Shown: piece after piece, positions 1 through 22,620 of the stretch | Position numbering within the stretch: the first letter of the stretch is position 1 | Layout: every line of letters starts with the position of its first letter | Source of the DNA: a virus | Lineage: Duplodnaviria; Heunggongvirae; Uroviricota; Caudoviricetes | DNA length: 22,620 bases | Direction: 5' to 3' (one strand) | Virus record (IMG/VR): IMGVR_UViG_3300045988_014132 | Coordinates: 1 to 22,620 of that record | Made by a program: the position numbers and the translations under genes | Notes under the pieces: generated by a model | Databases searched by the model: none | Seen by the model: only the letters and a program-made list of their open reading frames with translations | Told to the model about the DNA's origin: nothing

Positions 1-2
1 AC

Positions 3-164
3 CCAAATCGAAGTTACGAACAAGAAAGCGTCGAGCGGGCTTTAACGTGCGCTAACTGCGGTCAGAAGCTGCATGTGCTGGAAGTTCACGTGTGCTCCGA
101 TTGCTGCGCAGAACTGATGAGCGATCCGAATAGCTCAATGTACGAGGAAGAAGACGATGAATGA
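3..164 (+). CDS. ninF: NinF-like protein, 5' partial (runs off the window start)
   Basis: Frame-3 translation PNRSYEQESVERALTCANCGQKLHVLEVHVCSDCCAELMSDPNSSMYEEEDDE* matches the Cys-rich C-terminus of lambdoid NinF as recalled; no in-window start codon; TGA at 162-164 overlaps the next gene start. Confidence 0.7.
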   Translation, partial: PNRSYEQESVERALTCANCGQKLHVLEVHVCSDCCAELMSDPNSSMYEEEDDE

Positions 165-879
165 GTTAATAAATGGCAATGCCATCAAAATGACAAGCAT
201 TGAAATCGCTGAGTTGGTTGGTAAGCGTCATGACAATGTGAAACGTACCATCGAAACGCTGGCTAAAAATGGTGTTATCCGGCTTCCTCAAATTGAGGTT
301 TCCGAAAGAATCAATAACTTAGGGTTCAATGTTCAGTACGAGCATTACGTCTTCGAAGGCGAACAAGGTAAGCGCGACAGCATTGTTGTCGTTGCCCAGT
401 TGTCGCCGGAATTCACGGCTCGCCTTGTTGACCGTTGGCGAGAGCTTGAAGAAGCTGCGGTTAATATCCCAAAAACGCTACCAGAAGCGTTGCGCCTTGC
501 TGCTGACCTTGCTGAGCAGAAAATGCAACTGGAAAACCAGCTCGCAATTGCCGCACCTAAAGTTGAGTTTGCCGATCGCGTTGGCGAGGCCAGCGGAATT
601 TTGATTGGAAACTTTGCAAAGGTTGTTGGAATTGGTCCAAACAAACTGTTTGCGTGGATGCGCGATCACAAAATCCTTATTGCTTCAGGTTCCCGGCGCA
701 ATGTGCCAATGCAGGAATATATGGATCGCGGCTATTTCACAGTGAAAGAAACAGCGGTCAACACAAATCACGGAATACAGATATCGTTCACCACAAAAAT
801 CACCGGGCGTGGTCAACAGTGGCTGACCAGAAAGCTGCTCGATAACGGAATGCTGAAAGTAACAGGGGAGGCTGCTTAA
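157..879 (+). CDS. Phage regulatory protein, Rha-like N-terminal domain fused to KilA-C/ANT-type C-terminal domain (antirepressor-like)
   Basis: 240-aa ORF; N-terminus TSIEIAELVGKRHDNVKRTIETL is typical of the Rha family; C-terminal half resembles phage antirepressor KilAC domains; start overlaps NinF stop and stop overlaps next start (TAATG). Confidence 0.7.
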   Translation: MNELINGNAIKMTSIEIAELVGKRHDNVKRTIETLAKNGVIRLPQIEVSERINNLGFNVQYEHYVFEGEQGKRDSIVVVAQLSPEFTARLVDRWRELEEAAVNIPKTLPEALRLAADLAEQKMQLENQLAIAAPKVEFADRVGEASGILIGNFAKVVGIGPNKLFAWMRDHKILIASGSRRNVPMQEYMDRGYFTVKETAVNTNHGIQISFTTKITGRGQQWLTRKLLDNGMLKVTGEAA

Positions 880-1169
880 TGGCTAACCTACGCAAAGAAG
901 CACGCGGCAGAGAATGCCAGGTACGTATTTACGGCGTATGCAATGGCAATCCTGAAACTACAGTTCTGGCACATTACCGGATGGCTGGAATTTGCGGAAC
1001 GGGAATGAAGCCTGACGACCTGATCGGCGCATGGGCTTGTAGCGCGTGTCACGATGAAATCGACCGACGCACCCATAACCTCGACAACAAAGACGCCAGA
1101 CTTTACCACCTGGAAGGCGTGATCAGGACGCAGGCGATACTGCTGAAGGAGGGGAAGATTAAGCCATGA
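879..1169 (+). CDS. ybcO: DUF1364 family protein, YbcO-like putative nuclease
   Basis: 96-aa ORF with RGRECQVRIYGVCNGNPETTVLAHYR and CSACHDEIDRR motifs, recalled as the DLP12 YbcO family; translationally coupled to both neighbours. Confidence 0.7.
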   Translation: MANLRKEARGRECQVRIYGVCNGNPETTVLAHYRMAGICGTGMKPDDLIGAWACSACHDEIDRRTHNLDNKDARLYHLEGVIRTQAILLKEGKIKP

Positions 1170-1528
1170 ACGAATATCAGTTTGTGCTTCCATACCCGCC
1201 GTCGGTGAACACCTACTGGCGAAGACGGGGAAGCCAATACTACATCAGCGATAAAGGCCAGAAATACCGAAAAGACGTTCAGCAAATCATCCGCCAACTT
1301 AAGTTAGACATTTTCACTAAATCACGACTCCGCATCAAAGTCATCGTAGACGTTCCGGACTCCCGCCGTCGCGACCTCGACAACATCCTGAAAGGTTTAC
1401 TCGACTCCCTTATCCACGCCGGATTTGCGGAAGACGACGAGCAATTCGATGACATTCGCGTAATTCGTGGCGTGAAAGTACCAGGCGGAAGGCTTGGAAT
1501 AAAAATCACCGAACTGGAGAACGCATGA
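1166..1528 (+). CDS. rusA: Holliday junction resolvase RusA
   Basis: 120-aa ORF; LPYPPSVNTYWRRRG, PDSRRRDLDN and GGRLGIKITELEN motifs match the RusA family; ATGA overlap with upstream gene. Confidence 0.85.
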   Translation: MNEYQFVLPYPPSVNTYWRRRGSQYYISDKGQKYRKDVQQIIRQLKLDIFTKSRLRIKVIVDVPDSRRRDLDNILKGLLDSLIHAGFAEDDEQFDDIRVIRGVKVPGGRLGIKITELENA

Positions 1529-1713
1529 ACGCCACAATTCAAACGATACCAGAGCTTCTTATCCAGACACGAGGCAATCAGACCGAAGTGGCAAGGATGC
1601 TTTCCTGCGCAAGAGGAACAGTGCTCAAGTACAACCGAGACAGCAAAGGCGAGCGTCACGTAATAGTTAACGGCGTCCTGATGGTCAAACAGGGCAAAAG
1701 GGGAAGGCCATGA
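1525..1713 (+). CDS. ninH: NinH-like protein
   Basis: 62-aa ORF; TIPELLIQTRGNQTEVARMLSCARGTVLKY resembles lambda NinH (helix-turn-helix-like); ATGA overlaps on both sides. Confidence 0.75.
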   Translation: MNATIQTIPELLIQTRGNQTEVARMLSCARGTVLKYNRDSKGERHVIVNGVLMVKQGKRGRP

Positions 1714-2333
1714 GACTCGAAAGCGTAGCTAAATTTCATTCGCCAAAAAGCCCGATGATGAGCGACTCACCACGGGCCACGGCTTCTGACTCTCTTTCCG
1801 GTACTGATGTGATGGCTGCTATGGGGATGGCGCAATCACAAGCCGGATTCGGAATGGCTGCATTCTGCGGTAAGCATGAACTCAGCCAGAACGACAAACA
1901 AAAGGCTATCAACTATCTGATGCAATTTGCACACAAGGTATCGGGGAAATACCGTGGTGTGGCAAAGCTCGAAGGAAATACTAAGGCAAAGGTACTGCAA
2001 GTGCTCGCAACATTCGCTTATGCGGATTATTGCCGTAGTGCCGCGACGCCGGGTGCAAGATGCAGAGATTGCCACGGTACAGGCCGTGCGGTTGATATAG
2101 CCAAAACAGAGCAGTGGGGGAGAGTTGTTGAGAAAGAGTGCGGAAGATGCAAAGGAGTCGGCTATTCAAGAATGCCAGCAAGCGCCGCATATCGCGCTGT
2201 AACGATGCTAATCCCAAACCTTACCCAACCCACCTGGTCACGCACTGTTAAGCCGCTGTATGACGCTCTGGTGGTGCAATGCCACAAGGAAGAGTCAATC
2301 GCAGACAATATTTTGAATGCGGTCACACGTTAG
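1710..2333 (+). CDS. Q: Late gene antiterminator Q (lambda type)
   Basis: 207-aa ORF, same length as lambda Q, with CRDCHGTGR...CGRCKGVGY zinc-binding motif; lies directly upstream of a pR'-like promoter and the S-R-Rz cassette. Confidence 0.9.
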   Translation: MRLESVAKFHSPKSPMMSDSPRATASDSLSGTDVMAAMGMAQSQAGFGMAAFCGKHELSQNDKQKAINYLMQFAHKVSGKYRGVAKLEGNTKAKVLQVLATFAYADYCRSAATPGARCRDCHGTGRAVDIAKTEQWGRVVEKECGRCKGVGYSRMPASAAYRAVTMLIPNLTQPTWSRTVKPLYDALVVQCHKEESIADNILNAVTR

Positions 2334-2375
2334 CAGCATGATTGCCACGGATGGCAACATATTAACGGCATGATA

Positions 2376-2404
2376 TTGACTTTTTGAATAAAGTTGGGTA
2401 GATT
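2376..2404 (+). promoter_or_regulatory. pR'-like late promoter (with overlapping Q-utilisation region expected)
   Basis: TTGACT at 2376-2381, 17-bp spacer, TAGATT at 2399-2404; position immediately downstream of Q matches lambda pR' organisation. Confidence 0.6.
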
Positions 2405-2440
2405 TGACCCAACGATGGATAAATGCACTCGTTAAATAAA

Positions 2441-2468
2441 GCCCTGAGTTAATAGCTCGGGGCTTTTT
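2441..2468 (+). terminator. Intrinsic terminator in the late leader (first)
   Basis: 8-bp stem gccctgag / ctcggggc (one G-U pair) with 7-nt loop, followed by TTTTT at 2464-2468, about 35-60 nt downstream of the predicted start. Confidence 0.55.
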
Positions 2469-2485
2469 GCGTTACAATCACAAAG

Positions 2486-2563
2486 GGAAGAGCGTTAGGT
2501 GAATCGGCGATACTGCCCCACAAGCCCGTTAATCGATAGAGGTAGACTAGCGCTCTTCCTTTT
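2486..2563 (+). terminator. Long-range stem structure plus T-tract in the late leader (candidate tR'-like terminator or structured leader RNA)
   Basis: Perfect 9-bp inverted repeat ggaagagcg (2486-2494) / cgctcttcc (2551-2559) enclosing about 56 nt, followed by TTTTGTGCT. Confidence 0.35.
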
Positions 2564-2867
2564 GTGCTGAATTAAGCGAATGCCGGAAGCAGAACCGGAT
2601 CACCAAATGCGTACAGGCGTCATCTCCGCCCAGCAACAGCACAACCCAAACTGAGCCGTAGCCACTGGCTATCCTGAATTCATCAGTGATAGTTACGCTG
2701 CGGCCTTCTACACATGACCTTCGTGAAAGCGGGTGGCAAGAGGTTGCGCCAACAACCTCCTGCCGTTTTGCCCGTGCATATCGGTCACGAACAAATCTGA
2801 TTACTAAACACAGTAGCCTGGATTTGTTCTATCAGTAATCGACCTTATTCCTAATTAAATAGAGCAA

Positions 2868-2889
2868 ATCCCCTTATTGGGGGTAAGAC
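2868..2889 (+). promoter_or_regulatory. sdi-like stem-loop sequestering the holin Shine-Dalgarno (dual-start control)
   Basis: cccc-ttatt-ggggg hairpin directly upstream of the ATG-AAG-ATG dual start; same arrangement as the lambda S sdi element. Confidence 0.55.
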
Positions 2890-3213
2890 ATGAAGATGCC
2901 AGAAAAACATGACCTGTTAGCCGCCATTCTCGCGGCAAAGGAACAAGGCATCGGGGCAATCCTTGCGTTTGCAATGGCGTACCTTCGCGGCAGATATAAT
3001 GGCGGTGCGTTTACAAAAACAGTAATCGACGCAACGATGTGCGCCATTATCGCCTGGTTCATTCGTGACCTTCTCGACTTCGCCGGACTAAGTAGCAATC
3101 TCGCTTATATAACGAGCGTGTTTATCGGCTACATCGGTACTGACTCGATTGGTTCGCTTATCAAACGCTTCGCTGCTAAAAAAGCCGGAGTAGAAGATGG
3201 TGGAAATCAATAA
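2890..3213 (+). CDS. S: Class I holin S (S107 antiholin / S105 holin dual start)
   Basis: 107-aa ORF starting [22 protein letters not shown]; essentially the lambda S protein as recalled; Met1-Lys2-Met3 dual-start motif present. Confidence 0.95.
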
Positions 3214-3673
3214 TCAACGTAAGGCGTTCCTCGATATGCTGGCGTGGTCAGAGGGAACTGATAACGGACGACAGAAAACCAGAAATCATGGTTATGACGT
3301 CATTGTAGGCGGAGAGCTATTCACTGATTACTCCGATCACCCTCGCAAACTTGTCATGCTAAACCCCAAACTCAAATCAACAGCAGCCGGACGTTACCAG
3401 CTTCTTTCCCGTTGGTGGGATGCCTACCGTAAGCAGCTTGGCCTGAAAGATTTCTCTCCGAAAAGCCAGGACGCTGTGGCATTGCAGCAGATTAAAGAGC
3501 GTGGCGCTTTACCGATGATTGATCGCGGTGATATTCGTCAGGCAATCGACCGTTGCAGCAATATCTGGGCTTCACTGCCGGGCGCTGGTTATGGTCAGTT
3601 CGAGCATAAGGCTGACAACCTGATTGCAAAATTCAAAGAAGCTGGCGGAACGGTCAGAGAGATTGAGGTATGA
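3197..3673 (+). CDS. R: Endolysin R (lambda-type lytic transglycosylase)
   Basis: 158-aa [27 protein letters not shown]...; matches lambda R in length and sequence as recalled; start overlaps the 3' end of S. Confidence 0.95.
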
Positions 3674-4137
3674 GCAGAGTAACCGCGATTATCTCCGCTC
3701 TGGTTATCTGCATCATCGTCTGTCTGTCATGGGCTGTTAATCATTACCGTGATAACGCAATCGCCTACAAAGAGCAGCGTGATAAAAAAGTCAGTGAGCT
3801 GAAGCAGGCGACCGCCACCATTACTGACATGCAGCAACGCCAGCGTGCTGCTGATGCACTCGATGCTAAATACACGAAGGAGTTAGCTGATGCGAAAGCT
3901 GAAAATGATGCTCTTCGGCGCAAGCTTGATAATGGTGGCAGGGTGCTCGTCAAAGGAAAATGCCCTGTGCCATCCTCAGCCGAAACCTCCAGCGCCTCCG
4001 GCATGGGCAATGATGCCACCGTCGAACTCTCTCCAGTTGCTGGACGAAACGTTCTCGGTGTCCGGGACGGAATTATCCGCGACCAAACAGCACTGAGAAC
4101 GCTTCAGGAATACATCAGGACGCAATGCCTTCGATGA
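3670..4137 (+). CDS. Rz: Inner-membrane spanin subunit Rz (i-spanin)
   Basis: 155-aa ORF; N-terminus [31 protein letters not shown] is lambda Rz-like with one TM helix; C-terminal half differs from lambda Rz; ATGA overlap with R. Confidence 0.9.
3890..4096 (+). CDS. Rz1: Outer-membrane spanin subunit Rz1 (o-spanin lipoprotein), embedded in the +1 frame of Rz
   Basis: 68-aa ORF wholly inside Rz in another frame; signal peptide with lipobox VAGC ([21 protein letters not shown]) followed by proline-rich [11 protein letters not shown]; classic embedded spanin architecture. Confidence 0.8.
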
Positions 4138-4311
4138 TAGCGATAATTTTACTCATCATCCTTCACATCTGGCTCTGTAGACAGGGTGGTGATCACTTCT
4201 GGAGTGAATCCAGATTAAACATCTCATTGCTGATGCTTGAAGTTGAGCATCTGGCGCGCGGTAAGGGGCTGCGTTGAGATAAGAGCCAGTCATCACAAAC
4301 ACCAGGATTTA

Positions 4312-4337
4312 GCCTCGCATTCGCGGGGCTTTTTATT
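4312..4337 (+). terminator. Intrinsic terminator downstream of the lysis cassette
   Basis: 7-bp stem gcctcgc / gcggggc (one G-U pair) with loop attc, followed by TTTTTATT at 4330-4337. Confidence 0.55.
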
Positions 4338-4355
4338 GCAACAAAGGTAAAGACG

Positions 4356-4643
4356 ATGGATGAAGAATATCGTAAAGACCTGCAATTGTGGTTTGGCCTG
4401 ACGCATGCGTCGTTCTGCGTGATGCCGAGAGTATTCATGGAGGCTATGCCACAAGAATGGCAAGAGAAGATGGCGCAGTTGCTTTTTGAGTATGGCGACA
4501 CGATCAAAACGGATGTCTGCGGAGTTCACAGCTGTTTCGTTACTGCCAAAGACGGCAACAACCGCTTTATGAGGATGCCAGAAGATATTCTGAACTATCG
4601 TCATCCCCGGCGTGAGTTCATCGAATCATTTCTGAAGAAGTAG
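4356..4643 (+). CDS. Hypothetical protein (95 aa)
   Basis: ORF MDEEYRKDLQLWFGLTHASFCVMPRVF...; AGGT about 9 nt upstream of the ATG; protein-like composition, unlike the overlapping - strand ORFs; no family recognised. Confidence 0.5.
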   Translation: MDEEYRKDLQLWFGLTHASFCVMPRVFMEAMPQEWQEKMAQLLFEYGDTIKTDVCGVHSCFVTAKDGNNRFMRMPEDILNYRHPRREFIESFLKK

Positions 4644-4891
4644 CCATTACAAAGCCTATCTGCGGGTGGGCTTGATAATGAAACCGGAGCTTATTCTTGG
4701 CAACCAGTTATGGCAGTACCACGAAGCAACCCAAGCCAGAAAGTGGGGAAATAACACTGGCAGCCACTGAAAGATGAACCTCCTGCCTGATGGCAAAAAA
4801 AGATTCTTTGTGGTGGCGGACTGATGGAAAGACATCGGTTATTGCAGAGGCCATTCAATGAGTGGTCTCGACAATGGCTTATACCCTACAC

Positions 4892-4917
4892 GGGATAACT
4901 TAACTGATATCCCTTTT
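4892..4917 (+). terminator. Hairpin plus T-tract upstream of the small-ORF/terminase operon (weak terminator or regulatory hairpin)
   Basis: Perfect inverted repeat gggata (4892-4897) / tatccc (4908-4913) with 10-nt loop, followed by TTTT at 4914-4917. Confidence 0.3.
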
Positions 4918-4938
4918 AACGGATAAACGGAGCCAACA

Positions 4939-5181
4939 ATGGCAGAGATTATTCCCATGACTGAAGAACAGAAATTCCAGTTAGAGATTTACAAGCTGGT
5001 CATGAACCAGAACGCAGCCGCAGAAGAAGCATTTCAATTCATTGGCACTGACGAACTGAAGCTTGAGCTATTCAAAATTCACTTCCAGTCAGGCGGCGCT
5101 AATTCAGATATCACGACCCGCACTATCGAAGCGGTGCGTAAATCGAAGGAAGCGTTAGACCTGTTCACTACCGGAGTGTAA
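4939..5181 (+). CDS. Hypothetical protein (80 aa), predicted helical
   Basis: ORF MAEIIPMTEEQKFQLEIYKLVMNQ...; GGAG 7 nt upstream; first of three tightly packed small genes before the terminase genes; size and position resemble the small ORF carried by P22-like phages between lysis and gene 3. Confidence 0.6.
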   Translation: MAEIIPMTEEQKFQLEIYKLVMNQNAAAEEAFQFIGTDELKLELFKIHFQSGGANSDITTRTIEAVRKSKEALDLFTTGV

Positions 5182-5184
5182 GAG

Positions 5185-5472
5185 ATGACTGAACAAGAAA
5201 TGCCGAGATACCAGTGCCACAAAAAAGTTCGCGCCCTGAAGATTGGCTCTATAGAACATAAGCCAAACCCAGATCAGCCTGGTAAGTCTGGCTCTTCTAG
5301 TTATGGGGCAATTATTCATCCGGATGATAAGAAATACGCAGCATTTGATGTTAGCGCGGAATATATCTGTAAGCACCGACCAATGCCTGGAGGCTATTAC
5401 GTTGTCTATGAGGATGGATATGAATCATATTCTCCTGCTGAGGTATTTGAGTCTGGATATTCAAAATTATAG
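5185..5472 (+). CDS. Hypothetical protein (95 aa) with Cys/His dyads
   Basis: ORF MTEQEMPRYQCHKKVRALKIGS...YICKHRPMPGGYYVVYEDGYESY; starts 4 nt after the previous stop; QCHK and CKH dyads suggest possible metal binding. Confidence 0.6.
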   Translation: MTEQEMPRYQCHKKVRALKIGSIEHKPNPDQPGKSGSSSYGAIIHPDDKKYAAFDVSAEYICKHRPMPGGYYVVYEDGYESYSPAEVFESGYSKL

Positions 5473-5481
5473 GAATCCTCT

Positions 5482-5661
5482 ATGACAATCGTCGTTGATC
5501 TTGGTAAGGAGAAGAAATTCCCAATTACTCAAGAGCTATACGAGCGACTTGAAAGCGTCATCCATGATTACGATGGTGAAATCAGTTTATGCGAGGCGAT
5601 TGGCACACTCGAATTGCTGAAGCAGTCACTGATTGAAGGCGCGAAAGAGTCCTCAGCCTGA
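5482..5661 (+). CDS. Hypothetical small protein (59 aa)
   Basis: Not in the supplied ORF track (below its size cutoff); read directly: ATG 5482 ... TGA 5659-5661, MTIVVDLGKEKKFPITQELYERLESVIHDYDGEISLCEAIGTLELLKQSLIEGAKESSA; AGGAAT upstream; fills the gap between the 95-aa ORF and the terminase gene. Confidence 0.5.
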   Translation: MTIVVDLGKEKKFPITQELYERLESVIHDYDGEISLCEAIGTLELLKQSLIEGAKESSA

Positions 5662-5678
5662 AATAACAACTAAGTGAG

Positions 5679-6173
5679 ATGAATATGGCAGCACCAAAGG
5701 GCAACCGATTTTGGGAGGCCCGCAGTAGTCATGGGAGAAACCCTAAATTCGAATCGCCTGAGGCGCTGTGGGCTGCTTGTTGTGAATACTTCGAGTGGGC
5801 TGATGATAACCCGCTATGGGAGGGTAAGGTATTTTCATATCAGGGAGAAATAATTAAGGCCAATGTCCCTAAGATGCGAGCCATGACTATTTCAGGATTG
5901 TGTACCTTCCTTGATATCACCAGGCAAACATGGGGAACCTTCCGGTCAATGGAAGGTTTTTCTGACGTCACATCACGAGCGGAAGACATCATCTACGACC
6001 AGAAATTCTCTGGCGCAGCCGCTGACCTTCTCAACGCTAACATCATCGCCCGTGATTTGGGCCTCAAAGAGCAGTCGCAAGTTGAAGACGTGACACCTGA
6101 TAAGGGAGATCGCGATAAGCGACGCTCTCGTATCAAGGAGCTATTCAACCGTGGAACTGGACGCGATTCTTGA
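5679..6173 (+). CDS. 3: Terminase small subunit (P22 gp3-like)
   Basis: N-terminus (M)[33 protein letters not shown] matches P22 gp3 as recalled; the true start may be the second ATG at 5685, giving a 162-aa product. Confidence 0.85.
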
Positions 6174-7650
6174 TAACCTGAGCGACGAAGAGCAAATCGA
6201 ATTGCTCGAGCTACTAGAAGAAGAAGAGAACTACCGGAACACACACCTGCTATATGAATTTACGCCATACAGCAAACAGCGTGAGTTCATCGACGCTGGG
6301 CATGACTATCCAGAGCGCTGTTTTATGGCTGGTAACCAGCTTGGTAAGTCATTTACTGGTGCTGCTGAAGTCGCGTTTCACCTTACAGGGCGTTATCCGG
6401 GCACAAAAGGCTATCCTGCTGATGGTAAATATGGCGGTGAGTGGAAAGGTAAGCGTTTCTATGAGCCTGTTGTCTTCTGGATTGGCGGCGAGACAAACGA
6501 GACTGTAACCAAAACGACTCAACGCATCCTGTGCGGTCGTATCGAAGAGAATGATGAGCCTGGCTACGGTTCCATACCGAAAGAAGACATCATTAGCTGG
6601 AAGAAGTCTCCTTTCTTTCCGAACCTTGTTGATCATCTTCTGGTTAAGCATCACACGGCTGATGGCGTTGAAGATGGCATTTCAATCTGCTACTTCAAAC
6701 CATACTCGCAAGGCCGTGCTCGCTGGCAGGGTGACACAATCCACGGCGTGTGGTTTGACGAAGAACCACCATATAGCATTTATGGTGAAGGCCTTACCCG
6801 TACCAACAAATACGGGCAATTCTCAATTCTGACGTTTACCCCTCTGATGGGGATGTCTGACGTTGTTACCAAGTTCCTGAAGAATCCCAGCAAGTCGCAG
6901 AAAGTGGTCAACATGACCATCTATGACGCTGAGCACTATACCGACGAGCAGAAAGAGCAAATCATCGCATCCTATCCAGAGCATGAGAGAGAGGCTCGAG
7001 CTCGCGGTATTCCTACGATGGGTAGTGGTCGAATCTTCCAGATACCGGAAGAGACGATTAAGTGTCAGCCGTTCGAGTGTCCTGATCACTTCTACGTAAT
7101 TGGCGGTATGGATTTCGGATGGGATCACCCGCAGGCGCAGGTTCAGCTTTGGTGGGATAAGGACGCAGACATAATCTACCTTTCACGCGTTTGGAAGGCG
7201 AAAGAAAAGACAGCCGTTCAGGCGTGGGGAGCTGTTAAACCATGGGCGCATAAAGTGCCAACCGCATGGCCTCATGACGGAAACCAGCACGAGAAGGGCG
7301 GCGGTGAGCAGCTCAAAGGGCAGTATGCGGACGCTGGATTTATGATGTTGCAGGAGCATGCGACATGGCCTGATGGCGGTAACGCTGTTGAGCCTGGTAT
7401 CACTGAATTGCGAGACATGATGCTCGACGGTCGCTTCAAAGTATTCAACACCTGTGAGCCATTCTTTGAGGAGTTCCGCCTCTATCACCGTGATGAAAAC
7501 GGGAAGATCGTCAAGCTTAACGACGACGTGCTATCAGCCGTTCGCTATGCATACATGATGCGCCGCTTCGCCAAAATGATGCGCGACATCAAAAAACCAA
7601 AAGAGAAAAAGATACCAGCCCCAATCAGGCCCATCGCACGGAGAACTTAA
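6151..7650 (+). CDS. 2: Terminase large subunit (P22 gp2-like ATPase/nuclease)
   Basis: 499-aa ORF (same length as P22 gp2) with Walker A-like GNQLGKS; 23-nt overlap with the small terminase gene. Confidence 0.9.
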
Positions 7651-9816
7651 ATGGCCGACGAAAACAGACTCAATTCCATTCTGTGTAAGTTTGACGCAGA
7701 CTGGATGGCGAGCGATGAAGCCAGAACCGAGGCGACAAATGACCTGTATTTTAGCCGAGTGTCGCAATGGGATGACTGGCTATCAAACTACACGACCCTG
7801 CAATATCGCGGACAATTCGATGTTGTTCGCCCGGTGGTCAGGAAACTGGTCGCAGAGATGCGCCGGAACCCTATCGACGTTCTCTTCCGACCCAAAGACG
7901 GCGCTAATCCTGATGCAGCCGATGTGTTGATGGGAATGTATCGTACTGATATGCGCCATAATACGGCAAAAATTGCCGTTAACGTTGGCGTTCGTGAGCA
8001 GATAGAGTCCGGCGTTGGTGCATGGCGTCTGGTCACGCAGTACGAAGACAACGATCCAACAAGCAACAATCAGGTAATTCGACGCCTGCCAATTCATGAA
8101 GCCTGCTCACACGTCATATGGGACGCCAACAGCAAGCAGATGGATAAGAGCGATGCTAAGCACTGCACGGTGATTAACGCCTTGTCGCGCAATGGCTGGA
8201 AAGAGTTTGCAGAGGATTACGGTATTGATCCTGACACCCTGCCATCTTTCCGGAATCCGAACGACACATGGCTGTTTCCGTGGGTATCGAATGATGTCGT
8301 CTACGTCGCTGAGTATTACGAGGTCGAAGAGAAGAAGGAGAAGGTCTTCATCTACCGCGACCCGCTGACAGGTGAGCCGGTCAGCTATTACCAGCAGGAT
8401 ATCAAAGACGTCATCGACGACCTGGCTAATCGTGGATTCATTAAGGTAGCAGAGCGCAAGGTGAAGCGTCGGCGTGTGTATAAGTCGATTATCACCTGCA
8501 CGCAGATACTGAAAGACCGCGAGAAGATAGCCGGAGAGCATATTCCAATCGTTCCAGTGTATGGCGAATGGTCATTCGCTGGTGACAAGGAGTGCTACGA
8601 AGGAGTGGTAAGGCTGACGAAAGACGGTCAACGCCTTCGTAACATGATCATGTCATTCAACGCCGATATTGTTGCTCGTTCACCGAAGAAGAAACCGACC
8701 TTCTTCCCTGAGCAAATCGAAGGCTACGAATACATGTACGGTGGAAATGATGACTATCCGTACTATCTGCAGAACAGGACCGATGAAAACGGTAACGACC
8801 TGCCGATTGGTCCAATCTCCTACATGGAAAACCCTGAAGTGCCGCAAGCCAACGCTTATATGCTTGAGGCTGCCACCAACGCAGTGAAAGAGGTGGCTAG
8901 TCTTGGTGTGGATGCGCAGGCAGCAAACTCTCAGGTCGCTTTCGATACCGTCAATCAACTGAACATGCGGGCAGACCTTGAGACATACGTGTTTCAGGAT
9001 AACCTGGCTACCGCAATGCGACGTGATGGCGAGATTTATGCCTCAATGGTCAACGATATTTATGACGTTCCTCGTCATGTAACGCTGACACTTGAAGATG
9101 GAAGCGAGAAAGACGTTCAACTCTATGCGCAAGTTGTCGATTACCAGTCCGGCAATGTGGTCACACTCAACGACATTCGTGGTCGCTATGAGTGCTATAC
9201 AGACGTTGGACCATCCTTCCAGAGTATGAAGGAACAGAACCGCGCAGAGATTCAGGAGTTACTCACCAAGGTTCCGCAAGGTACTCCAGAGTTCCAGATG
9301 CTGATGCTGCAATACTTCACGCTCCTTGACGGTAAAGGCGTCGAGATGATGCGAGAGTACGCGAACAAGCAACTGGTGATGATGGGGCTGAAGAAACCAG
9401 AAACACCTGAAGAGATGGAGATGGTACAACAGGCACAACAACAGCCGCAGCAGCCATCAGCAGAGCAAATTCAGGCGCAGGGTATCCTTCTGCAAGGTCA
9501 GGCTGAATTGCTCAAGGCAGAGAACCAACAGGCACAGATTCAGGTTGAAGCCGCCAAGGTTGAAGCCCAAAACCAACTCAACGCCGCGAAGATTGCAGAA
9601 ATCTTCAACAATATGGACCTCGACAAGCAGGCAGAACTGCGTGAGTACCTCAAGCTAGTAGGTCAATTCCAGCAACAGCGCAGCAAAGATGCTCGTGCTA
9701 ACGCTGAGCTGCTTCTTAAAGATGCAGACCAGACTCATTCACAACGCATGGATTTCGCGAATCTTATGCGTCAAGTTCAAATCCCCTCCGGCGGAGTAGC
9801 CGAGACACCTCAATAA
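7651..9816 (+). CDS. 1: Portal protein (P22 gp1-like)
   Basis: 721-aa ORF immediately after the large terminase; Gln/Ala-rich C-terminal coiled-coil barrel region ([18 protein letters not shown]...), characteristic of P22-type portals. Confidence 0.9.
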
Positions 9817-9829
9817 GAGAGAGTTAATC

Positions 9830-10741
9830 ATGGACCAAACCACCGACATTCAGGCTTCTGAAGAATTAACCCTGCCCAGCAATCATGCAGCGGCATCTGC
9901 TGATGGCTTAGTTGTCGATAATGCCAACGACAACGCAGGTCAGGAAGAAGGCTTCGAGATTGTCCTGAAAGACGATGAGAAACCAAAACAAGACCCGGCA
10001 ACTAATGCTGAATTTGCCCGTCGCCGCATCGAACGCAAACGCCAGCGTGAGCTTGAGCAGCAGATGGAAGCGGTTAAGCGTGGAGAGTTGCCGGAGCACC
10101 TGCGGGTGAACCCTGAGTTACCAAAACAACCAGACCCTAACGATTATCTTTCCGAAGATGCACTGGCTAAGTACGACTATGACCAGAGCCGCGCACTGGC
10201 TGCCTTCCAGCAGGCAAACAGTGAATGGCAGATCAAGGCTATGGACGCACGAAGCCAGGCTGTCGCCGAGCAGGGTCGCAAAACTCAGGAGTTCACCCAG
10301 CAATCAGCGCAATACGTCGAGGCAGCCCGTAAGCACTACGACGCAGCGGAAAAGCTCAATATCCCTGACTATCAGGAGAAAGAGGATGCATTCATGCAAC
10401 TGGTGCCGCCAGCAGTCGGTGCCGACATCATGCGCCTCTTCCCGGAGAAATCCGCTGCTCTCATGTATCACCTTGGTGCTAATCCTGAGAAAACACGCCA
10501 GTTGCTGGCGATGGACGGGCAATCCGCGCTGATTGAACTCACTCGACTGTCAGAACGTTTAACTCTCAAGCCTCGAGCCAAGCCTGTTTCAGAAGCCCCG
10601 TTACCTGATGAACCCATTCAGGGACACGCTGTTGCTGCAAATATCTCTGCGATTGAAAAGCAGATGGAGGCGGCAGCAAACAAAGGGGATGTAGAGACGT
10701 ACCGCAAGCTCAAGGCGCAACTGAATAAAGGAATTCGATAA
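9830..10741 (+). CDS. 8: Scaffolding protein (P22 gp8-like)
   Basis: 303-aa ORF (P22 gp8 length), highly charged and helical, between portal and coat; stop overlaps coat start (TAATG). Confidence 0.85.
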
Positions 10742-12036
10742 TGGCATTAAATGAAGGTCAACTGGTCACGTATGCTCTGGATGAAATCATCGAAACCGTC
10801 CAGAACCTGACGCCAATGGCGTCCAAAGTGACAAAATACACCCCTCCGGCAGAATCCATGCAGCGTTCAAGCAACACCGTATGGATGCCTGTTGAGCAGG
10901 AAGCGCCAACCCAGACTGGCTGGGATTTAACTGGCAACGCAACCGGGATTCTGGAACTCTCCGTAAAATGCAACATGGGCGATCCGGATAACGATTTCTT
11001 CGAGCTTCGTGCAGATGACCTGCGTGATGAGCGTTCTTACCGTCGCCGCATCCAGGCATCCGCCAAAAAACTGGCGAATAACATTGAGTCAGCAATTGCC
11101 AAACAGGCAACCGAAATGGGCTCACTTGTTGTTCACGATACCCGCGCAATTGGTCCATCTACTGGCCTGTCTGGCTGGGATTTTGTGTCTGATGCAGAGC
11201 GCCTGATGTTCTCCCGTGAGCTAAACCGCGATATGGGCATCAGTTACTTCCTGAACCCTGACGATTACCGCAAAGCAGGCCGCAACCTGGTAGATGGTGA
11301 CATCTTTGGGCGCGTTACTGAAGACGCGTATCGCAACGGTACTATTCAGCGTCAGATTGCTGGCTTTGATGAAATTCTTCGCTCACCGAAACTTCCGGCA
11401 GTTACCAAGTCAACCGCTACTGGTGTAACTGTTTCTGGTGCGCAGAAGTTTAAGCCGCAGGCATACACCCTTGATACCGATGGTAACAAAGAGAACGTCG
11501 ACAACCGTGTTGCAACGGTGACCGTATCCTCCACCACCGGATTTAAGCGCGGCGACAAAATCAGTTTCACTGGTGTGAAATTCCTGTCTCAGATGGCGAA
11601 GAACGTGCTGACTGATGATGCGACTTTCTCAATCACCCGTGTGATCGATGGTACTCACATCGAAATCACGCCGAAGCCGATTGCGCTGGATGACGCGTCA
11701 CTGACAAAAGAAGAGAAGGCTTACGCTAACGTAAACACCTCTCTTGCTGATACCACTCCGGTAAACGTTCTGAACGTGGCAACAACCACCGCTAACGTGT
11801 TCTGGGCTGATGACTCAATCCGACTGCTGTCTCAGCCTATCCCGGTAACCCATGAACTGTTTGCTGGCATGAAAACGTCTTCCTTCAGCATTCCTGGTAT
11901 TGGTGTTAACGGCATCTTCGCAACGCAGGGTGATATCAACACTCTGTCTGGTAAGTGCCGTATTGCTGTGTGGTATTCAGCATGTGCTGTACGACCAGAG
12001 GCAATTGGTGTTGGTCTGCCTAACCAGACTGCGTGA
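10741..12036 (+). CDS. 5: Major capsid (coat) protein (P22 gp5-like, HK97 fold with I-domain)
   Basis: 431-aa [39 protein letters not shown]...[31 protein letters not shown]; closely matches P22 coat protein as recalled. Confidence 0.95.
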
Positions 12037-12043
12037 TAACCAG

Positions 12044-12068
12044 AGGGAGCTTCGGCTCCCTTTTTTAT
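12044..12068 (+). terminator. Intrinsic terminator after the coat gene
   Basis: agggagc-ttcg-gctccct GC-rich hairpin with tetraloop, followed by TTTTTTAT; 8 nt after the coat stop. Confidence 0.8.
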
Positions 12069-12080
12069 CTGGAGACAAGC

Positions 12081-12311
12081 ATGACACACATGATCTTTCG
12101 TCATGGCGACATGAAGAAGTGGAAAGGCGTTGGCTACGACTTTGAAATCGTGAAAGCCGAAGAGCTTCAGGAATATCTGGATGCTGGTTGGTTTTCACAT
12201 CCTGATGACCTTTTGAAGGATGTTGCAGAGCCAGAGCCAGAAGAAAAACAGCGTAAAAAGCCTGGTCGAAAACCTAAGGCGGCAGCAGATGAACCTGACA
12301 ACGAAGGGTGA
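12081..12311 (+). CDS. Hypothetical protein (76 aa) with Lys/Pro-rich, acidic-flanked C-terminal tail
   Basis: GGAGA at 12071-12075, 5 nt before ATG 12081; [32 protein letters not shown]...[23 protein letters not shown]; the longer track ORF from 12033 would begin inside the terminator, so 12081 is preferred; 3' end overlaps gp4 start by 23 nt. Confidence 0.6.
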
Positions 12312-12789
12312 TTTAGTCCTTGCAGCATTACGTAAGCTCGGTGTTGCATCAAATGCCACGTTAACCGATGTCGAACCGCAGTCTATGGAAGACGGGGTCA
12401 ACGACCTTGAAATGATGATGGCTGAATGGCTTGGCGGTGATGCGTCACCTGGGATCAACGTTGGCTACATTTTCGCTGATGCAGATGTCGCTCCAGATCC
12501 GGGTGATGAGCACGGTTTATCAAATAACGCTATCAATGCCGTCATTTTCAACCTTGCCTGCCGCATTGCTCCAGATTATGCGCTGGAAGCCTCTACAAAA
12601 CTTATAACCACTGCCAGATACGGGAAAGAGCGACTCGTCAAACTGTCTGCAATGGACAGAGCAAAAGCCGCTAAATGTAAGTCCGGTTATCCAAACCGTA
12701 TGCCTGTTGGTAGCGGTAATCAGTTGGCGAAGTGGAACGGTTGGAATTACTTCCACCGGAAGGAACCTTGCGATAACGGGAGCGAATAA
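12289..12789 (+). CDS. 4: Head completion / tail adaptor protein (P22 gp4-like)
   Basis: Track ORF starts at 12220, but P22 gp4 (166 aa) aligns from the internal Met: [33 protein letters not shown]...; AAGGCGG upstream of ATG 12289. Confidence 0.8.
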
Positions 12790-14208
12790 ATGCCGATTCA
12801 GCAACTTCCGCTTATGAAAGGTGTCGGCAAAGACTTTCGAAACGCCGACTATATCGACTATCTGCCAGTGAATATGCTGGCAACCCCCAAAGAAATCCTC
12901 AACAGCAGTGGATATCTTCGCTCATTCCCTGGCATTGCCAAACGCTCTGATGTGAACGGTGTATCTCGCGGCGTCGAGTACAACATGGCGCAGAGTGCTG
13001 TTTATCGCGTGTGTGGTGGGAAGCTTTACAAAGGCGAAAGCGAAGTCGGTGACGTCTCCGGAAGTGGTCGCGTATCAATGGCGCATGGTCGGACATCTCA
13101 GGCTGTAGGCGTTAATGGTCAACTGGTAGAGTATCGTTATGATGGCACGGTTAAAACCGTCTCAAACTGGCCTACAAACAGCGGATTCACGCAGTATGAG
13201 TTAGGCTCGGTCCGCGACATTACGCGCTTACGTGGGCGTTATGCGTGGTCAAAAGACGGAACTGATTCATGGTTTATCACTGACCCTGAAGACGAATCGC
13301 ATCCTGACCGCTACAGCGCACAATATCGTGCCGAGTCGCAGCCTGACGGCATCATCGGAATCGGAACATGGCGAGACTTCATCGTCTGCTTTGGTTCATC
13401 GACGATTGAATATTTCTCCCTGACTGGTGCAACCACCGTTGGTGCCGCGTTGTATGTCGCACAGCCATCGCTGATGGTGCAGAAAGGTATTGCCGGGACT
13501 TACTGCAAAACGCCGTTTGCTGATTCGTATGCGTTCATCAGCAATCCGGCAACAGGTGCGCCGTCTGTATACATCATCGGCTCCGGTCAGGTATCACCAA
13601 TCGCCAGCGCGAGCATTGAGAAAATTCTCCGCTCCTACACTGCTGATGAACTGGCTGATGGTGTGATGGAATCGCTGCGATTTGATGCGCATGAGTTGCT
13701 GATTATCCACCTTCCGCGCCATGTTCTTGTTTACGACGCATCTTCAAGCTCCAATGGTCCGCAATGGTGTGTACTGAAAACAGGCCTGTATGACGATGTG
13801 TACCGCGCTATCGACTTCATTTACGAAGACAATCAGATAACGTGCGGCGATAAACTGGAATCGGTTACCGGCAAATTGCAGTTCGATATCAGCAGCCAGT
13901 ACGACAAGCAACAGGAACACCTGCTGTTTACTCCGTTGTTCAAAGCGGATAACGCCAGAGTTTTCGACCTTGAAGTTGAATCTTCAACTGGCGTTGCGCA
14001 GTATGCTGACCGCCTTTTTCTCTCTGCAACCACTGACGGCATCAATTACGGGCGTGAGCAGATGATTGAGCAGAATGAACCGTTCGTTTACGACAAGCGT
14101 GTTTTGTGGAAGAGAGTAGGGCGCATCAGGAAAAATGTCGGCTTCAAATTGCGCGTTATCACGAAGTCACCTGTCACTCTGTCTGGCGCTCAGATAAGGA
14201 TTGAGTAA
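12790..14208 (+). CDS. 10: Tail hub / head completion protein (P22 gp10-like)
   Basis: 472-aa ORF (P22 gp10 length) [49 protein letters not shown]...; strong match to P22 gp10 as recalled. Confidence 0.9.
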
Positions 14209-15056
14209 TGGCGGATTCGAATCTCAATGTGCCTGTAATCATTCAGGCTACACGGCTCGACACATCAGTCCTTCCACGCAATATCTTCTCGCAGTCGTAT
14301 CTGCTTTACGTTATCGCACAGGGAACTGATGTTGGTAACGTGGCTAACAAGGCCAACGAGGCCGGACAGGGCGCTTATGATGCACAGGTCAGGAACGATG
14401 AGCAGGATGTGATTCTCGCTGACCATGAGCAGCGAATTTCTGCTGCGGAAGCAACGCTTGTTAATCATGAGGAGCGAATCAGCCAGGCAGAATCAACCCT
14501 TCAGGAACATGAAACACGAATAGCTCAGAATGAAAGCGATATTGCGTCGCTTGATACCAGAGTTCAGTCGCTGGAATCGCAGGTTTCAGACCATGAAACG
14601 CGCATTGATGCTCTGGAGTATGCCACTACTCGCAAAAAGTCAGAGGTTGTTTACTCTGGCGTATCAGTAACCATCCCGACAGCGCCGACCAACCTTGTTA
14701 GCCTGCTGAAAACGCTCACGCCGTCATCAGGCTCGTTGGCACCATTCTTCGACACCGTTAACAACAAGATGGTTGTGTTCAACGAGAACAAAACCTTGTT
14801 CTTCAAGCTGTCGATCGTCGGGACGTGGCCCAGCGGAACCGCCAACAGGTCAATGCAGCTAACATTTTCCGGTTCTGTTCCTGACACACTGGTAAGCAGT
14901 CGCAACTCGGCGACAACAACCGATAACATCTTGTTAGCTACGTTCTTCAGCGTGGATAAAGACGGCTTTCTTGCCACAAATGGCAGTACGTTAACTATTC
15001 AGTCAAATGGGGCGGCGTTTACTGCCACAACCATCAAGATAATCTCGGAGCAGTAA
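14208..15056 (+). CDS. 26: Tail needle (P22 gp26-like) with extended C-terminal knob domain
   Basis: N-terminus [43 protein letters not shown] matches the gp26 needle; heptad-like repeats (HEQRIS, HEERIS, HETRIA, HETRID) in the shaft; 282 aa versus 233 aa in P22, so an added C-terminal knob as in Sf6/HK620-type needles. Confidence 0.85.
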
Positions 15057-15511
15057 TGATTCAGTTCAAACCAACGCGAAACATCGACTTGATCGAAGCA
15101 GTCGGAAATCACCCTGACATTATTGCCGGAAGCAACAACGGTGATGGATACGACTACAAGCCTGAATGCCGTTACTTTGAGGTTAACGTGCACGGTCAGT
15201 TTGGCGGAATTGTTTACTATCAGGAGATTCAGCCGCTGACATTCGATTGCCACGCCATGTACCTGCCAGAGATTCGCGGCTTCAGCAAGGAAATCGGGCT
15301 GGCGTTCTGGCGATACATTCTGACTAACACCACCGTTCAGTGCGTCACATCGTTCGCTGCACGCAAATTCCGCCACGGGCAGATGTACTGCGCAATGATT
15401 GGCCTTAAGCGTGTAGGAACCATCAAGAAATACTTCAAAGGCGTGGATGACGTGACATTTTACAGCGCCACACGCGAAGAACTAATCGACTTCCTGAATC
15501 ACGGGAGATAG
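15056..15511 (+). CDS. gp14-like virion assembly / ejection-associated protein
   Basis: 151-aa ORF in the position of P22 gene 14 (between needle and gp7); assignment by synteny only. Confidence 0.55.
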   Translation: MIQFKPTRNIDLIEAVGNHPDIIAGSNNGDGYDYKPECRYFEVNVHGQFGGIVYYQEIQPLTFDCHAMYLPEIRGFSKEIGLAFWRYILTNTTVQCVTSFAARKFRHGQMYCAMIGLKRVGTIKKYFKGVDDVTFYSATREELIDFLNHGR

Positions 15512-15513
15512 CC

Positions 15514-16206
15514 ATGTTATATGCATTTAAGCTTGGCAGAAAACTGCGCGGCGAGGAACCTTATTGCCCTGAAAAAGGCGGGAAAGGTGGCAGCTCTGAT
15601 AAAAGCGCAAAGTATGCAGCAGAAGCTCAGAAGTATGCCGCAGACCTGCAAAATCAGCAGTGGCAGACGATCATGAAAAACCTTGCTCCGTTCACGCCTC
15701 TTGCGGAGCAGTATGTTAACCAGCTTCAGAACCTTTCCAGTTTAGAAGGTCAGGGGCAGGCACTTAATCAGTATTACAACTCTCAGCAGTATAAAGACCT
15801 TGCAGGTCAGGCTCGTTACCAGAGTCTTGCTGCTGCGGAGGCGACTGGCGGACTTGGTTCGACAGCTACAAGCAATCAACTGGCTACGATTGCTCCGACT
15901 CTCGGTCAGTCGTGGTTATCAAACCAGATGAGCAATTACAACAATCTGGCAAACGTTGGGCTTGGTGCGCTGCAAGGTCAGGCAAACGCTGGGCAGACAT
16001 ACGCCAACAACATGAGCAGCATTGCACAGCAAAGTGCAGCACTTGCCGCTGCTAATGCCAATAAACCATCAAGTCTTCAGACTGCAATTAGCGGTGGCAC
16101 GTCTGGTGCGATTGCCGGTGCAGGTCTTGCCAGTCTTTTGGGAACATCAACGCCTTGGGGCGCTGGCATTGGTGCTGGTATCGGATTGCTTGGCTCGTTG
16201 TTTTAA
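15514..16206 (+). CDS. Ejection (internal virion) protein, P22 gp7-like
   Basis: 230-aa ORF (P22 gp7 is 229 aa); Gln/Asn-rich, with Gly/Ala-rich hydrophobic C-terminus (GAIAGAGLASLLG...GAGIGAGIGLLGSLF); synteny. Confidence 0.75.
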   Translation: MLYAFKLGRKLRGEEPYCPEKGGKGGSSDKSAKYAAEAQKYAADLQNQQWQTIMKNLAPFTPLAEQYVNQLQNLSSLEGQGQALNQYYNSQQYKDLAGQARYQSLAAAEATGGLGSTATSNQLATIAPTLGQSWLSNQMSNYNNLANVGLGALQGQANAGQTYANNMSSIAQQSAALAAANANKPSSLQTAISGGTSGAIAGAGLASLLGTSTPWGAGIGAGIGLLGSLF

Positions 16207-16215
16207 GGGGTAATC

Positions 16216-17547
16216 ATGGCTACTTGGCAAGGAACAAACGGCGGATTGTTGGCTGGTATCGGTGGTGTCAACTCAAACGCTCCGAGCGTAAATGACATCG
16301 GCAATACGCTTCAGCTTATCAGGCGGAACAATGATATTGAGCGTTCAGGCGCTAACAATGTTGGGCTGACTGCTTTGCAAGGCCTTTCAGGTATTGCGGG
16401 GGTGTTTCAGCAGGAAAAGCAGGCTCAGCGGCAGAAAGAATTTCAGCAGGCATACGCTAATGCTTATGCGTCTGGTGATCGCGGTGCTTTGCGTCAGTTG
16501 GCTACTCAATATCCAGACCAGATTGAATCCGTTCGTAAAGGCATGGGATTCATTGATGAAGACCAGCGTAATTCTATCGGCACCTTAGCGGCTGGCGCAC
16601 GCCTTGCGTCATCGTCTCCAGAAGCAATGCAATCATGGCTGCAAAACAACGCCGGTGAGTTAGCTCGTGTTGGCGTTAATCCTCATGACGTCGCTCAGAT
16701 GTACCAACAGAACCCGCGGCAGTTCGGCGAATTTGTCGATCACCTGGGGATGAACAGTCTCGGGCCCGAAAAATACTTTGACCTACAGGATAAAATGCAG
16801 GGTCGCCAGGTTACCATGCGCGGTCAGGATCTGGATTCGCAAACCGCCGCTCGGAATCAGGCAATCACAATGCGCGGACAAGATATCCAGGCGAATTTAG
16901 GTCAGCAGCGCATTAATCTGGACGCAGAAACAAACCGCATTAACAACGAAAATAAGCGCCTTGACCGGATGCTATCAGCAGAAACTAACGACCTGAAGCG
17001 CCAGGAAATACAGAGCCGCATAGCAGCCAACAACCAGCAGTTGCAGCAGAAGCAGCAAGCGCTAAATGATGGCTACAAAGACGGCATCAACACCCTCACA
17101 ACCAGCATGTTCACTCTGAACGATATCGTTAGTTCTCCTTCACTTAAGAGCATTACAGGCTTACGTGGAGTAATCCCCAACGTTCCAGGCTCACAGGCTG
17201 CAGACACTCAGGCACGACTTGATACCTTTAAATCACAAGCATACCTGACAGCGGTTCAGGCCATGCGAGGCATGGGCGCACTTTCTGATGCCGAGGGCAA
17301 AAAGCTCGACCAGGCTGTTGGTTCGCTGCAGAACTCGCAGAGCGAGGAGTCCTTTCGTCGCAACGCTGGCGTCATCCTGAACACGCTCAACCAGAAGCGT
17401 AATGAGGCGGTTGGTAAGTACGTTCAGCAAAACGGTATCAAGCGAGTGGAAGCGCCTCAGGCTTCTATAGATTACCTGAAGCAGCACCCCGAGCTGTCAA
17501 TCGACTTCATTAATCGCTACGGATATCTTCCATCTTTGGGGCAGTAA
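16216..17547 (+). CDS. Ejection protein, P22 gp20-like
   Basis: 443-aa ORF in the gp20 position; Gln-rich, coiled-coil-like segments; synteny. Confidence 0.7.
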   Translation: MATWQGTNGGLLAGIGGVNSNAPSVNDIGNTLQLIRRNNDIERSGANNVGLTALQGLSGIAGVFQQEKQAQRQKEFQQAYANAYASGDRGALRQLATQYPDQIESVRKGMGFIDEDQRNSIGTLAAGARLASSSPEAMQSWLQNNAGELARVGVNPHDVAQMYQQNPRQFGEFVDHLGMNSLGPEKYFDLQDKMQGRQVTMRGQDLDSQTAARNQAITMRGQDIQANLGQQRINLDAETNRINNENKRLDRMLSAETNDLKRQEIQSRIAANNQQLQQKQQALNDGYKDGINTLTTSMFTLNDIVSSPSLKSITGLRGVIPNVPGSQAADTQARLDTFKSQAYLTAVQAMRGMGALSDAEGKKLDQAVGSLQNSQSEESFRRNAGVILNTLNQKRNEAVGKYVQQNGIKRVEAPQASIDYLKQHPELSIDFINRYGYLPSLGQ

Positions 17548-20283
17548 ATGGCTAATTACCGTGATTTGTTAGAGCAGGCTGGCGCACGTTACGGTGTGCC
17601 AGAAGGGTTGATGACTGCACTGGGTGCCAAGGAGTCTTCTTACAACCCTGCCGCAGTAAGCTCCGCCGGGGCTGTAGGATTGACTCAGGTCATGCCTGGG
17701 ACATGGCGTGATATGGGTTATACCGATGAGCAAATGCAAAACCCCGAATATCAGGCTGACGCTGGCGCGCGCTATCTGGCAAAGATGTACCAGCAGTTTG
17801 GTAACTGGCGTGATGCTCTTCAGGCTTATCACGACGGTCCCGGCAACGTTATGAAGGCAAAGCGTGGTGAATATACGCCAGGACCTGAAGGCCGCGGTTA
17901 CGTTGATGATCGCTTTGCTCAATGGGCGGGTGACCCGGTGACAGACTCAACAGTCGAACAGCGCGCCACCTCTGCAAAGGTACATCCTCAGCAAGACCCT
18001 AACAACCCGTTTGCACAACTGGAAGCACAGTCATCCGAACAAGTATCGGCATCAGGTGTGCAGTCAGACCCAAATAATCCATTTGCTCAGATTGAGCAGC
18101 AGGCAGCCAGTCAGCAGCCACCTCAACCCGTAAGTTCTGTCGCACCGAAACCTGTTCAGCAACAAACAGTTAATCAGGCCAATAATGAATCAGCACGTGA
18201 AGAACCATCATTGATACAACAAGCTGGCGATTGGCTCACAGGTGGTCAAAGTGCAGGGCAAATTGCAGAGCAGGCTGGTCGTGGTCTGGTAAACATACCA
18301 TTTGACGTATTGCAGGGTGGCGCAAGTCTGATTAATGCAATCAGCCAGGGGCTTGGTGGCCCCAAGGTTTTGGACGATGTCTATCGTCCAGTAGATCGAC
18401 CGACAGACCCTTACGCGCAAGCTGGAGAGTCAATAGGCGGTTATCTTGTTCCTGGAGCAGGAGTAGCTGGAAACATGGTCATTGGTTCTCTCGCTGACGC
18501 GGCGAATCAACGGGGTGATTTTGCCGAAAATGCCGCTATTAATGCCGGACTTAACATTGCTACGCATGGCCTGATAAATGGCGTTACCCGTGGTGTTCGT
18601 GGTGCATCAAATATAATTAGTGGCAATAAAACATCTGCACAGAGAGCGACCACTGCGCCAACAGAAACATCACCATTCTCCGGTGATGCCGCTGCAGCAA
18701 CAAATCCTGCGGTTCATGCCGCAGAGGCAAGAGTAGCACAAGGTGTACCAATGACGCCTGCGACGAGGAACCCAGAGGAAGTCGTTCGCACAGTAGCAGC
18801 ACAAAAAAGGCCAAATCTCGCTTCATCGCTTGATGAACTAGATATCAATCCTCAGGCTGAAGTTCTGGAGTCTGCTGAAAGGCTTAATGTTGATTCATTA
18901 CTCCCTTCACACTTTTCCGGGAACGAGCAATACAAGGCAGTTGAGCAAGCAATCAAGTCCCGTGCGGGTTCTGCTCTACAGGTGCAGGAAAATGAAGCAA
19001 TCAGGCAGCTAGCACAGGGCGCGGGGGAGATAATTGATCGCGTTTCCGGTGCAAAAGATGCTCTTGGTATGAGCGACAAGTTTATTGATACGGTCAATGG
19101 AAGAATGTCTGCGCTGATGAAACGAAGCGACCAGCTTTATCGCAATGTTGAAAAGGCGATGCCTGCAGGTGCAAAAATTGATGCGCCATCAACAAGGTCA
19201 ATGCTCAAACAGGTGGCAGAAGATCTTGGCGGGATGAAAAACCTTGACCCTATTGAAAAGAGAGTCTTTCGGGCAGTTAATCCAGGCAAGAACGGCGCAT
19301 TAACTTATGCAAATCTCAATAAGCAACGACGACTTGTTGGCGATGCACTTCATAAGAATTCTGGACCATATAAAGATGCTGATCGCGCTGCTTTATCGAG
19401 GCTTTACGGTTCGCTCGCCGATGATCAAAAGGCGGCGCTGTCAGAGACAAATGCATTACGTGATTTTGAAGTTGCTCAGAGGCTTGTTCAGATGCGAAAA
19501 AGCATGGAAGAGCAAATGATTAATCTAACTGGCAGAACGCTGAACGGTGATGTTTCTCGCAAAGCAACTACAGCACTACAGGCAATGTCGAAAGGCGATG
19601 CCAAAGGATTTCGTGAATTGATGCAAAACACGCCGTCCAGGAAGCTAAGAACCGAGCTACTGGGAACAGGTCTTCGGGATATGCTTTCGAACGGAAAACG
19701 TGGCGCTGATTTTAATCCTGCAGGGTTTGCTGACTGGTATCAAAACATGTTAGCAAACGGGCAGATGCGCAATCTTGCCCGACATTTACCAAAAGAGACT
19801 ATGTCAGGTCTGAACGATGTATATAAGGTCGCAAAGGCTATCAAAGACGCAAAATCTTACGAGATAACTACAGGAAGACTAAACGAGTTCGTCAAACGGT
19901 TTAATCGCGTCACTGCGGCAAATGAATTTGTTGCCAACCATGCCCAACGCATTGGCACTGCGGTTGGTTCAACTGTGTCAGGACCGTTCAGTGCAGTAGG
20001 TGCTGTTGCTGGGTCAGAAATTGGGGCAAAAGTCGCCAGCAAAATCAGGGCGATGGGCGGCGCTGCATCAATGGAATCTGCAGAAAAGCTAATTAGCTCA
20101 CCAGAATTCCAGAAAGCAGCAAGGCTGGCAGTAAAACAAGCACCAGAAAGCATCGTTGATACAACTGTAAGACGCTCTTCTGCTTGGCGCTCGTTTTACA
20201 ACTCACTTCCAGAATCAGATAAGAAAACCATATCAAGGCTAGGCATCATGTACTGGATGAACAGTGATGATAACCAGAAGTAA
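17548..20283 (+). CDS. Ejection protein (gp16 position) with N-terminal lytic transglycosylase (SLT) domain
   Basis: 911-aa ORF; N-terminal [33 protein letters not shown] ... AYHDGPGNV matches the family-1 SLT catalytic region (Glu-Ser ... GLxQ ... AYNxG); followed by low-complexity Gln/Pro region and a long helical C-terminus. Confidence 0.8.
17995..18096 (+). repeat. Two copies of an in-frame 30-nt unit encoding DPNNPFAQ(L/I)E within the gp16-like gene
   Basis: gaccctaacaacccgtttgcacaactggaa (17995-18024) and gacccaaataatccatttgctcagattgag (18067-18096) encode the same decapeptide with mostly synonymous differences. Confidence 0.8.
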
Positions 20284-20300
20284 CGGAAAGCCACGGATGG

Positions 20301-20594
20301 TTAGTTGCTGTCTTTTTTATATAAATCTCTGAGCGTATCAAAGACAATTTTCTTTACCATATCGGATTGTTGGTCTGCCATACGCTCTGCATCGTCAATG
20401 TAAACTGGTGCAGAGCTTTGTTTAGCCAATGATTCTTCAATCGCTGCAATTATCTCTGAGTTCAGCGACCTGTTATTCATCTTCGCACACTGCTTAATTT
20501 TCGCGTGGAGTTCATGCGGAAGTCTCAAGTGAAACTGCGCCTCGTCGTATTTGCTGTACATCCTTGATGCCTCACCAGTTGGGTGGAATGGCAT
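20301..20594 (-). CDS. mnt: Mnt-like ribbon-helix-helix repressor (Arc/MetJ superfamily)
   Basis: 97-aa - strand ORF; N-terminal RHH motif (FHLRLPHELHAKIKQCAKMNNRSLNSEIIAAIEESL) and C-terminal DAERMADQQSDMVKKIVFDTLRDLYKK closely resembling the P22 Mnt tetramerisation tail as recalled; convergent with the ejection operon, divergent from the tailspike. Confidence 0.8.
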   Translation of the reverse strand: MPFHPTGEASRMYSKYDEAQFHLRLPHELHAKIKQCAKMNNRSLNSEIIAAIEESLAKQSSAPVYIDDAERMADQQSDMVKKIVFDTLRDLYKKDSN

Positions 20595-20682
20595 CGTAAC
20601 CTACTGGATAAATACTCAATAGTACCATTTCGGTATGCAATCACATCATGGTTGCATCATATCATTCGTCTGGAGCAATGAA
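20595..20682. promoter_or_regulatory. Divergent mnt / tailspike control region with candidate operator
   Basis: 88-bp AT-rich intergenic region; inverted repeat ATGCAA (20635-20640) N11 TTGCAT (20652-20657); GGAG at 20672-20675 serves the tailspike ATG. Confidence 0.45.
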
Positions 20683-22620
20683 ATGTCAGATATCACCGCA
20701 AATGTTGTGGTAAGCATGCCTTCGCAACTCTTCACTATGGCTCGTTCTTTTAAAGCCGTAGCCAATGGCAAAATTTATATCGGTAAAATTGACACTGACC
20801 CGGTAAACCCTGAAAACCAGATTCAGGTTTATGTGGAGAACGAAGACGGCTCTCATGTTCCTGTTTCGCAACCAATCATCATTAACGCTGCTGGTTACCC
20901 AGTATATAACGGACAGATTACCAAATTCGTAACTGTACAAGGCCATTCTATGGCTGTTTATGATGCGTATGGTTCCCAGCAGTTCTATTTTCCTAATGTG
21001 CTGAAGTATGACCCTGACCAATTAAGACAAGAGCTAGCGGGTCCAAATGGATATCTTCTAATCCCATCGATGGATCAGCATATTAAAATTCAGCAGTGGA
21101 GAGAAGAGGGTGACATTCGCGGATGGGGTGCTATTGATGGAGAGTTCAACGATGCTGCTGTATCCGCTGCATTAGACTCTGAATCTCCTAGCGTTAAACT
21201 TGGTGGCGTCGGATTCGTTTCAAAACTTCGCTCACCTATTAACCACAAAAGTAATAAAGTGATGCATAGCGGGTCATTAAACTTTCAATTTGATGGCGGA
21301 ACTCAGCAAGAGAAATCCGGGATACTTATGGCTAACATCTCCAACGCCAAAGTGATTGATGTTGATATAACAGGCACCCTGGATGGAGGAATTCGTGGGT
21401 ACGGTGGCAGCAATATCGTTATAGACGGCGTGAATGTTCACGATATTGGAATTTCAACGCTATCCGGTGAGTGCGGCATAGGAATATGGTTCGGTGATTA
21501 TGCAAACTACGATGTACAGACGGATGGGCTGTTAATTCAAAATTGTAATATCAAAAATATTGGAGGTGTAGGGATACAGCGTGGGGATGGCATCCTGGTT
21601 TATAACGCGAAAAATTTCAAGGTAAGGTATAACACCATCATTACAACCAATAGGATGGCTATTGCAGCTGGAAGTGATACTAGGCAGTTTGAGATTCATG
21701 GAAACTACATAGGTGATACGCTATTAGCTGGTATAGATATTGAGCCTGACGAAGGTTACACTGCTTCAAATTTCAAGATATACAATAACAATATTATCGG
21801 ATTTGCTGCACGATACTTCACTCAAGGATCTGGTGTTGGTCAAACCTTTGGTATAGATACTCATGCTAATACCTCATATGGCAAAGTGTATAAAAACACA
21901 TTGTCTGCAGGACAGTATGGAACAGAAGCATTTCATATAGGAAACCATGCGGATGAGATTGAAGTTACGGATAACAACCTGATTGGCGGTGCTGTTGTAA
22001 TCCCATTATTCATCAAGACATATGATGGTAGTGGTAGTAAACACATCAAAATAAACCGCAACAGGGCAAAAGGGACGTGTAAGTCATTTGCAGATGTAGC
22101 CATGTCTGAAGATGTTTATATTTCTGAAAATGTATTCTCTGGCAATAGTTCTAATGATAGTTATTTCCTGAGAGCGTCAACAATAGCAGGGCTTAATGTT
22201 GACTACAACCGGTCAAGCAACACAACCAATTTCATCAAGTCTGGTGACGCTGGAAACACGTCAAGCGTGAAGGTCACTAATAATAACGCTTCTACCCTTT
22301 CAGATGGTATAGACATGCTAACGTCGGGTTCCATGACTGGTTTTATTGCTTCTGGCAACACTATTTTATGTCCAGCATCCAACAAAGGAATTTCACTGGA
22401 AGTAGCAGGTTCAGGTTCTATTTCAGACATTAGTCTCCGTGGCAACATAATTTATAATGCTACAACCAAAATATATGTATCACCAGCTGCCACGGGATGG
22501 GATATGTTAACCAAAAATACCAGGTTTGATCTGTCTGGAGTTCAAAATGGCACTCAGCTATTTGAACTATCAAGAAATAGAGTTACACAGTTTCTTAACA
22601 ATGCTTGGTATGATGGCTAG
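20683..22620 (+). CDS. 9: Tailspike: P22 gp9-like N-terminal head-binding domain fused to a divergent parallel beta-helix receptor-binding domain
   Basis: Start taken at the internal Met ([50 protein letters not shown]...VLKYDPDQ), matching the conserved gp9 head-binding domain; downstream sequence unlike P22 gp9 but has beta-helix-like repeated N/G/I-rich rungs; TAG stop is 22618-22620, the final bases of the window. Confidence 0.85.

Follow-up and report, generated by a model that had tools for sequence, protein, structure and literature searches.

Lambdoid morons are extra genes inserted between conserved late genes. The junction between lysis and terminase genes that is analysed here also exists in phages HK620 (hkbK–hkbN) and Sf6 (genes 63–68), and the annotations of these phages assign no function to the junction genes. 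In sister phages, the same junction encodes some of the known sponge proteins, among which Tad2 (PF11195), Acb4 (PF13876), Sequestin (PF21825) and Acb2/Tad1 are relevant here. The anti-defence activities of the Acb4 and Tad2 families (anti-CBASS and anti-Thoeris) have been validated experimentally, and Tal et al. discovered Sequestin itself by its fusion to sponges that were already known. The decoration protein Dec of phages L, ST64T and epsilon34 (PDB 6E3C) is another relevant protein. It is 134 aa long and carries a trimeric spike, which is needed for stable capsid binding; a truncated form, Dec1-98, does not bind P22 virions.

Genomic setting and gene content

We analysed a 22,620-nucleotide stretch of viral DNA (hereafter, the window). 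The segment under study belongs to an E. coli prophage of the P22-like group (Lederbergvirus) and is its lysis–terminase accessory junction. This junction was compared among 87 related loci, 80 of which had been collected using DUF2560 as the query, and genome-wide occurrences were counted among 5426 complete E. coli genomes. The junction and its flanks comprise the following features:

3670–4137, + strand: Rz i-spanin gene, left conserved flank of the junction
3890–4096: Rz1 gene, embedded in Rz
4125–4277, + strand: ORF0, 50 aa with a hydrophobic N-terminus, overlapping the Rz stop codon; conserved left flank
4311–4338, + strand: intrinsic terminator, right edge of the Rz/ORF0 block and left edge of slot A
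4337–4636, + strand: slot A cassette, containing ORF1; in relatives Rha, KilA-N plus hkbL, a GIY-YIG or a Tad2-like protein
4356–4643, + strand: ORF1, 95 aa, slot A cargo
4644–4938, + strand: conserved non-coding linker, with the slot B point and a weak hairpin plus T-tract (4892–4917)
4836/4838, within the linker: slot B insertion point, empty in the window
4939–5181, + strand: ORF2, 80 aa, DUF2560; corresponds to HK620 hkbM and is a homolog of phage L/ST64T orf118
5177–5502, + strand: slot C cassette, containing ORF3; elsewhere empty or occupied by the decoration gene dec
5185–5472, + strand: ORF3, 95 aa, starting 4 nt past the DUF2560 stop codon, with only hkbN between it and gp3
5482–5661, + strand: ORF4, 59 aa, acidic; corresponds to HK620 hkbN (phrog_3546, E 2e-41)
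5679–6173, + strand: P22 gp3-type small terminase gene (PF16677, E 9e-31; phrog_606), right boundary of the junction

A preliminary description of this DNA had placed four ORFs of 95, 80, 95 and 59 aa between positions 4138 and 5678. All four (ORF1 to ORF4) were recovered at the same positions, and a fifth small ORF that it had overlooked, ORF0, has to be added. Its view that none of them carries a recognised motif does not hold, as ORF2 is a DUF2560 protein (PF10834, E 1e-43) and ORF3 appears to be a homolog of Dec. Searches of the junction ORFs against NCBIfam and PADLOC gave no meaningful match; the sole PADLOC match, between JetB and 26 residues of ORF4 (E 0.007), is non-significant. PDB sequence searches with ORF1, ORF2 and ORF4 returned no match at E < 0.1.

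Organization of the junction

Across the 87 loci, a conserved backbone is made up of Rz and ORF0 up to the terminator, the non-coding linker, DUF2560 (ORF2) and hkbN (ORF4). This backbone is broken by three exchange slots, A (4337–4636), B (4837) and C (5177–5502). In the window, slots A and C are occupied by ORF1 and ORF3, respectively, and nothing fills slot B. At the left edge of slot A, homology to HK620, Huey and two further loci (L006 and L007) breaks off at positions 4334–4337. Slot B is filled in L003, L005 and L006 by a 404–413 bp insert with an Acb4/Gp49 gene, and the gene of the anti-CBASS sponge Acb4 (PF13876) is found there in 26 of the 87 loci. Tad2-like alleles (PF11195) are present at the junction in four loci, in slot A.

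The junction is almost certainly a mosaic, cassette-swapping site. Slots A and C are empty or otherwise filled in relatives with identical flanks, which bears out the earlier proposal of a presence/absence hotspot. Counts in the 5426 E. coli genomes point the same way: only 10 have the complete segment, 72 have ORF1 and 50 have ORF3, compared with 2632, about half, for parts of the backbone. The term 'accessory segment' is apt for ORF1 and ORF3, which are swappable, but not for the segment as one block, as ORF2 and ORF4 belong to the conserved backbone.

The sharp, common slot boundaries would allow phages to exchange cargo by homologous recombination. The class of cargo at the junction may well be counter-defence, as Acb4 and Tad2-like sponges occupy slots B and A of related phages; the family membership of these alleles was assigned with Pfam, and their function is taken from the literature. 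These alternative alleles agree with the initial suggestion of host-interaction or anti-defence cargo. A literature search for this junction as an anti-defence hotspot yielded nothing relevant. The analysis defines three cassette slots to the base, shows that anti-CBASS and anti-Thoeris sponge families reside at the junction, and nominates specific genes as counter-defence candidates.

Transcription signals and the non-coding linker

The intrinsic terminator reported earlier is a stable stem-loop at 4311–4338, with an 8-bp stem (six GC pairs), a 4-nt loop and a T-tract (dG −15.2 kcal/mol, z −3.5; equal folding in 1 of 200 shuffles). The 295-bp gap was also correctly described as non-coding. 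It shows indels in 31 of 33 variants, lacks codon periodicity and has no Rfam or tRNA match, and on these grounds we discarded the possibility that it is a small-protein or RNA gene. It is not an Acb4 pseudogene either, as the Acb4 insert represents a clean addition. The second hairpin proposed in this gap (4892–4913, followed by UUUU) is present but weak, with a stem of 6 bp, a loop of 10 nt, a dG of −8.3 kcal/mol and z −2.3, and the terminator scan missed it. The strong terminator is found upstream of ORF1 and not downstream, and only the weak hairpin follows slot B. The GC content is 0.40–0.47 over positions 4800–5600 vs 0.47–0.55 in the flanks, a mild dip that takes in backbone genes.

A simple, crude consensus scan of the + strand between 3600 and 6200 found no sigma-70-like promoter. 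Given this result and the location of the genes between lysis and head genes, we infer that they are probably expressed late, by Q-antiterminated read-through from the late promoter. Such transcription would read through the terminator at 4311–4338. With no promoter found, the cassettes are not demonstrably autonomous morons.

Backbone genes and ORF1

ORF2 matches the DUF2560 profile over its full length (PF10834, positions 1–72 of 72, E 1.1e-43), and its score of 147.7 bits exceeds the Pfam gathering score (25-bit cut-off). Its 76 variants are devoid of stops and indels, and their variable sites are distributed 21/8/47 over codon positions 1/2/3 (35/20/51 for Rz). DUF2560 is present in all 87 loci, a ubiquity that was built in as it served as the query for 80 of them. 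We found nothing relevant on DUF2560 in the literature. ORF3 and ORF4 share a reading frame and are separated by a TAG stop plus three codons; loss of this stop (TAG to Q, E or W) has produced ORF3–ORF4 fusions on at least three independent occasions. Proteins of the hkbN family form 70 clusters in Enterobacteriaceae and Hafnia, and the gene, present in 41 of the 87 loci, is a semi-conserved backbone gene. DUF2560 and hkbN are real small proteins encoded by the backbone. ORF0 belongs to phrog_11822 (E 9e-38), is annotated by PGAP in prophages and is found in 49 loci; its coding signal is equivocal, with a premature stop in 1 of 27 variants.

ORF1 is a real small protein and the product of a junction-specific cargo gene, found in three of the 87 loci. 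Its family comprises 45 clusters of stand-alone proteins of ~95 aa in Enterobacterales, and the domain is found in 1428 representative clusters that include longer proteins. ORF1 thus reveals a large domain family (>1400 representative clusters) without a Pfam entry, and the N-terminal parts of the longer proteins have no Pfam match either. The genes of ORF1 homologs always directly follow an Rz-like spanin gene, in several genera, with at least four different terminase/portal systems downstream. The PHROG coordinates (139–230 of 233) hinted that ORF1 might be the remnant of a longer gene; this idea was dropped because the 45 clusters are conserved to 43% identity across genera. The AF2 model of ORF1 is poor (pLDDT 58).

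ORF3 and its relationship with Dec

Dec is the top match of ORF3 by three methods and its only characterised homolog. [quoted passage not shown] The last residue of ORF3, at position 95, aligns to residue ~93 of Dec, where the spike begins, and the C-terminal trimerizing spike (~99–134) has no counterpart in ORF3. The homology between ORF3 and the OB domain of Dec is highly likely, and ORF3 is a stand-alone OB-fold protein without the trimerizing spike. Gene positions are also alike, with dec located between DUF2560 or orf129 and gene 3. This kinship provides Dec with its first recognised relatives beyond P22-like phages of Salmonella. It also prompts one to ask how a protein that cements capsids came to share its origin with a putative immune-evasion protein.

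The highly conserved ORF3 family spans phages with unrelated heads, namely P1-like, HK97-like, jumbo and GP4-like phages. In GP4 and P22-like phages, its gene is found among morphogenesis or late genes. Some proteins combine the ORF3 domain with a Tad2-like, Sequestin or MazG domain, and one family member adjoins an Acb2/Tad1-type gene (PF24729). Cultured phages with homologs include CurroJimenez_Bas106 (96.8% identical), Dewey, LASTA and P1-like phages. ORF3 has a net charge near neutral and a pI of 6.4, which is uninformative on pockets.

ORF3 matches the known sponge families neither by sequence nor by fold, and a literature search for an OB-fold sponge gave nothing relevant. Several candidate relationships were discarded. 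A distant link with Acb4/Gp49 is not borne out, with hhalign at 12.5%, a motif absent from E. coli Acb4 and different folds. It is unlikely that ORF3 corresponds to Lockin or to Acb5 of Tal et al., whose supplementary data, when searched for the motif, gave only fusions of ORF3-like proteins with Sequestin. Lockin is reported to be absent from INPHARED, which contains ORF3 homologs. Finally, the GP4 'cement protein' is not the homolog of ORF3. That protein, gp1, is Ig-like and has 157 aa; the homolog in GP4 is gp05.

Possible functions of ORF3 and of the other junction genes

On balance, the locus is probably best explained as a backbone with three slots, expressed by late read-through and carrying counter-defence cargo, with ORF3 as a sponge-like protein. 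The preliminary description had weighed its proposal against assigned virion or packaging roles for the four proteins; no such role is assigned to any of them, and the homology of ORF3 with Dec touches partly on this point, although the evidence speaks against a virion role. For ORF3 itself, our leading reading, a tentative one with a little less than an even chance, is that of a counter-defence or nucleotide-binding protein. It would be a cytoplasmic binder of a small conserved ligand, most probably a nucleotide that serves as an immune signal, or else of a conserved host factor, and would thus be a sponge-like counter-defence protein rather than a capsid cement. As its homologs exist in cultured phages, ORF3 is the leading counter-defence candidate for testing.

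The only characterised relative of ORF3 is structural and occupies the same genomic position, which runs counter to a sponge function. The same is true of its lack of a match to known sponge families and of its gene's place among morphogenesis or late genes in GP4 and P22-like phages. Inference from fusions and neighbourhoods can also mislead, and the fusion proteins may use the OB domain as a scaffold or for oligomerization.

A more specific scenario, possible although doubtful, is that the ORF3 family represents a new OB-fold counter-defence family that sequesters or processes nucleotide immune signals, with Dec as an exapted sibling that arose at this locus when the OB domain gained a trimerizing spike, or the reverse. 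If so, ORF3 would add a sponge family in such model systems as P22-like, P1-like and LASTA-like phages and would tie virion decoration to immune evasion in evolution. Should ORF3 prove to be no more than a short decoration protein, there would be nothing unusual in the finding.

The latter possibility is the main rival, and we consider it rather unlikely. ORF3 would then be a short capsid decoration (cement) protein with its OB domain on a P22-type coat lattice, ORF4/hkbN or capsid templating perhaps standing in for the covalent spike of Dec. The window does encode a coat protein of P22 length (431 aa), and Dec is the one characterised homolog and the best match of ORF3. However, ORF3 ends at the start of the spike, and the OB domain of Dec alone (Dec1-98) fails to bind P22 virions. 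The stop-loss fusions of the in-frame ORF3 and ORF4 yield an OB-plus-C-terminal-tail layout reminiscent of Dec, but hkbN is found without ORF3 in many phages. The genes dec and ORF3 alternate in the same slot upstream of the terminase gene and co-occur in none of the 87 loci, which is not significant since only ~1.7 cases are expected by chance. Distant ORF3 homologs are sometimes annotated as 'capsid decoration protein'; yet, the family is conserved in phages with unrelated heads, and the GP4 capsid map at 3.7 Å holds only gp2 and the Ig-like gp1, not the ORF3 homolog gp05. Furthermore, a protein on the outside of the capsid would have no use for fusions to cytoplasmic sponge and MazG domains.

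As for the rest of the junction, it is unlikely that DUF2560, hkbN and possibly ORF1 are, rather than cargo, conserved late-operon helpers of lysis or packaging, for instance modulators of small terminase/pac recognition or of spanin function. These genes are co-oriented in the late operon without a detected promoter. Purifying selection on DUF2560 is clear, and the gene is almost constant across the 87 loci, although its universality follows from the way in which the sample was collected. The gene for hkbN always lies immediately 5' of the small terminase gene, but fewer than half of the loci have it, and it accompanies two unrelated types of small terminase (gp3 and HK620). Similarly, the constant position of ORF1 homologs after the spanin gene in several genera has to be set against their presence upstream of at least four different terminase/portal systems and the rarity of ORF1 (3 of 87 loci and 72 of 5426 genomes). 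The patchy presence of hkbN and ORF1 implies that such helper genes cannot be essential. It is quite improbable that the cassettes are prophage-expressed morons that aid the lysogen by superinfection exclusion or defence, rather than lytic counter-defence genes. In lambdoid phages, morons are classically found at this junction; in the window, a terminator precedes ORF1, a hairpin plus T-tract follows slot B, and the GC content dips mildly. Nevertheless, the coding strand from 3600 to 6200 is devoid of a sigma-70-like promoter, PADLOC found no significant match, and those alternative alleles that have been characterised encode anti-defence sponges rather than defence systems. Least probable of all, and very much so, is that some small ORFs, especially ORF0 and ORF4, are not genes but frames kept as a recombination linker. 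Their codon-position bias is weak (7/8/13 and 11/4/8, respectively) and a few variants have premature stops. Against this, hkbN keeps a length of 55–64 aa down to 62–68% identity in several genera, ORF1 and ORF3 belong to deep families of conserved length and motifs, and Shine-Dalgarno-like GGAG or AGGA motifs are found 7–10 nt before ORF2, ORF3 and ORF4.

Comparison with known systems

The junctions of HK620 and Sf6 share identical flanks with that of the window, with 96–98% DNA identity in the backbone. They differ by their cargo: HK620 has KilA-N (hkbK) and hkbL in slot A and an empty slot C, where the window has ORF1 and ORF3. Like lambdoid morons, ORF1 and ORF3 are discrete presence/absence cassettes with terminator-like structures at their borders. 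On the other hand, the scan revealed no promoter specific to a cassette, and the contrast in base composition is only mild. Compared with Dec, ORF3 is shorter (95 vs 134 aa), lacks the spike, and possesses several invariant residues (Cys, His, Lys, Tyr, Asp and Ser) that Dec does not have. Its family is also spread over unrelated phage types and fused to cytoplasmic domains. ORF3 is similar to Tad2, Acb4, Sequestin or Acb2/Tad1 neither in sequence nor in fold. It nevertheless resembles these sponges in being a short phage protein with relatives fused to Tad2-like and Sequestin domains or adjoining an Acb2/Tad1-hairpin gene, and such fusion to or clustering with known sponges is what Tal et al. 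used as their criterion. In contrast with lambdoid morons, the characterised alleles at this junction serve the phage, by counter-defence, and not the lysogen.

Layout of the lysis-terminase junction

The window corresponds to the late region of a P22-like (Lederbergvirus) phage or prophage of E. coli. The genes for Q, holin, endolysin and Rz/Rz1 precede the junction, which is followed by those for a gp3-type small terminase, the large terminase, the portal, the scaffold and a coat protein of 431 aa. The four small ORFs that the preliminary description had placed in the junction, ORF1 to ORF4, and the 295-bp gap lie where it put them, but a fifth, ORF0, had been overlooked. The terminator claimed at 4312-4337 is a strong hairpin; the hairpin with a T-tract at 4892-4917 exists but is marginal and was not called by the terminator scan. 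We determined module boundaries by aligning the segment to HK620, HF4s, Huey and four E. coli prophages, and they agree within a few bases across these relatives.

Features of the junction
4125-4277, + strand: ORF0, 50 aa, phrog_11822 match, annotated by PGAP in many prophages
4311-4338, + strand: strong intrinsic terminator, 8-bp stem with 6 GC pairs, -15.2 kcal/mol, z -3.5
ending at 4334-4337: left flank, the Rz/ORF0 block stopping exactly at the terminator, conserved in relatives
4337-4636: slot A, here ORF1; in relatives Rha, KilA-N plus hkbL, a GIY-YIG nuclease or a 166-aa Tad2-like protein
4356-4643, + strand: ORF1, 95 aa
4637-4938: linker, conserved in relatives, including the 295-bp non-coding gap between ORF1 and ORF2
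4836/4838: slot B insertion point, empty here; in relatives 404-413 bp with a 'Gp49 family' gene
4892-4917: hairpin in the linker, 10-nt loop, -8.3 kcal/mol, marginal
4939-5181, + strand: ORF2 (DUF2560), 80 aa
5177-5502: slot C, here ORF3; absent from HK620 and HF4s
5185-5472, + strand: ORF3, 95 aa
5482-5661, + strand: ORF4 (hkbN), 59 aa

The last 13 nt of Rz, with its stop codon, also belong to ORF0, whose product has a hydrophobic N-terminus and might be a small membrane protein tied to the lysis cassette. Further downstream, the large terminase ORF begins with a GTG at 6151 and shares its first 23 nt (6151-6173) with the 3' end of the small terminase gene, an ordinary arrangement for P22-like packaging genes that is annotated likewise in related prophages.

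Shine-Dalgarno-like motifs are present upstream of ORF2, ORF3 and ORF4, and the GC content shows only a mild dip. A crude scan of the coding strand between 3600 and 6200 found no sigma-70-like promoter. In the simplest model, the junction genes would be transcribed late from the Q-antiterminated promoter, with read-through of the terminator at 4311-4338. Given such read-through, this terminator would chiefly mark a recombination boundary and insulate the cassette from non-antiterminated transcription.

Slot contents and coding signal

We collected 87 loci, namely 80 from IMG/VR gathered with the DUF2560 protein as query and the first seven. The presence/absence differences anticipated among P22-like relatives are borne out: the slots are sharp and filled combinatorially, with contents found next to two unrelated small-terminase types. 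Rha is present in 38/87 loci, Acb4/Gp49 in 26/87, ORF3 with hkbN in 25/87, KilA-N in 12/87, Dec in 6/87, Tad2-like proteins in 4/87 and ORF1 in 3/87. In HK620 and HF4s, hkbN directly follows DUF2560, with no slot C cargo. Some part of the segment occurs in 2632 of 5426 complete E. coli genomes, of which only 72 contain ORF1, 50 contain ORF3 and 10 carry the complete combination.

The 295-bp gap had been described as apparently non-coding, and the linker is indeed so: 31 of 33 variants carry indels, codon periodicity is absent, and Rfam and tRNA searches gave no match. On its minus strand lie a hairpin resembling a terminator (4779-4800) and a weak promoter-like sequence (4675-4703), neither exceeding what chance predicts for the region, and no gene on this strand is conserved there. 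ORF2 is under clear purifying selection (variable sites by codon position 21/8/47; zero stops in 76 variants). At the DNA level the coding signal of ORF0 (weak counts, 7/8/13) and ORF4 is equivocal; ORF4 homologues from E. coli, Salmonella, Citrobacter and Hafnia still measure 55-64 aa at identities as low as 62-68%. The gene orf118 of phages L and ST64T, annotated only as 'hypothetical protein', is a DUF2560 homologue with an N-terminal extension. Thus, the DUF2560 backbone gene is also found in Dec-encoding Salmonella phages.

Sponge families in the slots

In 26 of the 87 loci, slot B holds a 404-413 bp insert exactly at 4836/4838, whose gene product matches PF13876 (E about 1e-35), the Acb4 family of anti-CBASS sponges (Chang et al., bioRxiv 10.1101/2024.12.30.630793). 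Other slot B inserts measure 107, 242-245, 355-356, 382-389, 657 and 775 bp. The slot A protein of phage Huey matches PF11195 'Tad2-like' (E 1.7e-24), the Tad2 family (Tal et al., bioRxiv 10.1101/2025.07.12.664507). The junction is therefore a counter-defence hotspot in sister phages; we found no paper describing it as such in P22-like phages. The proposal that this is an accessory hotspot whose uncharacterised cargo interacts with the host is supported for the whole junction, ORF1 and ORF3; for the backbone genes DUF2560 and hkbN it is not supported.

ORF1

As its PHROG match covers only C-terminal positions, ORF1 was considered as a truncated gene. This was wrong: stand-alone proteins of ~95 aa form 45 clusters from Escherichia, Salmonella, Enterobacter, Klebsiella, Yersinia and Erwinia, with conserved K7, D8, L9, W12, F13, P24, R25, M28, M31, W35 and a C-terminal NYRHP motif. 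An exhaustive profile search (E<=1e-3) found the domain in 1428 representative clusters, usually as the C-terminal ~90 residues of proteins of 100-490 aa; it is thus a large family with no Pfam entry. The N-terminal parts of the longer proteins have no Pfam match except for one NlpC/P60, and one protein (P0171) has two tandem copies of the domain. Among the ORF1-domain proteins P0166-P0314, it sometimes follows Cys-rich, zinc-ribbon-like N-termini. The AF2 model of ORF1 is poor (pLDDT 58). Stand-alone homologues are found upstream of four different terminase/portal systems, and in Yersinia, Erwinia and Enterobacter prophages they are always the first gene after an Rz-like spanin. ORF1 is a junction-specific cargo gene.

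ORF3 and its relationship to Dec

A search of 5.8 billion proteins yielded 449 clusters of ORF3 homologues, typically of ~95 aa, with two strongly conserved motifs, MPxYQCHKKVWALKI and KHxPxxGGYYVVYxDGYxSYSPAxAFExGY. None of the Pfam, NCBIfam and PADLOC models searched match ORF3. AlphaFold2 models it from 50 sequences as a small beta-barrel plus two short helices (pLDDT 80), for which the phage L decoration protein Dec is the top solved-structure match by two methods (Foldseek E 6.2e-4, TM 0.64). Dec is also the top PDB sequence match (E 0.19, motif KPEVGGY...AFE.NYT), and hhalign pairs ORF3 with Dec residues 10-93, the OB domain, at 88.6% probability. The dec gene lies directly upstream of gene 3 in phages L and ST64T, and IMG/VR loci have the order DUF2560, Dec, gp3, with 9 nt from DUF2560 to the dec start. 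Given these structural, profile and positional matches, ORF3 is probably a homologue of the Dec OB domain, by sequence as well as by position. ORF3 and Dec do not co-occur in the 87 loci, which at 25 versus 6 loci is not statistically meaningful.

ORF3 and ORF4 share a reading frame and are separated by a TAG and three codons (5470-5481, TAG GAA TCC TCT). Five database clusters (P0046-P0050) are 158-aa read-through proteins in which the TAG has become CAG, GAG or TGG (Gln, Glu, Trp). These three different single-base changes are independent events, and hence at least three stop losses. The fusions are compatible with the two proteins working together; each fusion cluster, however, is a singleton, and hkbN often occurs where ORF3 is missing.

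Decoration or counter-defence

If ORF3 were itself a decoration protein, these stop-loss fusions would be the best point in favour, as they recall a Dec-like 'OB plus tail' assembly. We nevertheless consider this role unlikely. ORF3 has no spike, and Dec1-98 folds yet does not bind P22 virions (Woodbury et al., PMC11398494). A protein that binds the capsid surface would be expected to co-vary with the coat, yet E. coli prophage members of the ORF3 family are 45-54% identical to those of Ralstonia GP4-like and Pseudomonas phages. The family also extends to P1-like, LASTA-like and jumbo phages, and to a Morganella prophage of HK97 type in which the gene again lies between lysis genes and terminase. 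The GP4 capsid at 3.7 A contains only the MCP gp2 and the Ig-like cement protein gp1 (PMC9698820), whereas the ORF3 homologue is a distinct gene, gp05. In addition, the family-invariant residues not found in Dec (C11, H12, K13, K19, H64, Y72, Y75, D77, Y79, S81, S83) are polar or aromatic, a pattern that suggests a conserved ligand site. Within the head genes of GP4, between those for the portal and the major head protein, a CsrA-like regulator gene (L092, the GP4 locus, 3803-4000) adjoins the ORF3 homologue; this looks like another accessory island in a morphogenesis operon.

The fusion partners of the ORF3 domain also argue against decoration, being cytoplasmic, nucleotide-directed modules. 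They are Tad2-like in P1-like phages (hhalign 99%; PF11195 E 1.6e-22), Sequestin (P0099, Klebsiella phage LASTA gp52 and a prophage protein in the homologue table of Tal et al.), a putative MazG pyrophosphatase in a Vibrio phage and an Acb4-like C-terminal helix pair in P0078. One stand-alone homologue adjoins a PF24729 Acb2/Tad1-hairpin gene. Sequestin (PF21825), a 3'cADPR sponge, was itself discovered via fusion to Tad2 and Acb4 (Tal et al., bioRxiv 10.1101/2025.07.12.664507). By the same logic, repeated fusion and adjacency to sponges make the ORF3 domain a candidate immune-signal binder. By this analogy, we tentatively regard a counter-defence or nucleotide-binding role of ORF3 as possible, at somewhat less than even chances. 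Neither the sequence nor the fold of ORF3 resembles that of a known sponge, and in the fusions the OB domain may play a passive part.

The N-terminal 76 residues of the Huey Tad2-like protein bear the ORF3-type C-terminal motif DGYVSWSPKEVFEKAY (hhalign 83.5%, 23 columns). A ~75-aa domain without Pfam match precedes both Tad2-like in Huey (L003, the Huey locus, 1758-2255) and Sequestin in an Acidovorax prophage protein (Tal et al., supplementary file 6), with the consensus …PMTR..YN.(F/Y)RGW..P..EN..(E/G)GYLVEY.DGG…GY(V/I)SWSP..VFE..Y. As its C-terminal motif is common to ORF3 and Dec, the three may belong to one broader superfamily of OB-like domains associated with sponges.

Beyond the preliminary description, the analysis provides a base-level slot map, validated sponge families in the slots and the probable identity of ORF3 as a spike-less Dec homologue. 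A hotspot at this position is expected for lambdoid phages; the connection between Dec and sponges is unexpected and directly testable. The C-terminal spike of Dec starts where ORF3 stops, and the family of ORF3 recurs alongside sponges.

What the first reader, a model, noticed from the sequence alone, without database searches (positions are those of the whole stretch)
4312..4643. Stand-alone 95-aa gene placed directly after an intrinsic terminator
A convincing hairpin plus T-tract (4312-4337) sits 18 nt upstream of the ATG at 4356, and the gene is followed by about 295 bp without an ORF of 60 aa or more. That is the layout of an independently acquired, possibly separately regulated gene. The protein has three Cys (including CGVHSC) and matches nothing I recognise. 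The overlapping - strand ORFs (4193-4507, 4293-4604) look less protein-like.
Basis: seen in the sequence. Interest (0 to 1): 0.45.

Follow-up and report, generated by a model that had tools for sequence, protein, structure and literature searches.

The report
Uncharacterised accessory gene in phage swap-slot
The 95-codon gene is real, but it is an ordinary swappable passenger gene of unknown function in a known variable spot of a P22-like prophage, and the terminator in front of it marks the end of the lysis genes rather than giving the gene its own regulation.

Summary
A strong intrinsic terminator (4311-4337) sits 18 nt before the ATG at 4356. The 95-aa + strand ORF is followed by 295 bp with no ORF of 60 aa or more. 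The + frame is the gene: dN/dS is about 0.1, there are more than 1,400 homologue clusters, and the - frames break up in relatives. The window is the late region of a P22-like prophage. The gene fills a known hypervariable slot between the lysis-cassette terminator and orf80/DUF2560. Related phages carry Rha, a GIY-YIG nuclease or other ORFs there, and P22's pid moron sits in an adjacent slot on the other strand. The terminator belongs to the conserved lysis flank and is the shared recombination junction. No promoter lies between it and the gene, so expression is most likely by Q-antiterminated late read-through. The Cys residues are not conserved. The protein is soluble, belongs to PHROG 3527 (unknown function), has no Pfam match and no match to any solved fold. 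Homologues also occur in virulent phages, often just upstream of or between the terminase genes. Function is unknown. My best guess is a lytic-cycle accessory factor, either for counter-defence or linked to packaging. Interest is low to moderate.

The parts
1710..2333 (+). Q-type late antiterminator gene. Its product would let RNA polymerase read through the terminator at 4311-4337.
   Evidence: Pfam PF03589 Antiterm, E = 1.3e-57
2890..4137 (+). Lysis cassette: holin 2890-3213, endolysin 3197-3673, Rz i-spanin 3670-4137, with the Rz1 lipoprotein o-spanin embedded at 3890-4096.
   Evidence: Pfam Phage_holin_3_1 and Phage_lysis. Homologous CDSs are annotated in HF4s, Huey and epsilon34. The Rz1 lipobox VAGC and its Pro-rich tail are read from the translation.
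4125..4277 (+). 50-aa ORF conserved after Rz in P22-like phages (Sf6 gp65 / epsilon34 gp67 type). It is the last ORF of the conserved left flank.
   Evidence: it lies 82 nt upstream of the gene in most close loci. No Pfam match.
4311..4337 (+). Intrinsic terminator that closes the lysis module. It is also the junction shared by the P22-like left flank and the gene module found in other lambdoid phages.
   Evidence: Homology to Huey and epsilon34 ends at 4334-4337, while homology to Enterobacter and Yersinia copies of the gene starts at 4309-4311. The stem is kept, the loop varies, and there is a compensatory variant CTCAC/GTGGG. It is annotated as a terminator in epsilon34.
4338..4355 (+). 18-nt leader with the ribosome-binding site (AAAGGTAAAGACG). 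It travels with the gene.
   Evidence: AAAGGTAAAGRCGATG is retained down to about 60% protein identity. Leader identity is 0.80, against 0.58 at third codon positions and 0.47 further upstream.
4356..4643 (+). The 95-aa gene: a soluble 11.5-kDa protein of PHROG 3527 (unknown function). It is the cargo of variable slot A.
4645..4680 (+). Hairpin directly after the stop codon with no U-tract, so not an intrinsic terminator for the + strand. It lies in the right junction segment 4640-4711, which is shared with Huey, HK140 and Kapi1.
   Evidence: Fold. Not called by the terminator scan. Boundaries.
4712..4897 (.). Conserved non-coding spacer shared with P22, BTP1 and epsilon34. Huey has a further insertion at about 4837.
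4898..4924 (.). Slot B: the place where P22 and BTP1 carry the - strand pid moron. It is empty here.
   Evidence: The BTP1 alignment breaks at 4897/4925, and a Pid tblastn finds nothing in the window. The pid location is taken from PMC3573128 and PMC8835761.
4939..5181 (+). DUF2560 gene (the P22 orf80 equivalent), the conserved right-hand neighbour of the variable region.
   Evidence: Pfam PF10834, E = 1.1e-43. Annotated as ORF80 / DUF2560 in P22 and BTP1.

Best explanation
The ORF at 4356-4643 is a genuine protein-coding accessory ('cargo') gene. It sits in hypervariable slot A of the late region of a P22-like prophage, between the terminator that closes the lysis cassette and orf80/DUF2560.

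The mobile unit is only the 18-nt ribosome-binding leader plus the ORF. The hairpin in front of it is a generic module-boundary terminator. It serves as the shared homology junction where different cargos are exchanged.

The gene has no promoter of its own. It is most likely transcribed only in lytic growth, as part of the Q-antiterminated late transcript that reads through the terminator into the packaging genes.

The product is a soluble, mildly acidic 11.5-kDa alpha/beta domain. It belongs to a very large uncharacterised phage family (PHROG 3527) and matches no solved fold.

Its most likely role is a dispensable lytic-cycle accessory factor that works by binding a partner molecule. I favour counter-defence or host takeover, with a packaging-linked role as the main alternative.

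Shown here: coding strand, selection, family size, slot boundaries, the shared terminator, the lack of a consensus promoter, solubility, and non-conserved Cys. Inferred: read-through expression and timing. Guessed: the biochemical role.
For: Coding and selection:
- 45 close and more than 1,400 distant homologue clusters.
- dN/dS is 0.08-0.19 where measurable, and synonymous sites are saturated while the protein stays conserved.
- PHROG 3527, E = 5e-56.

Slot and boundaries:
- Homology to Huey and epsilon34 stops at 4334-4337 and resumes at 4640 or 4712.
- Other cargos in the same slot are Rha (BTP1), GIY-YIG (epsilon34), a 166-aa ORF (Huey), a 173-aa ORF (Kapi1) and a 91-aa ORF (HK140).

Terminator shared and generic:
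- It is present without the gene in epsilon34, Huey and BTP1.
- It is present with the gene behind different lysis cassettes.
- It lies after the gene in Morganella, on both sides in Yersinia L010/L080, and after Q genes elsewhere.

Expression:
- No + strand promoter-like site in 3000-6500.
- A Q antiterminator lies upstream on the same strand.

Lytic-cycle role rather than lysogen role:
- Homologues occur in virulent Sasha-type and Carvaje-type phages and in Vibrio and Pseudomonas phages.

Protein properties:
- pI 5.9, GRAVY -0.51, most hydrophobic 19-residue window 0.99.
- AF2 model with pLDDT 88 has no PDB match by Foldseek and matches only uncharacterised phage proteins in BFVD.

Accessory nature:
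- Present in 72 of 5,426 E. coli genomes, while 1,553 carry the flanks.
- Found in small-gene accessory zones in diverse phages.
Against: - No transcript data exist, and the promoter scan covers only sigma-70 consensus sites.
- In distant phages (L012, L014) the gene does have a good promoter (TTGACG-17-TAATAT) and flanking terminators, so autonomous expression occurs in some lineages.
- The counter-defence idea rests only on its dispensability, mosaic distribution and location. There is no PADLOC, Pfam or structural support.
- The recurrent position next to terminase genes fits a packaging-linked role at least as well.
Confidence: 0.6

Rival explanations
1. Packaging-linked accessory factor. 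The protein would act with the terminase (TerS/TerL, or an HNH partner) during DNA maturation, and its position ahead of the packaging genes would reflect that function.
For: - It lies between TerS and TerL in two unrelated lineages. In L110 the stop and start codons overlap; the other case is L012-L014.
- It lies directly upstream of TerS in Vibrio phage Seahorse.
- In enterobacterial lambdoid prophages it always lies between the lysis genes and the terminase, ahead of four different terminase types.
- In 64 distant non-redundant contexts, about 10-11 have a TerL within 3.5 kb downstream and none has one upstream.
Against: - About 200 P22-like or lambdoid phage records with the same flanks and packaging genes lack it, so it is dispensable for packaging.
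- Many family members sit in early, replication or integrase-proximal clusters far from any terminase.
- The zone upstream of the terminase is a general dumping ground for accessory genes, so the bias may reflect genome architecture rather than function.
- In this window three other small genes separate it from TerS.
Confidence: 0.2
2. Classical moron, the first reader's reading: an autonomous, separately regulated unit expressed from the prophage to benefit the lysogen.
For: - It is inserted where related phages have other inserts.
- The neighbouring slot holds the true moron pid.
- Distant homologues L012 and L014 have their own promoter and terminators.
Against: - No promoter-like site, and only 18 nt between terminator and ATG.
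- No U-tract terminator after the gene.
- GC content is not deviant, 0.474 against 0.49 for the window.
- It has the same orientation as the late operon, unlike pid.
- The upstream terminator would block any non-antiterminated entry.
- Homologues exist in virulent phages.
Confidence: 0.1
3. Lysis-cassette accessory protein, for example a regulator of holin, endolysin or spanin timing, which would explain why it follows the spanin genes.
For: - It lies immediately after the spanin gene in all sampled enterobacterial lambdoid prophages, whatever the holin or spanin type.
- In Morganella it lies on the lysis side of the terminator.
- Sasha and Solent annotators called a transmembrane segment.
Against: - No transmembrane segment or signal peptide. 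The maximum Kyte-Doolittle window is 0.99, and only 2 of 77 family members reach 1.6.
- The hydrophobic stretch contains the invariant P24-R25 and is modelled as part of a globular core.
- Outside Enterobacterales the gene is not near lysis genes.
- It occurs as the C-terminal domain of long soluble proteins.
Confidence: 0.05
4. Not a + strand gene: the real feature would be a - strand ORF (4193-4507 or 4293-4604) or a non-coding element.
For: Two - strand ORFs of about 100 aa overlap the region. P22's pid shows that - strand genes do exist in this neighbourhood.
Against: - The - strand ORFs have no PHROG hit.
- The reverse frames carry 1-8 stops in homologues.
- The substitution pattern fits + frame purifying selection.
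- No Pid similarity anywhere in the window.
- No Rfam match in the window.
Confidence: 0.01

Closest known systems
P22/BTP1 pid moron locus (Cenens et al. 2013, PMC3573128; PMC8835761)
   Same: It lies in the same variable region of P22-like phages, between the lysis genes and orf80/DUF2560. It is a small ORFan-type protein (86 aa). Related phages have no insert or a different insert at that site.
   Different: - pid is on the opposite strand, with its own weak promoter, a 174-nt 5'UTR and its own terminator.
- It sits in an adjacent slot (window about 4898-4924, empty here), not in slot A.
- There is no sequence similarity.
- pid is restricted to a few phages, whereas this family is very large.
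Other slot-A cargos of P22-like and lambdoid phages (Rha anti-repressor in P22/BTP1/Sf101, GIY-YIG nuclease in epsilon34/g341c, unnamed ORFs in Huey, Kapi1 and HK140)
   Same: They have the same left junction (end of the terminator T-tract), often the same right junction (window 4640 or 4712), the same strand, and the same presumed late read-through expression.
   Different: The proteins are unrelated. None of the others belongs to PHROG 3527.
PHROG 3527 (with related PHROGs 33008 and 10794), phage protein families of unknown function
   Same: The whole 95-aa protein matches the C-terminal 92 positions of the PHROG 3527 profile at E = 5e-56. Longer relatives match the same families.
   Different: The PHROG profiles include N-terminal extensions that this protein lacks. 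The family has no assigned function, Pfam model or solved structure.
Linker or boundary sequences of lambdoid mosaic genomes (modular exchange at short conserved junctions; stated from my own knowledge of the Susskind-Botstein and Hendrix-Casjens literature)
   Same: A 27-nt terminator is shared by two otherwise unrelated sets of modules and coincides exactly with both homology break-points.
   Different: Here the junction is itself a functional-looking terminator, with a conserved stem and a free loop. Recombination at this site was inferred, not observed.

Membership tests
Moron (Hendrix/Juhala sense) | Inserted between genes that are adjacent, or differently filled, in related phages | tested here: met
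   Exact cargo 4338-4639 lies between flanks shared with about 200 phage records.
Moron (Hendrix/Juhala sense) | Own promoter | tested here: not met
   No + strand sigma-70-like site in 3000-6500, and only 18 nt between terminator and ATG. This was a consensus scan only, with no transcript data.
Moron (Hendrix/Juhala sense) | Own downstream terminator | tested here: not met
   The hairpin at 4645-4680 has no U-tract and is not called by the scan.
Moron (Hendrix/Juhala sense) | Deviant base composition | tested here: not met
   GC is 0.474 for the cargo against 0.49 for the window and 0.506/0.463 for the flanks.
Moron (Hendrix/Juhala sense) | Expressed from the repressed prophage | not testable with these tools
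   Needs RNA-seq of a lysogen.
Intrinsic (rho-independent) terminator | G+C-rich stem, short loop and a U-tract immediately 3' of the stem | tested here: met
   8-bp stem with 6 G-C pairs, 4-nt loop, tail TTTTTATT; -15.2 kcal/mol, z = -3.5.
Intrinsic (rho-independent) terminator | Structure maintained in evolution | tested here: met
   The stem is invariant or changes in a compensatory way (CTCAC/GTGGG), while the loop takes at least 10 different sequences across loci.
Intrinsic (rho-independent) terminator | Terminates transcription and is read through by Q-modified polymerase | not testable with these tools
   Inferred from the Q gene at 1710-2333 and from established lambda/P22 late-operon biology.
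PHROG 3527 | Significant full-length match to the family HMM | tested here: met
   E = 5.3e-56, residues 1-95 against profile positions 139-230 of 233.
Pid (P22 instigator of dgo expression) | Sequence similarity to Pid, - strand orientation, location next to orf80 | tested here: not met
   A tblastn of BTP1 Pid against the window finds nothing. The gene is on the + strand and in a different slot.
   C21 and C54 vary freely. C60 is conserved at 90% or more only among close relatives and is absent from the invariant and near-invariant columns of the wider alignment.
Membrane-associated lysis or exclusion protein | Transmembrane helix or signal peptide | tested here: not met
   The maximum 19-residue hydropathy is 0.99. 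The stretch contains invariant P24-R25. The domain also occurs at the C-terminus of long soluble proteins.
Known anti-defence or defence protein families | Match to a curated model | tested here: not met
   No PADLOC, Pfam or NCBIfam hit. Huey's 'anti-CRISPR' labels on its slot cargos are not backed by PHROG v4.

The most novel reading that the evidence does not exclude
The 95-aa protein may represent a large, structurally novel phage domain family. The family has more than 1,400 clusters at 50% identity, no Pfam model and no solved-fold match. Its repeated placement just before or between TerS and TerL in unrelated phages could reflect a previously unrecognised function tied to genome packaging or late DNA metabolism. 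Examples would be a modulator or protector of the terminase, or a binder of a small molecule or nucleic acid through its conserved Arg, Trp and Tyr residues (R25, W35 and Y81 are invariant; Q36 and R82 nearly so).
Probability: 0.15. Interest if true: 0.6.

Novelty: new member of a known kind. Interest (0 to 1): 0.3.

Why it matters
For this window the finding matters little. It is one more exchangeable passenger gene in a variable locus of P22-like phages that has already been described. It carries no sign of a special regulatory arrangement.

Two points have some wider value:
- The terminator that ends the lysis cassette is the precise junction where cargos are swapped among lambdoid phages. 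This is a clean example of a functional element that also serves as a recombination linker.
- The protein belongs to a very large, widely distributed phage family with no Pfam model, no function and no structural relative. That makes it a reasonable candidate for accessory-gene screens and for structure determination.

Tried and rejected
- The first AF2 model, built from 37 close homologues, had pLDDT 52 and was discarded. A 77-sequence alignment gave pLDDT 88.
- Foldseek against PDB gave a best E-value of 3.3.
- BFVD returned only uncharacterised members of the same family.
- AFDB50 was not available.
- Sequence and profile searches of PDB found nothing.
- Pfam, NCBIfam and PADLOC found nothing, including a permissive scan of all 77 alignment members looking for a consistent weak hit.
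- The N-terminal extensions of ten long relatives gave no informative Pfam domain.
- A search for a conserved neighbouring partner gene found none.
- Guilt by association with Huey's 'anti-CRISPR' cargos was dropped, because PHROG v4 lists both proteins as unknown function.
- The Cys-motif metal-site idea was rejected.
- The transmembrane annotation seen in Sasha and Solent was rejected.
- A pid homologue in the gap or on the - strand was rejected.
- Rfam found nothing in the whole window.
- My seed-based TerL detection was under-sensitive, finding 6 hits. I replaced it with Pfam scans of the large neighbouring ORFs.
- The literature (HF4s genome paper, accessory-gene screen) says nothing about this gene.
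- All public names for the protein are 'hypothetical protein'.

Full report
**1. What the window is**

The window is the late region of a P22-like (Lederbergvirus-type) prophage. The order of features is:
- nin-region genes (Rha/KilAC-like 157-879, YbcO, RusA);
- a Q-type antiterminator at 1710-2333 (PF03589, E = 1.3e-57);
- holin, endolysin and Rz with embedded Rz1;
- a 50-aa ORF at 4125-4277;
- the terminator, then the 95-aa gene;
- a 295-bp gap;
- the DUF2560/orf80 gene at 4939-5181, followed by two small ORFs;
- the gp3-type small terminase, the large terminase, the P22 portal, and onward to a P22-type tailspike.

The exact 95-aa protein occurs on 370 contigs, mostly Salmonella enterica. 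It is always named 'hypothetical protein'.

**2. The observation**

- The hairpin is AGCCTCGC-ATTC-GCGGGGCT followed by TTTTTATT, at 4311-4337. It is the best terminator-like site in 3000-6500. It folds at -15.2 kcal/mol, z = -3.5.
- Exactly 18 nt separate it from the ATG at 4356, and a GG of the Shine-Dalgarno lies 8 nt upstream of the ATG.
- The ORF is 95 aa. The next 295 bp hold no ORF longer than 59 aa. No record that shares this stretch annotates it as coding.

**3. Which strand codes**

The + frame is the gene.
- It has 45 close homologues of mostly 94-105 aa across Salmonella, E. coli, Shigella, Klebsiella, Enterobacter, Yersinia, Erwinia and Morganella.
- A profile search finds 1,440 cluster representatives at E <= 1e-3 and 436 at E <= 1e-10. 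A second search finds 1,449 proteins at E <= 1e-5.
- Where divergence can be measured, dN/dS is 0.08-0.19. In most pairs synonymous sites are saturated while the proteins stay 55-80% identical.
- The reverse frames accumulate 1-8 stops in homologues, and the two - strand ORFs have no PHROG match.

**4. The protein**

- It matches PHROG 3527 (unknown function) at E = 5e-56, over the C-terminal 92 positions of that profile.
- There is no Pfam, NCBIfam, PADLOC or PDB-sequence match, even at permissive thresholds or across all 77 members of a diverse alignment.
- The conserved core is LWxWFGLSYASF-x-V-x-PRVxMxxMPxEWQxKMAxLL ... P-x-W/I-L-x-NYRHP. R25, W35 and Y81 are invariant across the wide alignment.
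- The protein is soluble: 11.5 kDa, pI 5.9, GRAVY -0.51. Its most hydrophobic 19-residue window scores 0.99, so the transmembrane annotations in two phage records are unlikely to be right.
- With a deep alignment AlphaFold gives a confident small alpha/beta model (pLDDT 88.4, pTM 0.68).
- Foldseek finds no PDB match, with a best E-value of 3.3.
- BFVD returns only uncharacterised phage proteins of the same family, including Caulobacter phages.
- In many relatives the domain is the C-terminal part of proteins of 130-490 aa whose N-terminal extensions are unrelated and unannotated. One protein carries two tandem copies.

**5. The slot and the terminator**

Only one record in the phage collection (HF4s) carries the whole 4100-4950 stretch. 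About 200 others match the flanks only. In complete E. coli genomes, 1,553 of 5,426 match part of 4278-4700, but only 72 match at least 80% of it.

Break-points are sharp:
- Homology to Huey and epsilon34 ends at 4334-4337, the end of the T-tract.
- It resumes at 4640 (Huey, and also HK140 and Kapi1) or at 4712 (epsilon34, P22, BTP1).

The cargo is therefore just the leader plus the ORF. The same slot holds:
- Rha in BTP1;
- a GIY-YIG nuclease in epsilon34;
- a 166-aa ORF in Huey;
- a 173-aa ORF in Kapi1;
- a 91-aa ORF in HK140.

Homology to the gene copies in Enterobacter and Yersinia prophages starts at 4309-4311, the first base of the hairpin, and ends at the stop codon. The hairpin is therefore the piece shared by both module sets, which makes it the likely recombination junction.

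It is a generic terminator type:
- The stem is kept while the loop takes at least ten sequences, and there is a compensatory stem variant.
- It is annotated as a terminator in epsilon34, which lacks the gene.
- It lies directly after the gene in Morganella and on both sides of it in some Yersinia prophages.
- It is degraded in Enterobacter (no T-tract) and absent in other Yersinia prophages.
- It also occurs after Q genes.

By contrast, the 16-nt leader AAAGGTAAAGRCG-ATG stays with the gene down to about 60% protein identity. It is as constrained as first and second codon positions.

**6. Relation to pid**

P22's pid is the one characterised gene of this region. It is described as a moron between orf25 and orf80, transcribed against the late operon from its own promoter, with its own terminator (PMC3573128 and PMC8835761).

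Mapping BTP1 onto the window puts pid at about 4898-4924. That is a second slot, and it is empty here. Pid has no similarity to anything in the window. Huey shows a third insertion point near 4837. The variability of this locus is thus already in the literature, and the present gene is another occupant of it.

**7. Expression (inferred)**

- No + strand sigma-70-like promoter is found between 3000 and 6500.
- 18 nt cannot hold one.
- There is no U-tract terminator after the gene.
- GC content is unremarkable.
- The gene points the same way as the Q-controlled late operon.

From established lambda and P22 biology, Q-modified polymerase reads through intrinsic terminators. The gene should therefore be made late in lytic growth, and the terminator should keep it silent in the lysogen. 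This is the opposite of 'separately regulated'. It remains an inference until transcripts are mapped.

In some distant phages (L012, L014) the gene does have a good promoter and flanking terminators. Autonomy is therefore lineage-specific, not a property of the family.

**8. Function (guess, with alternatives)**

Homologues occur in virulent siphoviruses (Sasha-type and Carvaje-type) and in Vibrio, Pseudomonas and Stenotrophomonas phages. This points to a role in lytic development.

In all sampled enterobacterial lambdoid prophages the gene lies between the spanin gene and the terminase genes. This holds whatever the lysis-cassette type, and ahead of four different terminase types.

Elsewhere its context varies:
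- between TerS and TerL in two lineages;
- directly before TerS in phage Seahorse;
- in early, replication or integrase-proximal clusters of small genes.

In 64 non-redundant distant contexts, about 10-11 have a large terminase within 3.5 kb downstream on the same strand, and none has one upstream. The upstream large genes are replication enzymes. This is a real positional bias. It is also what one expects for any small accessory gene parked between the replication or lysis modules and the tightly packed structural operon.

No conserved partner gene was found. Because roughly 200 related phage records package DNA without it, I rank the roles as follows:
- a dispensable accessory role such as counter-defence or host takeover, about 0.3;
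- a packaging-linked modulator, about 0.2;
- a lysis role or a lysogen-benefit role, 0.1 or less each.

**9. Verdict**

The feature is an ordinary cargo gene in a known hypervariable locus. It belongs to a large uncharacterised phage family.

I classify it as a new member of a known kind and score interest at 0.3. The residual interest lies in the family's size, its apparently novel fold and its bias towards the terminase neighbourhood.

Noticed in passing
window 4640-4938: The 'empty' 295 bp is a conserved non-coding spacer shared by many P22-like and HK97-like phages. It contains at least two further insertion points: about 4837 (Huey's second cargo) and about 4898-4924 (the pid site in P22/BTP1). 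P22's annotated 'ORF25' falls in this spacer. The matching small ORF here differs by a one-base A-run length, so it is probably not coding.
   Followed up: partly
window 4125-4277: A 50-aa ORF with a hydrophobic N-terminus starts inside the end of Rz. It is conserved in P22-like phages (Sf6 gp65, epsilon34 gp67, Kapi1_042) and always precedes the terminator. It has no family match and no known function.
   Followed up: partly
L001 (HF4s) 1698-2042; proteins P0004, P0016: The HF4s record starts this gene 57 nt upstream (114 aa), and two database proteins carry longer N-terminal extensions. All of these read through the terminator hairpin. The conserved ATG, leader and N-terminus MDEEYRKDL indicate that these are mis-called starts.
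   Followed up: partly
L023:1856, L066:1796, L075:486, L076:1961, L078:1515, L079:644, L084:948, L085:860: The same terminator design (A/GCCTCGC, a 4-nt loop, GCGGGG, then a T-run) recurs elsewhere in these lambdoid contigs. In L023 it lies just downstream of the Q gene, a tR'-like position. The positions in the other loci were not annotated. This suggests one terminator family reused at module boundaries.
   Followed up: no
window 5185-5472; L002 (Huey) 1258-1758: The second 95-aa ORF of the window, downstream of DUF2560, shares PHROG families 872, 9467 and 32732 with Huey's slot-A cargo. Related domains therefore seem to circulate among the different slots of this region.
   Followed up: no
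L015:4377-4652, L021:6288-6572, L018:6320-6559: In three unrelated phages the gene immediately downstream of the family member is a small Cys-rich, zinc-ribbon-like protein. The three show no detectable similarity to one another. This may be coincidence.
   Followed up: partly
proteins P0051, P0143, P0154, P0182: One relative has two tandem copies of the domain. Several long relatives join it to other modules through repeated 'ALAQPSP' linkers, an architecture reminiscent (from my own knowledge) of Ea22-like mosaic proteins of lambdoid early operons.
   Followed up: no
L025 (Sasha gp32); Salmonella phage Solent record: Homologues are annotated with a transmembrane domain or as 'putative transmembrane protein'. 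Hydropathy and the confident globular model argue against this.
   Followed up: yes
L002 (Huey) 1258-1758 and 1993-2373: Two cargo ORFs are labelled 'anti-CRISPR protein' in the Huey record. Both match only unknown-function families in PHROG v4, so the basis of the label is unclear.
   Followed up: partly

Follow-up and report, generated by a model that had tools for sequence, protein, structure and literature searches.

Phage-encoded sponges of bacterial immune signals comprise a group of small, phage-restricted accessory proteins. The experimentally verified families Tad2 (PF11195), Acb2/Tad1 (PF24729), Acb4 (PF13876), Sequestin (PF21825) and Lockin have folds that are helical or otherwise known, and include a sponge for 3'cADPR (Sequestin) and a CBASS sponge (Acb4). 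The search that uncovered Sequestin asked which uncharacterized Pfam families are found in fusion with Tad2 and Acb4 (10.1101/2025.07.12.664507), and a 2026 paper lists Tad1, Tad2, Acb2, Acb4, Sequestin and Lockin as sponge families together with its own TadIV-1. A second described system that bears on the present locus is the capsid decoration protein Dec of phage L, ST64T, SE1 and epsilon34 (PDB 6e3c), which consists of an N-terminal OB domain (residues 10-89) and a C-terminal three-stranded trimer spike (residues 99-134). Dec contacts the capsid through K30, Y31, Y49, Y71 and E73 (PMC6449081), and the OB domain without the spike (Dec 1-98) is unable to bind P22 virions (PMC11398494).

We examined two small genes in a 22,620-nucleotide stretch of viral DNA (the window; IMG/VR record IMGVR_UViG_3300045988_014132). 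Sequence matches to phages of the P22 type and to prophages of E. coli identify the window as the late part of a Lederbergvirus (P22-like) prophage from E. coli. The 477-bp stretch that holds both genes matches E. coli strain 1190 at 100% identity; RefSeq/PGAP annotates both ORFs there as hypothetical proteins. The stretch is also 98% identical to phage CurroJimenez_Bas106. The original prediction had located the 95-aa and 59-aa ORFs correctly, with a 10-nt offset and a place upstream of terminase; its remark that the shorter gene was missed by the ORF track reflects only a length cut-off, as PGAP already annotates both ORFs. The features of the region are as follows.

3197-3673: lysozyme
3670-4137: Rz
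4311-4330, plus strand: terminator-like GC hairpin and T tract, downstream of Rz
4356-4643: apparent C-terminal remnant of Rha
4939-5181, plus strand: orf80 (DUF2560; Pfam PF10834, E 1.1e-43; P22 ORF80)
5185-5472, plus strand: gene for the 95-aa protein, a predicted OB fold (PHROG 11049), between orf80 and orf59c
5470-5472, plus strand: TAG stop dividing the two in-frame ORFs
5471-5474, plus strand: AGGA, Shine-Dalgarno-like for orf59c, overlapping the TAG and 7 nt 5' of the ATG
5482-5661, plus strand: orf59c (P22 Orf59c / HK620 hkbN; PHROG 3546), 59 aa
5679-6173, plus strand: small terminase of P22 gp3 type (Pfam GP3_package, E 8.6e-31; PGAP start 5685)

The large terminase and then the portal gene lie downstream of the small terminase. 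The 95-aa gene (hereafter the OB gene) starts 3 nt past the orf80 stop, and its own TAG is separated by a 9-nt spacer from the ATG of orf59c, which stands 10 nt past the last base of the stop. No plus-strand promoter-like site was seen ahead of the pair within the late operon, and Rfam and tRNA scans of the window returned no matches. The terminator-like hairpin (arms AGCCTCGC-ATTC-GCGGGGCT, then a T tract) lies upstream of this gene block, so a late transcript must read through it; an annotated terminator occupies the equivalent place in phage epsilon34. Co-expression with the packaging genes, which had been proposed for the pair, is plausible given the late operon and the lack of an intervening plus-strand promoter-like site. 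The companion proposal of an early-injected function is not supported.

Several other features of the window were observed in passing. The similarity of the separate 95-aa ORF at 4356-4643 to Rha-family regulators is confined to their C-terminal part (PHROG 3527, positions 139-230), and in strain 1190 the corresponding site has a Rha gene of full length; on the evidence of these matches, the ORF appears to be a Rha gene that recombination has truncated. The ~550 bp at 2334-2889, between a Q-like antiterminator (1710-2333) and the holin (2890-3213), contain no ORF of at least 60 aa and no tRNA, and presumably hold the late promoter and qut region; relatives have tRNA genes (Bas106) or an Acb4-family (PF13876) gene (others) at this position. 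In P22-type relatives the gene for the Pid regulatory protein is found immediately upstream of orf80 on the other strand (L002 1772-2032, phage P6), and the equivalent region of the window (4644-4938) has only short minus-strand ORFs of 48-59 aa.

Comparison of related phages indicates that the interval between orf80 and the small terminase is a mosaic accessory slot. In P22 it contains orf59c alone, following orf80, while Dewey has orf80, the OB gene and the small terminase in direct succession and Bas106 has Rha, the OB gene and orf59c. SE1 and epsilon34 carry an orf80-like gene, Orf129, dec and the small terminase, with dec directly before gene 3; the slot of phage L likewise holds Orf129 and dec. 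A P22-like Citrobacter phage/prophage combines these arrangements as orf80, the OB gene, an Orf129 homologue and the small terminase. The Orf129-family protein has an HExxH motif (LAHEACHLAFEICHH). Its neighbour is the OB gene in P22-like prophages of the Citrobacter type, and dec in phages L and SE1; such Orf129 or metallopeptidase-like neighbours were located at L010 4300-4671, L008 2112-2501 and L014 4322-4963. A PhageMetallopep (PF18894) gene was also found directly 5' of an OB-family gene in a metagenomic phage, and OB genes may be recurrently associated with a small metallopeptidase-like protein.

The slot is a hot spot of recombination in which many different cargoes are found, and the nearby pid gene of P22-type phages is annotated as targeting host metabolism. 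Both points would suit an explanation in which the two genes are unrelated "moron" passengers that share no function and the 95-aa gene is directed at the host in the lysogen, as an exclusion or fitness factor, and not at lytic growth. The genes are, however, preceded by a terminator-like hairpin and by no plus-strand promoter-like site, the 3-nt distance from orf80 suggests late-operon expression, and the OB family is also common in virulent phages. We regard a lysogen-directed passenger as improbable.

The 95-aa protein (10.7 kDa) has 449 close relatives, and a profile search extends the family to 5,215 clusters at 50% identity (E <= 1e-3), or 3,255 at E <= 1e-10. Searches with the protein found no match or model in Pfam (none at E <= 1), NCBIfam or PADLOC. 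PHROG 11049 matches residues 1-94 (E 7.6e-55) and carries no annotation; its profile is 182 positions long and must have been built partly from two-domain or fused members. Members of the family are found behind the lysis genes in a Morganella prophage of HK97 type, in a nin region, in a replication module, and in regions of Pseudomonas and Klebsiella phages that look early. No curated model covers this very large, phage-restricted family.

Structure prediction (AF2, pLDDT 80) gives an OB barrel, and the model shows the 95-aa protein as a single OB-fold domain with a Pro/Gly/Ser-rich loop of low pLDDT at residues 26-40. Conservation was counted over 144 diverse representatives of the family. 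An invariant block is formed by P7, Y9, V15, A17, I20, G69, G70, Y71, V73, Y75, D77, G78, Y79, S81, S83, P84, F88, E89 and G91. The Tyr/Gly-rich tail (residues 69-92) that had been recognized previously is present. Among close relatives the gene has a pN/pS ratio of 0.8, a value that derives from 12 variable sites only.

The original prediction had emphasized two Cys-His dyads, QCHKK (C11, H12) and ICKHR (C62, H64), and had proposed a small metal-binding fold. Both dyads are present in this protein, and their histidines are kept in most representatives (H12 in 132 and H64 in 133 of the 144), along with the adjacent lysines (K13 in 143, K63 in 128). The dyads are not conserved family-wide, however: position 11 is Cys in 107 representatives and Ser in 37 (26%), and position 62 shows no conservation (R 30, E 16, Q 13, H 11 and others). 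A small zinc-binding protein with Cys/His ligands, in obligate complex with the acidic 59-aa protein would find some encouragement in the conserved histidines, in the adjacency, shared frame and occasional fusion of the two ORFs, and in a CxxC...CxxC loop insertion seen in a few relatives; set against these are the lack of conservation at C62 and the C11/Ser alternation, a predicted OB barrel without zinc-knuckle topology, and the independent assortment of the two genes. This explanation is very improbable, and the metal-binding fold did not survive the comparison of homologues that the original prediction had itself named as a way to refute it. The C11/S11-H12 and K63-H64 motifs could equally belong to an enzyme or to a protein-protein interface.

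Two sequence features of relatives were recorded alongside. In P0083 and P0103 it is the variable loop joining strands 1 and 2 that contains the CxxC...CxxC insertion, which, from its sequence pattern, is probably a zinc ribbon. In the 4,188-aa protein P0210, profile positions 71-94 (the GGYYVVYxDGYxSxSP hairpin) are matched 28 times, so the hairpin motif resembles a unit repeated along a giant protein, perhaps of YD/Rhs type.

Among solved structures Dec of phage L is the only significant relative of the OB domain (Foldseek E 3.8e-4, the sole match at E <= 1e-3), and alignment of the 95-aa family with Dec by hhalign gives a probability of 90% and an E value of ~2e-6 over 84-95 columns. These matches, together with the common genomic slot, provide good support for homology, though remote, between the 95-aa protein and the OB domain with which Dec binds the capsid. 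The two genes share the interval from orf80 to terminase, dec directly upstream of the terminase genes and the OB gene here one gene (orf59c) away, with orf80- and Orf129-family neighbours in common. A decoration or virion-associated function, in which the OB domain would bind a P22-type coat lattice and stabilize the head and Orf59c might serve for oligomerization in place of the spike, is consistent with this homology, with the shared slot, with expression of the OB gene from the late operon, and with the label 'capsid decoration protein' given to relatives in some phage records.

Further comparison argues against such a function. The 95-aa protein ends directly after the OB domain, at residue 95, and lacks the trimer spike without which Dec does not bind virions; the ORF that follows is helical and unrelated to the spike. 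The capsid contacts are not conserved, as K30, Y31, Y49, Y71 and E73 of Dec align by hhalign to E24, H25, D55, D77 and Y79. The OB family also has a set of invariant residues of its own (H12, K13, K19, K63, H64, Y71, Y75, D77, Y79, S81 and S83). Unlike Dec, it is thousands of clusters wide, is found in nin, replication and early regions and in phages of unrelated head types, and includes members fused to sponge domains, which are cytoplasmic. Orf59c occurs in P22, which has no decoration protein, and AF2 modelling of a natural fusion gives no confident packing of the OB domain on Orf59c (pTM 0.53). The sequence comparisons thus do not support membership of the 95-aa protein in the Dec decoration family, and we consider a decoration function rather improbable.

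The 59-aa gene is orf59c of P22 and hkbN of HK620 (PHROG 3546, E 2.2e-41). Its product has the same length as P22 Orf59c/HkbN, is ~90-95% identical over residues 8-59, and has the same place directly 5' of the small terminase. At the DNA level 95.6% identity to P22 begins at window position 5503, that is 21 nt inside the gene, which marks a mosaic junction within orf59c; before the junction the two genes differ, in the start codon as in the first 7 codons. Here the gene starts with ATG preceded by its own AGGA, whereas in P22 it starts with GTG after GGAG and overlaps the orf80 stop. A start codon and Shine-Dalgarno sequence are therefore retained in two different upstream contexts, and the AGGA is kept in all 35 viral loci with the OB gene upstream. 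Across 80 IMG/VR loci the gene is intact in 78, with a pN/pS of 0.185 and variable sites distributed 18/8/29 by codon position, a pattern which indicates a protein-coding gene under purifying selection. Both genes are real, and the 59-aa ORF in particular bears the marks of translation that had been called for.

The Orf59c protein is acidic (pI 4.5) and predicted to be helical, as expected from the first inspection. The AF2 model, of modest confidence, has a basic N-terminal segment (LGKEKKFPIT) that is disordered yet highly conserved, and then two helices, and the family motif LGKEKKFPITQEL...DGEISLCEA is present in the protein of the window (alignment A7). No homologue of known function or structure was found through Pfam, hhalign against Sequestin or the PDB, and a literature search on orf59c/hkbN found nothing relevant. 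Assignment of Orf59c as a divergent Sequestin was rejected (hhalign probability 2%; no PDB relative), and Pfam matches at E 0.09-0.28 were dismissed as noise. We take Orf59c to be a small helical protein in its own right, conserved among P22-like phages.

The orf59c gene is always directly 5' of the small terminase, and both gp3-type and Sf6-type terminases follow it; retention with at least two unrelated types indicates that it is not type-specific. In a related observation, orf59c and the intergenic DNA up to the first small-terminase codons (MNMA..., window 5662-5690) are conserved before at least three terminase types (L021, L075, L082, L096), which places a mosaic junction just inside the terminase gene. 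The constant position of orf59c, and that of the OB gene near terminase here, would suit a nucleic-acid-binding OB protein of DNA metabolism or packaging, such as a terminase accessory or a binder of ssDNA or RNA, with Orf59c as a packaging cofactor. Many structural neighbours of the OB domain bind DNA or RNA (HIN domains, RPA, Pot1, SSB), and one relative adjoins an Enc34-type ssDNA-binding gene and a DNA polymerase. These OB matches are generic, at 4-13% identity; the 95-aa protein is near-neutral (pI 6.4) and not basic; the OB gene is absent from most P22-like phages, which package normally; and orf59c is retained with unrelated small terminases. A role in nucleic-acid binding seems about as improbable as one in decoration.

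The two genes had been described as a coupled pair. They are adjacent, both in frame 1 (starts at 5185 and 5482), and occasionally fused: five database proteins of 158 aa are exact OB-Orf59c fusions in which the TAG is replaced by CAG, GAG or TGG, within otherwise intact loci of the order orf80, fusion, gp3 and gp2 (L179 1756-1826, L181 551-621). The three replacement codons imply at least three independent single-base events. These alleles show that fusion is tolerated, mirroring relatives composed of an OB domain and a small C-terminal domain. The TAG is kept in 35 of 35 viral loci, and no signal supporting programmed read-through of it was found.

Each gene nevertheless occurs without the other. 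The OB gene precedes orf59c in 35 of 80 viral loci and 49 of 159 E. coli genomes, leaving orf59c without an OB gene in the remaining 45 loci and 110 genomes; conversely, phage Dewey, Citrobacter, Morganella and many other phages have the OB gene without orf59c. Co-occurrence of the homologues, which the original prediction had put forward as a check, is not constant, most relatives having orf59c alone, and this independent distribution excludes obligate coupling. The AF2 model of the natural fusion P0003 (158 aa) has no confident contact between the two parts (linker pLDDT <50), which does not count against an interaction of the two. Ancient OB-Orf59c fusions were also considered and rejected, since among 120 OB relatives the Orf59c HMM recovers nothing beyond the five 158-aa fusions, which are near-identical; P0033 gave a marginal match (E 0.05), and its tail is Acb4-like. 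With a one-in-three prior for a shared frame, possible neutral drift in prophages and no confident interface in the model, a functional coupling of the 95-aa protein and Orf59c is no more than possible. The two genes are hot-spot neighbours which can be fused by a single base change, and not an obligate pair.

One alignment artefact deserves mention. MAFFT repeatedly paired the OB segment VVYEDGYxSYSPA (window 5380-5420) with VIHDYDGEISLCEA of Orf59c (5557-5590). The likeness was judged to be chance, a beta hairpin against a helix-loop, and the combined alignment A3, in which the OB motif VVYEDGY was paired with VIHDYDGE of Orf59c, was discarded as resting on this chance resemblance.

The evidence that bears most directly on function comes from longer members of the OB family. 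Domain partners were scanned in 100 members of 125-400 aa, and Pfam domains were found as crAss001_48/PF21825 (five proteins), Phage_gp49_66/PF13876 (three), Tad2-like (three), Acb2_Tad1_hairpin (two), DUF551 (two) and four singletons. Sponge domains (Sequestin, Acb4, Tad2 and Acb2/Tad1) are present in 13 of the 100, and the extensions of 81 have no recognisable domain. A published Lockin fusion (Table S4, 10.1101/2025.07.12.664507) also contains the OB domain, as confirmed by the family HMM (51.7 bits). The fusion partners therefore represent five experimentally verified sponge families, Tad2, Acb2/Tad1, Acb4, Sequestin and Lockin, and in all of the sponge fusions the OB domain is N-terminal and the sponge C-terminal.

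Genomic neighbourhoods provide a similar picture. The search returned 80 viral loci; 47 divergent loci were selected from them, and the scan covered 109 proteins from ~38 of these. OB-Tad2 or OB-Acb4 fusions were present in four of the scanned loci, two more proteins had Acb2/Tad1 domains, and Lar and a DNA methylase were found as neighbours. In locus L017 the OB gene is followed by TGA, 9 nt and an in-frame Acb2-like gene, a layout equivalent to the OB gene, TAG, 9 nt and orf59c of the window.

The 95-aa protein resembles the sponges in being small, phage-restricted and accessory. It differs from them in fold, as a predicted OB barrel, and no similarity to Tad2, Acb2/Tad1, Acb4, Sequestin or Lockin was found by sequence or profile; assignment of the OB family as a divergent Lockin was rejected (hhalign probability 0.7%). 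A literature search for OB-fold sponges found nothing relevant, and the family is absent from the 2026 list. Lacking a Pfam model, it would have been invisible to the query that uncovered Sequestin.

We propose that the 95-aa protein may be a counter-defence module made late with the virion genes, a proposal whose chances we consider about even. The reasoning is that the OB domain is repeatedly fused N-terminally to five verified sponge families, that OB genes adjoin sponge and anti-restriction genes in other phages, and that Sequestin was discovered by the same logic; evidence of this kind, from fusions and neighbours, is circumstantial. The protein would bind, and possibly cleave, a nucleotide-derived immune signal, or would in some other way block a defence that relies on signalling, for example Thoeris, CBASS or Pycsar. 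A candidate site would be formed by the invariant residues H12, K13, K19, K63, H64, Y71, Y75, D77, Y79, S81, S83 and E89. Late expression of the gene would fit the idea, put forward in a published report, that virion-assembly proteins trigger signalling defences (10.1101/2023.05.21.541620).

A bolder form of the counter-defence proposal, which we hold only tentatively and think doubtful as a whole, would make the 95-aa protein a stand-alone member of a new and very large family of phage OB proteins that inhibit nucleotide immune signalling, either as sponges or by degrading the signal, and that escaped notice for want of a Pfam model. Dec would have been derived from this cytoplasmic domain by gaining a tail-fibre-like trimer spike. 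Orf59c would then be a second mini-inhibitor, and the two genes a late two-part anti-defence cassette able to work split or fused. Orf59c has a predicted layout in common with TadIV-1, a flexible basic N-terminus plus two helices, and it occupies the position that Acb2, Sequestin or Tad2 has in relatives of the OB gene.

These results have implications for the annotation of P22-like prophages and for the wider family. The interval between the lysis and terminase genes should be annotated as an accessory or anti-defence hot spot and not as part of the packaging module. The 'novel OB-fold' of the well-studied Dec protein gains many relatives and a plausible origin in its own genomic slot. Seven sponge families are known, each of which revealed which immune signals phages must neutralise, and a domain of more than 5,000 clusters that is fused to five sponge families, yet is unnamed and without a model, is an obvious next candidate. 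This candidate would be directly testable by existing Thoeris, CBASS and Pycsar assays.

What the first reader, a model, noticed from the sequence alone, without database searches (positions are those of the whole stretch)
17548..20283. Third ejection protein is about 300 aa longer than P22 gp16 and starts with a lytic transglycosylase domain
In the gp16 position there is a 911-aa protein (P22 gp16 is 609 aa as recalled). Its first ~120 residues carry the SLT catalytic signature (KESSYNP ... [10 protein letters not shown] ... AYHDGPG). A Gln/Pro-rich linker with two DPNNPFAQ(L/I)E repeats follows, then a long helical body. An ejected murein hydrolase fused to the trans-envelope channel protein would couple peptidoglycan cleavage to DNA delivery, a domain arrangement not found in the P22 prototype.
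Basis: partly seen in the sequence, partly recalled or inferred. Interest (0 to 1): 0.55.

Follow-up and report, generated by a model that had tools for sequence, protein, structure and literature searches.

The report
P22-like ejection protein with lytic transglycosylase head
The third DNA-ejection protein of this P22-like phage really does carry an intact cell-wall-cutting (lytic transglycosylase) domain at its front end that P22 itself lacks. However, the same gene is already deposited and annotated (Shigella phage Sf101 and dozens of E. coli prophages), and the design is the one long known from phage T7 gp16.

Summary
ORF 17548..20283(+) encodes 911 aa in the gp16 slot, after gp7 and gp20 homologues. 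Residues 7-110 match Pfam SLT (E=3e-25). Glu29 aligns with the catalytic Glu478 of Slt70 and Glu37 of T7 gp16. Two DPNNPFAQ(L/I)E motifs sit in a Q/P/S-rich linker, and the rest is predicted helical. P22 gp16 (609 aa) and HK620 gp16 (722 aa) have no such domain.

It is not new. The gene is 99.6% identical in DNA to Sf101 gp13, deposited as 'transglycosylase'. The SLT segment is present in 68 of 5426 complete E. coli genomes, where PGAP names it 'lytic transglycosylase domain-containing protein'. Divergent SLT-gp16 fusions occur in prophages across Enterobacterales. The architecture copies T7 gp16.

- Only about 170 of the 302 extra residues are SLT plus linker. The rest comes from a longer body.
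- The SLT/linker module travels as one mosaic block with a particular 443-aa gp20 variant, while the gp16 body recombines freely. The twin linker motif is conserved at peptide level.

[quoted passage not shown] No enzymology exists for this protein.

The parts
15514..16206 (+). gp7-type ejection protein (230 aa), first of the three ejection genes
   Evidence: Pfam P22_gp7 E=1.8e-134; PHROG 598
16216..17547 (+). gp20-type ejection protein, 443-aa variant. It is inherited together with the SLT module of the next gene.
   Evidence: Pfam Inj_translocase aa 10-225, E=1e-67. It is 99% identical to IME10 gp20 but only 32% to P22 and HK620 gp20. Its C-terminal DNA is found in 67-69 E. coli genomes, against 68 with the SLT DNA, and the junction is found in 66.
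17548..20283 (+). gp16-type ejection protein, 911 aa, with an N-terminal lytic transglycosylase
   Evidence: ORF. 99.6% nt identity to Sf101 gp13, with 6 aa differences. PHROG 770 'DNA transfer protein' aa 108-864, E=8e-160. 31% overall identity to P22 gp16.
17548..17922 (+). SLT / family-1 lytic transglycosylase domain (aa 1-125)
   Evidence: Pfam SLT aa 7-110, E=3.3e-25. AF2 pLDDT is about 90 over aa 1-110. Foldseek probability is 1.00 to T7 gp16 N-terminus 7k5c_B, MltE, MltF and Slt.
17632..17634 (+). Codon GAG for Glu29, the predicted catalytic acid (KES motif)
   Evidence: Aligns with Slt70 E478 and T7 gp16 E37. The ES...GLxQ motif is kept in 89 of 89 SLT-bearing clusters among the top 120 homologues.
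17923..18198 (+). Q/P/S-rich linker, predicted disordered (aa 126-217). Its right end is the recombination joint of the N-terminal module.
   Evidence: Composition. pLDDT mostly below 50. DNA homology breakpoints to IME10 at 18165, to L009 at 18152 and to L011 at 18207.
17995..18024 (+). Linker motif copy 1, [10 protein letters not shown] (aa 150-159)
   Evidence: Conserved in divergent Klebsiella, Shimwellia and Cronobacter homologues.
18067..18096 (+). Linker motif copy 2, [10 protein letters not shown] (aa 174-183)
   Evidence: 7 of 10 codons differ synonymously from copy 1. In IMG/VR, 45 of 48 contigs have the exact DNA pattern twice at a fixed 72-nt spacing, always inside SLT-gp16 ORFs.
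18199..18582 (+). Conserved gp16 core (aa 218-345), Gly/Ala-rich and mildly hydrophobic. This is the part shared with P22 and HK620 gp16.
   Evidence: Near-invariant columns from aa 219 to about 330 across P22, HK620, Dewey and Sf101. 94% nt identity to HK620 and 76% to P22. Highest hydropathy windows are aa 247-265 and 298-316.
18583..20283 (+). Sf101-type gp16 body: a variable segment (aa 346-430), a confident helical domain (aa 431-775), a Gly/Ala-rich segment (aa 776-840) and a C-terminal tail
   Evidence: AF2 pLDDT 80-95 for aa 431-775. 95.6-98.4% nt identity to SLT-less gp16 genes in L009 and L011. 28% identity to the Kosakonia phage Kc237 body. No PDB fold match for the body.
16230..18165 (+). 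Mosaic block: gp20 variant plus the gp16 N-terminal SLT/linker, exchanged as a unit
   Evidence: blastn breakpoints against P22, HK620, IME10, Dewey, L009 and L011. Co-occurrence counts in E. coli genomes.

Best explanation
This is the gp16-family ejection (pilot) protein of a P22-like temperate podovirus. In this lineage a family-1 lytic transglycosylase (SLT) domain and a disordered linker replace the short N-terminal module of P22 gp16.

Inferred mechanism, by analogy with T7 gp16:
- About a dozen copies are packaged in the head. After adsorption they are expelled through the portal and tail channel, following gp7 and gp20.
- The N-terminal SLT domain refolds in the periplasm and cuts glycan strands locally, with Glu29 as the catalytic acid. 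This opens the murein mesh where the gp20 tube must pass.
- The conserved Gly/Ala-rich core and the helical body engage the inner membrane to complete the DNA conduit.
- As in T7, the enzyme is probably dispensable on fast-growing cells and helpful on cells with denser, more cross-linked murein (stationary phase, low temperature).

The SLT/linker is a mobile module. It is inherited together with one gp20 variant and is fused to at least three different gp16 bodies.

Shown here: the domain, its catalytic motifs, the fold, the synteny, the mosaic structure and the distribution. Inferred: packaging and ejection, periplasmic location of the N-terminus, enzymatic activity, and the conditional benefit.
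For: Domain and catalytic residues:
- Pfam SLT E=3.3e-25.
- E29 aligns with Slt70 E478 and with T7 gp16 E37 at 28% identity over 130 aa.
- Motifs ES, GLTQ and AYHDG are conserved in homologues down to about 40% identity in Serratia, Pluralibacter, Klebsiella, Cronobacter and Shimwellia.

Fold:
- The AF2 SLT domain has pLDDT of about 90.
- The best Foldseek hits are T7 gp16 (7eyb_I, 7k5c_B), followed by MltE, MltF and Slt, with probability 1.00 for 7k5c_B and the cellular enzymes and 0.84 for 7eyb_I.

Identity as gp16:
- Gene order is gp7-gp20-this gene.
- aa 218-345 are near-identical to P22 and HK620 gp16.
- PHROG 770 matches.
- Homologues carry Pfam PF26808 Phage_P22_gp16.

Not the lysis enzyme: a separate holin, endolysin and Rz cassette lies at 2890-4137.

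Real and widespread:
- Found in Sf101, APC_JM3.2, IME10, Dewey, Huey and phiKp_30.
- Found in 68 complete E. coli genomes and 48 IMG/VR contigs.

Module mobility: the identical aa 1-206 are joined to 797-, 875- and 911-aa proteins, and the same body occurs without SLT.

T7 precedent and virion copy numbers: PMC8954989, PMC5380687 and PMC8402733.
Against: There is no biochemical or genetic evidence for this protein or any P22-like homologue. Activity, packaging and topology are all inferred. P22 and HK620 infect efficiently without the domain, so it cannot be essential to the mechanism. P22 virions are reported to carry another murein hydrolase activity (gp4), and this window also encodes gp4, so the SLT may be redundant. 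The AF2 model is low-confidence for aa 140-430, so how the domain connects to the channel is unknown. The full text of the 2026 in-situ P22 channel study could not be read, so the position of the gp16 N-terminus in the assembled channel is not confirmed.
Confidence: 0.8

Rival explanations
1. The SLT domain is mainly a structural or anchoring element rather than a working enzyme. It would grip peptidoglycan or decorate the gp20 tube, like the 'wings' that the T7 gp16 N-terminal domain forms on the gp15 tunnel. Catalysis would be irrelevant.
For: In T7 the domain is an integral part of the periplasmic tunnel (PMC8954989), and 7k5c_B is a top fold hit. The SLT/linker co-inherits with one gp20 variant, which fits a binding role. 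P22 and HK620 need no such enzyme.
Against: The catalytic Glu and all three family-1 motifs are strictly kept across lineages at 40-60% identity. This is not expected if only the fold mattered. T7 E37 mutants have a conditional entry defect, according to the literature summarised.
Confidence: 0.1
2. The diversity of gp16 N-terminal modules, including this SLT type, is driven mainly by escape from prophage superinfection-exclusion systems (SieA-like) that target gp16 and gp20. On this view the SLT is a passenger of a gp20/gp16-N block selected for other reasons.
For: SieA escape maps to gp16 and gp20, and HK620 ejection genes confer partial resistance (PMC10883804). gp20 plus gp16-N behaves as one exchangeable block. 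The SLT DNA is at least 99% identical in 67 of 68 genomes despite different bodies, which suggests recent spread.
Against: The escape changes lie in the C-terminal regions of gp16 and gp20, not the gp16 N-terminus. The SLT fusion is old and is maintained in divergent genera with different linkers. This rival explains the mobility of the module, not why it carries an intact enzyme.
Confidence: 0.06
3. It is a 'lytic tail fiber protein' or tail-associated lysin, as the RefSeq/PHROG label says, or a lysis enzyme acting from within at the end of infection.
For: NC_027398 and PHROG 21143 carry the name 'lytic tail fiber protein'.
Against: The gene sits in the gp16 slot, and 75% of its length is homologous to gp16 ejection proteins. 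The tailspike is a separate gene at 20635 onward with a Head_binding domain. The window has its own holin, endolysin and Rz cassette. PHROG 21143 is only 576 positions long and matches aa 1-573 of this protein, the length of the truncated or partial copies.
Confidence: 0.02

Closest known systems
Shigella phage Sf101 gp13 (KJ832078 'transglycosylase'; NC_027398 YP_009153087.1 'lytic tail fiber protein') and Escherichia phage APC_JM3.2
   Same: This is the same gene: 911 aa, 99.6% and 99.3% nt identity, 6 amino-acid differences from Sf101, and the same flanking gp7, gp20 and mnt genes.
   Different: The surrounding phage is mosaic. This window has an Sf6-type 282-aa knobbed tail needle where Sf101 has a 212-aa needle, and its tailspike differs.
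Phage P22 gp16 (609 aa) and HK620 gp16 (722 aa): the P22 gp16 ejection protein family (Pfam PF26808)
   Same: Same gene position, and a near-identical core at aa 218-345. The body is homologous but divergent, at 31-33% overall identity.
   Different: P22 and HK620 have short N-terminal modules of about 35 and 60 aa without any SLT domain. The body here is about 130 aa longer net.
Phage T7 gp16 (internal virion protein D), N-terminal lytic transglycosylase domain
   Same: An SLT domain sits at the very N-terminus of the largest ejection protein. It shows 28% identity with the catalytic Glu aligned, and it is the top structural neighbour. A non-globular segment follows the domain, which in T7 tapes gp16 to gp15.
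   Different: The remaining 690 aa show no detectable similarity to the T7 gp16 body (best BLASTP E=3.3). T7 forms an ordered internal core, whereas P22-like phages do not.
E. coli Slt70 and the MltE/MltC/MltF family-1 lytic transglycosylases (GH23)
   Same: The catalytic domain fold and the motifs ES, GLxQ and AYxxG.
   Different: Those are cellular housekeeping enzymes with signal peptides, lipoprotein anchors or superhelical domains. No NCBIfam equivalog cutoff is reached.
IME10-type (797 aa) and Dewey/Huey-type (875 aa) SLT-gp16 proteins; the Kosakonia phage Kc237 1044-aa ORF
   Same: IME10 and Dewey have identical aa 1-206, covering the SLT domain and the twin-motif linker. Kc237 has a 56% identical SLT domain on an Sf101-like body.
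   Different: The cores and bodies differ. Kc237 carries NVFDQF motifs instead of DPNNPFAQ.
P22 gp4 (tail accessory factor), reported as the virion-associated murein hydrolase of P22
   Same: It is a candidate means for P22-like virions to breach peptidoglycan. A gp4 homologue is also encoded here at 12220-12789.
   Different: gp4 is a neck protein with no recognisable hydrolase domain. The SLT here is a canonical enzyme domain on an ejected protein.

Membership tests
Family-1 lytic transglycosylase (Pfam SLT PF01464 / GH23) | Sequence match to the SLT profile above the curated gathering score | tested here: met
   88.4 bits against a cutoff of 21.3, E=3.3e-25, aa 7-110 covering profile positions 2-110 of 117
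Family-1 lytic transglycosylase (Pfam SLT PF01464 / GH23) | Catalytic Glu in the E-S motif at the end of the second helix | tested here: met
   E29-S30. E29 aligns with Slt70 E478 and T7 gp16 E37.
Family-1 lytic transglycosylase (Pfam SLT PF01464 / GH23) | Motifs II (G-L-M/T-Q) and III (A-Y-N/H-x-G) | tested here: met
   GLTQ at aa 44-47 and AYHDG at aa 93-97, conserved in homologues
Family-1 lytic transglycosylase (Pfam SLT PF01464 / GH23) | Goose-lysozyme-like alpha-helical fold | tested here: met
   AF2 pLDDT is about 90 for aa 1-110. Foldseek probability is 1.00 to MltE, MltF, Slt and T7 gp16-N.
Family-1 lytic transglycosylase (Pfam SLT PF01464 / GH23) | Non-hydrolytic cleavage of MurNAc-GlcNAc bonds that gives 1,6-anhydroMurNAc | not testable with these tools
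   Needs enzyme assays on sacculi with muropeptide analysis
P22 gp16 ejection protein family (Pfam PF26808 Phage_P22_gp16; PHROG 770) | Third gene of the gp7-gp20-gp16 ejection cluster, between gp14 and the immI/tailspike region | tested here: met
   the same order is seen in P22, HK620, Sf101, IME10 and Dewey
P22 gp16 ejection protein family (Pfam PF26808 Phage_P22_gp16; PHROG 770) | Sequence homology to P22 gp16 over the core and body | tested here: met
   aa 218-345 are near-invariant with P22 and HK620, and overall identity is 31%. PHROG 770 E=8e-160. PF26808 is recorded for close homologues, but the local Pfam copy lacks that model, so the window protein itself was not scored against it.
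P22 gp16 ejection protein family (Pfam PF26808 Phage_P22_gp16; PHROG 770) | Packaged in virions and released before DNA; needed for DNA entry | not testable with these tools
   Known for P22 (PMC8402733, PMC10883804); not examined for this protein
T7 gp16 / internal virion protein D family (PHROG 342) | N-terminal lytic transglycosylase domain with a catalytic Glu | tested here: met
   PHROG 342 E=3.4e-24 over aa 3-238; 28% identity with E29 aligned to E37
T7 gp16 / internal virion protein D family (PHROG 342) | Homologous body of about 1100 aa that forms the core stack and the cytoplasmic hub | tested here: not met
   BLASTP of aa 218-911 against T7 gp16 aa 229-1318 gives a best E of 3.3. The PHROG 342 match stops at aa 238. 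The full-length Foldseek match to 7eyb_I has TM 0.12. The protein works like T7 gp16 at its N-terminus but is not a member of that family.

The most novel reading that the evidence does not exclude
The SLT domain, its linker and the C-terminal part of the 443-aa gp20 may form a co-adapted periplasmic sub-assembly. This would be a P22-like counterpart of the T7 gp15:gp16-N tunnel. In it the twin DPNNPFAQ(L/I)E motifs would act as docking 'tape' for gp20, or for a host periplasmic protein. The evidence does not exclude this. The motif pair is kept at peptide level despite saturated synonymous divergence. It has a fixed 24-residue spacing and occurs only in this module. Other SLT-gp16 lineages carry different paired aromatic mini-motifs (GPWEKYQ, QPWAQ, NVFDQF). 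The module almost never separates from its gp20 variant, although physical adjacency alone could explain that linkage.
Probability: 0.3. Interest if true: 0.5.

Novelty: already known. Interest (0 to 1): 0.3.

Why it matters
How P22-like phages get their DNA conduit through the murein layer is not settled. The only activity assigned in P22 is to gp4, a neck protein with no recognisable hydrolase fold. A leading review states that the ejection-protein transglycosylase is absent from P22-like phages.

The data here show that statement is too broad. About 1 in 10 of the E. coli genomes with a detectable P22-like gp16 gene (68 of 661) carry a canonical, catalytically intact SLT on gp16. Nature also provides near-isogenic comparisons: the same gp16 body with and without SLT, and the same SLT on three bodies. 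Some carriers are cultivable on E. coli K-12 (Dewey and Huey).

That makes the contribution of a virion murein hydrolase to podovirus DNA entry, and the gp20-gp16 interface, directly testable. As a discovery it is modest. The gene and its annotation already exist, and the principle is the T7 one.

Tried and rejected
Literature that could not be read:
- Casjens & Thuman-Commike 2011, the key comparative paper on P22-like ejection proteins, is not held by DOI or PMID.
- Iglesias et al. 2023 (J Mol Biol) is not held.
- For the 2026 in-situ P22 channel preprint only the abstract is accessible.
- I therefore cannot exclude that the SLT-gp16 variant is mentioned in those papers. Full-text searches for P22-like, gp16 or ejection protein together with transglycosylase found only the review that denies it. 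The Huey/Dewey/Louie and BASEL papers do not mention it.

Analyses that gave nothing:
- NCBIfam has no equivalog or gp16 model that matches. There are only sub-threshold hits to cellular lytic transglycosylases.
- A Foldseek search of the whole model found no solved structure for the helical body.
- No similarity was found between the body and the T7 gp16 body.
- The DNA repeat search found no DNA-level duplication behind the two peptide motifs. This led to the synonymous-difference check.

Considered and rejected:
- Sequencing or assembly fusion artefact. The ORF is intact in independent phage isolates and in many chromosomes.
- Lysis enzyme. A separate lysis cassette exists.
- Tail fibre. 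The position and the homology argue against it.

The resemblance of DPNNPF to the NNPW part of the colicin E9 TolB-binding epitope comes from memory only. It was not tested and is treated as a possible coincidence.

Not run: the search of protein representatives and a second AF2 job, because they were judged unlikely to change the verdict.
Full report
**1. The observation**

The window is the late region of a P22-like temperate podovirus. In order it encodes:
- antirepressor, YbcO, RusA and Q;
- holin, endolysin and Rz;
- small and large terminase, portal, scaffold and coat;
- gp4, gp10, an Sf6-type knobbed needle and gp14;
- three ejection genes, a Mnt-like repressor on the other strand, and a tailspike.

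The third ejection gene is ORF 17548..20283 (+), 911 aa. Its ATG directly follows the TAA of the gp20 homologue. Pfam SLT matches aa 7-110 at 88.4 bits against a cutoff of 21.3, E=3.3e-25.

They lie in a linker (aa 126-217) that is 18% Gln, 12% Pro and 12% Ser.

P22 gp16 is 609 aa. Neither it nor HK620 gp16 (722 aa) has any Pfam hit. In alignment they lack window residues 2-164.

One refinement is needed. Only about 170 of the 302 extra residues are the N-terminal module. The rest are net insertions in a longer, divergent body.

**2. What the N-terminal domain is**

- E29 aligns without gaps to the catalytic Glu478 of E. coli Slt70.
- It also aligns to Glu37 of T7 gp16, at 28% identity over 130 residues. 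That alignment extends into a shared EGR(G/N)Y segment.
- An AlphaFold2 model built on 43 homologues gives pLDDT of about 90 for aa 1-110.
- The best Foldseek hits in the PDB are T7 gp16 in the core (7eyb_I) and in the ejectosome tunnel (7k5c_B). MltE, MltF and Slt follow. Probability is 1.00 for 7k5c_B and the cellular enzymes, and 0.84 for 7eyb_I.
- The ES, GLxQ and AYxxG motifs are retained in every SLT-bearing homologue examined, down to about 40% identity.
- By sequence and predicted fold this is an intact family-1 lytic transglycosylase. Activity itself cannot be tested here.

**3. What the rest is**

- Residues 218-345 are almost invariant between this protein and P22, HK620, Dewey and Sf101 gp16.
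- PHROG 770 'DNA transfer protein' covers aa 108-864.
- Close homologues carry Pfam PF26808 Phage_P22_gp16.
- AF2 predicts a confident all-helical domain for aa 431-775. Confidence is low for the linker, the conserved Gly/Ala-rich core and a second Gly/Ala-rich segment at aa 776-840.
- No segment reaches classical transmembrane hydrophobicity. The highest 19-residue Kyte-Doolittle mean is 1.2.
- The body has no solved structural neighbour and no similarity to the T7 gp16 body.
- So the protein is a member of the P22 gp16 family. It works like T7 gp16 only at its N-terminus.

**4. It is already in the databases**

- The gene is 99.6% identical in DNA to Sf101 gp13 and 99.3% to a gene of phage APC_JM3.2. 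It differs from the Sf101 protein at 6 residues.
- GenBank KJ832078 calls the Sf101 gene 'transglycosylase'. RefSeq calls it 'lytic tail fiber protein'. The RefSeq name comes from a PHROG and is misleading.
- The SLT-coding DNA occurs in 68 of 5426 complete E. coli genomes, always chromosomal. In 67 of them it is at least 99% identical, and it is named 'lytic transglycosylase domain-containing protein'.
- For comparison, 661 genomes match the conserved gp16 core.
- A search of 5.8 billion proteins found SLT-plus-gp16 fusions in E. coli, Shigella, Serratia, Pluralibacter, Klebsiella, Cronobacter and Shimwellia.
- Kosakonia phage Kc237 has an unannotated 1044-aa version.

**5. Mosaic anatomy**

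Residues 1-206 are identical in three proteins:
- IME10 (797 aa, with a different core and body);
- Dewey (875 aa, with an HK620-like body);
- Sf101 and this window (911 aa).

Conversely, the Sf101-type body occurs at 95.6-98.4% DNA identity behind P22-type or HK620-type short N-termini.

blastn breakpoints place the right edge of the module at window 18152-18207 (aa 202-220). The left edge is not at the gene start. It lies inside or before gene 20, at 16230 or 16752.

In E. coli genomes this gp20 C-terminal variant is found in 67-69 genomes, the SLT segment in 68, and the junction between them in 66. So gp20 (the 443-aa type) and the gp16 N-terminal module move as one block, while the gp16 body recombines.

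This fits a physical gp20/gp16-N interaction, as in the T7 gp15:gp16-N tunnel described in PMC8954989. Adjacency alone could also produce it.

**6. The linker motifs**

- The two DPNNPFAQ(L/I)E copies differ at 7 of 10 codons synonymously and at one conservatively. No DNA-level repeat is detectable.
- Both copies persist in Klebsiella, Shimwellia and Cronobacter homologues whose flanking linker sequence has diverged.
- A degenerate DNA pattern for DPNNPFAQ hits 48 IMG/VR contigs. In 45 of them it occurs twice at exactly 72-nt spacing. Every occurrence lies inside an SLT-gp16 ORF.
- The 797-aa form is the commonest there (21 complete copies, against 4 of 911 aa).
- Other SLT-gp16 lineages have different paired aromatic mini-motifs. 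Serratia and Pluralibacter have GPWEKYQ twice before the SLT domain and QPW(A/T)Q after it. Kc237 has NVFDQF twice.
- The function of these motifs is unexplained. A docking role is my hypothesis.

**7. Mechanism**

- The protein is packaged. P22 carries about 12 copies of gp16 (PMC8402733).
- It is ejected after adsorption, and its N-terminal enzyme opens the murein locally so that the trans-envelope conduit can form.
- The core and body engage the inner membrane.
- It is probably conditionally beneficial rather than essential, because P22 and HK620 lack it and because the T7 domain is needed only with highly cross-linked murein.
- It is not the lysis enzyme, since a full lysis cassette is present.

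The rivals are a structural or anchoring role without catalysis, a passenger of exclusion-driven module exchange, and a tail fibre or lysin. They are scored lower for the reasons given in their entries.

**8. Novelty**

The kind, a virion-internal ejection protein with an N-terminal lytic transglycosylase, has been textbook since T7. This exact gene is deposited and annotated.

The literature I could search never discusses it. [quoted passage not shown] A 2017 review lists gp4 as the P22 virion lysin. I could not read Casjens & Thuman-Commike 2011, which may mention it.

My verdict is that the finding is real and correctly interpreted, but already known at database level and ordinary in principle. 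The modest value lies in correcting an over-generalisation and in the natural module swaps that make experiments easy.

Noticed in passing
window 17995-18024 and 18067-18096: The twin linker motif DPNNPFAQ(L/I)E is conserved at peptide level: 7 of 10 codons differ synonymously between the copies. The 24-residue spacing is fixed in 45 of 48 IMG/VR contigs, and the motif is found only in SLT-gp16 proteins. Its function is unknown.
   Followed up: partly
window 16230-18165 (gene 20 plus the 5' part of gene 16): The 443-aa gp20 variant and the SLT/linker of gp16 behave as one recombination block. The junction is present in 66 of about 68 E. coli genomes that carry either part, while the gp16 body downstream is exchanged freely.
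   Followed up: yes
L007 20001-22736 (E. coli 2018-05-5CC, NZ_AP027886): PGAP flags this gene as 'incomplete; missing C-terminus' and calls only 573 codons. The DNA nevertheless encodes an uninterrupted 911-aa ORF, 99% identical to the window. This looks like an annotation artefact, probably caused by truncated reference proteins.
   Followed up: partly
P0016-P0020; L013, L022, L043, L045; PHROG 21143: Copies of about 567-576 aa are common. In four IMG/VR contigs the ORF ends at a stop codon after 576 aa, whereas the Shigella flexneri database entries are labelled partial. PHROG 21143, the source of the name 'lytic tail fiber protein', is 576 positions long and matches aa 1-573 of this protein. 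The cause of the truncation was not examined.
   Followed up: no
L006 5902-9036 (Kosakonia phage Kc237, MW258710): A 1044-aa GTG-started ORF encodes SLT plus a gp16 body. The record annotates only the 3' 746 codons as 'lytic transglycosylase' and places two small spurious CDS over the real SLT region.
   Followed up: partly
L003 5001-7394 (phage IME10, NC_019501): The 797-aa SLT-gp16 gene is left entirely unannotated in the IME10 records.
   Followed up: partly
P0027-P0032, P0036-P0039, P0041 (type B); P0043, P0054, P0055, P0057 (type C): Other SLT-gp16 lineages put a prefix before the SLT domain. One is a prefix of about 45 aa with two GPWEKYQ-like motifs. The other is a mini-domain of about 45 aa (MDVxLPxG...VPEGT...) that resembles the P22 gp16 N-terminus (KVTANGKTFNFPDGTS). 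This suggests that in those lineages the SLT was inserted after the ancestral N-terminal module.
   Followed up: partly
P0050 (884 aa): An SLT-less gp16 with an HK620-type N-terminus carries a different insert of about 90 aa at the same N-terminal position (GNIDLKNRPIVRNKDGSISTV...HLGMF...). It has no Pfam or specific PHROG match. The gp16 N-terminus seems to be a hotspot for accessory domains.
   Followed up: partly
window 14208-15056: The tail needle is the 282-aa Sf6-type with a C-terminal knob (Pfam Phage_tail_NK, E=2e-116). Sf101, which shares the gp16 gene, has a 212-aa needle. This is another mosaic joint close to the ejection genes.
   Followed up: no
window 20284-20700: Only 17 nt separate the gene 16 stop from the convergent Mnt-like repressor gene (20301-20594, minus strand). 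There is no sieA, hkcB or hkcC between gene 16 and the immI region, unlike P22 and HK620. The listed tailspike ORF probably starts at the internal Met (MSDITANV, about 20683), where the Head_binding domain begins.
   Followed up: no
window 3197-3673: The ORF in the endolysin position (158 aa) has no Pfam-A hit at E<=0.01 but matches PHROG 90 'endolysin' (E=3e-63). Its catalytic type was not determined.
   Followed up: partly

Follow-up and report, generated by a model that had tools for sequence, protein, structure and literature searches.

A P22-like prophage tailspike carrying an exchanged beta-helix module of the O111/O35 O-antigen subtype

The tailspikes of phages P22 (gp9), Sf6 (gp14) and HK620 (gp9) act on O antigens as endoglycosidases. 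The tailspike gene analysed here, which closes a stretch of 22,620 nucleotides of viral DNA (hereafter, the window), shares with these three its head-binding domain, the overall layout of an anchor joined to a beta-helix and its placement at the end of the late operon. The same gene, encoding 645 aa, is found in the prophages of the STEC O111 strains 11128 (WP_000129903.1) and 110512 (WP_136721029.1), and STEC O111 prophages show the same order of Mnt/Arc repressor, tailspike, convergent acyltransferase and dacD. Their backbones differ from that of the window, which encodes a 911-aa SLT-gp16-like ejection protein and lacks both arc and ant, which in the 11128 prophage separate the ejection genes from the tailspike. 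Unlike the window, moreover, the prophages of 11128 and 110512 are interrupted by IS1203, copies of which were located within or beside them (L002:48-1261 and L006:2477-3690 in 11128; L014:1-962 in 110512). In 11128 one copy splits the scaffolding gene. Both prophages are probably defective, yet neither the tailspike nor the acyltransferase gene is disrupted.

Two further relatives belong to myoviruses with different anchors. Residues 484-1010 of TSP4 of the Salmonella Kuttervirus STP55 (UPU15645.1) are 82% identical to residues 114-644 of the window protein (81.5% at the nucleotide level), but STP55 TSP4 carries a 483-residue Ackermannviridae TSP4 anchor where the window protein has its head-binding domain of 113 residues, and is part of a four-spike branched complex. 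In gp151 of ECGD1 (Justusliebigvirus, phi92-like), the DNA of the receptor-binding domain (RBD) is 93.8% identical over nt 404-1916 of the window gene; the N-terminal anchor of this protein is of the PF18668 type, and the phage, which is virulent and multivalent, bears several spikes, gp151 among them.

Modules of this kind have already been catalogued and put to use. An O111-specific RBP subtype, found in a Lederbergvirus prophage, has been described (PMC10408124), a subtype there being defined by an identity of 30% or more across a coverage of 60% or more. Residues 113-645 of WP_136721029.1, from the strain 110512 prophage, were fused to the fibre anchor of the R2 pyocin, and the resulting R2-O111 tailocin, tried on a single O111 strain (10-1120), cut its viable cells by 4 log at 3.1 µg/mL (PMC11762384). 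Separately, the C-terminus of CBA120 TSP4 was swapped for nt 1471-3036 of STP55 TSP4, and recombinants whose tropism had changed from O78 to O111 were selected as plaques on the O111 strain ATCC BAA-2201 (PMC12737597).

Gene call and head-binding domain

The open reading frame spans 20635-22620 on the + strand, and ATG 20683 is the likely translation start rather than the upstream ATG at 20635. A GGAG motif at 20671-20674 lies at a spacing of 8 nt from ATG 20683, and the RefSeq model of E. coli O111:H- 11128 (WP_000129903.1) agrees with our call in both length and start. Under this call, codon 116 begins at position 21028 and the window closes with the stop codon, the interval 21028-22620 corresponding to residues 116-645 plus the stop. 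Short open reading frames on the opposite strand inside the gene are without support. The features of the gene are as follows:

20683..22620, + strand: tailspike gene, 645 codons plus stop; equivalent of P22 gene 9 and Sf6 gene 14
20683..21021, + strand: head-binding (particle-anchor) domain, residues 1-113; PF09008
21022..21111, + strand: linker/neck and module junction, residues 114-143
21112..22620, + strand: predicted right-handed parallel beta-helix RBD of the O111/O35 O-antigen subtype, residues 144-645
21382..21936, + strand: candidate substrate groove and catalytic centre, residues 234-418

The family phrog_19784 (PHROGs v4), annotated as 'tail spike protein', matches the window protein over its full length. 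Judging by the open reading frames of the window, the gene stands at the end of the late operon of a P22-type morphogenesis cluster, past the ejection proteins and the immI repressor, and the Pfam context of contigs harboring an identical tailspike agrees with this position. By its anchor and its gene position, then, the gene is classified as a P22-like (Lederbergvirus) tailspike.

Directly upstream of the tailspike lies a gene for an Mnt/Arc-type ribbon-helix-helix repressor (20301-20594, - strand), preceded by that of the 911-aa ejection protein (17548-20283, + strand), which joins an N-terminal SLT lytic transglycosylase domain to a P22 gp16-like part. In other prophages with an identical tailspike, the ejection protein is 602 aa or 665 aa long and gives no SLT call.

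The full Pfam Head_binding model (PF09008) aligns with residues 1-113 at an E-value of 1.1e-66, and a phmmer search of all PDB chains matched Sf6 gp14 at residues 1-118 (E 2e-64) and P22 gp9 (8tvr, 2xc1) at residues 1-117 (E 1.6e-50), in addition to isolated head-binding domains. In the same search, no alignment with P22-, Sf6- or HK620-type spikes continued past residue 118. Foldseek placed the identity to N-terminal chains of Sf6 gp14 at 85-91%, and at the DNA level other Lederbergvirus tailspikes show 87-95% identity to the gene, but no further than gene nt 338 (residue 113). A preliminary description of this DNA had taken residues 1 to about 115 for the conserved head-binding domain of P22-family tailspikes, a boundary that proved right to within a few residues. 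Residues 1-113 would be the part that docks the spike onto the tail hub, a part that is swappable among phages of the P22, Sf6, HK620 and CUS-3 types.

Module exchange and association with O111

From position 1 to ~21030, the window is a typical Lederbergvirus late region. Without the RBD, it shows 96-97% DNA identity to many non-O111 E. coli prophages and to the Lederbergvirus phages APC_JM3.2 and IME10, and all of these alignments end between positions 21012 and 21044. The protein alignment with STP55 TSP4 starts at residue 114, and the DNA alignments with ECGD1 gp151 and STP55 TSP4 start at gene nt 404, so that within the junction (residues 114-143) homology passes from P22-like spikes to those of unrelated phages. 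Elsewhere, the RBD is joined to different anchors: PF18668 in ECGD1 gp151, PF18668 together with PF03906 in P0036, long proteins of 913-915 aa with no Pfam anchor domain (P0037, P0048) and the 1011-aa TSP4 of Kuttervirus STP55. These alignments identify residues ~114 to 645 as a horizontally exchanged beta-helix module, in keeping with the architecture of a conserved anchor and an exchanged RBD that had been proposed at the outset.

The DNA of the RBD is 100% identical to that of an STEC O111 prophage tailspike. Compared with the allele of STEC O111:H- 11128, the window gene harbors 19 nucleotide differences, all of them at gene nt 4-238 (window 20686-20920), and none in the other 1700 nt, which begin at gene nt 239. 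Since the differences are confined to the first 238 nt, they indicate a recombination breakpoint inside the head-binding domain, on top of the module junction near residue 114. An origin of the window from STEC strain 11128 was rejected, given the different prophage backbone of that strain and these 19 positions in the head-binding domain.

Among 5426 complete E. coli genomes, the RBD was found in 23, with an identity of at least 99% in 20, ~94% in two and 85% in one; the alleles of 100, 94 and 85% identity sit in different strains. Probing the same genomes with wzx-wzy taken from the O111 cluster in 11128 classified 60 of them as O111, and all 23 carriers were among these 60, with none among the other 5366. 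The association has a Fisher P of 8e-48, a value inflated by the clonality of STEC O111:H8, since most carriers belong to a single STEC O111:H8/H- lineage and independence is thereby overstated. The divergent alleles are carried by non-STEC-like strains from avian and other sources, and phage ECO111 5-P, which was isolated on E. coli O111, has a copy of the RBD with 89% identity. Homologues are also present in prophages of Salmonella (81-90% identity) and Citrobacter (81-82%), one of the Salmonella carriers being serovar Adelaide, which we take to be of group O35 and whose O antigen, going by the title of Wang and Reeves (2000), is the same as that of E. coli O111. The restriction by O antigen covers the complete E. 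coli genomes and serovar Adelaide.

The window RBD falls within the published O111 subtype, differing from the 110512 RBD by one substitution in 533 residues. Over the whole protein, WP_136721029.1 and the window protein are identical at 641 of 645 positions, and the part grafted onto the pyocin fibre differs at G553D only; nt 1471-3036 of STP55 TSP4, the segment grafted onto CBA120, corresponds approximately to window residues ~121 to 645, at 82% identity. The pyocin graft shows that a near-identical module is enough by itself to turn a tailocin against an O111 cell (PMC11762384), and the 82%-identical copy redirected a Kuttervirus, CBA120, likewise (PMC12737597). Because of the genome association and the published grafts, we assign the glycan target of the module to the O antigen of E. 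coli O111, a colitose-branched polysaccharide identical to that of Salmonella O35, and since the module is predicted to recognise this antigen, it would also set the host range.

The preliminary description had likewise named the C-terminal part as the host-range determinant, a claim upheld by the module exchange and the O111 retargeting. It had further held that the glycan target was unknown from the sequence and had implied that the domain was novel, unless it proved highly identical to a spike of known specificity. Neither statement survives the comparison, in light of the catalogued O111 subtype, the exclusively O111 carriers among complete E. coli genomes and the R2-O111 fragment lying one residue away.

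Fold of the module and a candidate groove

Searches of the RBD against all PDB sequences, whether as a single sequence, as a family profile or with its central 251 residues, gave no meaningful match, and for this reason no catalytic residues can be transferred to it by homology. Pfam detected a Beta_helix domain (PF13229) at residues 212-373 with an E-value of 6e-10, and the P22-tail domain was absent at E-values up to 0.1. Homology to the P22 endorhamnosidase fails beyond the anchor, as gp9 aligns over residues 1-117 only. The C-terminal 530 residues are rich in Asn, Gly and Ile (9.2, 12.5 and 9.8%, whereas the window's other late proteins have 5.5, 7.5 and 4.9%), and their GC content is 41%, compared to 50%.

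An AlphaFold2 model built with 29 homologues reached a mean pLDDT of 80, with most of residues 144-645 above 90. It predicts a long beta-helix from approximately residue 144 to the end, with a regular pattern of short strands, preceded by a stretch with pLDDT below 50 at residues 107-133 and a helix at residues 130-142; the head-binding domain was also poorly modelled. Structure searches with the model retrieved beta-helix depolymerases and tailspikes; lyases and epimerases are among the fold neighbours, and the sequence identity to the lyases was just 12-16%. On the strength of the model, the RBD is placed in the fold class of right-handed parallel beta-helix (pectin-lyase-like) depolymerases. 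Three earlier claims are thereby borne out: that the ~530 C-terminal residues are unlike the P22 endorhamnosidase (phmmer, profile and Pfam searches showing no match), that they are enriched in Asn, Gly and Ile, and that their repeats point to a fold of the beta-helix depolymerase type, on which PF13229, the model and the structure searches agree.

The RBD family is small: relatives with at least 59% identity form ~50 clusters (at the 90% identity level), and an exhaustive phmmer search of 1.84 billion protein representatives yielded 37 that reach an E-value of 1e-3. None of these 37 is annotated, and their alignment is usable for mapping conservation only. A PHROG labelled 'tail spike protein with colonic acid degradation activity' (phrog_8280) aligns with residues 1-535 (window 20683-22287) at an E-value of 2e-108, scoring ~80 bits above families that match the anchor only, and suggests a related beta-helix family under another label. 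Its 'colanic acid degradation' was treated as an unreliable family label and was rejected as a description of function.

Conservation among the relatives singles out the following set of residues:

Candidate groove residues: D234, E263, R300-G-D302, R324, D352, E354, Q387, D392, H394, H418

In relatives of 20-37% identity, D234, R300, G301, D302, R324, D352, E354 and Q387 are invariant and E263 and D392 nearly so, while H394 and H418 are invariant in closer relatives; STP55 TSP4 keeps all of the proposed groove residues. According to the strand register of the model, R300/D302, R324, D352/E354, D392/H394 and H418 lie on or adjoin the third strand of five successive coils, a register that would align them along one face of the helix. 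We propose that the conserved residues make up a candidate substrate groove and catalytic centre.

Proposed mechanism and downstream neighbourhood

We consider it very probable that the gene encodes a Lederbergvirus tailspike in which an exchanged beta-helix module recognises the O111/O35 O antigen. By analogy with P22, Sf6 and HK620, the spike would be a homotrimer that inserts its N-terminal domains into the tail hub and binds O-antigen chains with its beta-helices; as a putative endoglycosidase it would also cut the O-antigen backbone, enabling the virion to descend to the outer membrane, with hydrolysis possibly proceeding via the conserved acidic residues D302, D352, E354 and D392 of the groove. 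In Table 3 of PMC6436433, the repeat unit of O111 is given as Col(a1-3)[Col(a1-6)]Glc(a1-4)Gal(a1-3)GlcNAc, and the rfb cluster of the host encodes a GDP-colitose pathway. As this unit contains no uronic acid, a hydrolase is favoured over beta-elimination. On the same ground we ruled out the lyase mechanism that the top fold matches would have offered.

An alternative account holds that the module merely binds the O111 O antigen in a lectin-like manner and that infection proceeds by binding alone, with no depolymerase involved. We found no published report of O111 LPS cleavage by this RBD, the literature found gives no enzymology for the O111 subtype, and the retargeting experiments require nothing more than binding. 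However, conserved Asp, Glu, Arg and His residues line one face of five coils even at 20-37% identity, a pattern typical of catalytic grooves and not of binding surfaces, and the characterised O-antigen spikes of this family are, as stated, endoglycosidases, which makes a purely binding module unlikely. Slightly less likely still is an enzyme of another class (lyase, epimerase-like enzyme, O-deacetylase or side-chain colitosidase) whose substrate is the O111 antigen or a different surface glycan of O111 strains: the uronic acid required by both beta-elimination and C5 epimerisation is missing from the O111 unit, the Pfam scan detected no esterase domain (SGNH or similar) and the resemblance to lyases in sequence is as low as given above.

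The receptor itself might also be something other than the O antigen, for instance a capsule or a protein of the outer membrane, in which case the link to O111 would reflect clonal descent only. The predominance of one STEC O111:H8/H- lineage among the carriers is what such descent would produce, but it does not account for the divergent alleles in avian and other non-STEC-like strains, for the carrier of serovar Adelaide with its presumably identical O antigen, or for two independent grafts being active on the unrelated O111 strains ATCC BAA-2201 and 10-1120, and we regard this account as very improbable. Returning to the endoglycosidase reading, a bolder version of it, in which the beta-helix module is the founding member of an uncharacterised GH family, cleaving the colitose-branched O antigen on an AlgE-like 'G-I-D-x-H' scaffold, is conceivable but doubtful; if true, the chemistry and the cleaved linkage would be new, the specificity being already known.

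Downstream of the tailspike, five of the six listed contigs with exactly this protein carry, at a distance of ~40 bp, a convergent gene for a 355-aa Acyl_transf_3 protein (PHROG 3333, O-acetyltransferase), and the gene called on the remaining contig, L013, encodes 315 aa. The acyltransferase is followed by an integrase or by dacD.

L009:9979-11046, L008:9979-11046, L002:13634-14542 and L015:6991-8058: downstream acyltransferase; the equivalent spot lies just past the end of the window (22620)

A copy of this acyltransferase with 97% identity also follows a Salmonella tailspike of 87% identity, and an 81% identical Citrobacter variant of the tailspike has GtrB/GtrC-like genes downstream instead. 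The acyltransferase is probably a lysogenic-conversion cassette that modifies the O antigen and is paired with the RBD, similar to oac in Sf6.

To summarize, both the specificity of this RBD and the O111 subtype were already known, and the finding is real but ordinary; its practical value has been realised, the O111-recognition part serving in engineered tailocins and reporter phages for the detection or killing of STEC O111. For the biology of the phage, our reading means that the window prophage or its ancestor would infect O111-type cells and, presumably, Salmonella cells of the O35 type, which bear the same O antigen. For the family, the module is a clear case of a single RBD moving among P22-like prophages, Kuttervirus and Justusliebigvirus.
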